Positions 1 through 27,598 of a stretch of 27,598 bases of DNA are shown here, in pieces (position 1 is the stretch's first letter; each line of letters opens with the position of its first letter). The DNA comes from Candidatus Wukongarchaeum yapensis. GTDB taxonomy: Archaea > Asgardarchaeota > Wukongarchaeia > Wukongarchaeales > Wukongarchaeaceae. Location: positions 1 through 27,598 of the forward strand of contig JAEOSI010000002.1 of the NCBI GenBank assembly GCA_016840425.1. The letters are read 5' to 3'. The position numbers and the translations under genes are program-made. The notes beneath the pieces were generated by a model. It searched no databases, was not told the origin of the DNA, and saw only the letters and a list, made by a program, of their open reading frames with translations.

Positions 1-282
1 GCCTAAAAATCCAGCCAGTACAGAACAACCCGTACCAACTAAATAGGCAATACCAGTTTTCGTATTAATCGCAACCGAGATAACTGCAAATAGTATAATT
101 ATAAAAAAAACTAAGGTTTGATATTCTCGTTTGAGAAATGCTAGTGCACCTTTTCTTACGGCATTACTTATCTCTTGCATTTCTTTAGATCCTGCATCAT
201 GTTCCATGATCATTTTCGCAAGATACAGTGCAAATACTAGTGCTAATATACCCGCAATTACATCAAGCGCTATCATTTTCAT
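1..282 (-). CDS. hppA: Membrane-bound H+/Na+-translocating pyrophosphatase, N-terminal 94 aa (runs off window start)
   Basis: Hand translation MKMIALDVIAGILALVFALYLAKMIMEHDAGSKEMQEISNAVRKGALAFLKREYQTL...AYLVGTGCSVLAGFLG matches the M-PPase N-terminal pattern GxxxMxEIxxAIxxGAxAFLxREY and the following TM helices. Not in the ORF track because it has no stop in the window. Confidence 0.93.
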   Translation of the reverse strand, partial: MKMIALDVIAGILALVFALYLAKMIMEHDAGSKEMQEISNAVRKGALAFLKREYQTLVFFIIILFAVISVAINTKTGIAYLVGTGCSVLAGFLG

Positions 283-328
283 TCCATGTCCGTAACAAAA
301 TATTTTAGGATATAATACCGTTTTATTA

Positions 329-501
329 TCATACTTTTAATGCATAACTTCTCGGAATGGTAATATCCTTTTGGCTATCTCGCTATTCTCAGGATCAATG
401 ACTACAATAGCCATTCCAACCCTCAGATAACGTGGAAGTTTTGCATATATCATAATTTTGCCTACATTTTAAAATTTTTATGACAGTTTTAAATGTTTCA
501 T
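329..501 (-). pseudogene. spt4: Degraded Spt4 / RpoE'' (transcription elongation factor) relic
   Basis: Pieces in shifting frames read MK..C(H)K...ICKTSTLSEGWNGY / VVIDPENSEIAKR / ITIPRSYALKV*, matching archaeal Spt4 CxxC..LSxxWxGxVxIxDPExSEIAK..PGxYALKV. At least three frameshifts and an eroded first CxxC. Confidence 0.85.
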
Positions 502-731
502 TTATTTTTCTCCTTTGATTTAGCTTCTTTTCTTCTTCTTCAAGCCATCATAATTTATCTAAATTCGTTTGTCTCATTGTTAACCGATTTTACCCGTTTT
601 TGATGCACTTTTTAAGTTAACTGCAATAATACACGCTTTAACCTTGTCACCTTCTTTTAACGTTCTATTCGTGTCTCTTCCATTGAGAACGTTTTTTTCT
701 ATCAAGTGAGACATCCAATGGCCCTATACGG
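502..731 (-). pseudogene. rpoE1: Degraded 3' half of RNA polymerase subunit E' (Rpo7)
   Basis: Frames read RIGPLD-[deletion]-SLDRK / NVLNGRDTNRTLKEGDKVKACIIAVNLKSASKTGKIG / TMRQTNLDKL*WLEEEEKK, matching the RpoE1 S1-domain and C-terminal motifs GPxDG, LKxGDxVRARIxAV and KIGLTMRQPxLGKxEW. It has frameshifts and an internal TGA, and it abuts spt4 as in the conserved rpoE1-spt4 operon. Confidence 0.88.
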
Positions 732-1201
732 GTGAACTACCCTGCCCTTATGGACGGGGTTTCCGTACATGTCAAATGAGACGGATCCCATTTGACCACG
801 TTGCCCGAGTTCACGCGGGGATTACAGTTAGGAGCGTTTTCCAACGATCCATACTGATACGTTTTAAGGATGTTTATAGCCCCGATCACGTCGGGGTGGT
901 TTTTATAACCGCATTTGTTACACCTAAAAATTCCTCTTTTTTTGCGGTTTTTCCTCTTTCTATCACCGCAGACAGGACATGTTCTGCTGGTGTATTTTTC
1001 GCTGACCTTCTTTAACGCGATGCCTACTCTTTTGAGTTTGTACTCTAAGAGCGAGGTCAGCGTAATGTAGCTCCATGAGTGGAGCTTTTGGTTGGTTTTC
1101 CTCCCTAGGTTTTTTCCTTTCCCGTTGTTATTTTTTCTTATGTTTTTTTGTTTTTTTAGACGGTTGTTTTTGGAAAAAGAGATAGTGGGCGGAGAGTTCA
1201 C
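732..1201 (-). mobile_element. Internally deleted IS200/IS605-family (tnpB) element, 470 bp, with both ends
   Basis: On the minus strand it starts GTGAACTCTCCGCCC (half of a left-end hairpin) and ends GAAACCCCGTCCATAAGGGCAGGGTAGTTCAC (right-end hairpin). Only the 3' part of tnpB lies between them. End assignment is by similarity to typical IS605 ends; boundaries are uncertain by 1-2 nt. Confidence 0.75.
737..1201 (-). pseudogene. tnpB: TnpB C-terminal fragment (Zn ribbon plus RuvC-III)
   Basis: Contains KLHSWSY..L..LLEYK, EKYTSRTCPVCG, FRCNKCGYKNHPDVIGAINI and the ETPSIRAG* tail. It is only 154 aa: REC/WED, RuvC-I and the RuvC-II acidic residue are missing, and the GTG start comes from the element's left end. 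Confidence 0.9.
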
Positions 1202-1752
1202 GGAGTGGCGAGTTTTTCGTATTCTTTTTTTAATATTCCGTATGTGAGTTCGTTATGCCATTTATTGTGTTTAAATAATGTTTCCCTCATTATTGCTTCT
1301 AGTTTAAACCCGCACTTTTCTAGGACTTTCTTGGAACCGATATTTTCTTCAAATAGGCGAGCATAAATTCTATGAAGTTTTAATTTTTCAAAACCGAGTT
1401 TTAGGATTAGTTTAACGGCTTCTGCCATTAACCCTTTTCCCCAATATTTCTTACCAAGCCAGTATCCCACTTCTGCATTTTTATTTTTCCAGTCTATGTT
1501 ACCTAAACTTACCATGCCGATGACTTCATCGGTATTTTTTAAAACGATTCCAAAATCGTAACCTTTTTTCTTTTTGAGTCTATAGTGCGCTCTTCTTATG
1601 AATTTTATCGCTTCATCTCTCGGGTATGGATGGGGAATATTCAACGTCCATCTAGTAACTTCTTCATCTTTCACATTCTCGTAAATATCTTGAGCGTCTG
1701 AAATTTTGAGTTTCCTTATCTTTATCCTTCCTTCATCCAGTTCTAGTGCCAT
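1198..1752 (-). CDS. RimJ/RimL-family GNAT N-acetyltransferase
   Basis: Motifs AEVGYWLGKKYWGKGLMAEAV and NIGSKKVLEKCGFKLE. The longest ORF extends to 1803; ATG at 1752 fits the usual family start. The TGA stop is supplied by the IS left end. Confidence 0.9.
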   Translation of the reverse strand: MALELDEGRIKIRKLKISDAQDIYENVKDEEVTRWTLNIPHPYPRDEAIKFIRRAHYRLKKKKGYDFGIVLKNTDEVIGMVSLGNIDWKNKNAEVGYWLGKKYWGKGLMAEAVKLILKLGFEKLKLHRIYARLFEENIGSKKVLEKCGFKLEAIMRETLFKHNKWHNELTYGILKKEYEKLATP

Positions 1753-1824
1753 AGTAAATTTTGAGTTAAAAGTGTTTATCATTTTTTTGTTTTTCAACAC
1801 CAAGGACGTGTACTGAGAGTTTAA

Positions 1825-1864
1825 GTGAACTAACCTACTTTATGGACGGAGCTTCCGTACATGT
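1825..1864 (-). mobile_element. Orphan second copy of the tnpB element right end
   Basis: GTGAACTAACCTACTTTATGGACGGAGCTTCCGTACATGT aligns to 732-772 at 35/41 positions by hand count, including the bases coding the TnpB tail TCTE(A/T)PSI. Confidence 0.85.
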
Positions 1865-2018
1865 TGATCTTTGTATTATGGTATTCAAGGCTTGGAAAAT
1901 GATTGGAAAACCAGAGAGGAGCAAGCTTAACATGAATGGATGAAAAGAGTACGTTTTGGGATCTGGCGTGGGTATCTGGCGGTTTTAGAAATCATATTGA
2001 CCTTTTTTCTCTATAATT

Positions 2019-2199
2019 CGGCTGGTTTCGAGTAGAGTAAAAGAAGAGTACAAACACAGGAAAAGCGTTGAAAGACTGTTCGGCTGGCTAAAATCATTCA
2101 AAAGAATCGCCGTAAGATACGAAAAACTCGCCACAACATACACAGCATTCATACTATTAGCATGAATCCTCATCCTATGGAGAGTTTTGAAATGAGCTC
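2019..2199 (+). pseudogene. IS5-family DDE transposase C-terminal relic with probable right terminal repeat
   Basis: The + frame reads KEEYKHRKSVERLFGWLKSFKRIAVRYEKLATTYTAFILLA*ILILWRVLK*, the typical IS5-family tail (R..VER.FGWLK.FRRIA.RYEKLA). In-frame TGA at 2163; the end TTTTGAAATGAGCTC overlaps the stop. Confidence 0.85.
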
Positions 2200-2260
2200 G
2201 CTATGTAGATTAAAATTAGTTTAATGTTTTAGTTTAGTTTGTTTTTTTACTATGTGTATT

Positions 2261-2548
2261 TTAACCTCCTGCAACGGGGGGAAATATGGCTACGATATCG
2301 CTGTCTTTTAAGGGAGAGTTAATCTCGTCTAAAAACTTTATGTTTCTACCATTAATCATTATATTTACCTGCGGTCTAATATTTCCATTTTCTAAAATTT
2401 TATTACGAAACTCCTCCCCAAATTTTTGAAACAAGCGCTCTAAAAGATCGATCAGTTTCAGAGTCTCTTCGGGTCCAACTTCCAATTCTAACTCTTTTAA
2501 GCCTAAAAGATCGCGAAAAGTTGCAAAAAACTTCACATTAATAGGCAT
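2261..2548 (-). CDS. moaD: MoaD/ThiS/SAMP ubiquitin-like sulfur carrier
   Basis: Beta-grasp pattern NVKFFATFRDL, then VNIMINGRNIKFL and C-terminal PPVAGG. Lies downstream of aor. Confidence 0.93.
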   Translation of the reverse strand: MPINVKFFATFRDLLGLKELELEVGPEETLKLIDLLERLFQKFGEEFRNKILENGNIRPQVNIMINGRNIKFLDEINSPLKDSDIVAIFPPVAGG

Positions 2549-2865
2549 AGTGTCTAACCACCAACCCTAATCAATTTTTAATAATAATCAAAATAATCTT
2601 CGTTCTTAAAGAGGAAACAAGAGGTATAAAAATAAAACTAAAAACCATGAACTAGCTTATTATTAGGATTATAAAGAAGACCTTTTTCTCCCCATAATTT
2701 TTTCAATATGACCCCTATATTTTTTTTTAAAAGATAATTAACTATTTGTTCTGCATCCATAGTTTTCTTCAATCCCATTTTAGTCTCTATTTATGTTTTT
2801 TGGGATTTCTAAAAAAAAGAGACTGGTATTTTTAAGAAAAAAAGAAGAAATGGTTTGGTTTAATT

Positions 2866-4686
2866 TTAGAGATATTGTGTAAATTCTCCGAGTGCTAGTC
2901 GTTCTAAGGTTTCTTTTTTGGGCTTGCCTTCTACCCATCCTCGTTTTTCCCAGAATTCTTTAATCATTTTGTCTGCATGGGCAGCCGTATGTCCTTTAGC
3001 CGGTCCTTCTGGAATGGGTGTTTCTATGAGTCTTTTCGGTAGTTCGTCTTTTATATATTTTCCTTCTCTTACGCTGAACATTCGTTCCATGTTGTAGAGT
3101 CGTTCGCCTGTTTCCATTAGTTCGTCGGGGGTTATGTTCCATCCAGTAAAGGGCGCTAAGGCGTCTGTTATGTCTGTATGGTCAAGGCTAAAGCCGTTAA
3201 ATTTACAGCAGACTACGCTATCTATTACAATGAATAGGTTTTGCTGGTATATGTTTAGGTCAACTTTTTCACCGTTTTCTTTTAAGGGGTCTATCGATTT
3301 AGGTATTCCTAGAAGTGCCCATGTTACGGGATAAGATCTTAGGTGTCCTTCTCCTCTGTTACTGGTAGCGTATGCTACGGCAAAGCCTTTCATAGCTCTG
3401 GGGTCGTATGCTGCAAGACCCATACCTCTTGTGGTTATGGCTGCTTCAGGGTCTCCGTATTTTTCTGCTAAGGCTAAGGTTCCTTTAGCTAAATCGTCTC
3501 CAAATCCGTCTCTGTGGGCAGTTCGCCATATCAGTTCTATGGCAGCATCAGCGTTGCCCCAAGTTAGTTCTAAACCGCCTGTATCTTCTGTGGTTATTTT
3601 TCCTTTTTCAAAGAGTTCCATGGCGGTTCCCAAGACATTTCCATAGCTTATGGTATCCATACCCATGTCGTTTAAGAGGTAGTTTATTTTCAAAAGGGCA
3701 GGCAGGTCTCCGATACCACAGTTTGCTCCATTAGCCCATATGGTTTCGTATTCAGGGCTCTCATGTTCTGGAATGTCGTAGTTTTCCGTTTTTGCTCTAA
3801 CCAGTCGTCCACATTTAATTATACAGCCCCAACATCCAACTGGTTTGATCAAATATTTTTCAGCTAAGGTTTCTCCACTTATTTCATCTGCTTTTTCAAA
3901 AACTGCAGCGCTGAAGTTTCTAGTAGGCCATGCTCCAATATTGTTAACCATATTGACAAGAACCGCTGTGCCGTACGTGGTAAGGGCTTCTGTAACGCCG
4001 TGGTTTTTTACCTTTTCATGTTTCTCTTTTGCAACCTTAGAAAAAGCTTCTTTATCAACAGCTTCAGGATGTTTTGTTCCTTTGACGAATACGGCCTTTA
4101 ACTTTTTAGATCCTAAGACGGCGGCTAGACCCGTTCTTCCAGCGGCCCTCCATTTGTCATTCATTATGGCTGCTACGTTAGCCATGTTTTCGCCTGCCGG
4201 CCCTATGCCTAGAACGCTTCCACCTTTCTCCGCGCTCATTTCTTTTCTAATTTTGTTGTCTGTGTGGACAAGTCCTTTGCCCCACAAGTGTGATGCATCA
4301 TGAAGTTTTGGCTTCCCTTCTACTATGCTTAAGTATTGAGGTTTTGCGCCCATTCCTTCCATGACAATTCCATCATAGCCGGAAAATCTAAGCCATGGTC
4401 CAAAGTTACCGCCTGAGTTAGAGTCTCCTAAAATGCCGCTTTGAGGACTTTTACCTATTACGTGATATCTTCCACTTTCAGGGAATTGTGTCCCTGTTAT
4501 GGGGCCAGTTAAGATGTATATCTTGTTTTTTGGTCCTAAGGGGTCTATTCCTTTGGGGATTTCTTTGAAAGCTAAGTAGGCTCCTAGGCCTCTTCCTCCT
4601 AACCATTTCCTAACTTCTTCGTCTTTTATAACGTGGTCTTTAAAGCTTCCCTTAGATAGATCTACTCTTAAAAGTTTTAATTCCAA
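2866..4686 (-). CDS. aor: Tungsten-containing aldehyde:ferredoxin oxidoreductase
   Basis: 606 aa with KSPQSG...SNSGG, RAAGRTGLAAVLGSKKLKA, the CWGCIIKC Fe-S motif, PEYET, DMGMDTIS and DSVVCC. TTG start behind a GAGG SD. Confidence 0.96.
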   Translation of the reverse strand: MELKLLRVDLSKGSFKDHVIKDEEVRKWLGGRGLGAYLAFKEIPKGIDPLGPKNKIYILTGPITGTQFPESGRYHVIGKSPQSGILGDSNSGGNFGPWLRFSGYDGIVMEGMGAKPQYLSIVEGKPKLHDASHLWGKGLVHTDNKIRKEMSAEKGGSVLGIGPAGENMANVAAIMNDKWRAAGRTGLAAVLGSKKLKAVFVKGTKHPEAVDKEAFSKVAKEKHEKVKNHGVTEALTTYGTAVLVNMVNNIGAWPTRNFSAAVFEKADEISGETLAEKYLIKPVGCWGCIIKCGRLVRAKTENYDIPEHESPEYETIWANGANCGIGDLPALLKINYLLNDMGMDTISYGNVLGTAMELFEKGKITTEDTGGLELTWGNADAAIELIWRTAHRDGFGDDLAKGTLALAEKYGDPEAAITTRGMGLAAYDPRAMKGFAVAYATSNRGEGHLRSYPVTWALLGIPKSIDPLKENGEKVDLNIYQQNLFIVIDSVVCCKFNGFSLDHTDITDALAPFTGWNITPDELMETGERLYNMERMFSVREGKYIKDELPKRLIETPIPEGPAKGHTAAHADKMIKEFWEKRGWVEGKPKKETLERLALGEFTQYL

Positions 4687-4713
4687 AGTAAAATCCTCTC
4701 CACCATTCTCTTA

Positions 4714-4772
4714 TTTTAAAGGTGTAGAAACTTTTTCTACTCCACCTAAAAGATGAGCACGCTGTTTATAAG
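4714..4772 (-). promoter_or_regulatory. aor promoter: BRE/TATA (4765-4772) followed by a 7-3-7 inverted repeat (4724-4740)
   Basis: Minus strand AAAAAACTTATAAAC, then GTAGAAA-N3-TTTCTAC (perfect arms) with imperfect outer arms, just downstream of the expected start site. Confidence 0.55.
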
Positions 4773-4806
4773 TTTTTTTAAATTTTAAAAAGTATTTTTT
4801 ATTTTG

Positions 4807-5526
4807 CTATTTTGTTCCCCAGAGAAGCATGTATCTAGAAACACATTTTATAGGCTCTATGTTTAAGTCCTGTTTCATATGCTTAATACCTCTTTGAAAC
4901 GCTTTTTCTGGGATTATGTGGAGGGACGAGAACGCTTTGTCGCGGTAGGGTTGTGCATCAGTGAGTTGGTAGGTAAACTCCACTATAATCTCAGTAATCG
5001 TGTCAAATCCAACTTGCTTCATGTAATCTTTGAGTTTAGGGATACTAGGGTATCTTCTTAGATCAGCCTCGACAGTTTCTGGAAAATAGACTGCAAGTGG
5101 CTGACGATTGCGAATAATCCATTCGGAATCTGTAACAGTACATAATTTTCTCCCTCTTTTTAGCACCCGATAAGCCTCTTGGAAATAATTCATTATGTTG
5201 CTCACATGATGGATCACGTCCGCTGAAAACACAAAATCGAAGAAGTTTTGCGGGAAATCCAGTTTTTCAGCCTTGCCAAGTTGAAAACTAATTCTTTCTG
5301 ATCGTTTTCTAGCTTTAGAAAGCATCTGTTCTGATGGATCAATGCCCCAACATGAGCAACCAGTAAGGGATTCTAAAGCAACGATGTAATTACCTGTACC
5401 ACATCCTACTTCTAGTACTTTGGAAATAGTCCCAATTCCGCTGGTCAAGAAAAGGCTTTTCAGGACTTCTGGATGAACTTGTCGGTGCTGTACGTATTCC
5501 AAAGCTATTTTATCGTAATCAATCAT
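4807..5526 (-). CDS. Class I SAM-dependent methyltransferase
   Basis: Motif I VLEVGCGTG, then GIDPSEQML, AEKLDFPQNFFDFV and EAYRVLKRG. ATG at 5526 follows GAGGTG; the ORF track start is 5547. Confidence 0.92.
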   Translation of the reverse strand: MIDYDKIALEYVQHRQVHPEVLKSLFLTSGIGTISKVLEVGCGTGNYIVALESLTGCSCWGIDPSEQMLSKARKRSERISFQLGKAEKLDFPQNFFDFVFSADVIHHVSNIMNYFQEAYRVLKRGRKLCTVTDSEWIIRNRQPLAVYFPETVEADLRRYPSIPKLKDYMKQVGFDTITEIIVEFTYQLTDAQPYRDKAFSSLHIIPEKAFQRGIKHMKQDLNIEPIKCVSRYMLLWGTK

Positions 5527-5719
5527 GTTATAATGTTCACCTCTCACAACACTACCTTGACAGTAAGAATGGCGAATTTAGGATAAAATAAGTTCGATAA
5601 AAGCTTTTTTAACTTAAATTTGCTTATTTTCGAAGGACTCAAAACATCTTTGTGGATGAAGGATGAAGTGAAATATAAGATGGTGAATAGATAATGTTTG
5701 TAAAGGAGTATTTGAATAG

Positions 5720-6433
5720 ATGTCTGAATTTGAAAAAAAGAAAAATTTTAGCGATAAATCGCCAGAAGAATGGTTTGAACTGGGATTTAAAGTAAAAGAC
5801 CTACAAGAGAAATTAGAATATTTCTCAAAAGCTCTTGAAATAGATCCAAAGCACATATCTGCATGGTATAATAAGGGTGCAGTTCTCTTTGCTTTAGGCA
5901 GGTTTGAAGAATCACTAGAATGTTTTGACAAAGCTCTCGAAATAGAACCAAAATACGGGGATGCATGGTATAATAAGGGCTATCTTCTCTATGGTTTGGA
6001 GAGGTTTGAAGAAGCACTAGAATGTTTTGACAAAGCCCTTGAACTAGATCCAGAAGGCGTAGACGCATGGATCAATAAGGGCTTAACTCTCGATATATTA
6101 GGAAGATCTGAGGAAGCACTAGAATGTTTTGAAAAAGCTATTGAGCTAGACCCAAAAGAGAAGAGAGCATGGTCCAATAAGGGGTTAACGCTCGGTCTAA
6201 TGGAGAGATTTGAGGAATCACTTGAATATTTTGAGAAAGCCCTTGAACTAGATCCAGAAGATATATTTTCATGGATCAATAAAGGCTCATCCCTCGCTTT
6301 ATTAGAGAGGTTTGAAGAAGCAATAAAATGTTTTGAGAAAGCTCTTGAACTAGATCCAGAAAACGAGCTTGCATTGAAAAGCAGAGAGGTAGCAATGAGT
6401 AGCTTGGAGAATAGAAAAGATATGGAGCCTTAA
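5720..6433 (+). CDS. Tetratricopeptide repeat protein
   Basis: Five complete 34-aa repeats of AWxNKG..L..L.RFEEALECFxKALELDP plus partial and capping repeats, visible as 102-bp DNA periodicity. Confidence 0.95.
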   Translation: MSEFEKKKNFSDKSPEEWFELGFKVKDLQEKLEYFSKALEIDPKHISAWYNKGAVLFALGRFEESLECFDKALEIEPKYGDAWYNKGYLLYGLERFEEALECFDKALELDPEGVDAWINKGLTLDILGRSEEALECFEKAIELDPKEKRAWSNKGLTLGLMERFEESLEYFEKALELDPEDIFSWINKGSSLALLERFEEAIKCFEKALELDPENELALKSREVAMSSLENRKDMEP

Positions 6434-6552
6434 AATTCAAGAATTATATTCCATTCTTAGTTCTATAGCTGTAACTAAGGAAAAATTCCGAATATAGTAA
6501 CTGAGACTCACCCTCTCAAAGGACAGTTCCGAACGATTTCTCGAAATCCTTC

Positions 6553-6954
6553 CTACTCAACTTCACTTAACTTCTTTTCTATCCATTTATCCAAACCTAA
6601 TTCACCTATTTCTGGAAGGTTTTTAGGGGCAGAATGAGACTTAGAAAGCCAAACTTCCAATACTGGACAAGGATAGTGCTCACATTCGATACAAATTTTT
6701 ACACCTTGCCTTTTCCCACACTGACGGATAAGACAAAGGCGACATTCAAACCACATACTTTCTTCTGGACCTTGACAACCTTTACACATTAAACTAGAAG
6801 GATCTATTTTAATTCCCAGTTCTTCCCCTAGTTCTTTTGCCACTCTTCTCTTTAATTCAACATCACTTGAATGGACTGCTTTATAAACATAACAATCCGT
6901 TCCACAAAAAAGACCGCAAAAACCTAACAATTGATGCTTATTTTTCATTCTCAT
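6553..6954 (-). CDS. Cys-rich DUF3795-like protein
   Basis: CGLFCGTDC...CKGC...CRLCLIRQC...CIECEHYPC pattern recalled for this family. Confidence 0.8.
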   Translation of the reverse strand: MRMKNKHQLLGFCGLFCGTDCYVYKAVHSSDVELKRRVAKELGEELGIKIDPSSLMCKGCQGPEESMWFECRLCLIRQCGKRQGVKICIECEHYPCPVLEVWLSKSHSAPKNLPEIGELGLDKWIEKKLSEVE

Positions 6955-7000
6955 CTTTCTCCATAATTTTTTAGCTCTAGTCCGAAATTATTGCTAGCTT

Positions 7001-7735
7001 TTAGTCTACAAAAGGTCCATGTTGGTGAATAGGTTCTCCGTGTGGCTTACCTGTAAGGACTAAAAAGCGAGATAAAGCTTCACTCTGGACAGTTAATCGT
7101 TCTCCCTCCTTCAGGAAAAGCGCTTCTCCCGTTTTAATAGCTGTTTCTTCTGTTTTTAATACTCCTTGGAATACGTATATAAATCCTACAAACTCATCTG
7201 GTGTATTAACTGCATAACGTGCTTTTTCATCTAGGGTGATATCCAAGTATATTACTGGTGTTAGTAGTTCGACTGGAGATCCTTCTCCTACGATTGTTCT
7301 GATTTTACGACCTTCAACTGTTATTTCTGGAATCTGTTCAGGATCAACTTGTTGGTAGCTCGGTTCAATCTCCTTAAGTCGTTTCGGAAGATTGATCCAA
7401 ATTTGAAATCCGTGGTTTATTTTCTCTTTCCCAGGCATTTCAGAATGCATAATTCCTCGACCTGCAGTAAATCTCTGAACTCCTCCAGGAAAAACCTCAG
7501 TATCGTTTCCTATATCATCCGTATGTCGGAATGAACCTTTTAACATATAGGTAATAGCCTCAAATCCACGATGTGTATGTGGGGGGAATCCGGTGGAGGG
7601 ATCGACAAAGAATTCATCCAACAATACGAAAGGATCATAGTTTCTTAAATGCTGTGTTGGGAATAACCTTTTTACCCGGACACCAGCTCCTTCAAGCGTT
7701 TCTACGCTAGGAAACTTCCGTTTATTTTTGGGCAT
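7001..7735 (-). CDS. Pirin family bicupin
   Basis: DPFVLLDEF, FPPHTHRGFEAITY, AGRGIMHSEMP, FQIWINLP and GPFV. ATG at 7735 follows GGAGGT; the ORF track start is 7822. Confidence 0.95.
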   Translation of the reverse strand: MPKNKRKFPSVETLEGAGVRVKRLFPTQHLRNYDPFVLLDEFFVDPSTGFPPHTHRGFEAITYMLKGSFRHTDDIGNDTEVFPGGVQRFTAGRGIMHSEMPGKEKINHGFQIWINLPKRLKEIEPSYQQVDPEQIPEITVEGRKIRTIVGEGSPVELLTPVIYLDITLDEKARYAVNTPDEFVGFIYVFQGVLKTEETAIKTGEALFLKEGERLTVQSEALSRFLVLTGKPHGEPIHQHGPFVD

Positions 7736-8034
7736 TATCAAACCTCCAATTTTACATTTTAAAAAGTCTCCTTCTCCTCTTAATTTTACGACTGTGGAAG
7801 AGATTCGTAAGACAGCCAGCATATATCATAGAATTTTGATCATGTATACTTGTATCATTCTTAAATTCTTCCAAATCCTCTATTAATTTCCAAACTTTTT
7901 GTTAGTATAAACCGGAAAGACCAGGTCAAAATATTTGAAATGAGCATAATGTAAGTTAGAGAGGTTGTGATTTATTTTGGTTTGAATCTCCCTAAATTTT
8001 CGTTTCAAGTGCCTTGTATTTACTGAAGGTGAGC

Positions 8035-8065
8035 AAGAAGGCCCCAGCCCTTTAGGTCGGGGATA
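8035..8065 (+). mobile_element. Degenerate IS200/IS605-type end hairpin
   Basis: AAGAAGGCCCCAGCCCTTTAGGTCGGGGATA resembles the right-end hairpin at 732-763 read on its minus strand (GAAACCCCGTCCATAAGGGCAGGGTAG). Confidence 0.55.
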
Positions 8066-8241
8066 AATTGCGATAGGTTTATATATTTTTTATCCTGTTT
8101 GGTATTTGGGGTAAAAATGGATAAAAAGGATAAGGTTAAGATTTCCATCCACAGATAAGTTGCCAATTGAATATAACGGCTATTTTGCGAACTTTTTATT
8201 CGTTTATCACCTTGCTAGTGCCACTATACCCATCGTTTAAC

Positions 8242-8919
8242 TTATATTTTCTTTGCTGTAACAATCTCAATTGGTAATTTCCACATAGATATTACTGTTA
8301 CATCAAGGAGTTGAAAACCAGCATCTTCTATCATCTTTTGAACAAAAATAGGTCGGCAATCAACATAACTCGGAAACTTTTCGTGCATCCATTCATAGAG
8401 CTTCATCATCAGTCCGGTCTTTCCCTTTTTAGACATTGCCACAACACAGATACGCCCTTTGTTTCGAAGAACTCTTTGGCATTCATGCAAGACAATCGGA
8501 ATTTCCGGTGTATCGAAAAGTTCTAGTGTGAAACTCATAAAAATTGCGTCAAAGAAGTTCGCTTCGAAAGGAAGTTTAGCGGCGTCGCCACACATCAACT
8601 CTACTCTTTCCGATAATCCCGCTTTCTTAACTCTCGATCGGGTGATGTTGCACATTCCTTCCGATATATCAATTCCATAAACCTTGCCTGAATTGCCGAC
8701 TGATTGAGCCAAAGCTAGTATGCAATGTCCGGTGCCAAATCCGATTTCAAGAACTATCTCTCCTTCCTTAGCATTTAGCTTTTCCAAGCCAGCGTCTCTA
8801 TATTTCTTCTCGAAGCAACCAGACAGTATATCATACCATTTACTCATCTTATCGTAACTGGCTTTGGCTTCTTCCTTAGACCTTATGACTCTACTTATTT
8901 GTGTTTCATTTTGGGGCAT
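8242..8919 (-). CDS. Class I SAM-dependent methyltransferase (UbiE-like)
   Basis: VLEIGFGTG, VYGIDISEGM, GDAAKLPFEANFFDAIF and ECQRVLRNKG. ATG at 8919 preferred over the TTG at 8964. Confidence 0.92.
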   Translation of the reverse strand: MPQNETQISRVIRSKEEAKASYDKMSKWYDILSGCFEKKYRDAGLEKLNAKEGEIVLEIGFGTGHCILALAQSVGNSGKVYGIDISEGMCNITRSRVKKAGLSERVELMCGDAAKLPFEANFFDAIFMSFTLELFDTPEIPIVLHECQRVLRNKGRICVVAMSKKGKTGLMMKLYEWMHEKFPSYVDCRPIFVQKMIEDAGFQLLDVTVISMWKLPIEIVTAKKI

Positions 8920-9059
8920 ATTTTTTTCGCCTAAGGATTTTTTTGTGTCTTTTGGGTTTTGCAACTTTTTCGAATTTGAAAAGGAAAGCGAAAACTATAA
9001 AGTTGTAGTTTTGGAATAGATTTTGTGTTTTATGAGGTTATTTTCCAAAGTAGATAGAT

Positions 9060-9773
9060 GTGAGTTATATGGGTGATATGAGGTCTCTTGCTTTTATAGT
9101 GGGTACTTCCTTGTTTGAGTCTAAAATCTTTGAAATGTTTGAACTTGTATCTGTGGCAACTGAGTATGGAGAAGTCAGTTTATACCGGGATAACCGTTTT
9201 ATTATGGTGCCAAGACATAGCGTGAAAAAGAATATTCCCCCGCATAGAATAAACTATAAAGCGAACATATCAGCTCTAAAAAAGTTTGATGTAGAAAGGA
9301 TTGTAGCGATAAACTCTGGGGGCAGTCTTAAAAAAGAGATTGCACCGGGAATGTTAGTGGTTCCTCATGATTATATCAATCCTTGGAGAATCCAGACCTT
9401 CTTTGATAGCGAAATACGTCACATTATTCCAAGCTTAGATGAGGAGACGCGGAAATTCATAATAAGCCGTGTTAAAAAAGTGGGCGGAGATGTTGTTGAA
9501 AGAGGTGTTTACATCCAAACTACGGGTCCTCGTCTTGAAACTAGGGCGGAGATAAACTTTTTGAAAAATTTCGGCCACATTGTGGGGATGACTATGGCAA
9601 ATGAGGCTACTCTCTCAAAAGAAGCCGATATTCCTTATGCCGCTTTATGTTCTGTCGACAACTACTGTCATGGAATAGTTGAAGAAGAGTTAACCTATGA
9701 GAAAATAAGAGAGGCCTCAAAAAGAAGCCTTAGCATCATAGAAGCCTTCATAAAAAACATAATCCAAAAATAG
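9060..9773 (+). CDS. mtnP: MTAP-family purine nucleoside phosphorylase, probably 5'-methylthioinosine-specific
   Basis: PRH, PPHRINYKANI, GPRLETRAE, VGMTMANE and SVDNY motifs. The start could be 9060 (GTG), 9069 or 9078. Confidence 0.9.
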   Translation: MSYMGDMRSLAFIVGTSLFESKIFEMFELVSVATEYGEVSLYRDNRFIMVPRHSVKKNIPPHRINYKANISALKKFDVERIVAINSGGSLKKEIAPGMLVVPHDYINPWRIQTFFDSEIRHIIPSLDEETRKFIISRVKKVGGDVVERGVYIQTTGPRLETRAEINFLKNFGHIVGMTMANEATLSKEADIPYAALCSVDNYCHGIVEEELTYEKIREASKRSLSIIEAFIKNIIQK

Positions 9774-9842
9774 GTAGTAGAATTTTTTAAAGATTTCATT
9801 TTCTTTTTTGTTGTTTTTTGTTTTGTGTGTGGTGTTAGGACG

Positions 9843-11105
9843 ATGGGTAGTAGCAGTATTCTGATTAAAAATGTGTTTTTTGACGGCAAAATTACTAACA
9901 TCTATATTGAGGACGATAAGATTGTTGAGATCGGGGGTCCTAAAGTAGAAGCTGAGGCGGTTATAGATGGAAGGGATAAGGCTGCTATTCCTTCATTTTT
10001 TAACGCTCACACCCACGCTGCAATGACCTTGTTTCGGGGTTATGGAGACGATTTACCGCTACAAGAGTGGCTTGAAACAAAAATCTGGCCCACAGAAGCT
10101 AAGTTGACCGAAGAAGACGTTTATGTTGGCGCAAAATTGGCTTGTTTAGAGATGATAAAATCTGGCACCACTTTTTTTAACGACATGTACTGGCATCTTC
10201 GAGGTTCTTTAAGGGCCGTTGATGAGGCGGGGATAAGGGCTGCTTTAAGCAGCGTGGTCATAGATCTTTTCAACCCTGAAAAAGCTGAAGAACAGAAGAA
10301 AATGGTGAAAGAAGAGTTTGAGAAGTATAAAGATTTTAGTGAAAGAATACAGATTGTTTTAGGTCCTCACGCGATCTACACGGTGTCTAAAGAAACCTTA
10401 GAGTGGACCGCTGAATTCGCTGAGAAAAACAACCTGTTAATACACTTTCATTTAAGTGAGACAAAAAAAGAGGTAGATGACTGTATAAAACAGTATGGAA
10501 AGAGGCCTGTGGAATATCTTGATGATATTGGTTTTCTTAGTGAAAGGTTTATTGCTTGTCACTCGGTATGGTTAAGTGAGAGGGAGATAGAGTTGCTGGC
10601 AAAGAATGATGTTACCGTTGTCAATAATCCTACGAGTAACATGAAACTTTCCGTTGGGGACTATTTCAAATACCAGGATCTTAAAAAAGCCGGTCTTAAC
10701 ATTTGCTTGGGAACAGATGGTTGTGCTTCAAATAACAGCCTTGATATGTTTGGGGAGATGAAGTTTGCAGCACTTTTACAAAAATTTGGCGCAAATAACC
10801 CGACAGAAATCTCAGCAAAAGAAGTTTTTGATTTAGCCACGATAAACGGCGCAAAGGCTTTTCGTGTTGACGCAGGAGTTATAAGGGAGGAGAAAAAAGC
10901 AGATCTCCTACTCGTCGACTTAAAGAGACCTGAAATGACACCGCTACACGATCTCACCTCAAACATAGTTTACTCAGCAAACGCATACTGTGTTGATACA
11001 ACAATCTGTGACGGCAAAATCCTCATGCAAAACAGGAAAGTCGAATGGGAAAACGAGATAATAGAAAACGCAGAAAAAGTTGCCCAAGACTTGGTTAGAC
11101 GATGA
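9843..11105 (+). CDS. mtaD: 5'-methylthioadenosine / SAH / 5'-deoxyadenosine deaminase (amidohydrolase)
   Basis: NAHTHAAMTLFRG, PHAIY, HFHLSET, HSVWLS, NPTSNMKL and LGTDGCASNNSLDM. Follows the phosphorylase gene. Confidence 0.9.
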   Translation: MGSSSILIKNVFFDGKITNIYIEDDKIVEIGGPKVEAEAVIDGRDKAAIPSFFNAHTHAAMTLFRGYGDDLPLQEWLETKIWPTEAKLTEEDVYVGAKLACLEMIKSGTTFFNDMYWHLRGSLRAVDEAGIRAALSSVVIDLFNPEKAEEQKKMVKEEFEKYKDFSERIQIVLGPHAIYTVSKETLEWTAEFAEKNNLLIHFHLSETKKEVDDCIKQYGKRPVEYLDDIGFLSERFIACHSVWLSEREIELLAKNDVTVVNNPTSNMKLSVGDYFKYQDLKKAGLNICLGTDGCASNNSLDMFGEMKFAALLQKFGANNPTEISAKEVFDLATINGAKAFRVDAGVIREEKKADLLLVDLKRPEMTPLHDLTSNIVYSANAYCVDTTICDGKILMQNRKVEWENEIIENAEKVAQDLVRR

Positions 11106-11153
11106 GATATCTGCTTTTTTTGCTTGTATGAGATCTCGTCTAATGTCGGAACT

Positions 11154-11250
11154 AATTATTAATTTTGGCTTAAAAAAATATCAAAAATTATTAAAAATCA
11201 TAGGAAGATTTATTAAGGATACTTCACCTTACTTTTTTTAGGTGGTTTGT
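11154..11250 (+). promoter_or_regulatory. Promoter/operator copy A upstream of znuA
   Basis: TATA-like TTTATTAA at about 11209 preceded by a purine-rich BRE. Homologous to 12759-12856, including an exact 22-mer. Confidence 0.7.
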
Positions 11251-11299
11251 TTTAGCCGTTTCTATCACCAGGTTATTGCATATTAAGGAGGTAACAAAA

Positions 11300-12388
11300 A
11301 TCAAAAAGAGTGCTAATAGGATGATTTTTATGCTTCTGTTGGTGACGCTAATTTTTGTACCTCTTGTTCCTAGAAACACAGCGGTTCAAGCCGACACTGA
11401 TACAAAGCAAACGTCACCGAAAAACGGCACACTAAAGGTAGTGACAACGATTTCATTTGTCGAGGATTGGGCCAGCCAAATCGGAGAAGAGTTGTGGGCA
11501 GTTGAAAGCATCGTAACAGGCTTAGAAAACCCGCATACTTATGAACCTACTCCCTCCGAAATCGAGGCGGTAGCAAACTGCGATCTGTTCATTCGTATGG
11601 GATTAGAAGGTCTAGAGCCTTGGGTTGAATCAACTATTGATGCCACAGGACTTTCCGACGAAAAAATTGTCACGCTAGTGGAACAGTCTATGATTGAATA
11701 TGATGATGTGATTGGGAGTAATAACCCTCATGTCTGGATGAGCCCAGAGATCGTGAAAAATATGACGGAAAAAATCTACGATAAGTGTGTAGAAGTAGAT
11801 CCCGTCAACCAAGTGACCTACTTAGCAAATCTTAACAGTTATCATGCGGATTTAGATGCTCTATTAGACCGAATTGAAGGTAACAAAACCGCCAATTTTG
11901 ACGGAATGAAAGTCGTAGTTCATCATCCCTCGTTCAAATATCTTTTTGACCTCTTGGGCATTGAGCGGGTAGCATCCATCGAAGAGCAAGCAGGATCAGA
12001 ACCATCCGCCGAACATATAGCAGATGTCATTAAAAAAATGGAGGACGAAGATGTCAAAGTAATCGTGCATCAACCCCAGCTCGAGGACGATAAAGTAAAC
12101 GAAATCGCTCGAGATACCGGGGCAAAAATAGCGCTTTTAACCCCCTTACTAGGAGTCAAATGGGAAGAACTTGTAGTTGAACCTGAAGAACTTGGACTTG
12201 ATCCCGGAACAGAGATTCTTGACAAATATATAGACATGATCGACTATGACCTCATCGCTTTAGCTAATCCCTATGATCCGCCCGAAAAAGAAGCCATAAA
12301 CACATGGGTACTCGCAGGCATAGGCATAGTGACTATTGCTGTAATAATGCTCGTTTTTATATATTTCAGGTCGAGAAGACCAGTATAA
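11300..12388 (+). CDS. znuA: Metal ABC transporter substrate-binding protein (TroA/ZnuA cluster A-I) with C-terminal TM anchor
   Basis: ENPHTYEP, NPHVW and VHHPSFKY metal-ligand motifs, an N-terminal signal-like segment and a C-terminal hydrophobic helix followed by RSRR. The start is inferred at ATC 11300 from the SD position; the alternative is ATG 11321. Metal specificity is not established. Confidence 0.92.
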   Translation: MKKSANRMIFMLLLVTLIFVPLVPRNTAVQADTDTKQTSPKNGTLKVVTTISFVEDWASQIGEELWAVESIVTGLENPHTYEPTPSEIEAVANCDLFIRMGLEGLEPWVESTIDATGLSDEKIVTLVEQSMIEYDDVIGSNNPHVWMSPEIVKNMTEKIYDKCVEVDPVNQVTYLANLNSYHADLDALLDRIEGNKTANFDGMKVVVHHPSFKYLFDLLGIERVASIEEQAGSEPSAEHIADVIKKMEDEDVKVIVHQPQLEDDKVNEIARDTGAKIALLTPLLGVKWEELVVEPEELGLDPGTEILDKYIDMIDYDLIALANPYDPPEKEAINTWVLAGIGIVTIAVIMLVFIYFRSRRPV

Positions 12389-12589
12389 GAAAAGTAAGTA
12401 AAAAACTAAAGTTTCGATCTCTCCTTGTAAACATCTCCTTTAACAAAAGGTGAATCTCCTTTCCTTTCTTTTTTACCTATTATATTCAGCAACTACGACC
12501 ATTGAAGTGATAGGCCAATAAAAAAGATCCCCCGCATCCCAAAAAAAGGACCAAATAAGGGCTCTTTGTTCCTTTTAAATCTAAGTTCT

Positions 12590-12760
12590 TCGGTAATACC
12601 TTTTATTTCGTCAAAATCTGAATCAAAGGATATGATTTCTGAACCATTTTTATGAGCGATTTTGGCATTAACAGCGAGGTAAGGGATTATTTCTGCAGGT
12701 TTTATGGGCTTGCAAATGGCTGTTTTCAGCGGCTTAAGATCTTATCTGATGTTGGAACAA
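12590..12760 (-). pseudogene. PIN-domain (VapC-like) toxin C-terminal relic
   Basis: The minus frame reads AVNAKIAHKNGSEIISFDSDFDEIKGI, the PIN tail motif I.SFD.DFD.I.GI. Upstream sequence is frameshifted and contains stops. Confidence 0.7.
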
Positions 12761-12856
12761 TTATTAATTTACGGTTGAAAAAATATCAAAAATTATTAAT
12801 AATAATAGAAAAGTTTATTAAAGATGTTTCGCCCTCTTTTTTTTGAGGGGTGGTTT
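12759..12856 (+). promoter_or_regulatory. Promoter/operator copy B upstream of znuB-znuC
   Basis: Diverged duplicate of 11154-11250: shares AATTATTAATTT, the exact AAAAAATATCAAAAATTATTAA, TTTATTAA and T-tract+GGTGGTTT. Confidence 0.7.
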
Positions 12857-13002
12857 TTATTATACAAAAAACACGGGAAAAGGGAGTGATGTTAGTTGAT
12901 TTTGAAGAAGGAATTAGAAGGTTACAGAAATAACGATCTAGAAAGAAGATATTGTTATTTCTTTACCATAGGATTTATCCTATAAGGAGATGATTGTAAA
13001 GA

Positions 13003-14001
13003 ATGACGGATTTTTTACATTTTTTCAATGCTTTGAGGAAATATGCATTTTTACAACGAGCATTGGTTTCAGCAGTCGTCGTCGGTATCATATGTTCTCT
13101 CATCGGCGTATTCATACTTTTACGCAGAATGGTGTTCCTAGGACAAGGCATTGCTCACTCCGCCTTCGCAGGAGCCGCATTGGGTCTCTTGCTGGGAATC
13201 GATCCTCTGCTTACCATTCTCCTGTTTTCTGTCTTTTCAGCCATTAGTATTGGGTATGTAGAAGAGAAAAAACTAGTAGAAAGCGAAGTCATGATAGGCG
13301 TAATTTTTTCCTTCTTCATGGCGCTTGCTATTTTGTTTATTGGCATGATGGAAGTTTATAGCACTGATGTTATCTCTATTCTTTTCGGGAATATTCTGAT
13401 TATTACTCAAGAAAGACTTATTCTTTTCCTCATATTTTCTGCTATGATTCTTTTGTTGTTGTTTATGATCAAGAAAGAACTGTTCTTTATGACTTTTGAC
13501 ATAGAGCTAGCGGAAGTCTCAGGAGTCCCAGTACGTTTTCTAACCTACTTGTTTTTAGTCATGGTTTCCGTGACCATATCCGTTTCCTTAAGAGCTATAG
13601 GGGCAATTCTGGTTTTTGCGATGATTATAACCCCCGCAGCAGCGGCTTACCAGTGGACTTATCATCTCAATAGGATGATGATCTTGTCTGTGTTCTTCGG
13701 CGTGTTCTCAGCAGTTTTCGGGTTATATCTTTCCTACACCTTTGATCTGCCTTCTGGATCCACGATAGTATCAGCAGTCACTGCAATCTTCGTAATATCA
13801 TTCCTTTTTTCTCCGAAAAGAATGGCTTCAAAAAGAACCATCCAGGAATGCCCCTACTGTAAGGATTACCTTTTGGAAGGAGAAGAATGCCAGAGGCCTG
13901 AATGTATAGCTGCTGGCATTCTACACAGGCACATAGATCACGAGATCAGCATCGATAAAAAACACCTCCCCAAAAAAAAGCCTACTAAACACGATCATTA
14001 A
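13003..14001 (+). CDS. znuB: Metal ABC transporter permease (ZnuB/MntB) with a Cys/His-rich C-terminal extension
   Basis: GQGIAHSAFAG, ILFGNIL, FDIELAEVSG and IGAILVFAMIITPAAAA. Tail CPYC-x9-CQRPEC followed by six His. Confidence 0.95.
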   Translation: MTDFLHFFNALRKYAFLQRALVSAVVVGIICSLIGVFILLRRMVFLGQGIAHSAFAGAALGLLLGIDPLLTILLFSVFSAISIGYVEEKKLVESEVMIGVIFSFFMALAILFIGMMEVYSTDVISILFGNILIITQERLILFLIFSAMILLLLFMIKKELFFMTFDIELAEVSGVPVRFLTYLFLVMVSVTISVSLRAIGAILVFAMIITPAAAAYQWTYHLNRMMILSVFFGVFSAVFGLYLSYTFDLPSGSTIVSAVTAIFVISFLFSPKRMASKRTIQECPYCKDYLLEGEECQRPECIAAGILHRHIDHEISIDKKHLPKKKPTKHDH

Positions 14002-14034
14002 CAGCCCAAAAATTAGGAAAAAGGAGAGTTTTAG

Positions 14035-14814
14035 TTGACTATAACCAAACAAAAAGTTAAAGAAACCATTTATCAACCCCTAGAGAAAGGGGAGCCAGTA
14101 ATATGTCTACAGGATGTTGCAGTAGCTTATCAAGCGAATGTCGCGATTTTTGACATAAACTTGGATGTTTATCCAGGTGAATGCCTTGGAATCGTAGGGC
14201 CCAATGCCTCGGGAAAAACCACTTTATTAAAAACCATCCTTGGGGCTCTTAAACCCATTCAAGGGTCTGTTCAGATCTTCGGAGACAAGTTCTCACCAAA
14301 AACTTCGCACATGATCCGCTCCAAAATCTCTTATATACCTCAGCTTCAAGCTATCGATCGAAACTTTCCTGCCTTAGTAGAAGATGTTGTAGCAATGGGT
14401 CGATACTCGAAAGCTGGGCTCTTTAGACCCCTCAACTCAGAAGACTGGGAAAAGATCTATGAAGCTCTGGAAGCAGTAGGGATGAAAAAGTTAGCCAAAC
14501 GACCCATCGGACATCTTAGCGGCGGACAACAACAGAAAGTCATGATCGCCCGAGCTCTAGCCAATGAACCAGAAATCCTACTGCTAGACGAACCAACGAC
14601 CGCCCTAGACTTTAAAATGGTGAGATCTGTGGTTGATTTGGTTAAAAAACTTCACGAGGAAAGAGAACTCACCATAGTCATAGTAAGCCATGATATCAAG
14701 CTATTGAGGGAATACTGTACGAGAATAGCCGCCATGGATAAGAAAATCGTCTGGAAAGGAGACCCGCACGATCCCGACCTAGATATTATAATCGAGGAGA
14801 TATTTTTACGCTAA
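14035..14814 (+). CDS. znuC: Metal ABC transporter ATPase (ZnuC/MntA)
   Basis: Walker A GPNASGKT, LSGGQQQ, LLLDEPT and the SHD switch. TTG start after GGAG. Confidence 0.95.
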   Translation: MTITKQKVKETIYQPLEKGEPVICLQDVAVAYQANVAIFDINLDVYPGECLGIVGPNASGKTTLLKTILGALKPIQGSVQIFGDKFSPKTSHMIRSKISYIPQLQAIDRNFPALVEDVVAMGRYSKAGLFRPLNSEDWEKIYEALEAVGMKKLAKRPIGHLSGGQQQKVMIARALANEPEILLLDEPTTALDFKMVRSVVDLVKKLHEERELTIVIVSHDIKLLREYCTRIAAMDKKIVWKGDPHDPDLDIIIEEIFLR

Positions 14815-15051
14815 ACTTTTAAAACAGAGAACTAATCAAGTCAACTGGTCTAATCTGGTTAAGAATGGTATGCTTTTATAAAATGCTGGGAGAATTCGCG
14901 ATAATACACTGCAAATATAAATCATTAGAAGAGGGCTTCCTAAAAATATTTAAGAAACGCATGGTTCTTCCCCTTGCAAAACCCTCTAAAAAACATAAAA
15001 ACCGGAAAAACTTCACTACAAAAGAGTTACTGCGAAAAGAGGTATTAGAAA

Positions 15052-15495
15052 TTGAGTTCAAAAAAATATGAGAAAAATAGGAAAGAAACTAATGAAGAAA
15101 AAAAGGCCGAAATAATTTCATTAAGCCTCCCACAAACCCTTATTGATCAAATCGACAACATTCAAAACGATATAGGATTTTCAAGCAGGTCTGAGGTAAT
15201 AAGAAATGCCATAAGATCATACATATCCGAACTACGCGCCGAAGAAGTCATCGACGGCCTCCTAGAAGGCGCTATAATAACCTCCTATAACTTAAAAGCC
15301 GGAGCAGGCCTGTCAGAGATCAAACACAACCAACTCCCCTTAATCCGAGCATTTCTACACTCACACTTCGCCAATACGGACAAATGTTTAGAAATCCTAG
15401 TAGTATCCGGCCCAAATGAAAAAATAAAAAACCTAATCAAAGCCATAAAATCCCAAAAAGGAGTAGAACTAGTAAAATTCACCTTAATCCCCTAA
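15052..15495 (+). CDS. nikR: NikR-family ribbon-helix-helix metalloregulator
   Basis: RHH domain IISLSLP..L...D......GFSSRSEVIRNAIR and C-domain IKH...LHSHF..DKCLE with the His/His/His/Cys ligand set. TTG start after GAGGT; no internal Met. Confidence 0.92.
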   Translation: MSSKKYEKNRKETNEEKKAEIISLSLPQTLIDQIDNIQNDIGFSSRSEVIRNAIRSYISELRAEEVIDGLLEGAIITSYNLKAGAGLSEIKHNQLPLIRAFLHSHFANTDKCLEILVVSGPNEKIKNLIKAIKSQKGVELVKFTLIP

Positions 15496-15606
15496 GAAAG
15501 ACCAAAATTGGAAGGATATATAGGCTTATTCATTCTTCACTTTTAAAAAATCAAAATCACCTGATAGGCTTAAAGAAAGAGAAATGAAATTTAAATTAAT
15601 CTAAAT

Positions 15607-16269
15607 TTAAATTTGCTGAAGCCACTCCAGAAAATCAGCAGTTCCAGCCTTTTCTATTAAATCTTTAATAGAAGCCTTTTTTAAAAAATAGCGAAAAACT
15701 GCGCCATATTTTTTATAGCTTCTTCTTTCATTACTTCTTACGATTTCCCAAATTTCTTTAGGACCTAATTCAAAAGAATAATTTTCAAACTGCCCAGCAG
15801 CGTATATAGCAAATCCTTCAAAAAACCAAATAGGTCCCATAGCATCTTCATTTCCATCAAGAATTCGAATATGAAGACTATGCGCAATTTCGTGGGCTAT
15901 CAATTTTTCAAAATATTTATCCTCAATACCTTCAGGATAGTTTTGAGCGTATAACTCAGGAGAGACAGAAATGATTACTCTTTTTTCTAACACTGCAGAA
16001 TATGTTTTTGGAATCTCAACCGAAGGAGCTGTCCTAGTAAGCCTAATAAGTGCTTGATCAAACTCTACTTTATTATCATAAATTTCTGCACGATCAGCAA
16101 AACTCTCTTTTGTTAAGTGCTTCCAACCATATTGCTTAGCAAAATCCCGTATACGTCTTTGAGAAGATATTAGTGCTTGTTCTAGTTCGCTCCTTTGTGT
16201 TTCAAGAGATTTAGACAGAATGAGCGGTATTTTATAAACACATTCTTCAATCATTAATGGCTTCTTCAT
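15607..16269 (-). CDS. Hypothetical gluzincin-type metallopeptidase domain protein
   Basis: AHEIAH (HExxH) followed by WFFEGFAIY. No obvious signal peptide. Confidence 0.7.
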   Translation of the reverse strand: MKKPLMIEECVYKIPLILSKSLETQRSELEQALISSQRRIRDFAKQYGWKHLTKESFADRAEIYDNKVEFDQALIRLTRTAPSVEIPKTYSAVLEKRVIISVSPELYAQNYPEGIEDKYFEKLIAHEIAHSLHIRILDGNEDAMGPIWFFEGFAIYAAGQFENYSFELGPKEIWEIVRSNERRSYKKYGAVFRYFLKKASIKDLIEKAGTADFLEWLQQI

Positions 16270-16328
16270 CGATCAACCCCTTATATCAAAATATTTGCAA
16301 TATCTAAAAAAGATGATTTAAAATTAAA

Positions 16329-16748
16329 CTAATATTTATAGCCTCGTACTTCTTCTGGTTTTGATTCCACTCCGAGCCCTAGAGCGATGCGATTGACGAA
16401 GTTAAAGTAACTTGTAACCAAATTTATGTTTAGAATTTCTTCGTCTGAAAACTCCGAGTCTCGTAAATTGTTAATATCAGCCTGATTAATTGCATGGGGT
16501 TTTTTTATCAATTTGAATGCATATTCAAGCATTTTGTGAGTTCTTTCAGGTAGATCAAGAGATCTAAAGTCTTGGATTAATTTCTTTACACGTTTGTTAT
16601 CTTTCCAGTAATTATTTAATGCTTCTGCATGATCTTTCATAGCTTGAGGGTTCAAACTGTGAACTTTCAAGATATTCCCTACCTTGCCACGCTTTTCTTT
16701 TAACTCCCCATTAGCTTTCCCCTCATCTATAACGCTAATCCAAGGCAT
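16329..16748 (-). pseudogene. AhpD/CMD-family peroxidase-related protein with in-frame deletions, no Cys left
   Basis: MPWISVIDE...NILKVHSLNP, MLEYAFKL and FSDEEIL...TSYFNFVNRIALGLGV match the family. The segment carrying the CxxC helix is absent (AMKDH joined directly to AEAL). The frame is open, so expression is possible. Confidence 0.75.
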
Positions 16749-16950
16749 AAATCATCACTCTCGGTTATTACTAATTTTCTACCATCTAATTACATTATTA
16801 GGCGTTTTTGCTTGGCTTTACCGATCAAGAATTTCGGATGCGTCCTCAAAGGAATACAGGAGGATTTCGGGGTGTGTTTCACCCGTGAAAAAGTTTAATT
16901 ATGCTTTGATGCTTATTAGCCTAAAATAGGTTCCGAAATGGTGACTAGAA

Positions 16951-17157
16951 GTGTCTGTTCCAGAAACTACTGAAAATTGGAATGATTGTCTTTGTGGTTA
17001 TTGTCCAAGTTTCGCTGGAAAACCAGACTTTTATTGCGCGAAGGGAAAAGCTGAAAAAAAGGTAGAAAAAAAGGATTGTAAATGCCCCGAATGCCCAGTA
17101 TGGATTAAATACAGCTTGAAAGATAAATATTACTGCATTATCGGAAAATCTAAGTGA
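16951..17157 (+). CDS. Small 8-Cys DUF2769-like protein
   Basis: Two copies of CxCxxC...YCxxGK in 68 aa. GTG start; the stop is supplied by an IS-end copy. Confidence 0.8.
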   Translation: MSVPETTENWNDCLCGYCPSFAGKPDFYCAKGKAEKKVEKKDCKCPECPVWIKYSLKDKYYCIIGKSK

Positions 17158-17172
17158 ATTACCCGCCCTTAC
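17154..17172. mobile_element. Half-hairpin copy of the tnpB element end
   Basis: GTGAATTACCCGCCCTTA versus GTGAACTACCCTGCCCTTA at 732: one substitution and one gap. Confidence 0.65.
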
Positions 17173-17449
17173 TAGATTTTCCCTAAACTCTTATCAAGAA
17201 CCTTACTCGCTCTATTTAAAGTAATACCACACACCTTATCATTTAATTCTACCACTAAGACATCATAATAAACGAATTCCAATATCAAAACTACTCTGAC
17301 AGGGTTCAATTCGGGTTAACAGTTGCGGAAAAGTTTAGAAAGAATGGAGTCTTCCTACGAAAAATCTTGAGCGAAGCAAGGGATTTGGTCAAGCTTAAGC
17401 GAGTCTTATGCTCGGTTTTAGGCGATGTTTTCTGCATTCTTTTCATCAA

Positions 17450-17899
17450 TCATAAATCAACCTCAAAAAGAATCCCTATCTCTTCAAATCCACATTTCTT
17501 ATAGAATTCTCTTGCTTTAGTGTTCACTTTTTCAGTACTAACTTCAACTTCACAACATCCAAGCTGTTTACACCTCTCAATAGCAGCTAATACCAACCGC
17601 TTGCCAATACCTTTACCCCGATATTTTTTAGTGATAATAAGCTCATCAATCAAGCCAGAAGGACCAGAATGCAAAATTGTCTTTCGAGTCGTAAAGTTGA
17701 TGAATCCAGCTACCTCCCCTTCTATTTCTGCAACCAAAAAATAAGAGTTAGCGTCACTTAAAAGATCTCGACAGTTTTCACCAACCAGTTTGATGTCAAT
17801 ACCCTCAGTATCTTCTATTACCTCTATGAGTTCTGCCATCAATTTTTCAATTGCCTGCAAATCAGATTTCATAGCCTCTCTGATAAGAATATCAGTCAT
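17450..17899 (-). CDS. GNAT N-acetyltransferase
   Basis: LIDELIITKKYRGKGIGKRL and NTKAREFYKKCGF. ATG at 17899 after GGTGG. Confidence 0.92.
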   Translation of the reverse strand: MTDILIREAMKSDLQAIEKLMAELIEVIEDTEGIDIKLVGENCRDLLSDANSYFLVAEIEGEVAGFINFTTRKTILHSGPSGLIDELIITKKYRGKGIGKRLVLAAIERCKQLGCCEVEVSTEKVNTKAREFYKKCGFEEIGILFEVDL

Positions 17900-17989
17900 A
17901 AAAACCACCATCTACAGATTTAGAAAAACAACAAAAATAAGAAGAACAAGAAGAGGAACTAGATCCTTGCTATTCTCTTTTTCATCTCT

Positions 17990-18667
17990 CTAGAACTCAA
18001 ATTTGCCTTTTAACAATCTAGTGCCAAAGATCATGGCAAACACAGCCATTAAGATCGCTGGAAATATCTCTGCAATAGCGTTACTACCCCATGGTCGAGG
18101 AATAACGAAAAGAGGAGCCAAACAAAGCGCGATAACACCAAGCAGAGTTATAAACCACCCCAAAGTCTTTTCAGGCGACCTTCTAACGACGGTTCCGATA
18201 AAAAGCAAATACAAAGGAACCAAGAGAAAGAAGGAAACAGAAGCCACTGCATGCGGAAAACCTGTTGTTTTCGGAAATATGCCCACAGCGCACAAAGCAA
18301 CCATGTCAAGAAAAAAGAGTAACGTTCCTAAACGTCCTAAAGGCGTATCTAACATAGGAATCTCTCTGATATTGGCTGCAAACACGATTCCCATAATCCC
18401 CGCTACTATAAGCCCAAAGTTGAAAATAAGCGACTCTTTTCCAAGGGCAGACCATATCGGCCTTTCACCAACATCACCAGCCAGATCGCTCAAATAGTTG
18501 TCTGTCCAACTAAACCATGGAGCAAAATAGATAGCCGCTCCTATGAAAGTTAAGCCAATAATTGGGCCAAGCACGCCACATAATCCACCTACCTTCGGGG
18601 ATATAAGCCGTTTTAATCCTGTTTTATCTACTATTCTCTCTATTATATTTGACAATTTTTTCACCAT
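17990..18667 (-). CDS. DUF998-like membrane protein
   Basis: About six hydrophobic helices with FSWTDNYLSDL, IFNFGLI, VGIFP and HAVASVSFF. Confidence 0.8.
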   Translation of the reverse strand: MVKKLSNIIERIVDKTGLKRLISPKVGGLCGVLGPIIGLTFIGAAIYFAPWFSWTDNYLSDLAGDVGERPIWSALGKESLIFNFGLIVAGIMGIVFAANIREIPMLDTPLGRLGTLLFFLDMVALCAVGIFPKTTGFPHAVASVSFFLLVPLYLLFIGTVVRRSPEKTLGWFITLLGVIALCLAPLFVIPRPWGSNAIAEIFPAILMAVFAMIFGTRLLKGKFEF

Positions 18668-18755
18668 TTCCTATGCCTATACTCATATTTTTGCCGAATG
18701 GTATCATTGTAAAAGAAGTTCTGCGTAAACAGAATTTTGGCGGGGTAAGACCTTG

Positions 18756-18962
18756 TTACTGGCTTTCTCTTCGCTTTGCTAAATAATCAGGCAATAAAAG
18801 CCCACCAACGCCTATACTATCATTTGGATATTCCTTGATATAGACATAAAAAGCTTCCTTAGGAATTCCTGTAACCCTAGCTGCAACTTCTGTAAAACCT
18901 TTAACTAGTTCCTCTTTCTTATCTTTATCCAACTTTCCCCCTTCATATGATACTACTGGCAT
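18756..18962 (-). CDS. 4-oxalocrotonate tautomerase family protein
   Basis: Pro-1 after Met, KKEELVKGFTEVAARV and V.IKE....IGVGG; 68 aa. Confidence 0.92.
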   Translation of the reverse strand: MPVVSYEGGKLDKDKKEELVKGFTEVAARVTGIPKEAFYVYIKEYPNDSIGVGGLLLPDYLAKRRESQ

Positions 18963-19015
18963 AAAACTTTCACCCCCTTGAAATTTTATTATTTCCTTTG
19001 TCTTTCCATTAATTT

Positions 19016-20785
19016 TTAAACATCTAGGTTGTTAATGATCGGGTTTATGATTTTTCTTTCGATAACGTTTACTAAACCTTTATCCGTTATTCTAAGTTCT
19101 GGGATTACCGCGAGGGCGATAAAGCTTAGGGTTGCAAAGGGGTGGGGTAGTTTTGTTCCGAGTTTTTTTGCAGCTTCTGTTAGTTTTCGGGTTTTTTCTG
19201 CAACCTCTTGGACTGGTTTATCACTTAATAGTCCGAATAATGGTAGAGATAACGCTTCAAGGATCCCTCCATTTTTCCCTACTATGAGACCGCCGTTGTT
19301 CTTTTTGATGGCTTTTACTGCTTGAAAGATTTCTTCAGGGGTTGTGCCTACTGTCACTATGTTGTGGGAATCGTGGGCTACTGTTCCTGCTATGGCGCCT
19401 TCTTTTAGGTTAAATCCTTTAATGAACCCCAAGCCGACGTTTCCTGTGCCGTGATGTCTTTCAACAACTGCTCCATACAAAACATCTTTCTCTATATCTA
19501 CCAATATGTTTCCTTTATCATCGACATTCAAGGTCTCTACACCTGCTTTTGTTAAGATGGTATCTCCGAAGACTTGGATTACGTGAACTTTGATCGTTTT
19601 TTCGCCATTTGGAGCTTTAATGTTGAATCTGTCTGGTGTAATGTTTTTTGTGTGGATTGAGCTCCTTGCTTTTTTTGGATATTCAAACCTCCCAGTTTCG
19701 CCTAAAAATTCCCCGTCCTTTGCCACCATTTTTCCATCTATTATAACCAACTCCGCCTTAAACCTTTCAAGGGATTCAAGTAAAACCAAGTCCGCTTTTT
19801 TTCCTGGGGTGATGCTGCCGATTTCTTTGTCTTTTCCGAGGTATGTTGCAGGGTTTATGGTAACCATTTGTACCGCTTTTACGGGGTCTACTCCTTCTTC
19901 GACAGCGCGTTTAAGTAGATGATTTATGTGCCCTTGTGTCGTGAGGTCTTGGGGACTTAGGTCGTCACTGACAAGCAAGCAATGCCTTGTATCCAGGTTT
20001 TTTTCTAATATGGGCTTGATTAAGCTTTGTAGGTTTTTTGAGGCGGACCCTTCCCTAATCATTAGCCAAGCGCCAAGCCTAAGTTTTTCAAGACCTTCAT
20101 CACCGTCCACGGTTTCGTGGTCTGATAAAATTCCTGCGGCAAGATAGGCGTTTAACTGGTCTCCACGAAGTCCTGGAGCGTGTCCATCGATTAAGCGTAA
20201 ACTGTTTGCTTCCAAGATTTTTTCCATGATTTGTGGTTCTGCGTTAATAACTGCGGGAAAAGCCATGACTTCTCCTAAACCGACCACGTTCGTCCATTTT
20301 TTCATGATTTTTATCTCTTTTACCGAGATTTCAGCCCCGCTTGTTTCAAGGCCAGGGGCGGAGGGCACGCAGCTTGGGATGACAAAATATGTTTTAAGGG
20401 GCGTGTTTTCTGCCTCTTTTATGATAATTTCCAAGCCCTCGATGCCCATGACGTTGGCGATTTCGTGGGCATCCCAAAGGATCCCTGTAGTGCCCACGGG
20501 TATGACCGTTTTTGCAAACTCGGTCAAGGAAAGCATACTACTTTCCACATGAATGTGCGATTCTATAAACCCGGGGGAGAGGTATTTACCCTTTGCATCT
20601 ATTTTAACGGTGTTGTTTGCAATCAGGTCATCTGCTTTCCCCACACAGGCTATTCTGTCATTTTTCACAGCGACATCTATATCCTTAAGAACTTCTCCCG
20701 TGCAAACATTTATTAGATTCACACCTTTAACCATTAAATCAGCAGGCACCTTTCCCAGAGCGCAATTAATTATCTCAACTTTCAA
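19016..20785 (-). CDS. ade: Adenine deaminase
   Basis: PGFIESHIHVESS, HEIANV, LGEVM, DGHAPG, SDHE, REGSASKNL and VAHDSHN. TTG at 20785 after GGAGCGG preferred; the ORF track start is 20845. Confidence 0.95.
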   Translation of the reverse strand: MKVEIINCALGKVPADLMVKGVNLINVCTGEVLKDIDVAVKNDRIACVGKADDLIANNTVKIDAKGKYLSPGFIESHIHVESSMLSLTEFAKTVIPVGTTGILWDAHEIANVMGIEGLEIIIKEAENTPLKTYFVIPSCVPSAPGLETSGAEISVKEIKIMKKWTNVVGLGEVMAFPAVINAEPQIMEKILEANSLRLIDGHAPGLRGDQLNAYLAAGILSDHETVDGDEGLEKLRLGAWLMIREGSASKNLQSLIKPILEKNLDTRHCLLVSDDLSPQDLTTQGHINHLLKRAVEEGVDPVKAVQMVTINPATYLGKDKEIGSITPGKKADLVLLESLERFKAELVIIDGKMVAKDGEFLGETGRFEYPKKARSSIHTKNITPDRFNIKAPNGEKTIKVHVIQVFGDTILTKAGVETLNVDDKGNILVDIEKDVLYGAVVERHHGTGNVGLGFIKGFNLKEGAIAGTVAHDSHNIVTVGTTPEEIFQAVKAIKKNNGGLIVGKNGGILEALSLPLFGLLSDKPVQEVAEKTRKLTEAAKKLGTKLPHPFATLSFIALAVIPELRITDKGLVNVIERKIINPIINNLDV

Positions 20786-20953
20786 ACTAAAACCGCTCCG
20801 AAAAATCGAGAAAATATTTTTTGGGAGGGTACATAAGAGTACCAAATTTTTTTATATCTGTTTTTTCCCTATTCTGTTGAAGAGCTTTTTGAATCTTTAT
20901 GATGAGCATATTATCTTATTCTTTATAATTTGAAGTTTAAGTTGGGGGTTAAA

Positions 20954-21793
20954 ATGCGGAATTTGAGGACTACTGTTAAGATTCGTGTGGTTGATTTGGT
21001 TAGTGGAGAGTATGTTCCGCCGAGTGAGGGTTCTCCTGCTTTTGTTAGGACGCGTATTGGTGATGTTAGAAGTGTTAGGGTTTTGGGGACTGTTGTTGAT
21101 CGGTATGAAAGGGAAGATGAACGGGGTTTTGCTAGTTTAACTGTTCATGATGGGTCTGGGGTTGTTAGGGTTAAGGTTTGGGATGAGAATGTTTCGTTAT
21201 TGAAGGATTTTAAAAAGAACGATATTGTAGATATTATTGGTAGGGTGAGTTATTGGGAAGCAAGGGGGGAGATTTTCATTGTTCCTGAACTTATAATACC
21301 TGTTGAGGATTTTAATTGGGAGCTTCTAAGAAGGCTTGAAATAATCGATTATTACAAGAGTTTAGGTGTTTCTTTAGAGCTTCCTCTGATTCCCGTGCTT
21401 GAGAAGCCCTTAGAGAAAGAGAAAACGAAAGATTTGAGGGAAAAGAAAGAAGAAGAATTATTCCCAGAAGATATTGTTCCAGAAATTTTTGATGAGGAAG
21501 TTGGAGAAGGTTTTTCCAAAGAGTTATTAAAATGGGCTGAAAAAGAGTTGGAAGAAAAAGATGAGGAAGAGATAAGCGAGGAAGTTTTAAGGAGAAAACG
21601 TTTAGAAGAACAAAAAGGGAAAGTAGTGGTATTAATTGAGAAGCTTGATGAGGGAGAGGGCGTTCCTTTTGAACAGATTCAGTCTATGATTCAGATAGAA
21701 GAGGACGATCTTTGGGATGTTTTACAAGAGTTATTAGAGGAAGGAACCATCTTCGAAAGGAGACCTACAACATACAGTATCGTAGGAATGTAG
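20954..21793 (+). CDS. RPA32/RPA2-like OB-fold ssDNA-binding protein with acidic linker and C-terminal winged helix
   Basis: OB pattern VRVLGTVV...LTVHDGSG.VRVKVW...DIVDIIGRV, a Glu/Lys-rich linker and the WH-like tail GVPFEQI...VLQELLEEGTIFE.RPTTY. Confidence 0.8.
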   Translation: MRNLRTTVKIRVVDLVSGEYVPPSEGSPAFVRTRIGDVRSVRVLGTVVDRYEREDERGFASLTVHDGSGVVRVKVWDENVSLLKDFKKNDIVDIIGRVSYWEARGEIFIVPELIIPVEDFNWELLRRLEIIDYYKSLGVSLELPLIPVLEKPLEKEKTKDLREKKEEELFPEDIVPEIFDEEVGEGFSKELLKWAEKELEEKDEEEISEEVLRRKRLEEQKGKVVVLIEKLDEGEGVPFEQIQSMIQIEEDDLWDVLQELLEEGTIFERRPTTYSIVGM

Positions 21794-21965
21794 AACAGAG
21801 CAATCCTAACTGCTAAAAGACCATCCCTTTGAAAAACCACCATCAAAAAAGAACTTTGTAACAATTATTTTATTTAAAGATGTTTTGAAAATTCCTCTTC
21901 AGATTTCACAATAGGTTTAATAATAATTTTAATGTAATAAAAAAGCAAAAAGAGGGGCTTGGTTT

Positions 21966-22385
21966 TTATATTGGTGGGACGGAGTGTCGGGCGCCGCAGG
22001 CTTCGCATTGTAGGAAGGTGAGTCTTCCTTCTTTTTCTAGTTTGGTGTCTGGTTTTTCGCATTCTCTGCATTTTACGTATGTTTCTACGTATTTTTCAAG
22101 GACGCTTTCCAAGATTTTTTTGCTAAAAACGCCTGCAAAAATTACGCGTCCTCCTCCTTCTGTTCCTGCTGTTGCAAGTTCTCGGTTCATATACCTGATA
22201 ACGTGTTTTCCTGCCCTGTTTAATCTTGAAAGTATTTCGCTCCAATTTTGAACTATTGTTCTTCTTCCTTCGATAAATATTTCTAGTTGGGGCATTTCAA
22301 ATCTTTTTTTCTCAAAAACAACTTCTGGTAACTGTTTTCTGGCGCGTTCAAGTAACGTTTCATAATCATGAATATCTATGGGCAC
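21966..22385 (-). CDS. eif2b: Translation initiation factor aIF-2 beta
   Basis: DYETLLERA, RFEMP, TIVQNW, RELATAG, YVKCRECEKPDT and CEACGA. GTG start after GGTGA. Confidence 0.97.
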   Translation of the reverse strand: MPIDIHDYETLLERARKQLPEVVFEKKRFEMPQLEIFIEGRRTIVQNWSEILSRLNRAGKHVIRYMNRELATAGTEGGGRVIFAGVFSKKILESVLEKYVETYVKCRECEKPDTKLEKEGRLTFLQCEACGARHSVPPI

Positions 22386-22481
22386 AAAAAATCACCGTGT
22401 CTTTATTTTTACCCTTCTTTTGTCCTTATTTAGTTTTAATATTTTTCATCATAAATCTTTATGAAGGTTGTTATTTAATGT

Positions 22482-22518
22482 GTGAACTATCCCGTCCTTA
22501 TGGAGGGGAGATAGTTAC
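22482..22518. repeat. Solo 37-bp hairpin related to the tnpB element ends (PATE/REP-like)
   Basis: GTGAACTATCCCGTCCTTATGGAGGGGAGATAGTTAC: 23 of the first 27 bases match 732-758, with stems AACTATC/GATAGTT and TCC/GGA. Confidence 0.7.
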
Positions 22519-22672
22519 AAAAGCGAAGTCTTTTTGTAACTTTTTGGATATTAAAGCTTTAAAAGTTGGGGGGGAAGTTATAATGTTTGAGAGAGGTGTT
22601 TTGTGAAAAGTTTAAAATATGTGATTCAAAATCACTTTAAAGTTTGTGTTCTTGGTATGGATAGCGATTATA

Positions 22673-23002
22673 ATGGAACAAGATATTATGGTGTTTGTTA
22701 AGATTCACAAAGGATCAGACAAAGAAGCAGTTATAGCGGCATGTGATGCTGATATTCTTGGAGAAACTTTCTCAGACGATGAAAAGGGTTTATGCCTCCG
22801 TATATCAGAATCTTTCTACGGAGGAAACCTGGTAAGTATTGAAAAAGCTGTTGAAATGATCCAAAACGCTACTAATGTGAACTTGGTAGGAAAAAATATC
22901 ATTAGGAAAACAGTGGAAGCAGGCTTAGCTTCTCCAGAAGCTATTATAACCATAGGTAAAAAAGGTAGAGAAGTACCCCACCTCCTAATTTTAAGACTCT
23001 GA
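22673..23002 (+). CDS. DUF424 family protein
   Basis: VIAACDADILG, FYGG, NLVGKNII and PHL. Start at 22673 or 22688. Confidence 0.9.
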   Translation: MEQDIMVFVKIHKGSDKEAVIAACDADILGETFSDDEKGLCLRISESFYGGNLVSIEKAVEMIQNATNVNLVGKNIIRKTVEAGLASPEAIITIGKKGREVPHLLILRL

Positions 23003-23068
23003 AAAAGCCTCATAAAAACTAAAGTTAATAATGATTTTATTTCTTCATCAATAATTATTAAAAATAAT

Positions 23069-24211
23069 TTGGGAGAAGGTTGTTTGTCTCTGATTAGGGG
23101 TTTTTGTGTTAAATGCGGTAAAAACGATGTTGAGACCTTTAAAGGTCTTTGTGAGAGCTGTTATGTCCAAGAGAATCCGTTAGTCCAAGTTATGATTCAT
23201 GATTCTTTGAAGGTTAATTATTGCCCTGTATGTTTTCAAACTTCAACGCAAGAAAAATGGTATAAGCTGGTTTCTGACCCCTTTGAAAATGTTGTTGAAG
23301 GCATTAAAAAAGCTTTAAGACCGTTGCTGAAAGTGCCAAATGATTCTAATGTGGTTATTAGTGTGGATGTTTCGCCTGAAGAACTGTTTCTGAGGAAGAG
23401 TTTAGATGTGTTTGCAACGGTTTCCGTTTTTGGATCCCCTCTTCCTGGAATAACACCTTTTGAAGAGCGTGTAAATGTGGAAATCTGCCTTCTTCCTCGA
23501 CTTTGTAAGTCTTGTATCGCGGTAAAAGGGGGACAAGTGCGTTCAATTATTCAGGTTCGTGCCCACGATAGGAAACCAACGCAAAGAGAAGTAGAAGAAA
23601 TTTTTTCCCTTATAAATACCGCTTTGAAGCAGTTAAGCGGTTTTGATACCTCCACATTCCCCGTTAAAATTGAGAAAAAACGAACAGGAATCGATTTTTA
23701 CATAAACAATAAAGAAGTTGCAAACTTGGTCAGTAGAAAAGTTTCAGAAACTATGTTGGCAAAAATCACTCAAACCTTCAAAGATAAAGGCGTAGACGAG
23801 AGGGGAAGAAAAAAATCAACCAGCACTGTTTGTATCAGGTTTCCAAGCTTTAAAGAAGGAGATCTAGTCCAACTAAAAAGCGGTGAACTTTTGCAATTCC
23901 TAGCCTTTGAGAGAGAAAAAGCAACATTTTCCGATCTAAAAAACAGGAATATAAAGAAGATCTCCGCGAAAAATTTATGGAAAAACGATCCTAAACTATT
24001 TTTAAAAATAGAGGATGTTCCCGAATTCATGGTTATCTCTATAGGGACAAAAATCGTCCAACTTATGTCTCTAAAAACGTATGAACTAGCAGAGATTTCA
24101 AAAGAAAACGTTCCAAAAGCTATTAAAGAAGGTGAAACAATACCCTGCCTTCAAGACCCTCAAACAGGAGAACTAAGACTCCTATTGAAACAAGAAAATC
24201 CCGAAGAATAG
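23069..24211 (+). CDS. nmd3: Nmd3 family large-subunit biogenesis factor
   Basis: FCVKCG...LCESC, CPVC, LCKSC, IIQVR and GIDFY motifs. TTG start at 23069 or 23084. Confidence 0.92.
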   Translation: MGEGCLSLIRGFCVKCGKNDVETFKGLCESCYVQENPLVQVMIHDSLKVNYCPVCFQTSTQEKWYKLVSDPFENVVEGIKKALRPLLKVPNDSNVVISVDVSPEELFLRKSLDVFATVSVFGSPLPGITPFEERVNVEICLLPRLCKSCIAVKGGQVRSIIQVRAHDRKPTQREVEEIFSLINTALKQLSGFDTSTFPVKIEKKRTGIDFYINNKEVANLVSRKVSETMLAKITQTFKDKGVDERGRKKSTSTVCIRFPSFKEGDLVQLKSGELLQFLAFEREKATFSDLKNRNIKKISAKNLWKNDPKLFLKIEDVPEFMVISIGTKIVQLMSLKTYELAEISKENVPKAIKEGETIPCLQDPQTGELRLLLKQENPEE

Positions 24212-24373
24212 AAGATTTGCCTAGCCTAACAATTTTTCTTTCTTTTCATTTTTAAGGTTATTTTCGTCAATTGTGATAATAAAATATAAGAGGAAGGGAA
24301 AGATTTTAATCGCATGTTTTTTACAGTATTTAGAAGTTAGAGAAAATCTTGGAAAGGAAGTGTGTGTTTTTTT

Positions 24374-24709
24374 ATGCCGAAAAAAGGGAGAACTAAGAGG
24401 AAACATGGGGACGCTAAGGGACCGCAGGAAGTGAGAAGGGTGCCTTTGCCAGGAGATGGAGAAATGTTCGCCATAGCGGTCCAGATGCTTGGTCATGATA
24501 AGCTTAAGGTTCAGTGTGAAGATGGTCAATCAAGGGTTGCAAGAATACCTGGGCGTTTAAGAAAACGTGTTTGGATCCGGCCAGGGGATGTTATAGTGGT
24601 GGCTCCTTGGGTTGATTTGCAATCTGATCGAGTGGATGTTACTTATAGGTATACTAGAACTCAAGCTTCGTGGCTTGAAAGACAAGGTTACTTAAAAAAT
24701 CTCTTGTAA
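24374..24709 (+). CDS. eif1a: Translation initiation factor aIF-1A
   Basis: QMLGHDKLKVQCEDG..R.ARIPGRLRKRVWIRPGDVIVVAPW and YRYT. Confidence 0.97.
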   Translation: MPKKGRTKRKHGDAKGPQEVRRVPLPGDGEMFAIAVQMLGHDKLKVQCEDGQSRVARIPGRLRKRVWIRPGDVIVVAPWVDLQSDRVDVTYRYTRTQASWLERQGYLKNLL

Positions 24710-24773
24710 AAACTACCTTGACGAAATTTAGGAAATAGGATTTTGGTTTTTTTTAGCGGGTAGGGGAAGGTTT

Positions 24774-25589
24774 TTGAAAAGAATTGAAGATCTTGAAGTT
24801 GAAAAGATAGATAAAAGGAGGGAGAAGCGGAAAAAAAGCGAATGGTTGCGGGCGATAGAAAGCGTTTTTGATGGATATACTTTAAAAGCCCTTTATGATT
24901 TGATTGATTTTGGTTCTGAAGAAATCAAGGGTATGGATTTTCGAGGCGTGATTTCTTCAGGAAAAGAAGCTAATGTTTACTATGCTTTAAGCCCTAAGGG
25001 GGAAGAGTTAGCAATTAAGATATACCGAACGGTGGCTGTGGAGTTTAAACGAATGGAAGCATATATTATTGGGGATCCGCGTTTTAAAAAACGTCGCAAA
25101 TCCACTCACGCTTTAATATATGATTGGGCTAGAAAAGAGTTCGCTAATCTCACGAAAATGGAAGAAGTTGGGGTAAGAGTGCCCCGCTCTATCGAGCTTA
25201 AACGTAATGTGTTAGTGATGGAGTTTATAGGCGAAGATGGTTTAGCTGCCCCTTTATTAAAAGATTCACCCCCTGAAACCTATGAAGAAGCGGAAAAACT
25301 TTTTAAAACCTTGATTGGCTTCGTTAAGACCCTTTATAATAAGGCAAGTCTTGTACATGCAGATCTTTCAGAATGGAACATAATGATGTTTAACGGTCCT
25401 GTAATTATCGATGTTTCTCAATCCGTTCTTAAGCCGCATCCAAACGCTGAAATATTCCTTTTAAGAGATTTGAAAAATCTGTTAAGGTATTTTTCCCGTA
25501 TAGGATTGGAGGATCTTCCATCCTTAGAAGAACTGTATGAAGAGATTACCGGAAACCGGCCCTCTGAAAAAGATTTATTTGAAGTTTAA
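24774..25589 (+). CDS. rio1: RIO1 family serine kinase/ATPase
   Basis: ISSGKEANVY, AIKIYR, WARKEFANL, LVHADLSEWN and IIDVSQ. TTG start. Confidence 0.96.
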   Translation: MKRIEDLEVEKIDKRREKRKKSEWLRAIESVFDGYTLKALYDLIDFGSEEIKGMDFRGVISSGKEANVYYALSPKGEELAIKIYRTVAVEFKRMEAYIIGDPRFKKRRKSTHALIYDWARKEFANLTKMEEVGVRVPRSIELKRNVLVMEFIGEDGLAAPLLKDSPPETYEEAEKLFKTLIGFVKTLYNKASLVHADLSEWNIMMFNGPVIIDVSQSVLKPHPNAEIFLLRDLKNLLRYFSRIGLEDLPSLEELYEEITGNRPSEKDLFEV

Positions 25590-25604
25590 GAAACGAGGCA
25601 TGAA

Positions 25605-26138
25605 GTGATGGAATATATAAGTATACCTCTTGATCGTATAGGCGTATTAATAGGCACTAAAGGCCAAGTTAAAAGCGATTTAGAGAGGCTTACAGGCACA
25701 AAAATCACAGTAGACAGTAAGGAAGGCCTCGTAACGATCAAGTTCGTTGAACATGATGACCCTCTGAAAATGTGGAAGGCAAGGGACATAGTTCGAGCCA
25801 TTGGAAGAGGTTTCAGTCCAAAAAACGCTTTTAAACTTTTAAACGACGAAGTATATCTTGAAATAATGACCCTAAACAGCTATTTAGGCCACTCAAAAAG
25901 GACTAAAAAAAGGATTAAAGGAAGAATCATAGGGTTTGGAGGAAAAGCACGAAGAATTATTGAAGATTTAACAAAAACAAAAGTATCTATATATGGGGAT
26001 ACAGTGGCCATAATAGGGAATCTAGAAGATCTGCTAAAGGTAAAAGAAGCGATAGAGATGCTGATAAAAGGATCTCAACACTCAACAGTATATCGAATGT
26101 TATCCTCCTACCGTTCAAGCAAAAAACCTATACCCTGA
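25605..26138 (+). CDS. pno1: KH-domain RNA-processing protein Dim2/Pno1
   Basis: RIGVLIGTKG, AIGRGFSP, KGRIIGFGGKAR, AIIG and G..HSTVY. Follows rio1 as in the conserved archaeal cluster. Confidence 0.93.
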   Translation: MMEYISIPLDRIGVLIGTKGQVKSDLERLTGTKITVDSKEGLVTIKFVEHDDPLKMWKARDIVRAIGRGFSPKNAFKLLNDEVYLEIMTLNSYLGHSKRTKKRIKGRIIGFGGKARRIIEDLTKTKVSIYGDTVAIIGNLEDLLKVKEAIEMLIKGSQHSTVYRMLSSYRSSKKPIP

Positions 26139-26162
26139 CTCCTCATAAAAAGAAGTTATTAT

Positions 26163-26205
26163 CCTCCCCTAAAATACCCCTATTTTTAATTGGGAGGGTT
26201 ATTTT
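26163..26205. terminator. Possible terminator between convergent pno1 and oxidoreductase
   Basis: CCTCCC/GGGAGG inverted repeat with adjacent T tracts in the 70-bp convergent gap. Confidence 0.35.
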
Positions 26206-26207
26206 TC

Positions 26208-27263
26208 TCATGTGATATCTATTGTTTTTCCATTTTTTGCGGCTTCTATCGCGACTATTATGCATTTTAGCGCGTTTCTTCCGTCTTCTCCTGAAACTAC
26301 GGGTTTTTCATGCTTCTTAACACAATTTATGAAATGTTTGTCTTCTAAGTATAAGGGTTCCTCTGTAGCCCCTGATAGGAAGAAGTGTTCTTCCACGGCT
26401 TTTGCCCGATAAGCCGTCAGAACTTCGCTTATGTCATGAGTTGTAGCGTGCCTTATAGTCCCCTTTTCAATACGAAGCTCCTGTAATATATAGTCCAAAG
26501 TGATTAGCCTTGAGCTTGTCTGAGCCTGTAAAACCCTAAGTTTCAGTTCAGGAGATGTACGCCAACTTGCCCTCATATTCGCACTAATTTTTTCTCCTTC
26601 AATCTCATAAAGATAACGTGCATCTATGTCCCAAATAAAATCGGTTCCCCTATAGTTAAAGGTCATAGCTTGAACTTTTTTAGGCAAAACACCGACAAGA
26701 AAAGAAACAATGTCTACTTCATGTACAAGTAGGTCGTGAGCAACACTCACATAACTTTTTGTTTCTCCGCTAGGTGGCCCAGGTCCCAATCTTTGAACGC
26801 TAAAGTGAAAGACACGATCCCCCTCTTCGGCATATTTTCCGAGAAGTTGCTTTAAAGTGTTTACCACGGGTTTAAAACGTTCTATATGTCCTACCTGAAC
26901 GATCCTTCCATGTTTTTTTGCTTCTATAAGGATCGTATCTGCCTCCTCCATAGTACTTGTTATAGGCTTTTCTACAAAAACATCGACGTGAGGGAGTAGT
27001 TCTAAAGCGACCTTCGCATGCAACATCGTAGGAACCGCGATTATAGCGCAATCCGGTCGCCCTTTTTCTATCAAATCTGTTACCGATGAGTAAACGTTTT
27101 CCTCCCCTATTCCATATCTTTTTGCGACATTTTTAGCCTCTTCAAGGCTTATATCGCATATTAAAATCTCGCTTATTTCTCCTTCTGCCTGTAGCTTTTT
27201 AAGGTTTCTAACGTGATTTTTACCCCACCTACCAACGCCCACGACAGCAACTTTTAAACTCAA
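26208..27263 (-). CDS. Gfo/Idh/MocA family NAD-dependent oxidoreductase (nucleotide-sugar dehydrogenase-like)
   Basis: VAVVGVGRWG, VFVEKPI, VGHIERF and HEVD. TTG start after GGTGA. Confidence 0.93.
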   Translation of the reverse strand: MSLKVAVVGVGRWGKNHVRNLKKLQAEGEISEILICDISLEEAKNVAKRYGIGEENVYSSVTDLIEKGRPDCAIIAVPTMLHAKVALELLPHVDVFVEKPITSTMEEADTILIEAKKHGRIVQVGHIERFKPVVNTLKQLLGKYAEEGDRVFHFSVQRLGPGPPSGETKSYVSVAHDLLVHEVDIVSFLVGVLPKKVQAMTFNYRGTDFIWDIDARYLYEIEGEKISANMRASWRTSPELKLRVLQAQTSSRLITLDYILQELRIEKGTIRHATTHDISEVLTAYRAKAVEEHFFLSGATEEPLYLEDKHFINCVKKHEKPVVSGEDGRNALKCIIVAIEAAKNGKTIDIT

Positions 27264-27359
27264 AAATCATCACCTGATTAAATAAATACTGATATATTTT
27301 AGTTCTTTAATTTAGTTTTTGATAGAACGATTTAAAACCGTGACTGGAGAGAATTGGTT

Positions 27360-27598
27360 TTGGTTATCGATTTATGGGTAGATGTTCTTACGCCTAAACA
27401 GGCGTTATTTTTTTACAGGCTTGTTAAAGATTATGAGGGGGAGGGGTTAAAGGTATGGGTGACCACTCGCCATTATAGGGAGGCTTTACAACAGCTTAAA
27501 CTTAAAAATTTGCGGGCAACAGTTATTGGTAAACATGGAGAAACTCTTGAGGAAAAACTGGTTTCAAGTATCGAAAGAACCCTCATCCTAACACGTTT
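27360..27598 (+). CDS. DUF354 family protein (GT-B-like), N-terminus only
   Basis: Hand translation LVIDLWVDVLTPKQALFF...VTTRHYRE...IGKHGETLEEKL. TTG start after GGAGAG; runs off the window end. Confidence 0.85.
   Translation, partial: MVIDLWVDVLTPKQALFFYRLVKDYEGEGLKVWVTTRHYREALQQLKLKNLRATVIGKHGETLEEKLVSSIERTLILTR

Follow-up and report, generated by a model that had tools for sequence, protein, structure and literature searches.

A truncated archaeal TnpB remnant with an intact predicted omegaRNA scaffold and an rpoE'-derived flank at the guide position: probably an inert insertion scar

Introduction

Among TnpB-only elements of the IS200/IS605 group, ISDra2 provides the characterised model of a TnpB working with an omegaRNA, as set out by Karvelis et al. 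2021 (PMC8612924). Insertion next to a TAM, the use of the downstream flank as the guide and the selfish role of the TnpB/omegaRNA pair were described by Meers et al. 2023 (10.1101/2023.03.14.532601), and the same work is the source for PATE-like elements, gene-less IS200/IS605 derivatives whose omegaRNA is used in trans. Two further groups of TnpB relatives bear on the present locus, namely the TldRs, nuclease-dead TnpB-derived RNA-guided repressors (Wiegand et al., 10.1101/2023.11.30.569447), and the Ealt TnpBs, which use an alternative RuvC-II glutamate in the pattern ExxxxxxCxxC...CxxC...D (Yoon et al. 2023, PMC10711439).

The window analysed here is the whole of one 27,598-nt contig (C61) from an uncultured archaeon, Candidatus Wukongarchaeum yapensis, whose assembly comprises 2.16 Mb in 277 contigs and is 92% complete. 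Near its left edge lies the stump of a TnpB element, past whose right end the DNA encodes a piece of an RNA polymerase subunit. The first-pass annotation of this DNA had proposed that the stump might be a guide-only cassette, loaded in trans by a TnpB and directed at the host's own rpoE1 gene or at a foreign allele of it. That annotation is only partly supported by the present analysis: its structural reading of a TnpB 3' end, a right end, a scaffold and an rpoE' sequence at the guide position is correct, whereas its functional proposal fails on two of the four points that the annotation itself had named as refuting it, since the assembly contains no intact cognate TnpB and no matching target exists. 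A third point, a disrupted scaffold, does not apply here, the scaffold being intact.

In comparison with the described systems, the closest likeness is to the IS1341-type elements, with which the locus shares the TNB zinc ribbon, a scaffold that overlaps both the 3' end of tnpB and the right end, a guide given by the flank, and insertion at a TAM without duplication. It differs from them in lacking the left end and two thirds of tnpB, and its insertion sequence (IS) family, which comes from an uncultured archaeon, is new and lacks a model in Rfam. As in PATE-like elements, an intact omegaRNA-type scaffold is kept without a usable nuclease gene, but PATEs retain both ends and their mobility, whereas the left end is missing from the window copy; elsewhere in this genome, on contigs C144, C97, C246 and C115, there are PATE-like siblings in which both ends enclose a gene-less core. 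The likeness to TldRs lies in the idea of a TnpB-type guide directed at a host gene. TldRs are reportedly full-length TnpB-like proteins with an inactivated RuvC, conserved beside their guide RNA and target genes across species. By these criteria the window copy differs, being a C-terminal third of 136 residues that is not conserved in a congener and has no matching target. As in the Ealt TnpBs, Gly occupies the place of the canonical RuvC-II Glu (VVVGDL) in the IS family, and a Glu lies six residues before the first CxxC, in all five of its full-length copies. Its RuvC-I motif is D-L-G and not DPG, which sets it apart from pro-Fanzors, a difference that concerns the family and not the function of the stump.

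Organisation of the locus

The features at the left edge of the window are the following, all of them on the minus strand.

1-282, minus strand: start of the H+-pyrophosphatase gene, hppA (PF03030)
283-460, minus strand: relic of spt4 (rpoE''), decayed, which follows the rpoE' relic as in the native operon order (three-frame reading and PDB sequence matches)
461-731, minus strand: decayed 3' half of rpoE' (Rpo7; S1 domain and C-terminal tail), disrupted by two or more frameshifts, one in-frame stop codon and the loss of ~32 nt from its interior
712-731, minus strand: guide-position flank, the 20 nt just past the right end, where the surviving rpoE' relic begins with six codons (RIGPLD)
732-889, minus strand: right end and omegaRNA-type scaffold of the IS family (covariance model R1, 185.9 bits; alifold stems)
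732-1148, minus strand: remnant of a 5'-truncated TnpB-only IS200/IS605 (IS1341-type) element, its last 417 nt (89.7% nucleotide identity to positions 1064-1480 of query el19)
737-1201, minus strand: 154-aa open frame, residues ~19-154 of which are the TnpB C-terminus (PF07282)
1198-1803, minus strand: intact GNAT acetyltransferase gene (PF13302, 9.9e-39), directly upstream of the 154-aa frame on the same strand
1825-1865, minus strand: orphan right-end fragment of the same IS family, ~41 nt, 85% identical to 732-772 and ending in GTTAGTTCAC, just upstream of the GNAT gene

The GTG start of the 154-aa frame overlaps the GNAT stop codon by 4 nt, and the first ~18 residues of the frame are translated from non-IS DNA. 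The GNAT gene is kept in a second genome of the same genus (G001) at 82% identity, and a T5 run directly after its stop codon is conserved there as well. This run is likely to be an archaeal terminator, and it would make read-through from the GNAT gene into the IS remnant unlikely.

Boundaries, truncation and family of the TnpB remnant

The right end had been placed at 732 from the letters of the window, and comparison with other copies confirmed this exactly. When the genome was searched with positions 700-1201, all nine related copies within it were found to stop at query position 470, which is window position 732, and the aligned ends of nine long and two short copies read ...GTAGTTCAC before running into unrelated flanking DNA in each case. 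The copies in G001 show the same abrupt right end. It is thus common to nine full scaffolds in this genome and to at least seven in G001, each with a different flank, and homology to 15 sibling copies ends precisely at 732. The congener holds at least seven further copies of the family, three of which encode an intact 424-aa TnpB, and the full element from its contig C4 together with its flanks served as query el19, to which window positions 1148-732 were aligned.

Measured against the 424-aa family protein, the fragment corresponds to residues 289-424 (87.5% identity over 136 TnpB-derived residues), so that the loss of the nuclease N-terminus noted in the first-pass annotation is real. Neither the left end nor TnpB residues 1-288 found a match anywhere in contig C61, and the window copy is a remnant rather than a complete IS200/IS605 member. 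The family protein matches TnpB/Cas12f structures, and the 154-aa frame contains the TNB zinc-ribbon domain (PF07282, 1.7e-20; Cas12f1-like) and keeps the alternative RuvC-II Glu, the zinc ribbon and the RuvC-III Asp. Comparison of the fragment with intact copies gave dN/dS values of 0.18-0.24, as against 0.13-0.22 among the intact copies themselves, and since the two ranges are alike, the open frame and the clean scaffold reflect youth and not selection. The fragment looks young, in other words, and with its scaffold intact, its frame open and its dN/dS at the level of intact copies, decay alone does not settle use versus disuse.

The four PATE-like siblings named above are deletion derivatives, in each of which a left end of ~110 nt is fused to the last ~360 nt of the element. 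A second internal deletion is common to C97 and C246, and three G001 copies give a similarly split match; derivatives with such shared deletions must have been mobilised after the deletions arose. A Y1 (HUH) TnpA gene (PF01797, 1.4e-40; C70:7637-7990), followed by another tnpB at the end of contig C70, is available as a candidate mobilising transposase for the elements of the family.

Insertion rule and origin of the guide-position sequence

An empty site for the family could be identified, as contig C173 of the present genome is the un-inserted ortholog of the insertion on G001:C4. In the occupied site ...TTAT immediately precedes the element, and the sequence found next to TTAT in the empty site resumes on its far side, without any duplication. 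A left end survives in 16 copies, and it is flanked by TTTAT in 15 of them and by ATTAT in one. Judged from these junctions, the family follows the IS200/IS605 pattern, in which insertion takes place 3' of a TAM (here TTTAT) and the predicted guide is the DNA that had followed the TAM. The flank of the window copy, which begins C CGT ATA GGG, fits an ancestral TTT ATC CGT... (F-I-R-I-G), and each of the nine scaffolds in this genome takes its guide from its own flank. Since whatever DNA follows the TAM where an element lands becomes its omegaRNA guide, insertion at such a site automatically gives a guide derived from rpoE, which is no sign of targeting.

The decayed rpoE'-spt4 copy beside the remnant

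The minus strand of 712-731 reads CCGTATAGGGCCATTGGATG, bases 2-19 of which encode RIGPLD, and the assignment of this flank to an RNA polymerase subunit was upheld. Read over three frames, 461-731 yields RIGPLD, a short garbled stretch, SHLIEKNVLNGRDTNRTLKEGDKVKACIIAVNLKSASKTGKIG and then LTMRQTNLDKL(stop)WLEEEEKK. When stitched together with X at the breaks, the relic matches residues ~100-186 of archaeal RpoE'/Rpo7 chains (1go3_E, 3.3e-10; 4qiw_E, 5.3e-10), seven archaeal RpoE'/Rpo7 PDB sequences being matched altogether. The neighbouring stretch 283-460 is a frameshifted spt4, whose five best PDB matches are all Spt4/RpoE'' (E 0.0016-0.0047). Pfam returned no S1 match for the 44-aa relic ORF and no Spt4 match for the 38-aa spt4 piece, and the identity of both relics rests on the PDB sequence searches.

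The impression that the first 20 nt of the relic are better preserved than the rest did not survive closer alignment. The preserved segment amounts to six codons only, after which about seven or more residues are missing from the Rpo7 alignment and a frameshift follows (total loss estimated at ~32 nt), and the 43-codon stretch at 583-711 is just as Rpo7-like as the RIGPLD segment.

The relic has neither an intact reading frame nor the N-terminal SHS2 domain, PF03876 being present only in the real rpoE' gene of the host on contig C31, which encodes 222 aa with SHS2 and S1 domains. That gene was not linked to the relic by blastn or tblastn, and the relic did not pick up the host Rpo7 at E<=0.001, whereas Rpo7 genes belonging to other families of the phylum came up at identities of up to 50%. 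A recent duplication of the host rpoE' was considered as the source of the relic and rejected, since the host Rpo7 is too diverged from it for either search and the other families reach 50% at most. By these sequence comparisons the relic is an old paralog or xenolog.

At the orthologous locus of G001, hppA and the GNAT gene are still present, as are the spt4 relic and the tail of rpoE'. Identity between the two genomes is 94.7% for hppA, 87.1% with indels for the spt4 relic and 89.4% with indels for the rpoE' tail (461-592). The lower identity of the relics and their indels indicate a pseudogene that already existed when the two genomes diverged and whose drift resembles that of non-coding DNA. 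Window positions 593-1173 are entirely absent from the G001 locus, where homology ends at 592 and resumes at 1174, in the 3' end of the GNAT gene, and 188 nt of unrelated DNA stand where the present genome has the IS remnant and the S1 part of the relic. The supposed cassette thus lacks conservation even at the genus level. A decayed second copy of the rpoE'-spt4 operon, common to two congeneric genomes, is itself a by-product of the analysis.

The predicted omegaRNA scaffold

The first-pass annotation held that the region that would form the scaffold had been kept, and a model from which the window copy had been left out agrees with it. Covariance model R1 was built from the 15 other copies, and with it positions 732-889 score 185.9 bits over the full model length (1-158), the second-highest score of the 16 copies and above those of three intact G001 copies (179-181 bits). 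RNAalifold on nine copies gives the window copy the same predicted stems as the intact ones, none of them disrupted. The predicted scaffold comprises a terminal hairpin and a long-range pairing of an internal GTGAAC with the terminal GTTCAC, and in one of its predicted hairpins the loop is variable while the stem is kept. A 229-nt stretch folds with z = -2.7 relative to shuffled sequences. By these models, the omegaRNA-type scaffold of the window copy is undamaged.

Covariation was evaluated on the same family. In the alignment 95.6% of cells are paired, a proportion equalled by the shuffled controls, and only two pairs carry double changes; the copies are too alike for covariation to exceed that of the shuffles, and the scaffold structure is accordingly a prediction. 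Rfam gave no meaningful match, either over the whole window at gathering thresholds or over 600-1300 at E<=10, the best score in the latter interval being that of HEARO on the wrong strand (15 bits against a cut-off of 83 bits).

Search for a cognate nuclease

A cassette acting in trans calls for a TnpB from elsewhere, and the lack of one in the genome had been named beforehand as an observation that would speak against the idea. The genome contains 31 TNB-domain matches, about a dozen of them in near-full-length open frames, and those TnpBs that the family TnpB detects share with it at most 28% identity over their length. Six other full-length TnpB elements have a terminal right-end hairpin of the ...G[GC]GGTTCAC type, most of them ending in GTAGTTCAC, and this terminal hairpin is all that they share with the window family. 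The only full-length copy of the family itself, on C177, is split into frames of 81 aa and 186 aa and carries a nested mini-element of ~199 bp; its ortholog on G001:C92 is intact. The assembly thus contains no intact cognate TnpB, although unassembled repeats could harbour one, given its 92% completeness and 277 contigs. As for the full-length tnpB and tnpA genes whose presence in the genome was at issue, the Y1 TnpA gene on C70 is a candidate for the former role of tnpA, whereas the sole full-length family tnpB is broken.

Search for a target

With up to 4 mismatches in 20 allowed, the 20-mer at the guide position finds no match in the genome other than itself. Its first 16 nt (<=3 mismatches) and its first 12 nt (<=1 mismatch) find scattered matches in the genome, none of them in an rpoE' gene. 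The corresponding codons of the intact rpoE' on C31 are ...TTTAT followed by AAGAATTGGG..., the guide-length stretch after ...TTTAT being AAGAATTGGGTGTACGGACG. The suggestion that this gene could be the target holds as far as the TAM is concerned, TTTAT being present at the homologous site, but it fails on the guide, of which only 10 of the 20 positions match, the TAM-proximal mismatches lying at positions 1, 2, 4 and 7.

A foreign allele fared no better as the target. Across 185,579 species, each represented by one genome, the exact 20-mer was found once, in Sphingobium, and this match was rejected as chance, about one being expected by estimate in a genome set of this size. The exact 20-mer gave 0 matches in IMG/VR viral and JGI metagenome contigs, with or without a TTAT prefix. 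Among 40 relatives, searched with up to 3 mismatches, there was a single match (in G002); it falls within an unrelated ORF that is read from the opposite strand, and as a reversed control pattern gave two matches, it was likewise set aside as chance.

Interpretation

With a probability of about 0.87, the locus is an inert insertion scar, left by a dead, 5'-truncated copy of a TnpB-only IS200/IS605 (IS1341-type) element. An old insertion scar was the fallback of the first-pass annotation, and it is the option that the evidence supports. From the boundaries and comparisons given above we infer both a lack of function and the following order of events. The element would have inserted directly 3' of TTTAT, formed by the Phe-Ile codons (TTT ATC) that preceded R-I-G-P-L-D in the S1-domain part of a spare rpoE'-spt4 copy; the conserved Rpo7 motif would simply happen to encode TTTAT, and the spare operon copy may already have been a pseudogene or may have become one soon after. 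The guide would then be the downstream DNA of the insertion site, a by-product of the landing place. A later deletion would have removed the left end together with 288 codons from the start of tnpB and the upstream half of the relic, bringing the stump up against the GNAT gene on its 3' side. Lacking a left end, the copy can neither excise nor transpose, and the empty donor joint that the guide would recognise therefore never arises.

This last point weighs most directly on the alternative that survives best, which is nonetheless very unlikely: that the omegaRNA of the stump still serves homing, being used by the TnpB of an unassembled sibling to cut the un-inserted pseudogene locus in other cells or on other chromosome copies. 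Such a role of TnpB and omegaRNA is established (10.1101/2023.03.14.532601; PMC8612924), and a Y1 TnpA as well as many siblings are present in the genome. Against it, a copy with no left end cannot excise, and no donor joint would be produced in this lineage; moreover, the un-inserted allele was not found in the genome itself or in the public scans, and the congener has deleted the site.

Ranking below residual homing, and to be regarded as highly improbable, is the proposal with which the analysis began, namely that the stump is transcribed and its omegaRNA is loaded by a TnpB from elsewhere to cut or repress a host or foreign rpoE'. The intact scaffold, the TTTAT TAM at the homologous site of the intact rpoE' and the three intact cognate TnpBs of the congener are in its favour, as is the precedent of gene-less IS200/IS605 derivatives with omegaRNAs that need TnpB in trans (10.1101/2023.03.14.532601). 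The proposal is opposed by the want of an intact cognate TnpB in the assembly and by the ten mismatches of the host rpoE', four of them TAM-proximal. No TAM-bearing match turned up in the 40 relatives, the 185,579 species genomes, IMG/VR or the JGI metagenomes either, and the cassette is missing from the orthologous locus of the congener. Cutting of an essential single-copy gene would, furthermore, be lethal.

A variant in which the stump's omegaRNA directs the TnpB of an unassembled sibling to cleave incoming DNA with an rpoE' allele of the parental rather than the host type (TTTAT and then the 20-mer) is scarcely credible; were it true, an accidental single-spacer defence or exclusion module would have been born from a dead transposon. 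Equally scant belief is given to a host function for the 154-aa frame (zinc ribbon and part of RuvC) expressed with the GNAT gene, for although the frame is open, overlaps the GNAT stop by 4 nt and shows a dN/dS of 0.18-0.24 against intact TnpBs, this low ratio equals that between active copies and so reflects history before the truncation, the fragment is absent beside the orthologous GNAT gene in G001, the T5 run after the GNAT stop probably ends transcription, sibling fragments elsewhere have broken frames, and RuvC-I, WED and REC are all lacking.

Taken as an inert scar, the stump itself is of little importance. The point that extends beyond it is that host-gene sequence at the guide position of a TnpB right end is an insertion footprint and not evidence of targeting. 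The analysis has also delimited a new archaeal IS1341-type family, with both ends, a TTTAT TAM together with an empty site, and a 158-nt scaffold model, and the same family offers mobile deletion derivatives and a RuvC with an alternative glutamate.

Minor features of the window

A 15-nt stretch, GGGCGGAGAGTTCAC, on the plus strand at 1186-1200 was considered as another right end facing the GNAT gene; it is too short to call, and G001 has it as ...GTTTAC. Besides the orphan right-end fragment at 1825-1865, a second short orphan right-end fragment of the IS family lies near 22482.

Mobile deletion derivatives of the IS family

The TnpB-only IS200/IS605 (IS1341-type) family, to which the truncated remnant in the window belongs, has the following deletion derivatives among its copies in the source assembly (G000).

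C144:5546-6017, deletion derivative (locus L003)
C97:7224-7582, deletion derivative (locus L006)
C246:2649-3012, deletion derivative (locus L009)
C115:3045-3474, deletion derivative (locus L005)

In these, the last ~360 nt are joined to a left end of ~110 nt, with the scaffold (the predicted omegaRNA-type region at the right end) being retained. The C97 and C246 derivatives also have in common a second deletion, internal and ~105 nt long, and a similar split match was found in three copies of the family in the same-genus genome G001 (C7, C119, and C31). This common deletion and the split matches in G001 indicate that the derivatives transposed after deletion; the deletion derivatives of this family are mobile. 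A smaller element lies nested inside the sole full-length family tnpB of G000, its own end being of the GTAGTTCAC type.

C177:4059-4257 (L007 ~1634-1832), strand opposite to tnpB, mini-element of ~199 bp

Catalytic residues of the family TnpB

The residues described here are those of the C177 copy of G000 and of the G001 proteins below.

L019:583-1857, family TnpB
L020:1506-2849, family TnpB
L021:1506-2780, family TnpB

The canonical RuvC-II glutamate position is occupied by glycine (VVVGDL) in all of them, and a glutamate is present six residues N-terminal to the first CxxC (SEKYTSRTCPVCG), the same “alternative glutamate” arrangement as that known for Fanzor-like TnpBs (PMC10711439). The RuvC-I motif of the archaeal family TnpB is D-L-G.

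Gene and mobile-element fragments in the window

The entire stretch from 283 to 2200 is a graveyard of gene and mobile-element fragments.

283-731, minus strand, decayed rpoE'-spt4 copy
1141-1178, A/T-rich repeat of 38 nt (second copy at C253:10022-10059, 97% identity)
1186-1200, plus strand, GGGCGGAGAGTTCAC, 15 nt
1825-1865, minus strand, orphan fragment of the IS family's right end, ~41 nt
2043-2162, plus strand, IS4/IS5-type DDE transposase C-terminal relic, 40 aa (PF01609, 8.7e-07)

When the decayed rpoE'-spt4 copy was compared with L017:1027-1695 on contig C31, the host's own Rpo7 went undetected with the copy as query. The copy is nearer to Rpo7 from other families in the phylum, at no more than 50% identity, than to that of the host; it is probably either a xenolog or an ancient paralog. 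At the orthologous G001 locus, exactly where homology to the rpoE' relic ends, lies an inverted copy of window bases 2-43 (within hppA, the H+-pyrophosphatase gene), a sign of local rearrangement in G001.

L025 (G001:C97) 3608-3649, inverted copy of 42 nt, 95% identity

A piece related to the DDE transposase relic is found in G001:C39. The 1825-1865 fragment precedes the GNAT start codon by ~20 nt, and G001 homology over the GNAT region stops at 1793, short of it. GGGCGGAGAGTTCAC, similar to a right-end tip, faces the GNAT stop codon and is kept in G001 as ...GTTTAC. A further right-end-like hairpin, matching the IS-family right end over 27 nt only, lies ~100 nt upstream of an aIF-2-beta-like gene (21966-22385, minus strand).

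22482-22510, minus strand, short right-end-like hairpin, terminal GATAGTTCAC

Follow-up and report, generated by a model that had tools for sequence, protein, structure and literature searches.

A gene for a NikR-like protein follows the genes of a zinc-type ABC importer in Candidatus Wukongarchaeum yapensis, which raises the question of what metal this regulator senses. The locus occupies positions 11,154 to 15,495 of the window, the whole stretch of DNA that was analysed (positions 1 to 27,598 of contig JAEOSI010000002.1), and its importer and regulator genes all lie on the + strand. The original prediction left a choice between an importer of Ni or Co and a repurposed NikR. Repurposing is much better supported, as the property of an old subfamily and not as a local event. 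We propose, with a probability of roughly 0.6, that the regulator is a zinc-sensing repressor of zinc uptake, the metal being assigned from context only.

The importer was recognized by three profile matches. A metal-binding protein (PF01297; 11300..12388, ORF 11276-12388), an ABC-3 permease (PF00950; 13003..14001) and an ABC ATPase (PF00005; 14035..14814) occur together, as expected of a cluster A-I metal ABC importer. The binding protein has the three His predicted for it, H87, H152 and H217, with Thr289 in the fourth-ligand region and thus no acidic fourth ligand, and it is without the Glu/Asp pair typical of Mn/Fe types, a residue pattern of the zinc subtype. It has no His-rich loop, carries a membrane anchor at the C-terminus, and has the zinc-binding 2OV1 as its best solved relative (E 1.5e-26). 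The importer proteins all fall far below the curated ZnuA, ZnuB and AztC equivalog cut-offs, models that are bacterial. The permease has the predicted C-terminal Cys/His tail (about 13822-14001), in which Cys283, Cys286, Cys296 and His330 are invariant across 15 Asgard homologues. Gene order is identical in the independently assembled L302 and, up to a contig end inside the ATPase gene, in L040. A PIN/VapC remnant at 12493-12741, plausible by eye, had no Pfam match and was absent from L302, and was rejected as unproven.

The protein encoded at 15052..15495 is not a standard NikR. Its ribbon-helix-helix (RHH) and NikR_C domains exceed the cut-offs (PF01402, 27.8 bits; PF08753, 48.3 bits), its structure model (pLDDT 91.7) matches 2BJ3 in Foldseek (E 1e-10), and its H92, H103, H105 and C112 correspond in alignment to the His/His/His/Cys ligands of the NikR proteins from P. 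horikoshii and H. pylori, so that the intact ligands of the original prediction are present but its classification as an ordinary NikR is not upheld. Ile21 aligns with Arg12 of H. pylori NikR, hence the Arg/Lys of the DNA-reading ribbon is absent, and all curated NCBIfam NikR models score below cut-off (94 < 111, 60.9 < 105, 60.5 < 83, 50.6 < 175). The tetramer model scored 0.77 against 0.02 for the best control, a pass that may reflect likeness to solved NikR (the score mark was reached by 20/30 solved pairs and 1/23 single chains), with contact agreement of at least 91% and pLDDT of at least 78. A separate canonical NikR (on C57) and cbiM lie elsewhere in the genome, together with 3 other DtxR genes; no Fur-family match over cut-off was found in this genome, which is 92% complete.

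The regulator is a member of a NikR subfamily, spread across the archaea, in which Ile or Val replaces the DNA-reading Arg. Among 73 such non-Arg proteins, mostly Asgard, 64 adjoin cluster A-I importers, ZIP, P1B ATPases or CDF (ABC 37, P1B 22, ZIP 3, CDF 2; CbiM 1, none 8), whereas the 55 Arg/Lys-type proteins have CbiM 15, ABC 2, CDF 1 and none 37. A second, wider archaeal set gave ABC 39, unknown membrane protein 26, ZIP 4, COG0523 1 and CbiM 0. Uniqueness of the adjacency to this genome would have told against the original prediction, but the synteny survey found the pairing repeatedly, in Asgard, Methanobacteriales, ANME-1, Thermoplasmatota, Bathyarchaeia, Altiarchaeota and DPANN. Trees were built as a quick tree and with FastTree. 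The Arg and non-Arg types separate (SH-aLRT 85), the partner changes at least 15 times and ZIP arises 3 times; Arg was lost about once, so the neighbour split is a single contrast. Kin among the counted members are not independent. The CPC/K/DG motifs of the Zn/Cd/Pb type were present in 10 of the 12 partner P1B ATPases that were read. About 24/73 partner binding proteins are without the third His in the alignment made here, and the members of one Asgard subclade are found near cbiM and do not have the operator described below. The 210-aa partner membrane protein belongs to no known family and shows no clear fold: there was no Foldseek match, and the best Z, 10.1 to TRIC, was below the helical-bundle bar.

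The subfamily appears to have its own DNA site. TTAWTAA-N15-TTAWTAA occurs in 39/68 non-Arg upstream regions compared with 1/55 in the Arg type (0.4 in shuffles), and in the wider archaeal set the operator was found in 72/84 against 2.5. The spacing of the half-sites is fixed at 22-bp (or 21-bp). Arg-type NikRs have instead a GTAWTAC-N14-GTAWTAC-like site, which is close to published NikR sites (PMC545781).

At the Wukongarchaeum locus this predicted operator is present twice. The twin elements noticed in the original prediction are a 101-nt repeat of 78% identity (BLAST E 1.6e-21) with copies 1605 nt apart, and a search of the genome for a further full-length copy found none. Copy 1 (11156..11217, + strand) has half-sites at 11156, 11178 (weak), 11188 and 11210, the last of which coincides with a TATA-like box that follows a purine-rich, BRE-like stretch; its core, an exact match at 11188..11216 with no strand assigned, has a matrix score of 20.3. 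Copy 2 (12761..12822, + strand) is kept in L302 and L303, and its core at 12793-12821 scores 20.6. All four strong half-sites are kept in both copies despite about 20% of positions differing. With a matrix trained without the Wukongarchaeum lineage, copy 2 ranks first and copy 1 second in the 2.16 Mb genome, and exact matches in the window number 2 against 0.03 expected. The 74-79% orthologues have this same promoter in front of ZIP, and copy 1 is retained upstream of ZIP in L033-L035. No operator lies directly upstream of the regulator gene. Four further exact matches in the genome, upstream of two HEAT-repeat paralogues, in one intergenic gap or intragenic, are not at metal genes, and a site before a P1B-2 ATPase on C164, with a score of 12.5, is outscored at 28 other genome positions; a wider regulon within this genome is therefore unsupported.

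Control had been predicted at transcription, translation and transport, and the first of these has support from the sequence. The AUC start proposed for the binding protein is plausible, though unproven as a start. An ATC in the same frame, at 11300, comes 7 nt after GGAGGT, a Shine-Dalgarno sequence (11287..11302, + strand, for the pair), and both are kept in L167 and L302; the next ATG is at 11321, and homologues start with a short basic n-region at the ATC position. Beyond this conserved ATC, translational control found no support. Neither leader folds better than shuffled sequences (z 0.14 and 0.10), a sigma-70/terminator scan was at chance level, and RNA-level control was rejected on these two results.

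The original prediction missed a probable exchange of transporters in this slot and the remnant of a second regulator. DNA synteny with sister lineages, which have one ZIP gene here, stops at 11220 and resumes at 15036, so the whole replaced segment is 11221..15035 (+ strand). Behind the second operator copy, 12889..12993 (+ strand) encodes a decayed 5' stump, about 35 codons, of the cassette's own DtxR-family gene (p about 0.001 against shuffles; 0/3000 genome windows), in a region free of stops in L302 and in L303. In the most similar cassettes of other Asgard lineages the DtxR gene is intact and often immediately precedes the permease, and the promoters of these donor-type cassettes are without the TTAWTAA operator. 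The ancestral slot may have held ZIP and the regulator. An ABC cassette of cluster A-I, originating in another Asgard lineage, would have displaced ZIP just after the TATA box, its DtxR gene would have decayed, and the resident operator-promoter would have been copied before both halves of the cassette. We infer the direction of the swap, from ZIP to ABC. A 5' scar of ZIP at 11240-11265 is weak (p 0.011-0.017). No ZIP was found in the Wukongarchaeum genome or in G001 (87% complete), and G001 also yielded no ZnuA and no non-Arg paralogue.

The regulator's own DNA site and the zinc-type importers and exporters beside it in many archaea together indicate that it is probably a zinc sensor. We suggest that a NikR-fold tetramer would bind metal at the His3Cys site, and that its two ribbon-helix-helix dimers would then grip a pair of TTAWTAA half-sites separated by two helical turns. 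Because the TATA box forms the downstream half-site, the bound protein would keep TBP/TFB off both promoters, of which one serves the binding-protein gene and the other the permease and ATPase genes and probably the regulator itself; at low zinc the importer would be made. Whether the subfamily is a main archaeal zinc sensor, a counterpart of Zur and ZntR, we regard as an even call. One clade would repress ZnuABC, ZIP and the 210-aa membrane protein from a site over the TATA box, and a sister clade would act on P1B-2 and CDF exporters through a site that lies upstream of the TATA box. Counting against zinc, the His3Cys site that confers square-planar Ni(II) selectivity is intact. E. coli NikR is not activated by Zn. 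ZIP, CDF, P1B and cluster A-I families also transport Mn, Fe, Co and Cd.

This promiscuity of the partner families leaves some room, though we think it unlikely, for the same regulator and operator to respond to Co, Mn or a broad Zn/Co/Cd signal, with the importer serving general divalent-metal uptake. Haloarchaeal relatives adjoin CobW GTPases in the vicinity of a cobalamin gene, about a fifth of the subfamily has another residue in place of the third His, and the donor cassettes come with regulators of the DtxR family, whose members often sense Mn or Fe; yet the binding protein is without the Glu/Asp ligands of Mn/Fe types, the Cys ligand of the regulator disfavours Mn, and most partner P1B ATPases have Zn/Cd/Pb-type and not Co/Fe P1B-4 motifs. 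There is a smaller chance that the protein still senses nickel, and that the ABC importer or ZIP imports nickel or nickel cross-represses a zinc importer. All four Ni ligands and the NikR fold are kept, and a 2024 review holds that NikR proteins sense nickel only and that Zn and Co fail to trigger DNA binding in studied NikRs (PMC11672702). However, this genome already has a canonical NikR and cbiM, cbiM is a neighbour in only 1/73 cases and in 0 of the second set, Zn-type exporters are also among the partners, and the Gln before His92 and the His at 81, found in 92% and 90% of the Arg type, are mostly lost in the non-Arg type.

The motif might also be an AT-rich, TATA-containing promoter and nothing else, duplicated neutrally, and the cassette might be under a different factor, for instance a DtxR paralogue. 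The overlap of the TATA box with the downstream half-site, the four exact matches away from metal genes and the three DtxR genes of the genome fit such an account, but we consider it very improbable in view of the fixed spacing and the bias of the motif towards non-Arg over sister-family promoters, its absence from donor cassettes with intact DtxR, and the conservation of the strong half-sites between diverged copies.

If the subfamily as a whole senses zinc, it would give the NikR family its first sensor whose cognate metal is not nickel, on an unchanged His3Cys ligand set. NikR serves as an example of geometry-based metal selectivity (PMC11672702), and a subfamily that combines these four ligands with another operator and zinc-type targets would put the nickel-only rule to a direct test. 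It would also offer an answer to how zinc uptake is controlled in archaea without Zur. The analysis provides a named operator, a one-residue hypothesis of specificity (Arg to Ile, G to T) and, within the Methanobacteriales, cultured hosts; many subfamily proteins carry the annotation 'nickel-responsive regulator', perhaps wrongly. The locus may be read as a record of a joint change of transporter and regulator, in which, given the inferred direction, ZIP left and a DtxR-less ABC cassette came twice under the resident operator.

The protein resembles NikR of E. coli, P. horikoshii (2BJ1/2BJ3) and H. pylori in its RHH and ACT-like NikR_C domains, His3Cys site, predicted tetramer, two half-sites about two turns apart and linkage to a metal importer. 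It differs in the Ile/Val in place of the ribbon Arg, half-sites that do not start with GT, partners other than Nik/CbiM, scores below the NCBIfam NikR cut-offs and coexistence with a canonical NikR. Contrary to the original prediction, the system is not wholly undescribed. Kaster et al. (2011) suggested in one sentence, without operator, subfamily, regulon or test, that MTH603 / MTBMA_c09830 of Methanothermobacter, a NikR homologue beside znuABC, is zinc-responsive (PMC3087415). Subfamily proteins of Methanothermus fervidus and Methanobacterium have this layout, and MTH603 is probably a member of the subfamily; the genes are divergent in Methanothermobacter, whereas the Wukongarchaeum regulator lies downstream of the importer. 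The subfamily, operator and regulon appear to be new, no description having been found in a literature search that could miss a subscription paper or a RegPrecise entry. An uptake repressor at the importer promoter, with a paralogue clade at P1B/CDF exporters, would parallel Zur with znuABC and the Zur/ZntR pair, but the Fur-family fold of Zur is unrelated. DtxR-family control of cluster A-I transporters (MntR/TroR, and the archaeal ZntR reportedly described by Leyn and Rodionov in 2015) is matched by the intact DtxR genes of the closest Asgard cassettes, unlike the stump that is left here. The binding protein is closest to Synechocystis-type ZnuA (2OV1/1PQ4), with three His and no acidic fourth ligand, and departs from it in its missing His-rich loop, its C-terminal membrane anchor and a partner permease with a Cys/His tail.

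Between 11154 and 15495, the Candidatus Wukongarchaeum yapensis contig encodes a cluster A-I binding protein (11300..12388), an ABC-3 permease (13003-14001), an ATPase (14035-14814) and a regulator with RHH and NikR_C domains (15052-15495, forward strand). The assembly is archaeal, 2.16 Mb in size and 92% complete, and almost every named protein hit is to Asgard, in line with an Asgard host. Misassembly of the locus is unlikely, because the gene order was found independently in a sister strain (L302) and depth was present in all 30 bins for contigs from three of four runs. Three features of the original prediction were confirmed. The regulator retains the His/His/His/Cys ligands H92, H103, H105 and C112, the binding protein has three Zn-like histidines (H87, H152 and H217), and the 101-nt repeat carrying the twin promoter elements is real. 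The binding protein lacks an acidic fourth ligand and a His-rich loop, and among solved structures the zinc protein 2OV1 is its best match. In about 24 regulator-linked binding proteins of other genomes (L013, L018, L044, L073-L107; families f6 and f12), Phe aligns at the third His, which points either to an atypical cluster A-I site or to a shifted alignment.

The regulator is a member of the NikR structural family but does not qualify as a canonical nickel NikR. Its predicted fold is that of NikR (pLDDT 91.7; match to 2BJ3, E 1e-10). A four-copy model scored 0.77 versus 0.02 for the best control, with contact agreement of at least 91% and pLDDT of at least 78, a mark that 20 of 30 solved pairs and 1 of 23 single chains also attained, although resemblance to solved NikR may account for this result. 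The regulator falls below every NCBIfam NikR cut-off and has Ile21 at the position of the NikR ribbon Arg. A second NikR on contig C57 of the same genome scores 103.8 bits against NikR_C, compared with 49 for the window regulator, and cbiM is located on C133. The window regulator is not the nickel regulator of this genome.

We gathered 128 distinct NikR_C proteins, the majority of them from some 80 Asgard genomes, sorted them by ribbon residue (non-Arg, Ile or Val; Arg-type, Arg or Lys) and counted neighbours afterwards. Non-Arg proteins (n=73) lie beside cluster A-I ABC genes (37), P1B ATPases (22), ZIP (3), CDF (2), CbiM (1) or none of these (8); for Arg-type proteins (n=55) the counts are CbiM 15, ABC 2, CDF 1 and none 37. 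All Arg-type rows fall on one side of a quick tree (SH-aLRT 85), and ABC-linked, P1B-linked and canonical kinds coexist in several f12 genomes. CPC, Lys and DG form the Zn/Cd/Pb signature of P1B ATPases; 10 of the 12 P1B partners read carry it and the other two deviate. A second set covered Thermoplasmatota, ANME-1, Methanobacteriaceae, Bathyarchaeia, Altiarchaeota, Nitrosotalea, Woese- and Micrarchaeota, as well as Methanothermus fervidus, Methanobacterium and haloarchaeal plasmids. Its partners were ABC (39), a 210-aa membrane protein (26), ZIP (4), COG0523 (1), CbiM (0) and none (11), with seven contigs too short. The pairing of a NikR-like protein with a Zn-type importer, as first proposed, recurs widely in both sets. 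In these counts, related proteins are not independent data points, non-Arg members were used to seed the search profile, and the loss of Arg amounts to one contrast. Partners change at least 15 times on the joint tree, and the real evidence is this recurrent exchange of one zinc-type family for another.

Two branches differ in their surroundings. A non-Arg subclade in f18 (L085, L087, L090, L094) is an exception to the pattern: cbiM follows about 1 kb downstream, beyond other genes, and no operator was seen where read. On a Halorubrum ezzemoulense megaplasmid (L181:2686-3903), the gene for a haloarchaeal relative is transcribed divergently from two GTPase genes. The neighbouring GTPase is CobW/COG0523, and a gene for a cobalt-factor II methyltransferase lies nearby; this halophile branch may sense cobalt. 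The 210-aa membrane protein (L038:5280-5912 and L198:2787-3413, both reverse strand, and 24 further loci) is a divergent partner in place of znuABC or ZIP. It has an invariant His, Cys-Cys and Asp, an operator upstream of its gene and no Pfam family; its best fold match, TRIC (Z 10.1), falls below the bar for helical bundles, and the protein is a candidate new metal importer.

The predicted operator TTAWTAA-N15-TTAWTAA, with at most one mismatch, occurs upstream of 39 of 68 non-Arg genes (own lineage left out), compared with 1 of 55 Arg-type genes and 0.4 in shuffles; with N14 or N15 permitted, it occurs in 72 of 84 in the second set versus 2.5. The window has two exact matches against 0.03 expected, and a matrix trained on other lineages ranks 12793-12821 first and 11188-11216 second genome-wide. 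That the motif is not an operator at all is very improbable. The commonest Arg-type palindrome, approximately GTAWTAC-N14-GTAWTAC (11/55), is close to the published NikR sites GTATGAT-N13/14-ATCATAC and GTGTTAC-N13/14-GTAACAC (PMC545781), and the geometry of the non-Arg site is therefore NikR-like. The outer G/C of the half-site appears to have changed to T/A together with the Arg-to-Ile change. We judge, from comparative sequence data, that the regulator binds this operator and controls the cassette (probability about 0.85). Zinc is the favoured effector, with somewhat better than even odds. The main objection to it comes from chemistry: the metal ligands are the same as in NikR, and the NikRs studied are not activated by Zn or Co (PMC11672702). 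Nickel as the effector is improbable; another or a mixed divalent metal is unlikely, though less so than nickel. Most of the non-Arg subfamily lacks the Gln preceding His92 and a His at position 81, and changes at His105 are tolerated, which would leave room for a different coupling.

Because the downstream half-site coincides with a TATA-like box, preceded by a purine-rich stretch, the regulator would be expected to repress. At exporter promoters, a variant site lies directly upstream of the TATA-like box, a position that would suit activation. P1B and CDF exporter promoters (L010, L058, L060, L066, L030, L108) also carry TATTAA followed after 3-4 nt by GTGCTA, a pattern absent at importer promoters that may indicate control in the opposite direction. 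A P1B-2 type ATPase gene of the same genome (C164:12139-14100, forward strand) is preceded by a weak operator-like site (12065-12093, score 12.5), which lies some 40 nt before a TATA-like box, and is a possible regulon member. Exact matches at C34:4688 and C4:10751 overlap the TATA-like boxes of two paralogous HEAT-repeat genes whose promoters are nearly identical, and are either chance or an unexplained target.

In the loci of the four closest orthologues (74-79%), a ZIP gene immediately precedes the regulator gene, and the three loci with DNA share the flanking genes of the window. Similarity to these three ZIP loci stops at 11220, just past the TATA box, and restarts at 15036; the promoter and predicted operator are retained before ZIP. 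The next relatives of the ABC cassette (permease 43-65%) were found in other Asgard families. Among 14 such cassettes read, none has the predicted operator at its promoter, and 10 have a DtxR-family gene, several immediately before the permease. These DtxR-family regulators (L288-L301) lack the usual Glu-His pair, keep a Ser-Cys motif and frequently have C-terminal Cys pairs; they are possibly thiolate zinc sensors. The window holds a DtxR-gene stump at 12889-12993 (11/17 residues identical to L289; p ~0.001; 0/3000 genome windows), and this stretch is open without a stop in sister strains. In the simplest order, an ancestral ZIP would have been replaced by the ABC cassette, with DtxR decay and promoter duplication. 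This direction is likely rather than proven, because a possible ZIP 5' scar in the window is weak. The spacer after the binding-protein gene (12389-12740) varies by strain; its element 12472-12508 recurs elsewhere in the sister strains L302 and L303 and is possibly a small mobile remnant, and the L302 spacer matches window 17206-17267. On the left flank (9060-11105, forward strand), PNP/MTAP-like phosphorylase and amidohydrolase genes are conserved in all sister lineages read, with no connection to metal control seen. A 139-aa ORF (16329-16748, reverse strand) has no Pfam hit, and its synteny with longer CMD-family orthologues (142-185 aa; PF02627) suggests an internal deletion.

The proposed AUC start is supported in part. 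ATC at 11300 lies 7 nt behind GGAGGT, the same spacing as at the regulator start in the ZIP loci L033 and L034. L167 and L302 share this ATC, which as a start would supply the basic n-region present in homologues; gene callers place the start at the ATG at 11321. Translational control, also suggested originally, found no backing from RNA structure. The permease tail probably binds metal, because its three Cys and terminal His are kept across Asgard; it entered as part of the cassette and has no specific tie to the regulator.

A 2024 review still describes NikR as sensing nickel only (PMC11672702). The claim of an undescribed system holds for the operator and the subfamily, which have no match in the open literature, but not for the basic idea, since Kaster et al. 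(2011; PMC3087415) proposed in one sentence a zinc-responsive NikR homologue beside znuABC in Methanothermobacter; we found no follow-up in the open literature. The locus would represent control of a zinc-type importer outside canonical nickel NikR, by a regulator that works like Zur, but on a NikR scaffold.
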